In this document: one piece after another, positions 1-64,000 of the stretch
Numbering within the stretch: the first letter of the stretch is position 1
How the letters are laid out: each line of letters opens with the position of its first letter
Source: Octopus vulgaris
Taxonomy: Eukaryota
Reading direction: 5' to 3'
DNA: 64,000 bases
Assembly (NCBI GenBank): GCA_951406725.2
Contig: OX597828.1
Location: 22,568,001 to 22,632,000, forward strand
Made by a program: the position numbers and the translations under genes
The notes under the pieces: model-generated
Told to the model about the DNA's origin: nothing
The model's database searches: none
What the model saw: the letters and a program-made list of their open reading frames with translations, nothing else

Positions 1-11
1 CAAATGCTGAT

Positions 12-45
12 TTAATAGCACCACTTCGCCAAGTGGTGCTATTAA
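12..45. repeat. Perfect 15-bp hairpin, possibly the terminal palindrome of a Helentron/DINE-like or other DNA element
   Basis: TTAATAGCACCACTT-cgcc-AAGTGGTGCTATTAA read directly; the family assignment is inference. Confidence 0.6.
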
Positions 46-325
46 GTTCAAACTATTGTGTCAAACGGATACAATCCGAGGACAAAAGAAAGAAAAGGAA
101 GCCGAAACTACACGGTACAGAACTATTACACGGTGGGAAGCAGAGAAAACAGCAGCTATTATATACCAGTCAATTTGACTAATGAATGTGCTCGAAGACA
201 CAGGAAAAACTAAGACTGAAGCTGAATCTTCCATGTAATCCTTAGCGTTTTACTTATAACTTTGAATTTTTGCAGGGCTCAAGCATATTTCCCATTTCAT
301 AATAAACTTTGACTCTTTTACCATT

Positions 326-718
326 GGCGTAGGAGTGGCTCTGTGGTAAGTAGCTTGCTTACTAACCGCATGGTTTCGGGTTCAGTCCCCCTGGCACCTT
401 GGGCAAGTGTCTTCTGCTATAGCCTCGGGCCGACCAAAGCTTTATGAATACATTTGACAGACGAAAACTGAAAGAAGCCCATCGTATATATGTATATATA
501 TTTGTGTGTGTGTATGTGTTTTTGTGCTTGTCCTCCAACATAGCTTGAGAACCGATGGTGGTGTGTTTACGTCTCTGTAACTTAGCGGTTCGGGAAAAGA
601 GACCGATAGAATAAGTACTAGGCTTGCAAAGAATAAGTCCTGGGGTCGATTTACTCGACTAAAGTCGGTGCTCCAGCATGGTCACAGTCAAAGGACTGAA
701 ACAAGTAAAGGAGTAAAA
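326..718 (+). mobile_element. SINE family A (tRNA head, CORE-like segment, internal (TA)n(TG)n, 3' (GAGTAAAA)n tail)
   Basis: A-box-like TGGCTCTGTGG, B-box-like GGTTCAGTCCC, CCTTGGGCAAGT core; co-linear with at least 8 other copies in the window. Confidence 0.9.
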
Positions 719-1112
719 TTGTTACCTATGAACTTTTTACAGAGCTCAAGCATATTTCACAATAAGCTTGGACATTTTTACTTAGAAATTCTTCATACCT
801 ATTTTCCACCGGTTTAGTTATGTATCAGAATAGCTTTCACACTTCTTTAGCTCGGAAGAAGTTTTCTCTGGTCCTCTTATTACAAAATTCTTGCTTCTCA
901 TGAGTAGCATACAGAACGGTAGACATAATACCAGAGAAGAGCTTTCAATTAACAGTGACAATTTATTCTTCAGCTAAATAAGATTATACAGCGAACCAGA
1001 TTAATACATCACGAAGAATTCATTCATAATTGGCTTTTCAACTCAGTCGAACCTGGTTGCAAATAATGCAACATAACTTCTTGAAAACAAACTCCCCCCT
1101 CGCTGCTCGTCT

Positions 1113-1302
<190 letters not shown>

Positions 1303-1759
1303 ATCACTGCCCGTAACGAAAATAAGATAAAAGAGGCTCAAACGATCAATTTTAAATTTGCCGCTTTTGATGGTTTATTGTCCAACGCGATTGGATAAGA
1401 GCTCATTATCCCGCGTAAAAGTAGACCAATCCAAACGCGCGACTTGACAACGAATTTCAGTGTCACATGACAAGTGGCATGACCGATCATTAGAGATTTA
1501 TGCGTGGAGCCATTTTTTTTTTTTGTTATTTTAATCTAAAATATGCTACTCTTCTGTTATTCTGTTCTTTGTTCTCTTCCTTCTTCAGACAATTCTGTTA
1601 AACCATGGAGACTTCGAATGATTGTTCTGAGAATACTACTAAACAATCAAGCCCTGAGACTGCACTAATATAACTAATCGTACCCAACACAACACCTACT
1701 GAATAATCATATTGATGGCCCCATAATTGCTAGACATATCAGCTAAGGTTTCCTCACTT

Positions 1760-2762
1760 TCAACACTATTAAATATGTATTTACGTGTTTTTTATTGCCT
1801 AGAAGGAGCTAAACACAGAGGGGACAAACAAGGACAGACAAAGGGATTAAGTCGATTATATCGATCCCAGCGCTTAACTGTTACTTATTTGATCGACCCC
1901 GAAAGGAATTTGAACTGAGACAGTAACGGCAGACGAAATACCTATTTCTTTACTACCCACAAGGGGCTAAACACAGAGAGGACAAACAAGGACAGACAAA
2001 CGAATTGTCGATTACATCGATCGCAGTGCGTAACTAGTACTTATCTAATCGACCCCGAAGTGATGAAAGGCAAAGTCGACCTCGGCGGAATTTGAACTCA
2101 GAACGTAACGGCAGACGAAATACCCCTAACCATTTCGCTCGGCGTTCTAACGATTCTGCCAGCTCACCGCCCTCTAGTCCCTCGACTCATAGAGCTGGTT
2201 ACCCGTTTTCAGTAGCGTCTATGCCACTGCGATCGCAATATTCCCCTGCACAAGACGTAAGGCCGTTGAAAGTTCAACACTATTAAATAAGAATTTATTT
2301 ATTTTTCATTGTCCACAGGGGGCTAAACATAGAGGAGACAAACAAGGACAGACAAAGGGATTAATTCGATTACATCGATCCCAGTGCGTAACTGTTACTT
2401 ATTTGATCGACCCCGAAAGGAATTTGAACTGAGGCAGTAACGGCAGACGAAATACGTATTTCTTTGCTACCCACAAGGGGCTAAACACAGAGAGGACAAA
2501 CAAGGACAGACAAACGAATTAAGTCGATTACATCGATCGCAGTGCGTAACTAGTACTTATCTAATCGACCTCGGCGGAATTTGAACTCAGAACGTAACAG
2601 CAGACGAAATACCCCTAACCATTTCGCCCGGCGTTCTAACGATTCTGCCAGCTCCCCGCCCTCTAGTCCCTCGACTCATAGAGCTGGTTACCCGTTTTCA
2701 GTAGCGTCTATGCTACTGCGATCGCAATATTCCCCTGCACAAGACGTAAGGCCGTTGAAAGT
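1760..2762. repeat. ~500-bp tandem duplication; each unit contains a minus-strand dimeric SINE B plus flank
   Basis: Units begin CAACACTATTAAATA at ~1761 and ~2275 and both end GGCCGTTGAAAGTT; ORFs 2092 and 2581 are near-identical. Confidence 0.9.
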
Positions 2763-2895
2763 TTACTCACAGACGAACGGACAGGAGCAAGGTGAAGTTA
2801 AGCGTTTTGCTAGAGAACACCACGTGCTACCCTATTACGGAATCGAAACCATGATTCTGTGTTCATGCGTGCAACACCCGAACCACAAACCCACT
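2660..2895 (-). mobile_element. Old tRNA-derived SINE
   Basis: Minus strand shows GTGGTTCGGG and GGTTTCGATTCC (A/B boxes) followed by a GTGTTCTCTAGCAAAACGCTTAAC core-like segment. Confidence 0.55.
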
Positions 2896-3339
2896 TATTA
2901 TAACACACATAGAACAGAAACCATAAAACAAAAACAAAAAAATCATACGCCGTGTATTTTTTGCATATTGGGGAAATAAGGCGTGAAGGTTACGGCTGGA
3001 ATGTATTTGATCATAGGCTTCCTCCATCGGTGTTGAGCCGGGGTTAAACAGCAACAACAACAAAAGCAAAACAAGGTCGTGAAAAATAGCAATAATCCAA
3101 TAATCACAAACATCACATCAAAAGACAGACAGCAAATGAAACCCCAGCTGTAACAACAGAGAAGAACAATAGCCAAAATAAGGGAGAATCTTGTAATTGT
3201 AATTGTATTTATTTATTTATTTATTTATTTGTTGTTCTAGTCCAACCAAGCAATTTGTCTTAGTTTGAAAAAACTCAGCATGCGGCTTCGCTCCGAAGTC
3301 TAGTCTGGTTTCTCTTCTCTCTTCTAATTGGCATTGTGA

Positions 3340-3349
3340 ATGTGTGTTC

Positions 3350-3434
<85 letters not shown>

Positions 3435-3522
3435 CGTGCGTGTGTGTGAATATACTATGTGTCTGTGTCTGGGTATAGATGCACATTATATACGTTAACA
3501 TACATGTGTGTGTGTGTGTACA

Positions 3523-3573
<51 letters not shown>

Positions 3574-3737
3574 ATACATATATGTGTAGGGATATATGCG
3601 GATGTGGGTGTATTTGTACATACAGACCTACGCACTAGACCCAAAATACACATACACACACACAAACACACACACTCACCCATATATGTGTGCGCGTATA
3701 TATATATATATACATACATACATTTATATATATATTT

Positions 3738-3786
<49 letters not shown>

Positions 3787-3880
3787 CGTATATATGTATA
3801 TATATACATACATGTATGTATATATAATATATATATTTAGTTATATGTATACATCTATATATTTATGTACGTGTACACAC
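3340..3880. repeat. Compound (GT)n/(TA)n/(CA)n microsatellite
   Basis: Direct reading. Confidence 0.95.
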
Positions 3881-4360
3881 TAATGCATTGTACTTAATTG
3901 TGGACTCACACATTGCATATATACATATACAGACGGACAAACATCAGCCACCACCCCATTTCCACCCGCATTCATTCTACCAAAGATTTTATATAATTCC
4001 TATCTCGACATAACACAGTACAACTGACTGAGAATGTCTTTAATAACCCAAAACATGACCTTCCATCCAACAACATGTGGTATATTCTATACCAACGGAG
4101 GCTTCTGTCAGTTTCTTATCACTGTCTCTAGTGTTCGTTGAAGTTTTTCATTATTATTGATGATGTTGTTGTTGCTGTTGTTCGTGTTGCTGCTGTTGTT
4201 GTTGCTATGGTTATTTAAGCCTGTGTCAGATATGATGCAACAAATCATTCCATTGTTTTTCGTGGCTGTGCTTCAGGATGACAGCATCTGATGGCTGAAG
4301 CGTATAAAAGTAACGAACGAAAATATTTCCCCGTATTTAATTATACTGTGAACGTATTTA

Positions 4361-4790
4361 AGCCCAGGTGTAGTTGCGTCCTGAGAAATATGTTTCCCAA
4401 AAACATGGTGCCGAGTTCGGTCCCATTGCGTGACGCTTTCGGCAAGTATGTCTTCTACTCCAACCTCGGGCCGACCCGAAGCCTTACAAGTGGATTTCGT
4501 ATATTGCAACTGAAAGAAGCCCATTGTACATGTGTGTGCATGCGTGTACGCACGTAGTGCTCGTGTATGTATACCTTTGTGTCTTAGACCATCGCTTGGC
4601 AACAGGTTTTGGTGTGTTTACCTCCCCCGTAACTTAGCCGTTCGGTGAATGGCGAATGACAGAATAAGCACCAGGCTTACAAATGAAAAGTAATTAATGA
4701 GATCGATTCTTTCGTCTGAAACAGGTCTTCAAAGCAGTGCCCCAGCATGGCCGCAGTCTAAGGACTGAAACAAGCAAGTGATAAAAGATA
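4361..4790 (+). mobile_element. SINE A, diverged copy
   Basis: CCTCGGGCCGACC, AACTGAAAGAAGCCC and CAGCATGGCCGCAGTC motifs in family order. Confidence 0.8.
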
Positions 4791-5179
4791 TGTATCGTTT
4801 CGAATTTTAGCACAAGGTCAGTTATTTTGGAGATCGATGCGGTAAGTTAATTAGACAAATCCCACACATGACTGGTAATTTTGTTTATCAAGTCTGAAAT
4901 GAACGAAGGCAAACTTGTCAGAGAGTAAGAACCCAGAAGAAATGAAACCGAAAATTTTGTGCGATGCATAAACAATTCTGCCAGCTCATATAGCAGTAAT
5001 CCACTACGGTATGAGACAGCGGATATAACCTCATCATCTTCTATATGTATAAAACCTTGCTCTATAGAACAGATATACGGATCTGTTATATATGGTTTAT
5101 GTTAAGAAATTTCACATATACATATAATTAATGAGGTCGATTCTTTCGACTAAAACGAAGTCTTTGAAAGATAACCTCA

Positions 5180-5476
5180 AGTGTAATTGGTAGAACTGTA
5201 TACGTATTCAATTACATGCGGACGTTACGTGTATAGCTCTACAAGTTATATTTGCAATGACAATCATACTGATGCACTACGGACAATTAACTAAGTAATT
5301 TGTGTAAGTGTTAATAGCGAAATCAGTTAATCTATATCTTGCTTCTTTTCATCTGTTATGCTCGCTTACGTTCTGATGTTTGCTAAATTTTCATGAGAAC
5401 ATGGCTTTTTTAGTGGTATGACCATAGGGGATCTACTTCTAGCATAATGGATGTTCACGTAGAGATCATCCCTCTC

Positions 5477-5478
<2 letters not shown>
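5180..5478 (+). mobile_element. Penelope-like terminal-repeat fragment (family P1) with a decayed hammerhead
   Basis: Homologous to 20450-20770 and 24181-24299; CTGATGC (5269) ... GAAA (5319) remnant; abuts (TA)n. Confidence 0.55.
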
Positions 5479-5558
<80 letters not shown>

Positions 5559-7557
5559 TAGCAGGTACCTAATTGCTGGATTTTCTAGTTTCCAGCAGAA
5601 CGCTTCGCTATGTTACTGCCAGCTCTCTGGGGATTAGGGTGCAAACCTCACCGGGATCAAACCTATTTTTTTTACTCTTTCTCAATTACGTACGAATCTG
5701 AAATATAGTGTCGATCAGAGGTAAACGACTATATGGAAGCGTTAGAACGTTAGATAAAATAATTTGTGTAATTTATTACGAGGTTTTAGGCCATTAGTTC
5801 AGTTGATAGACTCCTAGTTAGTTTATTATCACCATTACGTAGTTACGTACATTTTTGTTTTTTTAGCTTGCGCTTGAATTCGGACAGGGTCACTAGACTA
5901 AGACTTACACATTTCGTTGCCTCCATCATTGCCGGAAATCGTAGAAACTGAAAGAATTGTGATTGCTGCGCATCCCATCCAGACTTATGTTTAAAACAAT
6001 TAAGTAAACTTTGTAGAATCTTGAATTAAATTAAATACTTTTTCAATAATTGTTTTGGCTCTTCAGTTTGGGAGAAAATGGCGGCGCCTGTCATACTTTC
6101 GGGATAGATGAAAATAGTCCAGTAAAGCATTTGATTCTATTCTTCTTTTCCGTTCTCTACCTCCTGTACTACTACTAATTTCTGCTTTTCTGCTCACTCT
6201 CATCCATATTGGTGCGCGAATATACCTATAGTTCAAAGACTAAAAATTGTTATACAGCGTAAAGTTAATACAAACTGAGTTATGTTAAGGCAACAGGCAT
6301 CTAGGTTACACTGAAACACTTATATGAGAAAAAATTCAGTCGATCGAACGACTGCATCGATAACGTTAACGGAGGATCTACCAGCGCCAACACGTAAGAA
6401 TAAACTCTACATATTTATCAATGTCATAGTGATAAAAAGAAATAAATTGAAATAACAAACAGTAAAATGAAATGATGTCTTTTATTGAATAAATATATTC
6501 TCTTTCTTTTATTTATTCCTTTTTATAGTTCATTCCTTTTATCTTTGTCTCATTCTTTCTCTCTTTATATTCCTTCTTTTCGCTGTGCTTCAATTTTCTT
6601 CCTTTCCATTTCCTTTCTTTCGTTCTCTCTTTCCTTCAATATTTATTTCTATAGCCTGCTTTCCCTCTGTTTATTGTACCGAATATCAAGATGTAGATCT
6701 TTCTAGTGATGATAATAATAATGATGATACTGATGAAACTACTGCTGGTGATGAAGATGGTTATGATGATGATGATGATGATGATGAGGATGATAACTTT
6801 GCCCTTCTTTTTAATCAACAAAATATTTCCGTTTTTATCCGCTTCTTATTTCTGTTCCTGTCTATCTCTTTCTCTCCCACTCTCCTACCTCTCTCTCTCT
6901 CTCTCTCTTTCACTTTATATATATGCATATACACACATATATACATATATATCTTTAAACATAGACTTATGTACCAATCACATACATTCGTAAGTCTTTG
7001 TAGTGACATTCATCTTTATGATACATATATGTAAAGAGAGAGACAAACAGACATTCAGATAGAAGGCTATAAAGGTAGACAGTTACACAAATGGATAAAT
7101 AGATATAGTTTATATATATATATAACTGAGAATGTGTGTTTGTTTGTCTGCCTGTCTGTCTGTCTGTGTGAATCCCTAAAACTTGAGAACTACACAACCA
7201 ATTTCATTCAAATGTTACACATGCCTTACTTAGGGTCCAGGGAGTGTCATGGCAAAAAATATTTAACTTTTTGCCTAGAGTGAGCCCATAGCAATATCAT
7301 ATATTCTCCACAATGAATCCCTAAAACTTGAGAACTACATAACCAATTTCATTCAAATTTTAAACATGCCTTACTTAGCGTCCATGTAGTGTCATGGGCA
7401 AAAAATTCCTAACTTCTTGCCTAGGGCGAGCCCACAGCAATATCATATTTTTTCCACTATTTCAGTATTACGTGTTAAAAGTGAAACAAAAACATCTCTC
7501 TATTGTAATGTCAGATACCTTCACGGTAATACTGAAATTATTAAAGTCAAACTATTA

Positions 7558-7695
7558 TATAAGAGGGATGAACCATTAACAGTGGACATCCATTTCGCTA
7601 GAAGAAGATCCGCTATGGTCTTATATGCTAGACCACTGGTTTTCAATTCATATTAATCAAATTAATATTCAATTTCTCACCCTTATTATTTTAAA
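7558..7695. mobile_element. Family P1 fragment (internally deleted version of 24037-24403)
   Basis: Starts TAAGAGGGATGAACC and ends TATGCTAGACCACTG...CACCCTTATTATTTTAA, like 24037 and 24331-24403. Confidence 0.7.
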
Positions 7696-7978
7696 TTTGA
7701 ATTTAAACCCAGGACCATGTGATTTGGAACGAAGTTTGTTTACCACACAGCCACACCTGAACCTATGTATTTGTGTGTGTGTGTGTGTGTATGCGTGTAT
7801 AGCTGTATATATATACATTTATTTCTATATATATATAGATATATATGTATACTTGTATATGTGTAGATTCATATATATATATATATAGAAGTACATGTAA
7901 TATCTACACATATATATTCACATATATACATGCATACATATATACAACCATACAAACATACACACACGCACACATACA

Positions 7979-8300
7979 TAGGATCAGGTGTGGCTGTGTG
8001 GTAACAAACTTCGTTCCAAACCACATGGTCTTGGGTTCAGTCCCACTGGGTGGTGACTTGGCATGTGTTTTCTGCTATAGCCTCAGACCAACCAAAGCCT
8101 TGTCAGTGGATTTTGTAGACAGAAACTGAACGAAATAAATCGTATATATATGTATGTATATATTTGACTTTGTTTCTGTGTTTCACCCTCATCAGTGCTT
8201 CACAACTGCCGTTCGTTTATTTACCTCCCCATAACTGACTAGTTTCACAAGAAGAAACTAATAGAATGTGTACCAAGCTTATCATCATAAAAAAAGTACT
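7979..8300 (+). mobile_element. SINE A, diverged; its head is duplicated in inverted orientation at 7706-7765
   Basis: GTGGCTGTGTGGT...GGGTTCAGTCCCACTG...AAAGCCTTGT motifs. Confidence 0.8.
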
Positions 8301-9651
8301 ACGCTGTGTCTCATATTTTTGTTTGCCCACTCAGTTGTATCTATCAATTTATCTTTGTGTGTATATATATATATATATACTCCCAAATTTTAGTCATTCT
8401 TTTTATGATCCAAAACTAAGTCAAAAGTACTGAATGGATCTTTACGAAATTTGGAAATCCTTTTTTATGCATAAGGGCAACAACCTCCATGACAATTCAT
8501 GTATTTTTGCTGTTGATGAAATTTTAACCATAGAGATTAGATACAAATGAAGTAATATTTATAAAATTTCATCTTCTTACAAGTTAGAAAGACCACTTCA
8601 TGGGGACTTAGCACCCAAACTTTTGTCATTTTATCTAAGCAAAGACGAATAGTTGTACTCTTGGAAGCTGTGGGGTCATCCGAGCATAGAAGATGAGCAT
8701 TATTTGTAATTCAACGGTACAACAGTATAAGAGTTTGCTTTGACATACACTTAGATTGTGATTTCTGCAATGTGCTGCATAAATTATCAAGTAAATGAGA
8801 GCCATCTTTGCCTCCACTGATTCAGTTGCAAAATGTTGAGTAAAGTTACTTGATTGCAGATCTCCTTTCAGTCTTTTTATTATCACTGGGTCACACATAG
8901 TCCCCACATGGTAACACAGATTTCAAGGCCTCCCCAGATGAGTCACTGGTTATTCAAAGACATTTTTAGATTGTATATTTATTCTGTCCAGTTACGTATC
9001 AGTATTGTGGTTATTTGCAATGTCCAACTTTCATTTCTCCTTAGCCTTCACGTCACACAGTTGTTAATGTTTAATTCAGTTGGGTCACGCCCTTCCAATT
9101 GCTATAGATACGTAATGCATCTTACGGCTGTGCCTGTCACCTGCATGGTGAGGAATACTACATTGGGAGTGGTAACGACTAGAGTACTGTAGCTGACTAC
9201 TTATTGTGATCATTCGTCTTTTGGATTCCTGTAGCTTTACCCTCTTTTACAATGAACATATATTTCCTATTTCAAAGAAATTCAAACAATAAATATATGA
9301 CCCAAGTTAAAAAGATTCTCAACAATTCAACTTCTCTGGTTGACATTGAGATGCCCCCCGCCCACCAATAAGGGCGTTCACTCTCACATGTTAGAGCTCC
9401 ATGACCTGCATTTTTCAGGAGCAAAATCCTTTTAACAGGTTCTTTAAGACTGGAATTTTGGAATATGAGCATAAAAATCAGTAGTATGGGATACATGTGG
9501 CACGATTGGGTGTTTAAAGAAGGAAATAACGCTCATCTGCAATTTTGATGAAATTCGAAACATAGGTATTCCAGTTCATTAGAGAAAATATAACAGAAAA
9601 GTCTAATTTTTCAATTGTATGTAACTCGGGCAACGCCGGGTAACTCTGCCA

Positions 9652-9694
<43 letters not shown>

Positions 9695-9741
9695 CATATG
9701 TATATATGAACATATATATATATATATATAGATAGATAGAT

Positions 9742-9816
<75 letters not shown>

Positions 9817-9824
9817 TACAGATA

Positions 9825-9982
9825 TACAACAGGCTTCTTTCAGTTTCCATCTACCAAATCCACTTCCAAGGCTTTGGTTGGTCCGGGACTATAGTAGAAG
9901 GCTCTTGGTCAAGGTGCCACGCAGTGAGACTGAACTCGGAACCATATGGTGGGTAAGCAAGCCACTTACCACACAGCCACTC

Positions 9983-9985
<3 letters not shown>
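9825..9985 (-). mobile_element. SINE A, 5' half
   Basis: Reverse complement of the family head (TTACCACACAGCCACTCCTG). Confidence 0.85.
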
Positions 9986-10022
<37 letters not shown>

Positions 10023-10107
10023 CATACATATATATGTGTGTATATATATACATATATATATATGTGTGTGTGTGTTTATTATACAAGTAAATATAAGTGC
10101 TTACTCA

Positions 10108-10144
<37 letters not shown>

Positions 10145-10158
10145 TGTATCTTTGTATC

Positions 10159-10197
<39 letters not shown>

Positions 10198-10459
10198 ATG
10201 TGATTCCCACATATGGTAGACGTTCTGCAACACAGAATTTGACTCTTGAAAATGAAACATTTGACATTGTATGTGTTGAAATAATTCTGGTGTTCGTCGT
10301 CGGATGCTGGCAGTCGACATCGGATGAATGGGAGTGGTGATAACTTAGTGGGTACCCAGCTCTTATAGACAACTCCCTCAACAACCTGCTTGCTGTCAGG
10401 GGAATTAAGGGTACATGTTTGATAAAAGTGCCTTTGTTGTATTTATTGTTCTTGCTGTT

Positions 10460-10814
10460 GATAATGATGATAATGTGACACGATGAAGACAAAGATAAAG
10501 AAAGGCGACGACGACGGCGAGGACAATGACGATGATAGTGATGGTGACGCTGTGAAGGTGTACGTGAAGGAGGAGGCGTTTGGTGACGATGGGGGAAACT
10601 GCTACGATTTTCCAAACAACGATGAGGACGAGGCTAACGACGATGTAGAAGGCTATGAGAGTAAGGATGGCAATGATGACCATGATGAAGATGAGGAGGA
10701 GGGGGAGGAGGGGGTCGAAGGTACAGAAGGAGGTGGAAGACATGGAGTAAAGGATGATGTGGGTGAGGGTAACGTTGATGACAATGAGATGACGATGGGG
10801 TTGATGACGATAAA

Positions 10815-10845
<31 letters not shown>

Positions 10846-11280
10846 GTCATGATGACAACGACGACGATTACGATAATGATAACGATGACCGTAATAATGA
10901 TATTGACGATAATGATAATGATGATGATGATGATGACAATGACAATGACGACGACGATGATGATGATGATGATGACAACGGTTATGATTATGATGAAGAT
11001 GATGATGATGATGATGATGATGATGACAGTGACAACGACGACGGCGACGATGATGATGTTGATGATGATGATGACAACGGTCATGATGATGATAATGATG
11101 ATGCTGTTGATGATGATGATGAAGAACACGATGATGACAACGACGGTGATTACGATGATGACAACGATGACGATTACAATGATATTGATGATGATGACAA
11201 CGACGACGACGACGATGATGATGATGACAACGGTTATGATTATGATGCTGATGATGATGAAGATGTCGACGTTGATGTTA
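10460..11280. repeat. Degenerate (GAT/GAC)n trinucleotide tract
   Basis: Direct reading; the poly-D, poly-M and poly-I ORFs are artefacts. Confidence 0.9.
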
Positions 11281-12683
11281 GCGTTGATTTTGTTGTTTTC
11301 TCCCAACCTCGCCCACTTATTTTATATTCTTTAATACGAGCCATCAATACGTTACTACTTATTATTTCATATTTTCCCTATTTAATATTGTCGTAGTTAT
11401 TCCTATTGTTGTTATCCAATATTTTGTTATTTTACACGTTCATCTTCTTATTCTTATTTTTGTATTAATTCTTATTTTAATATTTTCTTTATTGTTGATA
11501 TTTTTCATTGATTTTTCTCACTTATTTTTCATATTTAATACACTCACTTACAATTTTGGTCTCCTAGCACTCTAATAATTTCTCTTATTCTTGTTATAGT
11601 TGTTACGGTCGCTCTAGTAGTTGTTTGTGTTAATTGCCGATAGTAAAATTCCGTTGTGGGAAATTTTAATTTTTGTTTGTATTTAAAAAATGTTCCCTTG
11701 GTTTTTGTCAACTACTGCCGTCCAGACAATTTCGTTTCAGCTTCAGGCAATTTCATAAGAACTGAACATGTTGCTAAGACAAAATTACAACCATAAACCA
11801 ATTAGGGAATCTCTGAATGGTCGCACGAATTGTTTAGGAATTAGACGTTAGCCTTGGGGGTTTTGCCTGCTCTATATTGTGCAGTGCAACAATCTGTAGT
11901 TGATTACTATATCTGACCCTGGGCTGCGAGATTTTTCGTTGGTATATTTAAAAGATTTCTGTAACAAACTCGCTTTATGAGAAGAGTTTGCTGGATAGTA
12001 GTCGAATTTTCCCTATCCTGCTTTTTGTTCGGGTACTTGAGCATGAGACAGGCTGGCCTGTCTCATCCCTTTTTGAATGAGAATAGCCAGGTTGTTAATT
12101 CTAAGTTGAACAAAGATCGAGATATTGGGACAAGGCTAGACTGATATAGTTAGATAGCTCGAGAGAGAGGGAGAGAAAGAGAGAGAGAGAGGGTGAGGGA
12201 GAGATATGGAGAAACAAAACAGAAGGAGGGGAGAGAAAGCGATAAGAAGCTACTTCATTAGCTGCCTGATACTGTAATTTTGTTGACACCGAAATGGATA
12301 AATTGCCGCACAGGAATTTGAACTTAGAATGCAACGAGCCTAAAAAAATGCCAGTCGTCTCACAATATTTTCAACTGGCTGTCTTTAGTAGGCCGCAACA
12401 ATTGGCAGCCAGGTATATCGCCAATTAAATCACTTCTACTTTTCTTTCTTAAAGTATGAGGACAAATTTGATAATGTACTCCTGGAAGCACACTGTTTGA
12501 ACGAAAAAGAGATTTTATATAATTAGAATCCATTTCAATATTACTTTATTCAACACATTCCAATATCCGACTTGGCAATTCCAATCACATAAGAAACACC
12601 CAGCTCGAGCTAATGAAGAAGCCTCTGTACGGCTGTCAGACTTGCTGGAAATAGAAACCAAGTCTTGCATTAATATCTTTAAA

Positions 12684-13141
12684 AAGGCGGTGAGCTGGCA
12701 GAATCGTTAGCAGGCCGGGCAAAATGCTCAGCGGTATTTCGTCTGCCGCTACGTTCTCAATTCAAATTCCACCGAGGTCCACTTTGCCTTTCATCCTTTC
12801 GGGGTCGATAAATTAAGTACCAGTTACGCAGTGGGGTCGATGTAATCGACTTAATCCGTTTGTCTGTCCTTGTTTGTCCTCTCTGTGTTTAGCCCCTTGT
12901 GGGTAGTAAAGAAATAGGTATTGCATTTGCCGTTACCTTCTGAGTTCAAATTCCGCCGAGGTCCATTTTGCCTTTCGTCCTTTCGAAGTCGATAAATTAG
13001 TACCAGTTACGCACTGGGGTGGATCTAATCGATAATACCTTTGTCTGTTCTTGTTTGTCCCCTTTATGTTTAGTCCCTTGTGGGCAATAAAGAAATAGAC
13101 ATTTCGTCTGTCTTTACGTTCTGATTTCAAATTCCGCCGAG
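12684..13141 (+). mobile_element. SINE family B, multimeric (head + 2 units + start of a third)
   Basis: AAGGCGGTGAGCTGGCAGAA head, GTTCAAATTCC B box, CCTTTCATCCTTTCGGGGTCGATAAATTAAGTACC central domain; units end AAAGAAATA at ~12916 and ~13097. Confidence 0.9.
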
Positions 13142-13383
13142 ACAGACGAAATACCTATTTCTTTATTGCCCACAAGGGGCTAAACATAGAGAGGACAAAC
13201 AAGGACAGACAAAAGGATTAAGTCGATTACATTGACGCCAGTTCGTAACTGGTACATAATTTAATCGACCCCGAAAGGATGAAAGGCAAAGTGGACCTCG
13301 GCAGAATTTGAACTCACAACGTAACGGCAGACGAAATGCCGCTCAGCATTTCGCCCAGCATGCTAACGATTCTGCCAGCTCAC
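13141..13383 (-). mobile_element. SINE B, tail-to-tail with the previous copy
   Basis: Reverse complement of head plus one unit. Confidence 0.9.
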
Positions 13384-14244
13384 TTCCTACGTTTCTGCGG
13401 TATCAGTTGCTATAAAGGAAACGGCGAGATTCTGATTAATGGATTTAACTACAAATTTCATTCTCGTTTCAAATTACTTGAATTCAATTAAGGCTAGGCA
13501 TTATCTTGTTTCAGAATGACATACAATAATAATGAAAATAAAATTTAATATTTATGTATATAACAGTAGTATATACAATAACAAGAATAAATACATACTC
13601 CATTATAATAACAGGTGTAAGTTCTATCCAGAATCGCGCTAGAATGTTCTTACAGATAATTACCTTCCTCTCTTCAAAAAGGAGGTTGGTGTATGGGGAA
13701 AATTCGGCTGCTATGACTAGCGGATCAAATTCTAATTCCCCCTAACTACAACCATGCTCAGCTGCTATGTCTTGCAGGTCAAATACCAAATGCTCTATTT
13801 GTCACTATATTTGTTTGTTATTTTTATTTATTCTATCGACCCAAGATAGAATATAAGACAAATATGTCCACGAAGAGATTTGAATTCAAAATCCAATAAC
13901 CCACGACAAAGAAAAATGTAAGACATTTCACCTAATGCACGGAAATATTTAGACAGCACATAGAGGTATTACAGATATTACAAAATGTCTAGTATTTAGA
14001 TTGCCATTTAATTCTGTTTCTTGGTAACAAAAGAAAAAATAAATAGAAAAAAAACGGTTTGTCCTGCTCGTCTATTTTAAATCTCTAACCGTTGCAGAAA
14101 ATAACATTTACTGAGATCCTGTATTGATGTAGTATACCGATGGTTAGTAGGTAACATAGAAAATACCTGAAATTATAATCCATGACAAAAATATCAATAC
14201 TGTTTCAATAATTGACACAGCAATACTAAAGCACGCACACACAC

Positions 14245-14358
14245 ACACATATATATATATATACACATACATATATATATATATGTACACATACATATAT
14301 ATATATATATGTATATATATATGAATATATATATATATATATCTACATATACATATAT

Positions 14359-14403
<45 letters not shown>

Positions 14404-14442
14404 CATATATATATATATACATATATATATGTATATATATAC

Positions 14443-14535
<93 letters not shown>

Positions 14536-14540
14536 TATGT
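14245..14540. repeat. (TA)n microsatellite
   Basis: Direct reading. Confidence 0.97.
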
Positions 14541-15328
14541 GTGTGTTGCGGTGTATACGAACACGCATACAGACACAAGCACACACACTCATGTATACGT
14601 ACATTTAGATATGTATGTATGTATGTATCAGTGTATGTGTGCTGTTGCGCAGGCGCAAGCTGAAAGCCTAAGTAAGTACGCTGACTTCGCTATTGTATAG
14701 ACAATATGATGTCATGCAAAAAAAAAAAAAAAAAAAGTAAGAAACGAACGTGTGTTCGTTGTAGCATTCTTAATTGTTACAGTTGGAATGATACAAATTT
14801 CGTTTTCTGAGAAAGATATGGAGATGTTACTTATAGGTATAGACTAAGGCACGTTCCAGACAATAGAAATAGTGTGCCGTATAAATGTTTCTATTTATTT
14901 ATTCAAATATTATCTCTCAAATCATTTGTTAACTTTGAATATTTGAATTCATGTCCTCCAAAATGTTGTATGTAATCCATTTGCGATGTAATAAATGAAA
15001 CTCTTACGCTACGAATTGGAAATGGAAACGTTTCCACACAATAACAAAAGGCACTGTCTATTATCCTGTATCCAGCAATTGTGAACAATAGCGTCGTCCG
15101 GTTGTAAGGTTTCCAGCAGACCAATTACAGACTGAATCTATTTTCTATGGCACTAGAAACGACCAATATAATGATGTAATGCCTGGGCAACGCGGATCCA
15201 GAAATACCACACCGTAGTTTTTTGACGTACTCGTTTATCGCCAGTGTGTACACGCGCAGACACACATACATTCAAGCAAATATACACGCACGCATATATA
15301 TATACATACATATATATATATATTTCTA

Positions 15329-15402
<74 letters not shown>

Positions 15403-15406
15403 ATCT

Positions 15407-15479
<73 letters not shown>

Positions 15480-15491
15480 ATCTCTCTCTCT

Positions 15492-15522
<31 letters not shown>

Positions 15523-15758
15523 ATTATGAAACACATATTCTGAGATTGTATTTACAATGTGCTTATAGGTAGGCTACGAATTGGCTTGCTGCAGAATACG
15601 TCGGGTGTTAAAACACTTGAAAAACAGGACAGGTGAGATAACTTACCTCTAACTTTCCGAGATGTTGATATGCCACGAAAATGGTGAAACGTCGAATATT
15701 TTTCCCCACCGAAATCGCAGCCTACTAGTATATGTGGTCGACAATGTTTGACTATATA

Positions 15759-16974
<1,216 letters not shown>

Positions 16975-16997
16975 TGTGTGCGTGTGTATATGTGTGT

Positions 16998-17303
16998 GGA
17001 GGCGCAATGGCCTACTGGTTAGGGCAGTGGACTTGCGGCAGGGGTTGGTGGCGATCCCTGCTGTACTCTTTCGCCACAACTTTCTCTCGCTCTTTCTTCT
17101 GTTGGCCAGCTCGCTTAGCCAGCGAGGAGACGTCATTCGAAGGCTAAAACAATGCGAACACATTGTGACCAGCGATGTATAACATCTGATATGGAGACGT
17201 AATGGCCCAGTGGTTAGGGCAGCGGAAACGTGGTCATAGGATCACGCTTTCGATTCCCAGACCGGGCGTTGTGACTGTTTATTGAGCGAAACCACCTAAA
17301 AGC
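16998..17303 (+). mobile_element. Two adjacent SINE C pieces (first deleted with an alternative tail, second head only)
   Basis: GGAGGCGCAATGGCC...GGTTAGGGCAG head at 16998 and 17193; TTTCGATTCCC B box in the second. Confidence 0.8.
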
Positions 17304-17304
17304 T

Positions 17305-17421
17305 TTTCCTAATGTCTCACATTTAGATGCTTCTATTAAATTCATTCAATTGTTAAACATAAATAAATCTTGGAATTAAATGGTTTTGATTTACTGTCAG
17401 GTGACTTTTGGCCAACCACTG
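17305..17421. mobile_element. Right end of a Tc1/mariner-type MITE
   Basis: Ends GTCAGGTGACTTTTGGCCAACCACTG|TA, matching the TIR of 41646-41889. Confidence 0.65.
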
Positions 17422-17453
17422 TATATATATATATATATATATATACATATGTA

Positions 17454-17486
<33 letters not shown>

Positions 17487-18099
17487 TTAATATATATATA
17501 AATGTTTATATATTACATGTGTATATATCTATATGTTTGGCCGTATATATGTGTGTGTTGTGTTTGTGTGTTTGTATTTGTGTATGCGTTTGTGTGTGTG
17601 TGTGTCTGATTGTCTGCGTTAAGTACATTACGTAACATATCAGTTTTCCTGATTCCAGGAGAGTAGCTTTGCTATGTGACTAAGAACTGGTTGCGATTTC
17701 TAGCAATTCCCTTGACAATACATAGCAGGCATCTTAGGTTTGTTGTCATTGTGTTCTTCCTCTTCTACGTTGCTACCGTCTTTAGTTTTATTGATCAAAT
17801 GTGTTATTTTAGTATTGTTATTTCAGTTAAGTCCTACAGTAACAGCGTTGTTTCCTGCTATTTTGTTTTTGTTGCTGTTGTTGTTATTGGTGGTGGTGGT
17901 GGTGGTGGTGGTGGTGATGGTGGTGTATGGCACTCTTAGTGTTGTTGTTGTTGTTGTTGAAGTTGTACGACAATTGTTGCTGATGCTGTTACTAATGTCG
18001 CTTTATCACTGATCTAATAATTCTTGAATATTTGTTCTGACTCTTGTTGCTCTCGTTTCTCGAATTTATAAAATAAATCTGTTAGTGTTCATTCCATCG

Positions 18100-18132
<33 letters not shown>

Positions 18133-18279
18133 CAGGAACACACACAGGCACACACTTTGGGGGTACGCAGCAATACACTTGCATTACCCAACTCATCTTC
18201 TCCACCGCTGCCAACGCAAACGCTAGCGGTGCCACCCACGGTGACCCCCGCCGACACCTACGGCGGCACTGGCACTACC

Positions 18280-19240
18280 ACCGCCATTACCACGAACAAC
18301 AACAACAACATTAAAAACCCCACAAGATTACCACTTCCCTCCACCGTCACAGCACCGCTCTACCCATTTTCTCCCACCGCCAACAACACCAGCAATACCT
18401 TCACCACCACTACAACCACCGTCATAACAAATGCCACTGTTATACCACCGATACTACAACACGGCGCCATTATTATCTAATCACCACCGCCAACAAAGCC
18501 GCACTATCACAATTACCACTACCACCGCCACCACGACCACCATCACCATCATATATATCAATGCCATTACCAACAACAACACCGCCACCAACACCGCCAT
18601 CCCCACCACGACCACCACCGCCACACAACACCACTATTTGCACAATCACCAGCACCACCAACTCCACCTCCACCACCACCACAATTACCACCGCCACCAT
18701 GAATATCAAAGCCAATACCACCAACAACAACACCGCCACCCCCACCATGACCACCACTGCCACACATCACCACCAGTAGCACAATCACCAGCACCACCAA
18801 CTCCACCACCACCAACTCCGCCACCACCACAATTAGCACCGCCACCACCATCTCCATCGCCACCATAAATATCAAAGCCAATAGCATCAACAACACCGCC
18901 ACCACCACCACCACCACCACCACCACCGCCCCACAGCACCACCATTAACACAACCACAAGCACCACCAACTCCACCACCACCACATTTACCACCCCCACC
19001 ACCATCACCTTCTCCATCATGAATATCAACAGCAATACCACCAACAGCACCGCCACCCTCACCACGACCACGATCACGACCACCACCACACAGAATCACT
19101 ATTAGCACAATCACCAGCACCACCAACTCAACCACCACCACCGCCACCACTATCACCACCACCACAAACAGGCGCTATAACCATGATCAACGCTTCCAAA
19201 ATTATGCTCTTCAAATTTTCACCACCACCACCACTACTTA
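18280..19240. repeat. (ACC)n-derived tract with a ~150-165-bp higher-order unit
   Basis: Anchor ATATCAA.GC.A.TA recurs near 18555, 18702, 18868 and 19022; GCACAATCACCAGCACCACCAACTC occurs three times. Confidence 0.85.
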
Positions 19241-19879
19241 GCAACAAAAACAAAAGCAATATAACAACAACAATACCAATTCTTTCACCACCGAACTGTT
19301 TTTTCAAGAAATTTCCTACAGATTACTCACAGTTCTTTCGGTTGCGTCGTCTTTATAGTTGCTGCTGCTGTTGTTTTCGCTGCTGTTGTTGTTGTTATTG
19401 TTACTGTTGTTGTTGATGTAGTTATAAAAGTCTTTGGTTTATTATTATTTTTTTTTATCGTTATGGATTCTTATGCTGTTATTAAAACAGGACGAGAACG
19501 AATTTGTCATGAAAACATGTCACATGATTTCATTATTTTGTTTCGGGCGCCTATGAACACACGTGAACACACGTCGGCACGAATTCTTGACCCAGTATTC
19601 TTCAACAAGGATTTTTCAGCCGTACTAAGAGAAGGTGGGATCGACAGTTTGAGGGTACGAATTTGATGTGAGTAAATTGAAGCAGCGTCAACTGGCTTGT
19701 TCAAAGAAACAACATCTGTCCTGGCCCGCGAATCGAACCAACGACAGTATGGTCATATGATCGTCAGAACAGAGCCCTAACGACGAGACAGCACGCACGG
19801 GAGCATAAGGGAATTCTTATAACTATATAAGCACCGTTTTAATATTTGTGTTGAAATATATTATATATATATGTGTATA

Positions 19880-20308
19880 GGCGCAGGAGTGGCTATAGGC
19901 GCAGGAGTGGCTGTGTGGTAGGTAGCTTGTTTACCAACCACATGGTTCCGGGTTCAGTCCCACTGCGTGGCACCTTGGGCAAGTGTCTTCTACTATAGCC
20001 TCGGGCCGACCAAAGCCTTGTGAGTGGATTTGGTAGACGGAAACTGAAAGAAGCCCGTCGTATATATGTGTATATATATGTGCGTGTGTGTGTTTGTGTC
20101 TGTGTTTGTCCTCCGAGCAGTGCTTGACAACCGATGCTGGTGTGTTTATGTCCCCATTAATTAGCGGTTCGGCAAAAGAGACCGATAGAATAAGTACTGG
20201 GCTTACAAAAGAATAAGTCCCGGGGTCGAGTTGCTCGATTAAAGGCAGTGCTCCAGCATGGCCGCAGTCAAATGACTGAAAGAAGTAAAAGAAAAAGAAT
20301 AAAAGAAA
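19880..20308 (+). mobile_element. SINE A, full length, with an 18-bp tandem duplication of its 5' end
   Basis: ATAGGCGCAGGAGTGGCT twice (19877-19912); complete body and tail. Confidence 0.95.
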
Positions 20309-20544
20309 GGATATATATATATATATATATTCACACTCATTTTGACTTTAATTATAAAATTAATATGTTCTCAAAACGACATAAACTGCAGTGTATTATT
20401 TATGCAGTATTTATTTCCGGAAATTTGGCGCGCTTGGACGAGGGCATTTGAATGTAACTGTGAATAAAATCGGCCGAACTGCTCGTGTCTCTAACATCAT
20501 GTTAATATACAGTGTGCAGTTCGACAAATTATATTTTATGACGT

Positions 20545-20620
20545 ACTCCACCGATGATCTGAGGTTATTTATGTAAGTAAAATTACATAATTTATTAACA
20601 GTGAAACAATTGTATGGGGT
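20545..20620 (+). ncRNA. Type-I hammerhead ribozyme motif in a Penelope-like P1 fragment (~20340-20770)
   Basis: Stem I ACTCCA/TGGGGT, core CCGATGA (20551), stem II CTG...CAG with long loop, GAAA (20603), palindromic stem III ACAATTGT, GUA cleavage triplet. Confidence 0.7.
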
Positions 20621-20810
20621 TAATCTATATTTTTGTTATTTTTCATTTGTTCTGCTCGCTTATGTTCTTAGTGTGCTAAAACTTTTCTTGAGAACAATTC
20701 TTAGTGGTTGAGTCCCTTTGCGGATCTATATCTAGCGTAACAGCGTCCACATAGTGGATTCTCTCTCATATTTGTGTATATATATTTATATATATATATA
20801 CGTATATCTT

Positions 20811-21156
20811 GGCACTTCGTCGGCTACGACGACGAGGTTTCCAGTTGATCCGATCAACGGGATAGCTTGCTCGTGAAATTAACGTGTAAGTGGCTGAGCA
20901 CTCCACAGACAGGTGTAGCATTTACGTAGTTCTCGGGAAGATTCAGTGTGGCCCTTCGAACTACAGGTGCAACAGACACAGGAAGAAAGAGTGAAAAACT
21001 ACAGCAGGGTTCGCCCCCCCCCCCTCTGCCGGAGCCTCGTGGAGCTTTTTTAGGTGGTTTCACTCAGTAAACACTCACACCGCCCAGTCTGGGAATGGAA
21101 ACCGCGATGCTACGACCGCAAGTTCGCTACCTTAGCTACTGGGCCATTTCACCTCC

Positions 21157-21157
<1 letters not shown>
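20811..21157 (-). mobile_element. SINE family C, near full length
   Basis: Reverse complement of 54022-54337 including the GTTGATCGGATCAAC palindrome and CGTCGTCGTA.CCGA tail. Confidence 0.9.
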
Positions 21158-21188
<31 letters not shown>

Positions 21189-21684
21189 ACATAAGTGCAT
21201 TAACGTTCGATCGGAATGAGCAGTCTTCGACTTTACTATTTGTTTTTTAGAACAGCTTAATATTCTATACATTTTTTATAGCTTTATCTAATTCGAGATC
21301 AGCCCTTGCAAATTATATATATAATAGATAGATAAATAGATAGATACATACATACATACATACATACATACATACATACATACATACATACATACATAAA
21401 GTTGTCGAACCTAGCTCAAGAGGCGTCTAGTATAGCCCCAGGCGGACCAATGAGAGTCTTGAGAGTGCGGTTTTGGTAGGAGGCCTGTGTGTATCGGTGT
21501 ATTTATGTGTCTTTGTGTGGATGTATTTGTGTATCTATATATTTGTGGCTATAATATATCCGTCCCCATTGCTTGACTTAGTGGTTCCGCGAAAAGAGTT
21601 CGATAGAATAAATACGAGACTCTTAAAAGTTAAGGACTGAAGCCGATTTCGTCGACTGAAAATTTCGAGCCAGTGCCCCAGCAT

Positions 21685-21871
21685 GGCGTAGGAGTGGCTG
21701 TGTGGTAAGTAGCTTGCTTACGAACCACGTTGTTCCGTGTTCAGTCCCACCGCGTGGCACACTGGGCAAATGTATTCTAGTATAGCCTCGGGCCGACCAG
21801 AGCCTTGTGAGTAGATTTGGTGGACTGACACTGAAAGAAGCCCGGCGTATACATGCATATGTATATATATT

Positions 21872-21925
<54 letters not shown>

Positions 21926-22156
21926 TGTATATGTTTGTGTGTTTGTGTTTGTCCCCCCCCCCCCCAACATCGCTTGACAACCGATGCCTGTGTGTTTACG
22001 TCCTTGTAACTTAGCGGTCCAGCAAAAAAGACCGATAGTATAAGCACTAGGCTTACAAAGAATAAGTCCTGGGTCGATTTGGTCGACTAAAGGCGGTGCT
22101 CCAGCATGGCCACAGTCAAATGTATGAAACAAGTGAAAGAGTAAAAGAGCAAAAGA
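21685..22156 (+). mobile_element. SINE A, full length, inserted at the 3' end of an older SINE A (~21400-21685)
   Basis: Complete head-core-microsatellite-tail order. Confidence 0.92.
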
Positions 22157-22831
22157 ATCATTTTGTTCCATAAATAAAAATAAATTTCCTTTGACAATGC
22201 TCTACATTACAAGAAAATACACAAAAAAATGTAGACACAAATAATATGTCACAGTATAAGTCTATATATATATCGAGGTATACATTTAAGCAGACCAATA
22301 TATTAGAGACAGCTATCTACAATATTAAAAAAAAAAACAACATGCATTCAAATAAATGCTTAATTAAAGCTATTGGCGATATTAATTAATATTTCTATAT
22401 CTAATACTCAGGTCTGTACACGGCGTATGTTACGTAGCGTTGCTCCACTATTTTTAATAACTTTATGTTATCGCAAAATTTCGCAGGCATTAACAAAAAA
22501 ATAAATACAATTTTCAAAGTGCTCGGTGACATATTGAATTTTTTATTCGATATTCTGCTTTCATTGTGTGATATTATGTAAGAAATACAATAAGTGTGAC
22601 CTTTAGATAACAAGTGTAGTCACGTGGTTCGTGTTCTTATTCTTCTCTTCATCGAAGTGTATAATGAAACATTGTAACTTTAATTAGCGTCTGGAAAAAA
22701 ATTTAGATATTTTTTTTTGTATTGTTTTCTTTTTACGTTAACTGTTTGCATATTTGTTTTTGTCTTGTTGTATAATGATTGTACACATTGTGGTGAATAC
22801 CACACGCATACACACACCCACACACACACAC

Positions 22832-23198
<367 letters not shown>

Positions 23199-23498
23199 TG
23201 TATATATTATATGTATCTATACTTATAGCTATATCTACATATCTATTTACGAAGTCACTTCCATCTCTCTTCTTTTCATTAAACACACACACACACGCAC
23301 ACACACACACATTAATTTATAGTGACGAAATCAATATTAACACCAAGAGGTACATCCAACTTCACATGAATGCCATGATAGAAGAGAGAAAACTGCGGTA
23401 TTAGCCATGAGAGATCTTCCCATATTATCATTTGTTGCATAACAGCACACATATAGATCGCTGCAGTCGAAATCCGTCTGTCGGCTGCACCGAGGTTT

Positions 23499-23538
23499 CT
23501 ATGCCACGTGATTTCGGTCGGTTAGACCTCGTCAGTAA
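23499..23538 (-). ncRNA. Degenerate minimal hammerhead motif
   Basis: Minus strand: TTA-CTGACGA-GGTC taacc GACC-GAAA-TCACGTGG-CA-TAG. Canonical core, perfect stem II and palindromic stem III, but the conserved U before the cleavage site is C. Confidence 0.6.
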
Positions 23539-23849
23539 TAAGCACCCATCACCGTGCACCATTCAAATATAGTTGCTGCAACGTATAATATATCAGCATC
23601 TGAAAAGATGCTGATAACGCAAACAGACAGCAGGCCTATTAAAAATTTATTATTACAGACGGAAATAGTATTAAAGACAAAAGGCGATCAGTGTATCCAA
23701 CTTAACATGGATGGCATATGGGAAGAACAAATACTGAGATATTATACTCGAGAGATCATGTCCTATAGGCGTTTGGTTTACCAAACTCTTATATACATAT
23801 ATATATATGCATATATATGCATATATAGAGATTTATGTAGGTATGTATG

Positions 23850-23958
<109 letters not shown>

Positions 23959-23998
23959 ATATATACTTACCTATAAGACCAAAAGGATACGGGCACTG

Positions 23999-24036
<38 letters not shown>

Positions 24037-24039
<3 letters not shown>

Positions 24040-24403
24040 TGGGATGACCACTAAGTGGACGTCACCTATGCTAGGAATCGACCCCCTATGGACTTGCCAC
24101 TAAGAAAGGAATGTTCTCAAGAAAATTTAGCAAAACGCCAAAACGTAAGGGAGCAAGACAAATGAAAAGTTACATACCTATCCATTTCTCTTGCTCGCTT
24201 CCGTTTTGGCGTTTTGTTAAATTTTCATGAGAACATTTCTTTCTTAGTGGTAAGACCATAGGGGGTCCACATCTAGCATAAGAGATATCCATTTAGTGGC
24301 AATATAATTTTTCTGAATCTCCAGGTTTTTGTATATGCTAGACCACTGCTTTTAAATTGACATTAATCGAATTAATATTCAATTTTTCACCCTTATTATT
24401 TTA
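24037..24403. mobile_element. Family P1 fold-back element (imperfect ~118-bp arms plus unpaired tail) inside (TA)n
   Basis: 24048-24165 is the reverse complement of 24181-24299; homologous to the 5.4, 7.6 and 20.7 kb copies. Confidence 0.8.
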
Positions 24404-24494
24404 ACTATATATATATATATAAAAATCTAAACATGCATATATATATATATTTATATATGTGTGTGTGTATTTATATATGTAAGCGTGTACGTAT

Positions 24495-25010
24495 ATATAT
24501 ATATATATATATATAATGACAAAATAATAACTAAAACATATGCATACATACATACATATATGTACGTACCTACATCTATATGTATATATACATGCATATA
24601 TGGATACAGGACACCAAAAAACGTCGAACACAATGAGAAACGAAAACATAAGCACAAAACCAAAGAAATGGACATTTTTCTTAAACAACGAAAAAATAAA
24701 GTACAAGACATACAACACAAGGAACATTCCCCTCCTTCAGCCGCCTCTGTTTCATCTACTCCGCGTCTCGAAGGTAAAGGTGAGACACGACTTCGTTGAA
24801 ACAGTCCTTCCTGCAAAAGCAAATTAAATAAAATTTGAGATTTTTTTGCGGTGGGGTAAAAATGGTAACAAAAACAGGACAGTAAAAACAATACAAAATA
24901 TAAACAGTAAAAGAGAGGACAAGGAGAATAACAGTAACACGAACACTGAGGGCTGTTAAGCCAGAACGAATGAAAAATATTTTGAACGCGTTGAGAACGG
25001 CGAGAGAGAC
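24495..25010 (-). mobile_element. Unclassified repeat, possibly Penelope-like
   Basis: Strand-biased T-rich block next to (TA)n; only a decayed CAACGAAG...CTTCGAGACGCG hammerhead-like trace. Confidence 0.35.
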
Positions 25011-25324
25011 GTAGGCGCAAGGCTCAGTGGTTAGAGCGTCGAGATTTCGATCGTGAGGTTGTGACTTCGATTCCCGTACCCGGTTGCGTGTTGTGTTCTC
25101 GAGCATGACACTTTATTTCACGTTGTTCCAGTTCACTCCGCTGTAGAAGTTAGTTGTGACGTCACAGGTGCCAAGCTGTATCGGTTTTTGCTTTTCCCTT
25201 GGATAACATCACTGGCATGGAGAGGGGAGGCTGGTATGCATGGGCAACTGTTGGTCATCCATAAATAATCATGCCTGGACTTGTGACTCAGAGGGTAACT
25301 TTCTAAGTGCAATCCCATGGTCAT
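25011..25324 (+). mobile_element. SINE family D (tRNA-derived)
   Basis: GGCTCAGTGG A box, TTCGATTCCC B box; co-linear with 50335-50660. Confidence 0.85.
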
Positions 25325-25511
25325 ACATATATATATATATATATATGGCGCAGGAGTGGCTGTGTGGTAAGTAGCTTGCTAACCAGCCACATGGTTGCGG
25401 GTTCAGTCCCACTGCGTGGCATCTTGGGCAACTGTCTTCTGCTATAGCCCCGGGCCGACCAATGCCTTGTGAGTGGATTTGGTAGATGGAAACTGAAAGA
25501 AGCCTGTCGTA

Positions 25512-25545
<34 letters not shown>

Positions 25546-25553
<8 letters not shown>

Positions 25554-25796
25554 ATGTTACATTACTCGGTAGTCAAGATAAAACTCTGAGTTTCAGATGC
25601 CGAAGTGGAAATCCACAACACCATCTCTTCGGTTATCTTAACCGAAGAGATGGTGTTGTGGATTTCCACTTCGGCATCTGAAACTCAGAGTTTTATCTTG
25701 ACTACCGAGTAATGTAACATATTGTATAGATAAATTTCCTCTATTTACATAATATTGAGGTCTCTTTCTTTCTTTTGTTATCTTACCGTTTTATCA

Positions 25797-25798
<2 letters not shown>
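25546..25798. mobile_element. Penelope-like fold-back insertion: perfect 90-bp arms, 3-nt loop, 70-bp unpaired tail
   Basis: 25546-25635 is the exact reverse complement of 25639-25728; flanked by (TA)n. Confidence 0.85.
25575..25639 (-). ncRNA. Type-I hammerhead ribozyme motif (mirror copy with shortened stem I on + at 25639-25699)
   Basis: AAGATAA-CCGAAGA-GATG..GTGGatttCCAC..CATC-t-GAAA-CTC a GAG-TT-TTATCTT: 7-bp stem I, GUU triplet, near-palindromic stem III. Confidence 0.7.
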
Positions 25799-25832
<34 letters not shown>

Positions 25833-26687
25833 TTGTGTGTCTGTGTTTGTCCCCCTAGCATTGCTTGACAAATGATGCTGGTGTCTTTACGTCCCCGTCA
25901 CTTAGCGGTTCGGCAAAAAGAGACCGATAGAATAAGTACTGGGCTTACAAAGAATAAGTCCCGGGGTCGATTTGATCGACTAAAGGCGGTGCTCCAGCAT
26001 GGCCGCAGTCAAATGACTGAAACAAGTAAAAGAGTAAAGAGTAAGAGTATATATATATATAGAAATTCAAGGAACTAGATTAACTGTTCAACAACTCTGA
26101 TTTACAATACACTAGGTCCCCAGACGCCCCTGTTGATTTATTGACACCCAAAGCTTCTACAACTAAATTTTGTCATTTTCCTGACCACCATGTTTGGTCC
26201 GTAACCTCTATACATCCCTTATCTTTATATTTTTTTACATTTTTATCATTTTTATTCCTATTTTTATTTTTTTACTTTTATTTTATTTCTATTTCTATTT
26301 TTACTTTATAACCATATGCCTTTATATTCATTTATATTTTTTTATATTCTTTATATCCCCTTTATATCTCCTTATATCTCTTTATATCTTTATACTCTAC
26401 ATTTTTATATTTTTATATACTTACACTTTTTATATATTTTTTATCCTTCGTCCTGAATTCTCGCCCCTCCACCTTTACCCCTATTTACTCTTATTACCAG
26501 GTTCCTTCACGTCTATATATGTATTTATTTATTAATTTATTTACATTACTTCAACATCCAAATTTCCTCATTCTACATTGAGAGAAGAAAGAGATGGACG
26601 CTTCAATTCTATGCTGTTGCCGCATTATGTTGCATCCCCAACCAAGAATTTTTGATGTAACACATGTCCTTGTGGAAGCTGTTGTGC

Positions 26688-26765
26688 GCGGCTGAAGAAG
26701 GCCACAGACATACATTATGCATTGTTATAAATCTGTCTAATAAAGGCCCGAAACATATGTACCGC
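26688..26765 (+). ncRNA. Type-I hammerhead ribozyme motif in a Penelope-like 3' fragment (~26060-26800)
   Basis: GCGG-CTGAAGA-aGGCC..AGACA...TGTCT..GGCCc-GAAA-CATATG-TA-CCGC: canonical core, palindromic stem III, GUA triplet. Confidence 0.8.
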
Positions 26766-26798
26766 TGAATCCTTGGCATCATGTTTTTATTTTGATCA

Positions 26799-26848
<50 letters not shown>

Positions 26849-26853
<5 letters not shown>

Positions 26854-27049
26854 ATCCAAACAAGAAAACACCCAAAAAACACAACAACGCGAGGACGTGG
26901 AACAAATATAGTATTATTGGACGCTCAGGAAAGAAGGGAAGAAGGAGGGTTTAACATTTCGAGCGGAGCTCTTCGTCGGAAACATAGGAGAAGGAAAGAT
27001 CCCGAGAAGGGAAGACAGAGGGAAAAAAATCGCCAACGGTACACACGAG

Positions 27050-27054
<5 letters not shown>
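26849..27054 (-). mobile_element. Penelope-like short element (family P4) with a minimal hammerhead at 26949-26983
   Basis: Minus: GTTT-CCGACGA-aGAGC tcc GCTC-GAAA-TGT-T-AAAC; homologous to 34846-34978; embedded in (TA)n. Confidence 0.7.
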
Positions 27055-27140
<86 letters not shown>

Positions 27141-27499
27141 ATGTATATATATAGAGAGAGAGAGTGAGAGAGAAGGAGAGAGAGAGTTTCGTAGACACAT
27201 ACTACACGGATGACTGGAATAGTTGTTAATATTACACGAGTTTTAATGCAGTAACCTAAATACAATTTGAATAATAACTACGATTTTAAGTTTCAGCACA
27301 AGGCCAGAATTTTCAAGGGAAGAAGAGAAGCAACTTCATCGACCCAAGGGCTAACGGTTACTTGTTTTATCGACACGGATATGATAAAAGGCAGAGTCGA
27401 CTTTGGCGCAACTGGAATTCGAAATGTAGGCGGACGAAACACTGCTAAGTACTTTAACCGGCGTGCACAAGATTCTGCAATTTAGACGCTTTATTTTGA

Positions 27500-27952
<453 letters not shown>

Positions 27953-28740
27953 GTGATCCGCGTGCAGACACTGGCCGCCTGTACATGAAGAGAGCGAATG
28001 GAGGAAGAGGACTGATAAGTGTGGAAGACTGCGTGCGTATCGAACTCGAGAGCTTAATGAGATACCTAGACCAAAGTAAGGTAACCTTGCTAGTGACAGC
28101 TAGGAACGAGGGAGTATTCAGAGCAGAGAAAAAAGGGAAACCAAAGGAAGAAGTGTAAAAGGGACATGAGTATGAATTACGAAAGAAGGGGCTACAGAAT
28201 CAATTCTATGAATCCACAACTGAAATTGCTGGAACAAATAGGTGGGATTAGCTGACGAAAAGAACACTTAAAAAGAGACTGAAAACATTCAACTCTGCAG
28301 CGCAGGGCCAAGCTCTGACCACGAACTGTAGGGTTAACCTGAGGAATGAGAAATTGTCTCTGCTGTGCCGCATCTGCAATAGAGTGGATGAAACCATTGC
28401 CCATATCAAGAACGAATGCCCTAGGCTTGCCCGAAACCACTACAAGTTGTGGCGACACCACCAGGTAGCGGAAGTGCTACATTGGAAGCTGTGCAAAAAG
28501 TGGGGGCTAGAGTGATTCAAGACGAGCTATGAGCACAAACTTCAGAGAATAGCAGAGCCATAGATTAGTAAAATTCTCTGGGATTTCCCAATCGAAACAT
28601 ATCAGGTGCTAGAGCATAACAGACCGGACCTGGCAGCAGTGGACATGGTGTACCACATATGATATATAGTTGATATTGCATAGCTCTTTGACCTTCAGAT
28701 AGTCAAGAAAGAATGCGACAATATATATATATATATATAT

Positions 28741-28806
<66 letters not shown>

Positions 28807-29088
28807 GCCACCCTCTTGAGTACGAAATAGCCCGGTTATGAAAAATGAAAGTGCAGATAGTACCAATTATTGTTGGGCCCTTGGGAACTTATCAGAAGGC
28901 ATCAAGGGGAATATAAAGGAAATTGGAATGCAGTGGAAAAGGTTTGCCTCCTTGACACGGCCAGGATAATCAGGAATGTATTAGATAGCTGAAATGAACG
29001 AATAGCATGGTACCGTATGATATAAGTAGTAAGCCTGCTGTGCATGCAAGATTCAGGAGCTCCAACAGAACCTGTGATACAGAGAAAA
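27953..29088 (+). mobile_element. 5'-truncated, decayed R4/Dong-type non-LTR retrotransposon (post-RT region, CCHC, restriction-like endonuclease)
   Basis: Manual translation: PRADTGRLYMKRANGGRGLISVEDC; CRICNRVDETIAHIKNEC; RHHQVAEVLHW; ILWDFPIET..EHNRPDL..IVDIA; many stops; flanked by (AAT)n and (CTA)n. Confidence 0.88.
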
Positions 29089-29104
29089 TACTACTACTAC
29101 TACA

Positions 29105-29172
<68 letters not shown>

Positions 29173-29736
29173 TAATAATAATGATGATGATGATGATGAT
29201 GTCGATGGTGATGATGATGATGATGACTACCTGGACCCGTGAAAAATACACGGAAAATAAAAAAATGTAAGCGTCTGCAAAGAGTGTACTGGTGCCATGA
29301 GAAATATTTGTATATTAAGACTGTCCATCTTTACGTTCTGAGTTCAGATTCTGCCGAGATCGACTTTGCCTTTCGTCCTTTCGGGGTTGATAAATTAAGT
29401 ATCAGCTGTGTACTGGAGTCGATGTAATCAACTGGCCCACTCCCCACAAAAAAATTCAGGCCTAGAAAAGTAAGTATATTGTGAGTTACAGAATGTAGAA
29501 AATAATCTAACACCATTGACTATATAATCCAATCAAAACATCTCAGTTACACAAACGTTAAGCGGAATTACTATTTAAGCGTAAAGTACATCGTACATAT
29601 TCAAAGAATCTTAATGTACAACTTGAAATGCAGAAGAACGAAATAATAAAAGGATTTATGAATGAAAGTTTGGTAATTGCGTTTATTTCCACCACGCGTA
29701 ACTTATTGCAAACACGTTTTAACTAGTCTAAACTAT

Positions 29737-30520
<784 letters not shown>

Positions 30521-31122
30521 TTGGCAGCGGCTGTGGTGGGGCATGGAGGGAACGCTACATGTGTATGTACGCATAGGCGTATATGTTATGAATTCTTGCT
30601 GTCAGTGATTGTGACTGCGCTGTACCAATATAATGGTGAGCTTCCGTATATGGCGAGAGTATGTATATGACTGTGTATGCATGTATGTGTGTGTGTGTTA
30701 TATTTGTGTGTGTATGTGTGTGTGCGTTTGTGTACGTCTATGAGACTTATTTCATTTCATTTTATTTGATTTGATTTTTTTAATTGTAGTTTTAGTTTAT
30801 TGTTCCTTCAACTGCATTGGAATTAATTTATAGTGCCGGCGGCAGAAATGGCTGATAATAGCCCAATGTGTGTGTGTGTATGTATGTGTGTGTATGTGTG
30901 TGTTTATGTGTGTAGTTTACTACATGTATTGTCTTCCTTATTTGTTCCGTGCTATCTGCATTCATCTGTGGTGTCTCCATTATTAGTTGGTCTGTATCCA
31001 TGGGTGTGCAAATACGGCCGATATATGTCAGTCTGTGTGCGCGGATATGAGTTCTAGTGTCTGCGGAATTAAATCGAGCCTCTCATTCACTATTTCCTTC
31101 AGTCTATTAGGTATGGTTTCGA

Positions 31123-31185
<63 letters not shown>

Positions 31186-31345
31186 GTCTGTCTGTCTATC
31201 TAACTTAAAGACAGACGAAACACTCTTTCTTTAATACCCACGAGGGGCAAAGCACAAAGAAGACAAACAGGGACAGACAAACGGATTAAGTCGATTACAT
31301 CGACCCCAGTGCGTAACTGGTACTTATTTAATCGGCACCGAAAGG

Positions 31346-31505
31346 CTGCTACCAACCACTCCGTCTTTAGATCAGATGGCACCTTTGCTATCCTGACCCG
31401 GACGTGGCGCCCTCCCTTATACGTAGGTAACAGCACCAACTTTTCTGATCGCAGGACAGCTGCATAGTGTGAGGCCGCTTCTTCTTTTGTTGCAATCCTC
31501 ACCTC
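31346..31505 (-). pseudogene. Fragment of the CCHC ORF1-like protein family (middle part)
   Basis: VRIATKEEAASHYAAVLRSEKLVLLPTYKGGRHVRVRIAKVPSDLKTEWLVAA aligns by eye with LIFDTPGKACTVASQPLEGEEILLPPTYRGKVIRAWVCGLPPGTEAGWITDA of the 58-kb ORF. Confidence 0.75.
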
Positions 31506-31507
31506 CT

Positions 31508-32106
31508 AATTAGAGATTATTCTTTGTGGCTAATGGCGTGAGTCCTCATTGGAAGAAGAAGAAGAAGAAGAAAACAGTACGTTTGTCGGGAAAAATGTCG
31601 ACCGCAATGACTGAAATAATGTAACTAAATATCTTATTCTTCTCTCGGCACAATGCCAACCATTTAGAGAGATGGTGGTACTTGTCTTACCGATCCCGTA
31701 AGAATGATAGGCGAACACACTTCGGCAGAATTTGAACTCAGAATATAATGACAGACGAAATAACTATTTCTTTACCACCCACAAGGGGCTAAACACGGAG
31801 AGGACAAACAAGGACAGACAAATGGAATAAGTCGATTATATCGACCTCAGTGCGTAACTGGTACTTATTTAATCGACTCCGAAATGATGAAAAGCAAAGT
31901 CGACCTCGGCGGAATTTGAACTCAGAACGTAGCGGCAGACGAAATAACGCTAAGCATTTTGTCCGGCGTGCTAACAACTCTGCCAATTCTGACGCCTCAC
32001 GATGGAATTAAATATCGGAAGACATTTTTCCCGACAAACGTACTGTTTTCTTCTTCTTCTTCCAATCAGGACTCACGCCATTAGCCACAAAGAATAATCT
32101 CTAATT
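31508..32106. mobile_element. Element bounded by ~90-bp inverted repeats (MITE-like) containing a minus-strand SINE B (31722-31990)
   Basis: 31508-31599 vs 32021-32106 differ by one substitution and two GAA units; both ends terminate in AATT. Confidence 0.75.
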
Positions 32107-32199
32107 CGAGCCTACTCTAAGCAACTGAGAATGCGTGTGGAAACTTGAAGATCCACCCACCACACGCGATAGACTGGCGGTTGGACGGGTGCGAAAGCT

Positions 32200-32320
32200 A
32201 CGTTGTTATTCTCATTCCGTAAACGGCGGCCTTTAACGGGTGAAGAGCTGAACCATACTGGGGTACAGAGGATTCGCAATCTAGACTAGGGTCTGAAAAT
32301 TTACCACACCATAGTGGGTT
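32200..32320 (-). pseudogene. Possible decayed LINE reverse-transcriptase fragment
   Basis: GKFSDPSLDCESSVPQYGSALHPLKAAVY resembles the GVPQGSVLGPLLF motif of CR1/L2/Jockey RTs. Confidence 0.4.
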
Positions 32321-32344
32321 ACACCATGGTTCCTCTGCTTTGTG

Positions 32345-32527
32345 GCTGAAGTAGGAAGAAAGAGTGTGGTGAAAGAGTACAGCGGGGTTTATCCCCCTCT
32401 GCCGGAGACTCGTGGAGCTTAGGTGTTTTTGCTCAATAAACACTCACAATGCTCGGTCTGGGAATCGAAACCACGTTCTTACGACCGCGAGTCCGCTGCC
32501 CTAACCAGTGGGCCGTTGCACTTCCAC
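32345..32527 (-). mobile_element. SINE C, 5' half
   Basis: GGGAATCGAAACC...GCCCTAACCAGTGGGCC (reverse complement of the head). Confidence 0.85.
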
Positions 32528-32669
32528 ACGTACTGTTGTTTCGTGGAGAGGGCATACGTTTGTATATGAATATGTATTAATTTTATACTTTAACTCCTTT
32601 AGGCAATGAAATTTGGGGTCATGTTAGGGTATTGCAATCATAAAGATCACCGAAGATAGGCCAGATGAA

Positions 32670-33938
32670 AACAGAGCTTGGAAGAACAGACATGCTCAAT
32701 TGGTGGGGGAAGTGAAGTTGAGATGGGTACTAGTATCGTAGACTGGTCCCGGTTTACGCACACGCGCGTCCGCGCTAGCCAGACGTAGGCAGTCGATCCT
32801 ACGAGCTGACTGGCGCATGCACGATATATACTTGTATCGATATATACGATATATACTTGTATACGATATATACTTGTATATATACGATATATACTTGTAT
32901 CGCACGTCCCCGATTCGCGCGCGCGAATCGGGGACGTGCGATACAAGTATATATCGTATATATACAAGTATATATCGTGCATGCGCCAGTCAGCTCGTAG
33001 GATCGACTGCCTACGTCTGTTTAGCATGGACGCGCGTGTGCGCAAACCGGGACCAGTCTACGCTACTAGTACCGTTGAGATGTGGCTCTGCGCAACATTT
33101 AAAGATATAGAGAAGCTTCCCTATCTAATAGAGAAGCTTCCCTATCTAATGGGGGAAAATTTCCTGAATGTAATAGTAGAGGGTCGCAGACCCAATAGCT
33201 ACATCTGCGGTGAAAGGGGACATATGAAATTGAAGTGCCCGCAATATAAAAATAAACAGAACGAGCCGATACTGAATGAGAAAGAGGTGACAGAAGGAGA
33301 AATGGAGACGCAAAGAAGGATGAAGAGAGAAACAGAAAAGATAATAAATAATAACTGTAAGCAAGAAATGGGAGAGATAGAGAAAGAAACAAAAGCAACA
33401 AAAGAGGAGAGCGCTGGAGTCGTGAGCCCCAAGAAAAGGAAGAAGGCAAAATCTAGGGAAATGTTACAGAAAGCGACAGCAGAAGCAGAGAAGACGGACA
33501 TGAAGGATATAGAGCTACCTGAAACACAAGAAGTAGAGCAAAGACCAGGAGGTGCAAAGACCAGTGAGTTTTAAAATGAGCATAAAGGAGTCCTGATTTT
33601 TTACAAGAAATCAATAGAGGTGGAGAAGAAAATATCAAAGTGGAAAAATTTGGTGAGAGTAAAACTGCCTAAAGAGAGGAGGAAAAGTGTGTAAGTGTGA
33701 GTGAGTCAGCAAGCAAAGAACTGTGGAAACATTACAGAGAGTCCATGGCAGGATTGGATGGGCCAGTGTACAATAATGGTTGTGGACTTTACGAGACTGG
33801 AAAATTTCAAGAGAGAGGTAATAAATTTAGAATAAACATTTTAGGGGGAAAATGTGAACTATTTCTGTTAAGAAGAAAATTGTAAATTTTTTCGAGAATG
33901 TGTTCTGAAAAAAGAATGAGAAAAAAAAAGAGAAAAAA
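32670..33938 (+). mobile_element. Decayed ORF1-only retroposon (CCHC zinc knuckle), interrupted by a MITE
   Basis: VIVEGRRPN(S)YICGERGHMKLKCP at 33170-33240; acidic/basic linker; in-frame beyond the TAA: NEHKGVLIFYKKSIEVEKK; AATAAA at 33820 and 33831; A-rich end 33908-33938; 21-bp internal duplication at 33107-33148. Confidence 0.75.
32726..33073. mobile_element. Fully palindromic MITE with a 9-bp TSD (Mutator- or Merlin-like)
   Basis: TSD GTTGAGATG at 32717-32725 and 33074-33082; termini GGTACTAGTA/TACTAGTACC; symmetry axis 32920/32921 with no loop. Confidence 0.92.
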
Positions 33939-34845
33939 CTGTCTAAATGTAACGACTCGACTTCGTCGGACGAGTGGTCCGCCTCATTGTCTCATCTTTT
34001 TCATAATTCATTCGTCTCTCTTGGTTTTACTTCTTTTCTCAAATGCCTAGTTTTATTTTTAGTTCCCCGATTTTATGTTGTGTCTCGTCTGTACGTGTTG
34101 TATTTGTCTTAAGTATTTCGATGTACGCCTGTTAGTAGATAAAAAAAAAAAACAGACAGTTTTTCATACAGCACTGTGAAATCAGGATGAAGTCCATTGT
34201 CAAAATGGGGGAAGCCAGGTGTTAATAGCCAAACTGTGAAACTGTAACAATTTGGCTAAGACCTTGCCAAGCCTTTATAAGCAGAGATAATTGTTCACTC
34301 TGTTTTTTGTTTTTTTGCGACAGTTTCTCTGTGAGAGGCGGTTCAGTTGGATTCTAGAAACTGTGATTGCTTGCTTAGTTTATACAATTTGTGCTTTGAG
34401 TTAGGCAGTTATGGAATTATTTTATGCTCCAGGAATTCGCGAGAACTTTTTACTTGTCAGTTTTAAAATAATTTCTGTATCACATCTTATATTATAATAT
34501 TTATGTGAATTTCGATCCCTGCATATTTGACAGGTTGTGTAGTAATTTTGCTAGCTATTTTCTGTTAAGATAAATGTTGAAAAATTTATATAAATAGCTA
34601 GAGGGTGTATGAATTAATTTTTCATGTAGCCAAATTTTTGTATTAGACAACTGACTGTAAATTTTGTCTAATGGTTACTCGGCATGCTTGTATGACGCAG
34701 TTTTGTGTAAATTTAAAGCAAACTAGATTTTTTGAGGTTTGACTATTTAATTTTTTACTATAATTATTAATGTAGTCTGGCAGCAGTTTTGTGTCATAGA
34801 CTTCTAGTTTAAATGGTTGCTTTGAAATTAGATTTTTGTTTAGGT

Positions 34846-34978
34846 ACAAGGTTCGAAATCAAAAGAAAAAAAAGAGAATTTCACGTTTCGAGCGAAGCTC
34901 TTCATCAGAAATATAGAAAAATTCCAAAGAAGGGAAGACGGAAAAAGAAAATCTCAAACGATACACACGCGGTCACAC
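34846..34978 (-). mobile_element. Family P4 element with a minimal hammerhead at 34878-34912
   Basis: Minus: ATTT-CTGATGA-aGAGC ttc GCTC-GAAA-CGT-G-AAAT; the triplet is GUG, so this copy is probably dead. Confidence 0.72.
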
Positions 34979-34989
34979 ACACACATATA

Positions 34990-35222
34990 TTGTTGCGTCT
35001 GGGGAGAGTCATTAACATTTAGTGATTTAGTATTTGACACACTAACCGGTAAATTTTCCACTTATTTACTTAGGAAAAACGAATAAATAAACGAGTGGAA
35101 ATATTACCAGTGAGTGTGTTAAATAATAAAAGAGAATGACTCTCCTCAGACGCAACAAAGTATGCTTCAACACAGGAACTCACATAAAGTATCTTGCAAA
35201 CCGAATCCAAAAACGAAGTATT

Positions 35223-35225
<3 letters not shown>
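34990..35225. mobile_element. Imperfect fold-back element plus unpaired tail
   Basis: TTGTTGCGTCTGGGGAGAGTCATT (34990) pairs with AATGACTCTCCTCAGACGCAACAA (to 35158); the inner arms also pair. Confidence 0.7.
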
Positions 35226-35253
<28 letters not shown>

Positions 35254-35878
35254 TTATACACACACACACGACGGGATTCCTGCAGTTTCCGTTTAATTCC
35301 ACTCTGAAGTATCTTATCATAGCTATAGCAGCAATGACTTTATAAGGTGTCACACAGAGAGACTGAATCCCGAACCATGTGGTTGGGAAGCGAGCCTCTT
35401 ACCACACCTCTTTGTGTGTCTGTGTGTGTGTGTGTGTGCGCGCGCAGGTGAGTACGTATGTGAACATATATTTTTGCTGTTTATTTAATTGTGTGACTTT
35501 ACGTATATTTACGCATTTTCACTATCTCTACTCTTTTGTGCACGATTATCGTATTTCTGTTTATATCAGTATGTTTCCAACCCCTTCTCTCCATATGTGC
35601 CTTCGTGGATATGTTTCTCTTAAAGAACAAACGCATTAAATTATTCAATTGTTTTTGAAAGGACCTTAGGTATGTAGTTTGCTGATTTGACAGATTTTAA
35701 ATCGATTTTGCATATAGATTTGTTTAAATCTCACCATGCCACTTGCAGCCATATAAACTTAGTTATATATTTCTAATATAATTATTTTCTATAAGCTAAG
35801 TTAATAAATTATTGTTTAACTACATATTCACACAAACACATACACCTAAACTCTTGCATAGGTGTCTGCCTCTCTCTG

Positions 35879-35919
<41 letters not shown>

Positions 35920-37627
35920 CTACCTAGTTGTCTGTCTATTTATCTATCTCCATATATAGCTCTCTCTCTTTCTTTCTCTCTCTCTCTCTATATATATACA
36001 TAGCTAGCACTCTTTCTGTCTGTCTGTTCATCGATCTATCCAAGAATCTAGTTAATCGACTACGCAGTTTCTTACATAGATTCCAGAAATCTATAATTAC
36101 CAAAAACTAATGCTAATTTCTACAGGTGATCCTCTCATCGCTACATATTTACCTGTGTGAATTATAATTTTCATTTACGACAATTTTAAGAAGCTCAATA
36201 GAACTGCCTTCAGATGAAGATTAGTGGATTCCTTCAACATCGTCATTCGAGAAATATATCCAGTATCCTGCATTTTACTGTGCATATCGTTTAGTAAGCA
36301 GACAGACCGTTTTCGAAGTTATTTAATTTTTATACATATCAGTTTCAAATTTTGGCACAAGACTAGCAATTGCTGAGGGGGGTGGTTAAAGGCGATTACA
36401 TCTACCACAGAGATAAACTGATTTTTTTTTTATCGAACTCAGAGAAAGAAATGCAAAGACGACCTCGGTGTGCGTTTGCGTGAGTGTATGTGTGACTGTG
36501 TAGTAACAAAGTTCAGACCTCAGATCTTTGCTATACGTCCTCCGTCAAGTCTAGGAGGCCGGAGTAAGGACTTAATCGCTACACGAAGGACAACGTATGA
36601 CCAACGTAACCTTATGAGACAGAATCCGTTAAGAGATATGTCAACCCAGTGGAATGCGTTTACCGAAAGGCTCACATTGGCCACCGGGGCTGAATTCAGA
36701 CACGAATGCTTTTAAGTGTAAAGTGTAAGTCAGTTATTTGAGATCACGTGTAGAAGATTGTGGCTATGTATGTCCTCCATTTTTTCCAGTTTTCCTGTTG
36801 CCTTTGTCAAAGGAAAACAAACGAATTTTGCTTCAGATAAAAAGAAAAACGCTTTTCATCGAAATTGCGAGCGGTTTATATTAATTATCAGAAACATGAT
36901 TGTGGAATCGCTGCTATCAGAAACAGAACAGTTGTAAATATATACACACATAAGTAACATCTTTTATTGAATGTTGCATTGAAGTTGTCGCACAATGTAT
37001 ACTCACATATACCACTGACTTCTTTTGTTGGCAAACTTTCACAGATTTTTAAGTTAGGGATTTAGCTCCTTGAATCATCGCCAGCCGATCGATTTCCGGG
37101 AATGGTCAGGAGATGAAAAGATATGTCAGTCCCAGAAGGATTCAAATTCGGGAGATAAAGAATTAGAATTAATTACTCTAATGAATTTAATCTTATCATA
37201 CTATGATTTTTGCCAGATGAATAACCGATGTCCTAAGTATGATACAAATATAAGACGGATTGCTTGAACTATTCACTAAAACAGGATTAGCAATACTCGT
37301 CTCTATATTGTTGACTTTCATAGAACTCTTGTTGAAGAGTAAGTAATCAAAAAATTCCTCTTCATCTCTCCTTTACTTGTTTCAGTCTTTGGACTGCGGC
37401 CATGCGGGAGCACGACCTTGAAATATTTAACTCTGCTCTTTTTAATATTTAACTCTGGAGTTTATTTTCTTTTTAAAGTCCGGTATTGTATCGATCTCCT
37501 TTATTGAACAGCTAAATGACAGATATGTAAACAAAGCAATAACGGTTGTCAGAAAATGGGGAGGGTATACATAAACAAAAGCAAACATAGATGTATGCAT
37601 CTAAATGACGGTATTCTACACATTTAT

Positions 37628-37858
37628 AAGGCGGCGAGCTGGCAGAAACGTTGGGCGAAATGCGTAGCCGTATTTCGTCTGTCGCTACGTTGTGAGTTCA
37701 AATTCCGCCGAGGTCGACTTTGCCTTTCATCCTTTCGGGGTCGATAAATTAAGTACTAGTTACGCACTGAGGTCGATGTAATCGACTTAATACCTATGTC
37801 TGTCCTTGTTTGTCCCCTCTATGTTTAGCCCCTTGTGGGTAATAAAGAAATAGGTATT
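37628..37858 (+). mobile_element. SINE B with a 16-bp TSD, inserted into an old minus-strand SINE A (~37365-38010)
   Basis: GGTATTCTACACATTT at 37610-37625 and 37853-37868. Confidence 0.93.
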
Positions 37859-40283
37859 CTACACATTTTCCGTCTCCTAACTTAACTGACAAGTTATGAG
37901 TCGTTCAGGGAATAATAATTCAACTCAATTATCCTAACTACCACGCGGCGGAATTGAAACCGAATCCAGGCCGTTGCAAAGCGAGCTCATTAAACAATTA
38001 AGCATACTCTGTACACTTAATTCATCGACCATTTTAACATTAAAACCTTATCTCTGAGTAACATTAATGCAGTCCAGTCAATAATTAAGCGTTAGACTAG
38101 GTCCTCTGTATACGACAACTTGATCTTTGCTTGAATAGCTTCCTGCTTCAGAAACTTACGAATTGAAACGTCTGCCATTTAACAACTAGTCTTAAAAACA
38201 AGAAGAAATCTCTCTTCTTCTTCTTTTGGTTAAGCCATAAATGTTTATTTAGAGTAGATAACACGTATGTATATTCCAACGAATGTTCCAGGCCTTATAA
38301 CCTTGAACACAAAAAACAAATCATTTTCACTGTGCTTCCTCCAATGGCTAAGTCATAATCCTTTATTTAATATTTATAACGTGAATGTATATTTTATTCC
38401 AGCGAAACACCCAGGTTTTATTGTTATAATCCCATTCTGGAAGTAAGAGCTAAGCATTAAATGTACAAAATGCGAAATGTTATGAGAATAAGCAAAATCT
38501 ACGTATCACAATACCACGTATAGAACAATAGAAGTGTTAATTGCAACTCATTAATTATAAAATGTGCAAAGCACTAAATACACAGAAGTAAAACACACAC
38601 AAAAACTCACTCACTCACATAAACACAAACATACAAATGAATTTACCACTTTGTCAACAATACGTCCTGTATGTTATGGTCCAGGGTTGCACAACCAGTC
38701 ACAGATCAAACAGCAGGCAATTTGGAGTAAACCTGGGCCCTGGATGTATGTCACAAGGCCACAAGCGTTTGAACATCTCCTTATGCGGAATCAATCATTA
38801 TTTGTATTTATAGGATGCGCAGGTCCTGCGCCTGCGGTGAAAGGAAAGGAGAATGAGATTCTAGGAGTCTGTCGGTTTGCTAGTACTTGTAAATTTATCG
38901 ACAAAAAGCAACAGGAAACCACTGCTGTATGTTACCCAAGAATGAAAATATGAACCTTCGGTCATACGTAAGGATTTTACGACTGTACCCGTCATTAGAT
39001 ATAGCACATTCAGAAAGAAAGAGAGAGGACAGAGGCATAGACAGAAAATGAAAGAGAGATAGAGAGAAGGATACAAATAAAATATATGAAAGTTTAAAAG
39101 GTTTCGTGAACAGGAGGTTATTGCTACCGACGAAGTAGTATCTCCATTGGTTTACTTGGTGTCTGGTGATTTACTTTGTTAAACAATGTAAGATATATAG
39201 ACTGGCTTTCTTCCGTGTCTGTCACTCAATGATAAATACAGACTTTCTCAAGCTTCAATGACAACGCTGCTCTAGATTCTAACATTTCTCCTTGTTCTTT
39301 TCCCTCTTTGCTCATTCATTATTTAGGAACTGTGTGCTGTTGTGTATGAAACAAATACGTCAGAAATTTACCATACAGATACACACAAACACACGTATAT
39401 ATATATATATATATACACACATACACATACACTTATATATCGTTTCATCGGTCATATCTTAGTATATCAAATATACTTTAACGGATAATAATTAACTAAG
39501 AACAATTTTATTTCATCTTTATACATTTTTCATTTAATAACTTCACATAACCACGATGTGTGAAAAAAAAATAACACGTCAAAATTTACAGTCATAACAT
39601 ACATATTCCTGTCAGATATAGAATGTGAGATAAAATGGCTTAAGTATGTTGGATTTTAGCATTTCTATGGTATGTAAATTTAAATGGTCTTATGAAATGA
39701 TTAGCGTGTAAATATGTAAAAATTTGCTGCTCTGCAAGATACCAGTGATTGCCGCTGCCACCAAGGGAGCTAGACTTTAAAACATATCTATGCGTGATGC
39801 TAAACTGATTTTTCTCTCATATATATTCTCCCCACTCCTTAAAAATGGTCCCCTTTTAAATAGATATAACGGTTGTCTAGCGCGACATGGTTCCTTGTTC
39901 TGAAGTGTCTTGGAATTTCGAAATACATTTTTAGAGGAGGAGAGAACAAGGTTTATGGAGAAACGGGGAAATGTTTGATGCGAATTCCTCACCTCTTCAT
40001 TCTGTTCCTTAAGCGTTACACGAACACACACACACTCACGTGCACACAGACGTGTGTGTTTGTGTGTGAGTATATACATACATACACACACACACACACA
40101 CAAACACACACAAACACACACACATATATATATATGTATGTGTGTATGTATGTAGGTATATGCAAATACATAGATACACACATATTTCTCATAATCGGTT
40201 ACAAAGTGACTGCAGGGACGAGAAATTCAGAGGTGAAACCACGTTTGTGTATGTGTGTATGTATGTATCATCATATACATGTG

Positions 40284-40327
<44 letters not shown>

Positions 40328-40414
40328 ACAGACACACACACACATCTCTTCATGTTTCAGTCATTGAACTGAAATCCTTTTGGGGCACTGCTTGGAAAGG
40401 TGTCTTTGTATGTA

Positions 40415-40471
<57 letters not shown>

Positions 40472-41182
40472 GAGGAGAGCAATTTAGATAGATAAATGGA
40501 TAGGTAGATATCTATATATATATATTTGACTTAGCATTGTAAAAAGTGATTTTATTTGTATTTTTCTCGTGCCTATGTAGTATAAGTATTCTGATGTGCT
40601 TTACAGAAGCACCTCCTGTGGTCATTAACATCTGACACAAAATTTTATAGTGCTGTATTATAACGTCACCGATTGTGGTAGTATCATTATCACATATTTC
40701 AATTTAGAGAGAACCACCACCATATAATTCTGATAGGAGTACCGATCCTTTTCGGAGAAGCGGGTAGCGGATACAACGCTAAATAAGGTTTGAACTGGTA
40801 CAGTACAGGGACTCAATTCAGGACACAGAGATGGTTATGTTTATTAGTACTGCTAGACGTTGCCACAAGTGATGAGTCGTATCAAGTTACACAAGTCCTA
40901 TAACTCGCGGATAACCCATAATTTGATCTATTTAAAAGAATCGGCATTCATGCCTTATATATTTGATGGATGAAGGCAGACCAGCATGACGAAGGATATG
41001 TGAAGTTCATGTAACAACGCTTGTAAAGAAGAGAAATAACATATCGACAACCGAGGTCAAATATAAAGTACCCTTCATATTTGATGTTCCGAAAAAGTTC
41101 TAAAATATTATTCGAGGACTCCATTATGAGTCCATTGCAAAGCAACAGTAAGCTAATGACTTCCATAAAATAATTGCTTGTT

Positions 41183-41345
41183 CGCAGGAGTGGCTGTGTG
41201 ATAAGTAGCTTGTTTACCAACCACATGGTTCCCGGTTCAGTCCCACTCCGTGGCACCTTGGGCAAGTGTCTTCTACTATAGCCTCGGGCCGACCGAAGCC
41301 TTGTGAGTGGATTTGGGAGACGGGAACTGAAAGAAGCCCATCGTA

Positions 41346-41399
<54 letters not shown>

Positions 41400-41622
41400 T
41401 GTGTTTGTGTGTCTGTGTTTGTCCCCCTAGCATTGCTTGACAACCGATGCTGGTGTGTTTATGTCCCCGTTACCTAGCGGTTCGGCAAAAGTGACCGATA
41501 GAATAAGTACTGGGCTTACAAAAGAATAAGTCCCGGGGACGAGTTGCTCGATTAAAGGCGGTGCTCCAGCATGGCCGCAGTCAAATGACTGAAACAAGTA
41601 AAAGAGTAAAGAGTAAAAGAGA
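41183..41622 (+). mobile_element. SINE A, full length
   Basis: Near-identical to 19898-20308. Confidence 0.95.
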
Positions 41623-41645
41623 GAGTTCCCTCCTCATCTCATAAG

Positions 41646-41886
41646 CAGGGTTGGCCAAAAGTCAGCCGACAATAAATCAAAATTCCATAATTACTTAATA
41701 TTCAATTTTATTTACTCATTCCAATAATGAATGTTTAATAATTGAATGCTCTGAGTTAAAATCACTTTATTTCCCAACATTTGTGTGTTTATTAGAGAAG
41801 TCCCATATAATATAATTTTTTATGTTTTTGTTTTAATCTTGGAATTAAAAGGTTTTGATTTCCTGTCAGATAAATTCTGGCCAACC

Positions 41887-41889
<3 letters not shown>
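41646..41889. mobile_element. Tc1/mariner-type MITE
   Basis: CAGGGTTGGCCAAAAGTCAGCCGAC ... GTCAGATAAATTCTGGCCAACCGTG imperfect TIRs; same TIR as 17396-17421. Confidence 0.7.
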
Positions 41890-41931
<42 letters not shown>

Positions 41932-42717
41932 GGGTGTGTGTATGTATGTATATATATGTTTGCGTATGTATGCATGGATGTATGTATATACACTTTAACT
42001 ACATTACTCTACTGCATACATGAATGCATGCATTCATGTATGTGTTTATATTTGTCTGTGAGTATATACACATTGATTTCGTACTATTCCTATCCTTAAT
42101 ACGAGCTCAGTAAGATTTTTATCTTTGCGTCTGAGTGTATATTATTCAAATTGGAAAACGAACTGCGACCAAATTATATCAGAATACAGCAAGAAGGCAA
42201 TGACCTATCAGAAAGTCTACGGTCGTTTGTGGATGCGTGATGCTTCGCTTGCACACACAGCATATACGTTCATATATACCCCTAATTCTATTGACTGTAC
42301 ATTACGGAATATCACAGCACAATAAATAAATAAACACATGAAAAGACAAATAAATAAATCTAAAAGTAAAAGACTCCGTAACGTCAGTGACGGATTTCTT
42401 CGTCGGTTTCGACGACAAATCGTGTTAAATTTGTCGATTGCCTATTTTATCCTTTATTAGATTATGGAGAAAATGGCTGAATATTCCTCAAACATATTTA
42501 CCATTTGCGCAAGACCCAATCCATAGCGAAGAGAATACACAAAATATAGATAGACAGATACATATATAATGGTCGTGCGAGAGAGAGAGAGAGGAGAAAG
42601 AGAGAGAAGACAGCGTGCAAGTCGGTGGGAAGAAGAATTCATCCACTGTACATGAATTGTGTTTAGATATTTCTCGAATGCGAAAGGATACGAGTAAATG
42701 GTGGCGTTTATGGTAAT

Positions 42718-42954
42718 AAGGCGGTGAGCTGGCAGAAACGTTAGCACGCCGGGCGAAATGCTTAGCAGTATTTCGTCTGCCGCTACGTTCTGAGTTCAAA
42801 TTCCGCCGAGGTCGTCTTTGCCTTTCATCCTTTCGGGGTCGATTAAATAAGTACCAGTTACGCACTGGGGTCGATATAATCGACTTAATCTGTTTGTCTA
42901 TCCTTGTTTGTCCTCTCTGTGTTTAGCCCCTTGTGGGTAGTAAAGAAATAGGTA
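42718..42954 (+). mobile_element. SINE B with an 11-bp TSD
   Basis: GGTAATAAGGC at 42712-42722 and 42951-42961. Confidence 0.93.
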
Positions 42955-43457
42955 ATAAGGCCAATACTGTAGATTGCGGGAACTAAATGTGTTGAACCGT
43001 CTATACCAGGATTGTACAAATCTTCCATTCCAAGACCTTTTATGTTGAATCTCCGTCTTTCGACAATGCAATTCATTCTTGCATCAACTGAATTATTTCT
43101 TGCTCAATTAACTTTTAACTGGTTAAGCATTGCGCAGTTAGTCGTAAAAATAACATAATTTTCTTGTAGAATCAGCGTGGCAGAGTAGGCGACAGGTTTG
43201 TATCTTTGGAATTACAGTTCCACTCCACCTGTCACATTTCTTTACGATCGACCTGAAATTATATAAATGTATATAGAGAGAAAACTGTATATTGCTATTG
43301 ATGGCACGCAGTGGATTCGAACTACGACTTCGTAATCGCAATGGATGTTTCCTAAACATTTGGCTATACTGTGACTCAATAACCACTTCCATATTTAAAA
43401 CAGCCTATTCTTCCACTCGAATTGACCTCACTTCTACATCCTGTTGAAAGTAGTCAG

Positions 43458-43491
<34 letters not shown>

Positions 43492-43563
43492 TTGACAAGC
43501 ACAATAATATGCACATACTCACGTACGCGAGCAAGCACACACGCACGCGTAGACACAGATATA

Positions 43564-43611
<48 letters not shown>

Positions 43612-43817
43612 ACAAGTTGTGACTGAGTTACTATATGCCACTGATACATTGGTTTCTACTTGAAGAACACAATCAGAGTTGACAGCGAAACCAAAGCTTG
43701 TCAATAAGGAATCACGCACGATGCAAAAAAACAGCACCTGCTGCGCCTCTATGCATCTCAGACGGAAACCAAAACAACAGCTGCTCGTGAAGAGAAACAT
43801 ACAGCGTCTAGGCGCAA

Positions 43818-44350
<533 letters not shown>

Positions 44351-45034
44351 ATACACATATGTATATACGTAATACGTATATATGCACACATACAAACACG
44401 TTCACACACATATATGCTTTCTTACACTTATCTATAGATATCTATGGATACATACATACATACATACATACATACATGCATACATACATACACACATATA
44501 TATATACATACAGCTGTACGGATATATAAACAGGCTTACAAATAAACACACGTACTCAGACATGTACATAAATGTATACTTAGATCCATTTGTATGCTTG
44601 AGTATATTATATGTACAAGTATGTACGTTTGTGTACATATATGTATGTGTGTTTGTGCGTGTGTCTGTGTGCACGTGTGTGCGTATATATCTTTATTCGT
44701 AAGAAATACACTCATATTTCAACATCTAGACGGATAAACCAAAATTAATCTTTTAGGTGAAAGTCTGCGATAGGTCATTAAGTTATTTTCCCGTTCATTA
44801 CTTAACTCTTCATGGAATTATGGAGCACCGGGTTCAGAGGATTCTGTACCTGGTCGTACGATCTGCTAGATATAGTTACTATCTGTCGCTATCACCTTCG
44901 CCTATCGTTTTACTGCAATGAAACAATTTTTTTTCCGGATACACACAAAGCCAGGGCAGCCATTGTTTACAATCACGCATACAAACACATACACACATAT
45001 GTGCATATATACGACGGGCTTCTTTCAGTATTTT

Positions 45035-46115
45035 GTCAGGCGTGCTAACCATTCTGCAAGCCATATCAAGTCACAATAATGGTTACAAATTTTAATGTAG
45101 TCAGCAACTTTAGAGGGAAAGGGAAGTCAATTACAGAAACCCCGATATTTGACGGATACTTATCTTGACCTCAAAAGGATGGACGGGAAAGGAGACCGAC
45201 GAAATTTCGACTCAGAATGTGAAAACGGACGAAATGTCGCTAAGGTTTTTGTTCGGTGCGCTGACGATTCTACCAGATTACTGCCTTCCATCAAATATTA
45301 GTTATGGTTCGAAATTTTGGTACAAGTCAATCACTCTAAGCACGAGGCCCGAAAGTTTTTTGGGGGGAGGGAGGTCAGTCGATTAGATCGACCCTATACG
45401 CAACTGGTACTTAATTTGTAGACCCCAAAATGACGAAAGGCAAAATCGACTCAGGGGAATTTGGACTCGGAACTTAATACCTATTTCTTTACTACCCACA
45501 AGAAACAGTTCTGAGTTCAAATTCCGCCGATGTCGACTTTGCCTTTCATTCTTTCGGGGTCGATTAAATAAGTACCAGTTACGCACTGGGTTCGATGTAA
45601 TCGACTTAATCCGTTTGTCTGTCCTTGTTTGTCCTCTCTGTGTTTAGTCCCTTGTGAGTAGTAAAGAAATGGGTATTTTGTGCGCCGTTACGTTCTGAGT
45701 TCGAATTCCACCGAGGTCGATTTTGCCTTCTCATCCTTTTGGGGTCGATTAAGTACCAGTTTTGCACTGCAGTCGATGTAATCCACTTAATCTGTCCTTG
45801 TTTGTCCCCTCTATGTTTAGCCCATTGTGGTCAATAAAGAAATAAATATTGGGTGTGGGAGCGTGAAGTCGATTAGACCAACCCGAAAGTTCAAATGGTA
45901 TTTATTCTATCGACCCCGAAAGCATAAAAGGCAAAATCAACCTCATCGGAATTTGAACTGAAGACGGTCGTCGAAACGCAGTTAAACATCTTTGTCGGGC
46001 GTCGTAAACATTCCGCCAACATACCATTTTACGTCAAGCATTAACAATTGTTTAAAATTTTGGCACAAGTTTTAAGAATTTTGGAAGATGGTTTAGTCGA
46101 CTACATCGACCCCAG
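45035..46115. mobile_element. Cluster of SINE B copies in both orientations (minus 45385-45500, plus dimer 45508-45845, older minus copies)
   Basis: Repeated CGACCCCGAAAG/CTTTCGGGGTCG and GGAATTTGAACT motifs. Confidence 0.8.
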
Positions 46116-46568
46116 GGGTCTTTTCGGTTTGAAACGGCAGTTTTTTCTAGCGGTGTCGTAGGAAATTGTCACCCATAATTATAACCCTAGTATCGATCTA
46201 TTGCATTTCAATCTGTTTTATGGTTAGGGTTAGATTTAGAGTTAGTTAGGGTTGGAGTTAGGGTTAGGGTTAGGAGTGGGGGGAAGGGTATCTTTTTTTC
46301 TTCAGAAATGTAAATAAACCCAATCTGTTTCTTAAACGAGGCACATATTCATACGGCACAGAATGCTTTCACATCAATAGACGTCATTGATTGGTTGAAA
46401 TTGCAGAAATTGAACAAAAAACAACAAATATCTTACAAACTATAGAATTTTCTCAATAAAGCCAAGAGAAAAAGATGTTTTATAAACACATTCTACCAGT
46501 ATACGAAGTTTAAAAGTGTTTAGTTACGTGGAAATTATTTTAAACTGCTGGTCAAACCGAAAAGATCC
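46116..46568. mobile_element. MITE with ~27-bp TIRs and internal (TTAGGG)-like repeats, inserted in an old SINE B
   Basis: GGGTCTTTTCGGTTTGAAACGGCAGTTT / AAACTGCTGGTCAAACCGAAAAGATCC; degenerate 8-bp TSD GACCCCAG/AACCTCTG. Confidence 0.85.
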
Positions 46569-46815
46569 AACCTCTGTATTTAACTGGTACTTATTTTATC
46601 GACCCTGAAATGATGAGTATGAAAGTCAAACATTAAAGAATTTGAACCCAGGGCCTAATACCGTGAGATATTTTTGTCCGCATGCTTAAGGTTCTGACAC
46701 ATCGCCGCTTTCAATTTTAAGTATTTATTTTAACAACACCAACTTTAATACCAACAGCAACAATAAAAATAACAAGGACAATAATACCACATGTTAAATA
46801 TATTAATATCAACAA

Positions 46816-46987
46816 GCAGGGGTGGCTGTGCGGTAAGTAGCTTGTGTACGAACAGCATAGTTCCGGGTTCAGTCTCACTGCGTGGCATCTTGGTCAAGTG
46901 TCTTCTATTATAACCGCCGGCCGACTAAAGCCTTGTGAGTGAATTTGGAAGACGGAGACTGAAAGAAGTCCATCGTGTGTGTGTGTG

Positions 46988-47032
<45 letters not shown>

Positions 47033-47260
47033 GTGTGTGTGTGTGTGTGTGTGTGTTTCTTTCCCCCAACATCGCTTGACAACAGATGCTGGTGTGTTTA
47101 CATTTTCGTAACCTAGCGGTTCGACAAAAAAAAAGAGATCCGATAGAATAAGTACTAGGCTTACAAAGTATAAGTTCTGGTGGGGGGAGGGGGTCGATTT
47201 GCACGACTGACGTCGGTGCTCCAGCATGGCGGCGGCAGTCGAAATGACTGAAACAAAAAA
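46816..47260 (+). mobile_element. SINE A
   Basis: Co-linear with other copies. Confidence 0.9.
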
Positions 47261-47742
47261 ACAAAAGAAGCAGCATAACAACAACAACAACAAAAACAAC
47301 CAAATGTTAATAACAACAACAACAACATAACAGTAAGAACGTCACCACCGGCACCACCAACAATAACAACAACCATAATAGACATACTTCGAAATGCGGC
47401 AACATCAATGATTATATCGTTACAGGCGCTGAGGCAGCCCTGTTACTTCAGCTGTTCATGCTACTACTGAAATCTATTGGCGAAACTGTCCAATGCTTCT
47501 ACTGCTGACGCTGCTACTACTACTACCACTACTACTGCCGCGCCGCTGCTGTTTGGGCTATTGTTGATGTTGTTACTGTTGCTGCTGGTGAAGATGTGAT
47601 TTCTTTTTACGATATTAAGATAACAACGGATAAACGACACACCTTTGAACGCTAACTCGCTCTCCCTCTCACAGACACACCACACACACACACACACGGA
47701 TTCGCCACGCGCCACCGCACACGCACGCACGCACGCACGCAT

Positions 47743-47803
<61 letters not shown>

Positions 47804-48134
47804 CACAGACAAGCAAAAAAAAGCGAGTAGAAATACACTATCTCATTCATCCGGTTTGTACCCAAGCACACACACACACACATACGTACACAGACACACG
47901 CACAAAAACACACGTGAAAACACAGCATCACATCCACCCAGTTTGTACTCAACCACCAAGCACACACACACACACACACGTACACACATGCACAGACATA
48001 CACTCAGGTACACACGGTGGACATACACCTATCAATGTATATATGCATGCATGAATGCATGTCTGTATGTATGTATGTATGTATGCTGCCATATACATGT
48101 GTATGCAAGTATATATGTATCTATGTACTTTTGT

Positions 48135-48207
<73 letters not shown>

Positions 48208-48649
48208 GCATGTACGTCTGTATGTGTGTGTATATATACACACCTACATATGTTTGAGTATGTATTTGTGTACGCACATTTTATGTGTATGTATGAATGT
48301 ATGAGTGTGTATGTTGTATATTGATGTGTATGAGAGATTTTGTGTTTGCCGGTAGCTTTATATCTGTTGGATCACAAAGTTTGAAATCATAGGTTTCACA
48401 CACAAGTAGCAAAATTGGATATTAAGGATGCTATTTATAATAAACCAGTTGCCAATCAGTGGCATCAGATTAATTTTGTGAAGCACTTTCTTTTCATCAA
48501 TACAAGTCTACACCTCGGAAATCGTACCCAAAATCTGAAAATACACACAGATTTGAAGTTTACGTTTTCGAAATGCTACATTCGGGTCCCCACTAGGAAA
48601 CAGGTATAGAAATACTTCTGGAGACATTTTTATTAACCATCTTCCTGTA

Positions 48650-49000
48650 CTGATGTTAAAGGTGACATTCTTATTTCTATGCACTGCTCAGAAGCAGATA
48701 TATAGCGCACTTGTTCTGCCCTTTTCATCAGCTTATAATCGGTCTTAATGACCACACACATTCATATGTCCAGCCTCGGTCGATAGATCATGTTCGCCAC
48801 GCGTCAGCACTTTCAAGTGCACACCGAAACACGTGTCTTCGCAGCAAACAGCTATATTATTTCCCTCTTTGATCGTACTCAGATAATTCGATCAATCACA
48901 GGAGCATAGCTGTCGCGAAAAACCACGTCCAAACTTGCTCATTTTCTTTGATCTAGCTCACATGCGGTAACTCCCTTTCGCCAACAACTGTATCAAAAAA
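48650..49000 (-). pseudogene. Possible ancient mariner transposase N-terminal fragment
   Basis: Manual translation LDVVFRDSYAP...SKRE resembles the LxxVYGDSAPS...FKRG helix-turn-helix region; multiple stops. Confidence 0.35.
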
Positions 49001-49407
49001 TAATTAGTTGTATTGTTGGTTATTTGCTCAAATTTTATTTTCATATTAAATTAAATCTTTCAGCACAATTCCCTTGGTTCGGTTCTTAAAATTTGCACAG
49101 CAAATCACAGCACTGCAGATTGTCTACTTTATAAATATCTTTCCCATTTCGAAAAGGAAAGCGTGGCCTCTAGCTGTGTTTTACAGCTAGCTGCTAGCAC
49201 CATCGAGACACATTTATCTTTGTACTCTCATTGGTGTCTCATTGAAAAATATTGTCAATGAAAATTGCCAAGACAAAGATTATCCACTCAACCATCAACA
49301 AAAATGAAATGGCAGCCAGTCAAACAATGTAAAAGTTACTCTTGTAAATAGATCAGAATTAAAACTGAAGAAAAGAAATAACAATCTATATATTATATTA
49401 TTTAGAT

Positions 49408-49500
49408 TGGCCGGATATGTGTCCTCATCTTGTTTGTTGTTACCACAATGTTTCGGTTGATTTACATCAGGTGTCCTGGTAGAATTTCGAACCTAACCCT
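49408..49500 (-). mobile_element. Short Penelope-like fragment with a broken hammerhead
   Basis: Minus: ACAC-CTGATGT-aaatcaacc-GAAA-CAT-T-GTGG; stem II deleted. Confidence 0.4.
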
Positions 49501-50195
49501 GTCAATAATGTAAATAATGTACAGAATTCCTCATCTCTAAAATATAGAATAACTTATGTATTAATCCGCGAAAAATGCAACGAATTTTCAAATCTTGGTA
49601 AATAAATAAATAAACGACTAATGGAAAAATAAAAAGGACTGCAAAAATAACAAGATGTCCGATATATATTGTGAAGAAAAAAAATTGATGGTATCCATCA
49701 CTATATATGGCCACTGCACAATATAGAACATCTGACATGGTGCCTTCACCATAAAACAAGTAGAATATTTCGGCCTGTTATATCCGGTTGAAATGCAAAA
49801 GGGTCAAATGATAGCTAATTGGTTTGGGGTGGGGGGGTTAGACAAGATATAATGAGAAGACAAAGGTAGCGTTCGCGTCATAACAGATCATATGACAAAG
49901 GGATATAATTAAAACACTGTAAGGCGATTTACCAATTGTATCACTTCTATTAGAATAATGGAATTAATGAAAAACATATTAACACTAATAACATACTGTT
50001 GTTGTTTCTGATGGTGTTCTTATTGATACTGTTCTTGACGACCACGGAGACGATGGTCAGGATAGTGATGATGATCAGGATGATGGTGATGATGTTTGTA
50101 ATGATAAAGTAGTTACTAATTGCATGACTAATAATCGCTAACTCCAGTATTTGCCAAATGATCCTTGGATGTACGCATATGTACATACACACTTC

Positions 50196-50247
<52 letters not shown>

Positions 50248-50334
50248 TAGATACATACATACATACATACATACATACATACATACATACATACATACGT
50301 ACATATATATATATATGAATGTGTGTGTTTGTGA

Positions 50335-50660
50335 AGGCGCATGGCTCACGAGCTTACGATCGTGAGATTGCGAGTTCCGTTCCCGGACCGGGGTGCGTGT
50401 TGTATTCTTCAGTAATTCTTGCTCCAAATCAATCAGCTGTAGAAATGAGTTTCGACGTCACTGGTGCCATACTGTATCGCCCCGTTTGCCTTTCCATTGG
50501 ATAACATCGGGTGGCGCGGAGAGGGGATGTTGGTATGCATGGGCGACTGATGGTCTTCCATAAAACAAACGGTGGGGTGTGCTTTCGCCGGTGAGGTGAC
50601 TCACCACCGAGACTTGTACCCCGGAGAGGAACCTCTTAGGTGCACCCATGGTAATTCGTG
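50335..50660 (+). mobile_element. SINE D
   Basis: Shares GACGTCAC.GGTGCCA..CTGTATCG, TTGGATAACATC and TGGTATGCATGGGC with 25011-25324. Confidence 0.85.
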
Positions 50661-50677
50661 ACCTACGGAGTCGAGTT

Positions 50678-50713
<36 letters not shown>

Positions 50714-50717
50714 AATA

Positions 50718-51026
50718 CTAGCTGTTTGAATATATATATATATATTTATATTGAAATCTTCTTCGTTCCCCGTGTCAACTATTACTCATTTAGAAGGAAA
50801 GATAACATCGCTATGGGAATTTCCATTCAAACGCCCGATGGAGCTCACAAAAATTGATACCAACTGAGTATTATCAAGATTTCGAAAAATTCCAGCCTTA
50901 TTCGAACTTCAGGGCATGTGATCTACCTATGTGCCAAAACTCATTAAAATCGGTTGGACAGTATGGGAGGAGTTAGCGTAAACCCAGACACACACACACA
51001 CACCGTTACACAATTATGTATATAGA
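50718..51026 (-). mobile_element. Non-autonomous Helitron-like element
   Basis: Minus strand starts A|TCTATATACATAATTGTG and ends CTAG|T; subterminal hairpin not seen. Confidence 0.55.
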
Positions 51027-52172
51027 TGTGTGTGTGTATGTATATATTATATACACGTACATAGACATATCTGTAGTAGAAATACAAATAAGGTCAATTT
51101 AAATTTTCTCTTAGATTGAAAAACAACATCCCCAAAAAAACAAAAAATTAGGAAGAACATTAATCGAAATTCGAAAATCATTTGACTATTATCGGAGGAG
51201 TTAACATCATTTGACTAATCCCAGTGAAAATGGTAGCCAATCTTTTCTTATGTTCAACCGATTCATTTTCTATACACAAGGAAATTATTTGCATCTTCAT
51301 GCGGGACCCGTGAATATTTCACTGAATTAATAAGATTATTGGTTTATTTCTGAAAACCTTATCCAAAATACCTGAAAGCCTAGCCTGTTTTCTGTCGTTG
51401 AAAAGTGAAGGAAATCGGAATACGATGATTACTTAATGCAGTATATATATCCACTTTATATATTTTATGCACAATTTTATAGACTTAATACACAGCACTC
51501 TCCCTCTTTATCTCTCGCTCTTCACCTTACCCTCTTTTCTCTCCTGCTTCGCCTTATCCTCTTCTTTTCTCTCACGATTCGCTTTACCCTCTTCTTTTCT
51601 CTCCCTGTTTTTTTGCTCTTCGTCTTTCCATTCAAATCCTCATGTGAAAGCGTTACAGACGGGCTAAGTAACGGACGAAAAAACGTAATTTAAAAAAAAG
51701 TTACACATTTCACTCACCACCACCTCTGCCTCTCCTCTTCCACCCATACCCCATACCACCTCTCCATCCCTCTCACCCTCCCGCTTCAGCTAATCCCGTG
51801 GAAGCATTATGGACGGGCTAAGTAACAGAGCCACACGCAGAATTATTAAAAGAGCAACAGCCTATCAAAGGGGATCTCAGTCTACAAATATTAAGGTATG
51901 TATGTATGTATGTATGTGAATATGCGTGTGTGTATGGTTATACATACCTTAGTAAATGTATGCCTAAATCTAAATGTCATCTTGCAACAGAGGGGCTTCG
52001 TGTTTGATCTCACTGCCTCGCATGAAGGGCAGCCACGTATCTACCAATAGATTATGAAAGGAATTACAATGTCGTAATTACTGCCTTGTCACACATTCTG
52101 TCAGGCGGATACAGTGTAAGGAACAATCAACCGCGCACAAACTTTTACAATTTATAACTAATATAAACAACA

Positions 52173-52566
52173 CAGGAGTGTCTGTGTAAGCAAGCTACTT
52201 ACCAACCACATGGTTCCAGGTTCAGTCCCACTGCATGGCACCTTGGGCGAGTGTCTTCTACTATAGCCTCGAGCCGATCAAAGCCTTGTGAGTGGATTTC
52301 GTAGACGGAAACTGAAAGAAGCCCGTCGTATATATGTATGTGTGTATATGTTTGTGTGTCTGTGTTCGTCCACCCCCACCATCGCTTGACAACCAATGTT
52401 GGTGTATTTACGTCGCCGTAACTTAGTGGGTCTGCAAAAAGAAACCGATAGAATAAGTACTAGGCTTACAAAGAATAAGTCCTGGGGTCGATTTGCTCGA
52501 CTAAAGGCGGTGATCCAGCATGGCCGCAGTCTAATGACTGAAGCAAGTAAAAGAGTAAAAGAGTAA
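52173..52566 (+). mobile_element. SINE A
   Basis: Co-linear with other copies. Confidence 0.93.
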
Positions 52567-54021
52567 CAAAATCTCGATCATTGAAAGTGGCTCTTAGTCA
52601 TCAACATAGCTCTAATTACACACATGCACGCATTCATTCTTTCTGACGTGTGTGAATCTGAAAGTGGAATATGTTGAATAAAATCATAATTAACTGATCC
52701 TCCTGTATTTTCTTTGATCAAAATTCACGAAATTTTCAGCTTCTCCTCGTATATATGTAAATGGTATTCAAAAATCAACCCTCGCCGTGCAGGCTTCATG
52801 CGGTTGCTGAGTCAGTCGGCGACGGCCCTAACATGCAACAGATTGTACTGGGTTACATGTTACCAGTGGCTCAAGGGGACACGAGGGATGAAAGACAAGA
52901 CCTGTTTATGGATGAAGGAAGTTAGAAGAGTAATTGGCCATCCAAAACAGTCAAGGATAGATGAGGCCCACCAGTCTTACTGAAAACGATCGACCTTGGC
53001 GAAGAAAATATCTGAAATAAAACCTGTTCAACGAGGGTTTGCAACCTGTTCATACTACTTTGTACACTAAAAACTATATGAAGATGTTATAGTTTCGTCT
53101 ACGGACGAATGATGATAAAGAAAAAACTGCATACATAATATGATATATGTTCTTTGTGTCTGAAGATCGTGCAGAAGAGAGGCACATTCACGAGAATTTG
53201 GAGCAGCAGCTCTACTTGTATCGTCTAGTACATTTTTCGCCTTTTCTCCGCAGCTCTCCTTCCTGCCTGCGCTTAGTCATTTGAAAGCGAGAGTTAATCT
53301 GCACGATTCAACCCGACTCTTAGATTTGGAGGTTTAAGCAGAGTGGCTGAAAGATCTAAGACAGCTGCAGTAACCAGCAAACTGCAAGTTCTACATCGGA
53401 GTAGCTTCCAAAATGAATTGTGTTAGAGTACTGGAGAGTTGGCGGAAGGGTGTCAACGACGGAGTCTAAGGGTAGTTTGCTGCTTATTGTAGCCGCCTTT
53501 ACCCGCTTAGTCACTCTAGTTAAACCTCTAAGTTTAAGAGTTGAATTGAATTGCGCAGATTGACATTTGCTTCCAAACAACTAAACGTAGGCAGGAAGGA
53601 CAGCCCTGCAGCTATGGCAAAAAGACGAAAGCGGCATGTACTGCACTATACTAGTAGCTGCCACACACTAATTCTCTCGTATTAGACGCTTTTCTACTTG
53701 ATCTTCAAACACAAAGAACCACCATCAATACAGTACGAAGGCATTATCTTTTTTTTTTTTATCAGTCATCCGTAGACGAGGGTATTGAGGTGTTTGTGCT
53801 TGTAGTTTTTCTATAACATAGTAATTAAACCAGAGCTAGGACCTTCACAGTTGCTACTAATCCAGTCACGAATAAACCTGGGAACAATAGCAGCTACGAA
53901 GTGGTTCCACACCCCTAAAAGCCATGAAGCTCTCGAACCGAGTCCTCACTTGCACGCGCACTTTAAAATCATACTCAGGACTAACGTTAAACATAATTAA
54001 ATACATCCGAAGGAACACACA

Positions 54022-54337
54022 CAGTGGTTAGGGCAGCGGACTCGCGGTCGTAGGATCGCAGTTTCGATTCCCAGACCGGGCGTTGTGAGTGTTTATTGAG
54101 CGAAAACACCTAAAAGCTCCACGAGGCTCCGGCAGGGATGGTGGTGATCCCTGCTGTACAATTTCGCCACAACTTTCTCTCACTCTTACTTCCTGTTGTA
54201 CCTGTATTTCAAAGGGCCGGCCTTGTCACTCTCTGTGTCACGCTGAATATCATCGAGAACTACACGTTAATTTCACGAGCAGGCTGTTCCGTTGATCGGA
54301 TCAACCGGAACCCTCGTCGTCGTAACCGACGGAGTGC
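54022..54337 (+). mobile_element. SINE C
   Basis: tRNA-like CAGTGGTTAGGGCAGCGGACTCGCGGTC...TTTCGATTCCC head; tail CGTCGTCGTAACCGACGGAGTGC. Confidence 0.92.
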
Positions 54338-54774
54338 TTCCATCCCATATATATCCTTACTCGTAGTCATATACAATATAAATTGACTTGCCTGTTTCAG
54401 TTTATAAATATATTCGTATGAACCTGTTTAGGCAAATATCCGTTTTAAGGCATACGTATATTTATTGTATGATTATACACACACACACACACACACTTAA
54501 AATATATATACGTAAAAAATTATCATTGGATAAATAAATATAGTGTAATATTAAACTGGCATTTAAAATAATTACCAAAAAAATCGAATGAAAATAGTTT
54601 CAACCGAAAATATAATTTGATAAATATATCACAAATTATATAAGAAATATCTGTACACTGTATTATTATATGCAATATTGGATATATTTCAACAGTGCAT
54701 AAAATATCCAATGTACGCACGTACATACGAGAACTTCTTACATATGCGTACATCGCATATACATACATGCATAG

Positions 54775-56286
54775 GCATCCAAGGGTAGATGAAAACATAT
54801 CTTACAATGGCGGCTTTAACAAAACACGTGTCACTAAAGAATAATACAGCGGAATAAAGAATATTTGGACCTCACAACTCTCTGCATTCAATAAGACAGT
54901 GGCTCACAATGTGTTTGCAGTGCCACTACTCATACCATTATTTGGGTTGCTTGATTGAACACGTGATGCGACCCAAGCCATTGATGAGAAAACCTGAAAA
55001 ATACTAACAAGCACACAATTTTCACATAAACAGCAATGTAGACCACCTCAACCTAAAACGAAAACAAGGCAGTAGAGACTTAACATCGTTCCAAAATGCC
55101 TTTGAATGTTGTATCATATCCTTTCGGCAGCATCTTTTAACTACCAAGTGATGTGGTGCATACATGAGGCTGATAACATCATAAGACTTGGAAGGCAGCT
55201 TCTTAAGCAACTTTACTAGTCTGATAATCTAGAATACATACCCAAAGAAGTGGCACGACTCTAGCGCAACGTATTATCAGATGGAAGGATGAGCCTACAT
55301 GAGCAGAAGATTATGCATGGATATGTTAGCAGATATACCGAAAAGATAGTAACGTTAACCATCAAAGCAGTCTATCATGGACCAATCGCCGGACTTCCCA
55401 CTTAGAAAGGTATGCGTTTGCAATCCAGGAACAGGAAATTTCAATCAAGTACCTGATGCACAAAAGGGATAGAGATGCAGGAAAAGCATTAAAATGTGAC
55501 AACCGATGCAGACTTTGTGGACTTAACACCGGAGATATCACCCACATCATAAGTAGTTGTTCGAAAATATCATCACGGTATTATCTACCGATTAGACATG
55601 TTGTACCTTGTATACACTGTCATGAAAGCTGTCGGTAGCATAACCCCAAGGACAAAGAAATAAAAAACGATAGTATATTAGAAGACACGACCACTCATAA
55701 TAAAAATAGGTACTGGTGAAATGTTGCAGTGAAGACCTCAATAAAATGTAAGCACAACAGACTTAATATAATGATTTGGGATAGAGAAGAGAAACTTTGT
55801 ACAGTTGTGGAAATTAGCTGCCCAGCGGAAGTTAACATAAAGCTCAGTGAAAAAGCCAATACATAGACTGATCTATTGAGAAATCTGCAGTTACGCTATC
55901 CAGATTACAAGTTCTGGTTTATACCTGTAATTATTGGGGTACTGGGATAAGTAACACACTGGCTAAATACCAATCTTGAGAAATTAGGCTTCTCAAAACC
56001 ATTAAGGCAAAAGCTAAAACTGTAAAAATCTGTAAAACCTTCCAGAAGTTCATCATTTAAATATATATGAGCCTGTCTCGATATGCAAGTATATGCATGA
56101 GAATAGATAAATAAAATAACATACAAATCTGCATACATACCTACATACAAACATACATCCATGCATACATACAAACAAAAATATCCTGTTGCTGAAGGTG
56201 AAATTCCAATGGAGTTTTGAATCTAGGTTAGAAACCGGTTCTTTCTCTATTGGCAAGAAATCTTGAAATAAAACTGAATAATAACA
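54775..56286 (+). mobile_element. 5'-truncated, decayed R4/Dong-type non-LTR retrotransposon (second family)
   Basis: IWTSQLSAFNKTVAHNVFAVPLL; HINSNVDHLNLKRKQGSRDL; CRLCGLNTGDITHIISSC..IRH; CKHNRLNIMIWDREEKLCTVVEISCP; FIPVIIGVLG; many stops. Confidence 0.88.
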
Positions 56287-56304
56287 TACAAACATAATAC
56301 ATGC

Positions 56305-56793
56305 AATGCCTGTGCAAGAAGATTTTTTTTAAAGTGGGGAAAGGCTGTGCACTGAGTCAATCCCACTTACTAAGCAACAGCAGCCATAATCCGAAAAGAA
56401 GAACAAGTCAACATCATCGGTAACCACTGAGCCGCAGGTTTTATATCGGAGTTATCCCAGTTACCTGAGTTACCTTCTCCTCGAAGGATGCCCTAACAAA
56501 GGCTAGGAGTCTTTCACTCCCAATGGTTTAACCGCGCGATCGGGTATTCAGTCCGATTATTTCTATGTCCCCGCGCATGATCCAGCCTTAAGACATTTAT
56601 TGGATGGCCGTTGACTCTCAAGAGTTCCTCCTCCCTTTGACGGGTTTTGTTTTTCATCCCGCAGGGTGTCCAATAAACACCCTCCTCACCAAGCAAGCTT
56701 GGTGGGGTTGCCGGTTTAGTCGCCGACGACCCGACCATGCAACAGGTTGTACTGGGTTACATGTTACCAGTAGCACTCGAAAGTGACTTGACA
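56305..56793 (-). mobile_element. Structured GC-richer repeat, probably a LINE (RTE-like) 5' UTR; rearranged relative at 52810-52950
   Basis: Shares CATGCAACAG.TTGTACTGGGTTACATGTTACCAGT with 52832-52868; hairpins AGGGTGTCCAATAAACACCCT and CACCAAGCAAGCTTGGTG. The clade call is from memory. Confidence 0.5.
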
Positions 56794-56994
56794 CTACATA
56801 CATACATACATACATACATACATACATACATACATACATACATAATTACATACATCTGAAGAATTCTTGGTTGAGCATATTTCGAACAATTATGGCCTCT
56901 TTTAGAGTATATACTTTCGTTAATGTGCGTAAACTGTCGAGAAATAAGACCCATAAACCTGTACGACGCAAGAAATATCTAGCTAAGTATTTGA

Positions 56995-57257
56995 GGCACT
57001 CCGTCGATTTTGCAACGATGAGGGTTCCGGTTGATCGGATCAACGGAACGGCCTGCTCGTGAAATTAACGTGCAAGTGGCTGATCACTCCACAGAAACGT
57101 GTACCCTTAACTCAGTTCTCGGGGAGATTCACATCACACAGTGTGTGACAAGGCTTGCCGCTTGAAATACAGGTACAACAGAAAGAGGGTGAGAATAAGT
57201 AGTGGCGAACAGTACAGCACAGTTCACCATCACCTTCTGCAGGAATTCGTGGAGCTG
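56995..57257 (-). mobile_element. SINE C, 3' part
   Basis: Reverse complement of 54115-54337. Confidence 0.85.
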
Positions 57258-57354
57258 TGCACACACACACACATATGTGCGGGTGTGCGTGCATATATAT
57301 GTGTGCATATGCACACATATATATATATGTATATACACACATTTATACATAAAG

Positions 57355-57388
<34 letters not shown>

Positions 57389-57432
57389 GTATATACACAC
57401 ATTTATACATAAATACACACACACACACACAT

Positions 57433-57727
57433 AGGGGGAAGGGTATCTTTTTTCTTCACAAATGTAAATAAACCCAATCTGTTTCTTAAAGGAGGGACAT
57501 ATTCATTATGCATAGAATGTTATTTACCTAAATGGACGTAAGCGATTGGTTAAAATTGCCGAAATGCTCGAAATTAAAGACGAAATATATTACAACATAT
57601 AGAATTTTTTCAATAAAGCCAAGAAAAAATGATGTTTTATAAACACATTCTACCAGTATACGAAGTTTAAAAGTGTTTAGTTAACTAGAAATTGTGTTGA
57701 AAAGTGCCGTTCAAAAGGAAAAGATCC
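57433..57727. mobile_element. Right half of the TTAGGG-containing MITE
   Basis: Co-linear with 46279-46568, ending GAAAAGATCC. Confidence 0.88.
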
Positions 57728-59364
57728 ATTGTTTATGTGTTGATAAATTTCGCCTCGCTCCGTGGCAATTCTACATGCTGTCGGGGGCTGCTGTTTTTTA
57801 TTTTTGTATTGGAAAAAAAAGGGGGCGTATCTTCGCCCGAACTTACTGGATTTTGCCATCGAAACTTGTTGAAGTTGGCCAGGAGTACCTGTTGGCCATT
57901 GATGTTTGCCGTGTAAACTGTTTTTCTTTTCTCTATCTTTCTGTTTTTTTTCTTTTCTTTGGAGCTGTTTTTGCGATTCTTTTGAATTTTATTTTTATTC
58001 ATATTTTTTTAACTGACTTGTTTATTTCTTTTTTGGACTTGTTAATTCTGTTGGACATTCCTTCTTCTTTTGAATTGACTTTTAACGTGGCAAATGCAAA
58101 AAGTGCCTTAGAATGGGAGGTGGTACCACCTAAGCAATGGATTGAAGGTCTTGAGAGAAGGACGGTGGTACTACGAACCTATTCTACGTCGCGTGACGCC
58201 ATCACCCTCTTCGACAAGGGTGTTATTAATAAGGAGCTAGCAAAATGTTTGCCAGCTAAAAATTATTATGTGACCAGAGGTGTCAAATACGCCACGGTGT
58301 GGCTAATTTTCGACACTCCTGGGAAGGCTTGCACTGTGGCAAGCCAGCCCCTGGAAGGGGAGGAGATTTTGCTTCCTCCCACATATCGTGGGAAGGTGAT
58401 AAGGGCCTGGGTATGTGGTCTTCCCCCGGGCACCGAAGCGGGGTGGATTACAGATGCCATCCGGCGGGGCCTGGGGAAAAGCAGGCCCAGACTTTTAAAT
58501 ACAGAGATAAAGCCTGCGGTCGACTGGGAGGGGGCAAAAGCAACTTTGACCCTATGGAGCCCAATGCCCGCGGGGGAAATGACTTTCCCTGACTTTTTAA
58601 AAATGGATGGCTCAGGGTGTCCAGTGATACTTGAGGGTCCCCCCCCCATGTGTCGCTCGTGCCTGGAGTCAGACCACATTAAGAAGGACTGCCCCCGGGG
58701 CCGTGGTAAGGTCCCGGAGCAGGGAAAGGTGAAGGTGTCCTCCGCTCTTCCATTGCAGGGAGAAACGGCGGAAGTCGTGGAGGCCGACGCCTCAACGAGA
58801 AGAAAAAGAAAGATGAGCAACAATGGTTGCTCACCAACAGACGCGCAGGTTGCGGGAGAGGAGGAGGACCCGCCTCTGGGTGTGCCGGTGGAGGCTCCGA
58901 CTCCCGCACACGTAAGAAGGAAAAAGAGAAGGAAGAGAAACGGGAGACAGTCGCTGTGCCGCCGACTGGACCGATGCTCCTCCGGTGGATGGTGTGCCAC
59001 CGGATGGTGTGCCACTCGTCGTCTTCTATCTCAAGGAAGGGCCTGTCGAGAAGTGCTTGGACTGTCTTCCAGGCCGAGAACGATTGGACTCGGTTTGTAT
59101 AGACTGTCCAGACTGGCCTCCGCAGGTGGCTGCGGACGTCGTGAATCAGAAGGAGCTGTTCGAGGTCATGGTGACCTGTAATAAGGAAGATTTTTGCTTT
59201 CCTCTTTCCGGGGCCCGACCAGCCGTTGCAGGCTTTCCTGCAGGCGGCGTGTCATTTGCTTGGGCGCTCCGATGAGGAGGATTGTCTGTGTATTGAATAA
59301 TATATTATATATATTTGTAATGGACTATTAAGTCCAATAATTGTCGTTTTTGATGGGAAAAAAA
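57728..59364 (+). mobile_element. Apparently full-length ORF1-only retroposon (HAL1-like)
   Basis: T-rich leader, GC-rich ORF1, short AT-rich 3' region ending in A7 at 59358-59364; no endonuclease or RT follows; no TSD found. Confidence 0.65.
58087..59275 (+). CDS. L1/Tx1-type ORF1 (gag-like) nucleic-acid-binding protein with a CCHC zinc knuckle; probable frameshift near 58900-58980
   Basis: CRSCLESDHIKKDC (Cx2Cx4Hx4C, 58651-58692) preceded by RAWVCGLPP and VILEG; likely start is the GTG at 58087; the C-terminal part is in the 58985-59275 frame. Confidence 0.7.
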
Positions 59365-59515
59365 GAACAATGTTTTAGAGAAGCAGAAAATCGGCGGGCG
59401 TTTTCTGCCTTCTCTCATCAATATCATCCTTGTTTCATCATTCACCTCATCAATGTATATGTCCAGCCCACAAACTGCTCTTTGTAATGCCCTTATAGCA
59501 AATCTTAATGAAATA

Positions 59516-59885
59516 AAGTAGCTTGTTTACCAACCACATGGTTCCGGGTTCAGTCTCACTGCGTGGCACCTTGGGCAAGTGTCTTCTACTATAGCCTCAG
59601 GCCGACCAAAGCCTTGTGAGTGGATTTGGTAGACGGAAACTGAAAGAAACCCGTCGTATATATGTATATGTATATATGTGTATGTGTGTCTGTGTGTCTG
59701 TGTTTGTCCCTCCAACATCGCTTGGTGTGTTTACGTCCCCGTAACGTAGCGGTTCGGCAAAAGAGTTCGATAGAATAAGTACTAGGCTTACAAAAAATAA
59801 GTCCTGCGGTCGATTTGCTCGACTAAATGCATTGCTCCAGCATGGCCGCAGTTAAATGACTGAAATAAATAAAAGAGTAAAAGAA
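59516..59885 (+). mobile_element. SINE A, slightly 5'-truncated
   Basis: Co-linear with other copies. Confidence 0.93.
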
Positions 59886-60093
59886 TATATACGCACACAC
59901 TGTTACACATACAAAACCATATTGACCTTCCCTTTTGCTGCTGTTGCTGTTGTTACTGATGTGTCCCAGAATTTCCACCTTCGGGCAGGCCAATGGTCAA
60001 AGACATTTCGACCGTATACCTTCTGACTTTTAGTTATCTAGAACTTAAATCTCCACATCTTTTTTAGTTAAGACGTTTTGGTGTATATTGCAT

Positions 60094-60327
60094 GCGGCGA
60101 GCTGGCAGAATCGTTAGCACGCCGGGTGAAATGCTCAGCGGTATTTCGTCTGCCGCTACGTTCTGAGTTCAAATTCTGCCGAGGTCGACTTTGCCTTGCA
60201 TCCTTTCGTGGTCGATTAAATAAGTACCAGTTACGCACTGGGGTCGATGTAATTGACTTAATCCGTTTGTCTGTCCTTGTTTGTCCTCTCTGTGTTTAGC
60301 CCCGTGTGGGTAGTAAAGAAATGGTAT
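60094..60327 (+). mobile_element. SINE B with a 14-bp TSD
   Basis: GTATATTGCATGCG at 60083-60096 and 60324-60337. Confidence 0.93.
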
Positions 60328-60464
60328 ATTGCATGCGATGTGACTGTTATTTCTAGCGGGTAATGGAAACACAAAGATGAAAACCCAAAGATGAAAACCT
60401 GTTGACTTTAGAGGGAAAAAAACTTTCCGAAAAAGAAATAGGGAGCATAGGACACCATTTAAAT

Positions 60465-62583
60465 CATACTCATCAGTATCACCTCCACCACTACCGCTCT
60501 TACCACTACTGTTATTACCGCCACTACCACCATCACCACTACCACCACCGCAACTATCACCACCACAACAACCACAACCACAACTATCACCACCACAGTT
60601 ATCACCATCACAACTACCACCACCACAACTACCACCACCACTACTACCACAACCACTATTACCATCACCACTACTACCACCACCACTACTACCACCACCA
60701 CTACTACCACCACCACTACCTCCACCACCACTACTACCAAGACCACTACTACCACCACCACAACTACCACCACCACAACTACCACCACCACAACTACCAC
60801 CACCACAACTACCACCACCACTACTACCACCACCACTACCTCCACCACCACTACTACCAAGACCACTACTACCACCACCACAACTACCACCACCACAACT
60901 ACCACCACCACCACAACTACCACCACCACAACTACCACAACCACAACTACCACACCACCACTACTACCACAACTACCACCACCACACCACCAACCTCCTC
61001 CGCCACTACCAATATCACATCCATCACCGACACGACCATCGGTATCACCACTAACACCTGTAGCTCTACCACTACCATCACCACCACCACCACCACGGCC
61101 TATGCCAATACCACCACCAATACTAACATCACCAGCACCCCTACAATTATTACCACTACGCCTACAACCACCAACACCAGCAGCAACATCACTAATACCA
61201 CCATTATAAACACCTCCACCGACACCACCACTAACACCACGACCACCAACATCGACAACAACCACAACACCACTGCAACCAACACTGTACTATCACCATC
61301 GCTACCACTTCCAACAAATACTACTACTACTGCTGATACTACTACTAAAACTCACTATGACTGCCCATACCACTTAATACTACTACCGCAACTATAACAA
61401 CTCCCAACACCAACAGCACTACTACCTCCCACACAACTCTACTACCGCAAACGCCACCACTTCTTTTAAAACCATTGCGGGAACTACCACTACTACAACT
61501 ACTACCAACACTATGCCACAGTTGTTTCTACTATTGCCATTACTACTACTTCTACTACTACCACACCACTTCTGCTGCAGCAGCTACTACTACAACTGGT
61601 ACAAACACTAAAACCTCCTGCACTACTTGCACCTTCACTATCACTGCAACTACCACTGCTACTTACACCAATACCACTGTTATTTAGACGTACTACCTCC
61701 AACACCCCATGTATGAACTGCTAACTACAGCTATTACGACTACTACAACTACCACTGGCATCTTTAATACTCTTACCACTACCACCACCACCAAAGCTAC
61801 TACTGCTGATACTACTACTACTTCTATTACTGCTACTGCTGCTGCTACTACAGCAACTACTATTGCTACTTCAGCAATTACTACTACTACTACTACAAAT
61901 ACTACTACTATTGTTGCTGCTGTTGCTACTACAATAAATACAACCACCACCACTAATACTACACTACCACCACTACTACTGCTACAACTACCACCACTAC
62001 TACTACCACCACCACTACTACTACTTACTACTACCACTACTACTACAATTACAACTTATGACTACTACCTCCCACACAAACATCATAGTATCATTACACT
62101 ACTACCACCGAAGCTATAAAGTTCCGCCAATACACTACTACCACAACAACTACTACCGCCATCAATACCACCACCGCTGCCCCTGCTGCCACAACTTCAT
62201 CGCGAACCCCCACCCCCACACCGCTGCAGCCTCACCAGCACAGCTACAACCAGTACTACTACCACCTTTACTGTTACTACCGCTACACCCTGGACTTTTT
62301 TTTACAATAACCACACCAATGATCTACTACTACTACTGCTAATATTGCTGCTAATACGACTACCACAACTACTACTACTACTACTACCACGACTACTATT
62401 ACTACTGCTACGACTACCACCATTACTACTGCTGCTGCTACTACTACTACTACTATTAGTACTATTACTACTGCTTCAATTACTACTACTTCTACTACTA
62501 CCACTACTACTACTATTACCACTACTGCTGCTGCAACTACTACTACGACCACCGCCTCCACCACCACTACTGCAGCTGTTGCG

Positions 62584-62659
<76 letters not shown>

Positions 62660-62716
62660 GTAGTAGTAGTAGTTTGTTTTATTTGCCACAAGGACATCAT
62701 AGAATAATTATTTTAA

Positions 62717-62778
<62 letters not shown>

Positions 62779-62937
62779 GTTCCGATACAAATGCCAGACT
62801 TACAACCGGTGATAGTACATCTATTATATCTGCTACTACTACTACTTCTACTGCTATTACAACTAAGGCTATAAATACAACAACAAAAACTCCACATACT
62901 TATGCCACTACAACCACTACCACCACCACCACCACCA

Positions 62938-62971
<34 letters not shown>

Positions 62972-63135
62972 CACTGCAATTAATACTACGAATACCAACT
63001 GTACTGATACTGCAGAACGATAGCTGATGCTGAAGTAAATACGGCAGAAGGACCGAAAAAATTTGTATTGTAGCAAAGTTTAAACGTTCACAAAAACAAG
63101 AACACCACCACCACCGCCACCACTGCCACTGCTAT

Positions 63136-63178
<43 letters not shown>

Positions 63179-63180
63179 GC
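60465..63180. repeat. 2.7-kb (ACC)/(ACT)/(AAT) trinucleotide field with a 120-bp internal duplication
   Basis: CTCCACCACCACTACTACCAAGACC at 60720 and 60840. Confidence 0.92.
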
Positions 63181-63317
63181 AACTGGAGAAGTGCCTTCTG
63201 CGGCGACAACTTCAAGGAAAGCATTACGAGAACAAGAGGGGGAAAAAAAACTACACGTACATACACACAGACACACACACATGCGGAGTTAAGAGAAACG
63301 TGCGACGAGTTACGGAG

Positions 63318-63527
63318 AGAGAAAGGAAGAAGGGAAGGAAGGAAGGAAAGGAAGGAAGGAAAGGAAAGGAAGGAAGGAAGGAAGGAAGGAAGGAAGGAAG
63401 GAAGGAAGGAAGGAAGGAATGGACACAGTGTAAGAGGAAAAGAAAGAGTGAGAGAGAGAGGGAAAGATAACAGGTGGAGATAAAGAGGCTGATGGAGTCC
63501 TAGCAAGTTAGTAAGATTGGTAGATAG

Positions 63528-63562
<35 letters not shown>

Positions 63563-63920
63563 ACGTGAATGAAGGTAGAAACTGAGAGAGAAAGGGTAAT
63601 ATATATATATATACATATATATATATGGATAGCGAGAGAGAGAGGGTGAGGGAGACGACACATATAGAGAGAGGAAGTGAGTGAGAAGAGAAAGGGAGAT
63701 GTGGACGGGTGACGAAGGGGTAGATAAGAAGTGAAGAAGTGTGTGAGAAAGAAAGAAGGAAAGAAAGTGAGCGAGTGTGAAGGACAATTAGACAGACATA
63801 AAATGAGACAGACTTGGGAAAGAGATTGAGACGGAACGAGAGTGAGGAAGGAATTTAGAGTGGGACAGAGCAATCCAGAAAGTGAGAGAGATAAAAGAAG
63901 ATATATATATATATATGTAG

Positions 63921-63951
<31 letters not shown>

Positions 63952-64000
63952 GATAAGAAAAAAAAAAGCAGAGTGAGAGAGTGTGAGTGAGAAGAAAAGT
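63318..64000. repeat. Purine-rich (GGAA)n/(GAAA)n/(GA)n and (TA)n tract
   Basis: Direct reading. Confidence 0.9.

Follow-up and report, generated by a model that had tools for sequence, protein, structure and literature searches.

The 64-kb stretch of Octopus vulgaris DNA analysed here (the window) carries at 57728-59517, on the forward strand, a decayed and broken copy of an element that is very common in octopus. In all probability it belongs to a family of roughly 2-kb retroposons that encode ORF1 alone, a protein in which two predicted RRMs and a CCHC knuckle precede a small C-terminal domain, that insert at one exact base of a SINE and that likely borrow the EN and RT of an L1/Tx1-group LINE using the same site.

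The window copy is of subfamily A and is colinear with relatives L002, L005, L007, L008 and L010 at 82-90% nucleotide identity. It has lost its 5' end and its ORF is broken. Alignment with six relatives identified 57728-58086 as the remaining T-rich 5' UTR, followed by an ORF1 remnant (58087-59282) which starts with GTG where five of the six aligned relatives have ATG. Compared with intact relative L002, whose ORF1 encodes 425 aa, the 3' half of the remnant has indels and frameshifts, and several indels move the C-terminal segment into another frame. Two tandem RRM domains are predicted at 58162-58640 from the AlphaFold model of L002 ORF1 and Foldseek. The CCHC zinc knuckle at 58652-58693 can be read in the sequence; its Pfam zf-CCHC match (E 0.1) is below the cutoff, while that of the autonomous ORF1 is above it. 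The C-terminal alpha/beta domain, out of frame here, is placed at 59000-59282 by the model of relative L032. The features by which the first-pass annotation had recognised the unit, namely the T-rich leader, the motifs LLPPTYRG, RAWVCGLPP and VILEG-CCHC, the charged linker and the GVPLVVFYLKEGPVEK segment, were all located in the sequence.

The boundaries proposed at first had to be moved. The unit was thought to end at an A7 run, but this run (59358-59364) is internal to a 3' UTR of about 235 nt (59283-59517) that is colinear in six relatives and includes a GCGGGC/GCCCRC stem, a terminal hairpin at 59488-59500 and a final AATAAA. In the alignment with relatives the copy ends with AATGAAATAAA at 59517, immediately before GTAGCT, which opens the body of a tRNA-type SINE. 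The copy therefore closes in AATAAA without poly(A), directly against the SINE, and the 3' copy of the target duplication together with the SINE body, the target, occupies 59518-59885 with the same junction as in relatives. Position 57728, taken earlier as the unit start, is a secondary edge where another repeat adjoins and about 180 nt of the unit as well as the SINE head are absent. Since the window copy is without a 5' junction, its own target duplication is unreadable there; in full-length relatives, the unit is immediately preceded by the head of this SINE and the duplicated stretch. In L011, too, the end of the repeat seen at 57431-57727 adjoins an ORF1-only unit whose 5' UTR is shortened, and the layout of these two loci is as expected from an insertion with an adjacent deletion.

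A protein search of the Octopus vulgaris genome (2.8 Gb) gave 9634 candidates, of which the best 150, with 57-100% identity, were scored. From 114 further scored matches we sampled 60 loci, taking the first 40 and then every second one. Of the 60, 57 had a junction at a single SINE base at one end or the other and 43 at both ends; unit length was 1711-2300 bp and the modal target duplication 13-15 bp. The 3' junction was at this base in 48 loci, with the SINE body next in 40 and another unit or a decayed body in 8; the 5' junction was there in 52, preceded by the SINE head in 47 and by the tail of a preceding unit in 5. In a search anchored in the 3' UTR, the best 40 of 1452 candidates were scored and 30 of those 40 loci examined: ORF1 was upstream in 27/30, the target junction was found in 27/30 and the SINE body came next in 24/30. 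As the window holds 11 SINE-body matches in 64 kb, a random insertion would be expected to hit one base about once in several thousand cases.

The SINE is the target and not part of the element, because a rare target variant was copied on both sides of the unit in L077, 5'-truncated copies (L178, L179 and L186) still lie within the SINE head with head and duplication kept, and off-target copy L168 has its own 16-bp duplication. With the SINE body after 40 and the SINE head before 47 of the 60 copies, the units could also be read as composites whose own termini are the SINE head and body and which are moved by the LINE partner of the SINE, without site targeting. This is very unlikely, given that the junction SINE sequence is duplicated with locus-specific variants, that truncated copies keep head and duplication and the off-target copy has no SINE, and that a single head and a single body can enclose alternating units of different families. 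The name tRNA-type is our presumption from A/B-box-like motifs; Rfam gave below-threshold microsatellite matches only and ARAGORN found no tRNA. In L203, L205 and L210 intact-looking SINE heads follow in close succession beside the LINE, as if SINEs had nested in one another at this site.

The absence of ORF2, already noted for the unit, was confirmed, with no ORF2 match anywhere in the 64-kb window (E<=1e-4). Nor do most copies continue into an APE-RT ORF2: an ORF2 of their own was found in 0/60 sampled loci and in 0/30 loci of the 3'-anchored set. A single RT fragment downstream among the 60 loci comes after a nested ORF1 of another kind and resembles more closely the RT of a second guild, described below. 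Since these figures come from the best 150 of 9634 and the best 40 of 1452 candidates, a rare ORF2-bearing close relative is possible. The comparison with HAL1 thus held for the ORF1-only state and failed for descent from L1. With Pfam at E<=1, no Transposase_22 was detected in the window ORF and five intact or autonomous ORF1s, which gave only zf-CCHC and one weak RRM_3. L1 elements carry a poly(A) tail. The octopus copies have the common 3' end and the target duplications that had been looked for, but the expected poly(A) is missing, and the units end in AATAAA on the target.

A candidate partner is a 5.45-kb two-ORF element found in the same arrays, whose ORF2 has APE, RT and zf-RVT domains and has L1 ORF2p as its best PDB match (E 6.5e-67). 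Among 20 loci selected for long open frames (14) or divergence (6), the same 3' junction was present in 17 and both ORFs were open in 3; in another set the target junction was found in 9/10 loci, four shared with the 20. The element exceeds the mark of >20% of flanks given for repeat targets in the accessible part of PMC4494074. Its RT is of the L1 group and is accompanied by a C-terminal zinc finger, as in Tx1 clade ORF2. We infer Tx1 rather than L1 from the ORF1 type and the targeting, the RT homologues returned, from Argonauta and fish, being unnamed or hypothetical proteins with no named Tx1 reference among them. The shared site, duplication and tail suggest that the ORF1-only units likely borrow the EN and RT of this complete same-site LINE. 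Their ORF1s are only about 23% identical to that of the sampled autonomous family, and the tails of subfamilies A-E differ from its tail beyond the last ~35 nt, so that a different LINE subfamily may be, or may once have been, the real partner.

Within 10-kb flanks, several ORF1-only subfamilies and the 5.45-kb element were mixed in head-to-tail arrays, every joint holding a single target copy. The insertion at one SINE base, the mixed arrays and the autonomous element inside them had escaped the first-pass annotation. Single-family arrays were also found, in which neighbours are 97-99.9% identical. This near-identity, and one array with at least 22 matches at ~1.78-kb spacing, are in favour of arrays growing mainly by unequal crossing-over or assembly duplication after retrotransposition of the first unit only. 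Such growth does not account well for mixed arrays, which join unrelated families including an autonomous LINE with one target copy per joint, and we consider it rather improbable as the main process. Near-identical neighbours within a single family could nevertheless come partly from duplication at the DNA level. A parallel guild (L131-L145, e.g. G000:C7:100.087-100.125 Mb) of ORF1-only families and at least two autonomous LINEs of its own likewise forms arrays at one site. Here the target is a different, AT-rich repeat, and the array of at least 22 matches just mentioned, on one contig, belongs to this guild.

The AlphaFold model of L002 ORF1 consists of two alpha/beta domains, the knuckle, a disordered linker and the C-terminal domain. 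With this model as query, Foldseek returned 13 tandem-RRM matches at E<=0.001, the best being the RRM pairs of HuR, hnRNP A1 and NONO (E 1e-4 to 1e-3). With its predicted RRM pair, its knuckle and its small C-terminal domain, the protein is predicted to bind RNA. The first-pass annotation had called the C-terminal domain unrecognised, and it is so in Pfam, where the C-terminal segments and the inverted piece of a second window copy (see below) gave no match. In the model of relative L032 the domain has a pLDDT of 80 and a small alpha/beta fold, with weak structural matches that reach no better than E 0.28 in Foldseek and Z 4.5 in VIA-align (rmsd 3.7, 69 aligned) and that speak neither for a novel fold nor for the lack of one. 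We take the top rows to be mostly ferredoxin-like folds, and a ferredoxin-like domain is our best guess. By eye, a segment with a similar predicted strand-helix pattern occurs in the C-terminus of autonomous ORF1s.

Selection on ORF1 was estimated by the Nei-Gojobori method for 7 intact copies (21 pairs), and many of the dS values are >1 and imprecise. The dN/dS of the core was 0.12-0.39 in 21/21 pairs (about 0.2 at dS about 1); that of the C-terminal domain was 0.16-1.19 in the 20 pairs with finite dS. The dN/dS check proposed earlier thus found a constrained core, which by these estimates is under purifying selection, and a C-terminal domain that evolves fast. Subfamilies D and B are far apart in the core (dS 1.36), whereas linker and C-terminus are near-identical (dS 0.09 and 0.17), and in L020 a B core is joined to a C-type end; together these indicate module exchange. 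L036 and L020 represent chimeric subfamilies, their C-terminal module having a history other than that of the RRM-CCHC core.

The window contains another ORF1-only element, whose 3' part of ORF1, own 3' UTR and A-rich end lie at 32634-34152 on the forward strand, interrupted by a MITE at 32726-33073, and whose N-terminal ORF1 piece lies inverted at 31344-31506 (reverse strand); the segments, 31344-31506, 32634-32725 and 33074-34152, correspond to a contiguous sequence in relatives L146 and L148. The motifs first reported for this copy were found in the sequence. Its end was set at 33938, short of the real end at about 34152, and both the inversion of its N-terminal part and its splitting by the palindromic MITE had escaped notice. 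The two window copies were also said to end at the same point. Their tails differ, however, and blastn found no similarity between them (best match 12 nt, E 0.71). The proteins are only 28-31% identical, and the C-terminal profiles match at 1% probability (E 0.046). By sequence, the two copies are assigned to separate clades with different tails. In the 20 loci nearest to the second copy there were 0/20 ORF2 matches within 1.5 kb downstream, and its own tail motif was present in 14/20, 0.77-0.94 kb past the match start.

The MITE, inside the ORF1 of the second copy, is palindromic; its terminal inverted repeats are long and its 9-bp target duplication is perfect, and from the length of this duplication we presume it to be Mutator-like. 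At the breakpoint of the inverted N-terminal piece (region 31344-32633) 2-3 nt overlap, an arrangement that twin priming would produce; since 31507-31600 is also an inverted copy of about 32020-32110, a later inversion is possible instead. Close kin of the second copy (L052-L054, L064 and L067) have other 3' flanks, three loci sharing one flank and two loci another, hinting at further targets.

Homologues of the ORF1-only proteins were named from Octopus sinensis, O. vulgaris, O. bimaculoides and Argonauta. In the ORF1 tree (32 rows, after 3 of 35 were dropped for lacking a CCHC match), the window copy falls in a 9-row clade (100/100) with an O. sinensis protein. The family of the second copy falls in another (99/96) with an O. 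bimaculoides protein and the ORF1-only families that build the long arrays at the AT-rich repeat. ORF1-only elements thus form three or more clades side by side. The stem of the A-E clade is long and fully supported, and no sampled autonomous ORF1 falls within this clade. The ORF1-only state arises by two changes on this tree, and one origin is still conceivable. Most copies, that of the window included, are broken, as they would be if the units were recent internal deletions of an autonomous LINE that drift neutrally with a dispensable ORF. This explanation has very little chance of being right, since it is opposed by the A-E stem, the core dN/dS and the position of the O. sinensis protein inside the A-E clade. 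The view of the units as an old, diversified ORF1-only lineage that keeps its RNA-binding protein was upheld in that they show purifying selection and no ORF2 of their own.

Octopus proteomes list some copies as host genes, as might be the case with processed pseudogenes of an intron-containing host CCHC gene. The probability of such an origin is close to nil: homology to the ORF1 of APE-RT LINEs extends across the entire core of the protein, and there are many subfamilies with one target base and no poly(A). The origin from a single host gene, which had been raised at the outset, thus found no support. Proteome entries P0001, P0003, P0011 and P0151-P0156, among them one called 'EPM2A-interacting 1-like', have matches to these ORF1s and probably represent elements annotated in error, and several annotated octopus 'genes' can now be flagged as such. 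A young subfamily was covered by contigs of four runs which are only guessed to be RNA, so that this coverage speaks for presence and not for transcription.

The tails of ORF1-only units and of the autonomous element have only the last ~35 nt in common, with the hairpin and AATAAA. In 15 sequences, 95% of the 60 cells of the hairpin are paired, with four cells showing double changes, in two pairs, and 1/500 shuffles as high; the hairpin has just 4 pairs, and a control slid by -3 reaches 83% paired. Further upstream, the ORF1-only tails have a conserved stem of 6 pairs. We found a 9-nt exact complement of the target in the autonomous tail (0/300 shuffles) and one of 7 nt in the largest ORF1-only cluster (12/300 shuffles); it was 5-6 nt only in the next four largest clusters, and the tails of the second guild gave no clear equivalent. 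A target-complementary motif, present in some but not all tails, would be a lead only.

From established LINE biology, the ORF2p of the partner would carry out target-primed reverse transcription, ORF1p would act in cis, and the duplication would regenerate the target site. A wider reading, speculative and in our judgement probably wrong in its full form, would be that octopus Tx1-like LINEs repeatedly spawned long-lived ORF1-only guilds, each tied to its own repeat target and competing for scarce ORF2p, that the fast-evolving, swappable C-terminal domain acts as an ORF2p-recruiting adaptor, and that the tail motif helps to open or prime the site. If true, it would imply a partly RNA-assisted targeting step in a LINE.

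Non-autonomous LINEs with ORF1 are described in the accessible parts of PMC5786205 and PMC5753468 as HeT-A (Jockey), HAL1 (L1) and Ag-Sponge (CR1). Like these, the octopus units encode ORF1p alone, keep a LINE-type 3' end and probably need an autonomous partner; their ORF1 is homologous to LINE ORF1 and kept coding, and the last ~35 nt of the 3' end are common with the autonomous LINE. HeT-A likewise occurs in head-to-tail mixed arrays with its partners. The octopus units differ in that their likely partner, with an RRM-CCHC ORF1, is from the L1/Tx1 group, that three or more ORF1-only clades exist together, that poly(A) is lacking, and that insertion is at one base in a dispersed SINE instead of telomeres or random sites. 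Tx1 is absent from the three clades (Jockey, L1 and CR1) listed in the accessible text of PMC5786205, so a fourth LINE group would join the short list with ORF1-only passengers, here combined with single-base SINE targeting and self-renewing mixed arrays.

Target-specific LINEs of the Tx1 clade include Tx1 in Tx1D, Keno in U2 and Tx1-Mar, with SINEU-3, in Mariner-N4_AMi (PMC4494074, accessible part). Like them, the octopus LINE is APE-type and prefers another repeat, non-autonomous passengers use the same target, and tandem insertions sandwich one duplication. In contrast, the octopus passengers are protein-coding ORF1-only units and not SINEs, and a tRNA-type SINE is not among the targets named in that part of the article. 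A predicted RRM pair followed by a CCHC knuckle is also the arrangement of Type I ORF1p in the available text of PMC5203782, to which the octopus protein adds a disordered basic linker and then a C-terminal alpha/beta domain that has no Pfam match. An annotation of octopus repeats from 2026 lists 80 L1-Tx1 families, and its accessible part was not found to mention targeting or ORF1-only forms (PMC13282606). Our literature search, with Repbase, Dfam and subscription papers outside its range, found no description of a SINE-targeting ORF1-only system. Why a non-autonomous LINE keeps ORF1, and how ORF2p is captured in trans, are long-standing questions that the young, near-identical copies and intact two-ORF partners make directly testable.

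A second common SINE lies at 60093-60325 of the window. By eye, its tail and those of similar copies resemble the 3' tail of these LINEs, and it may be another passenger.
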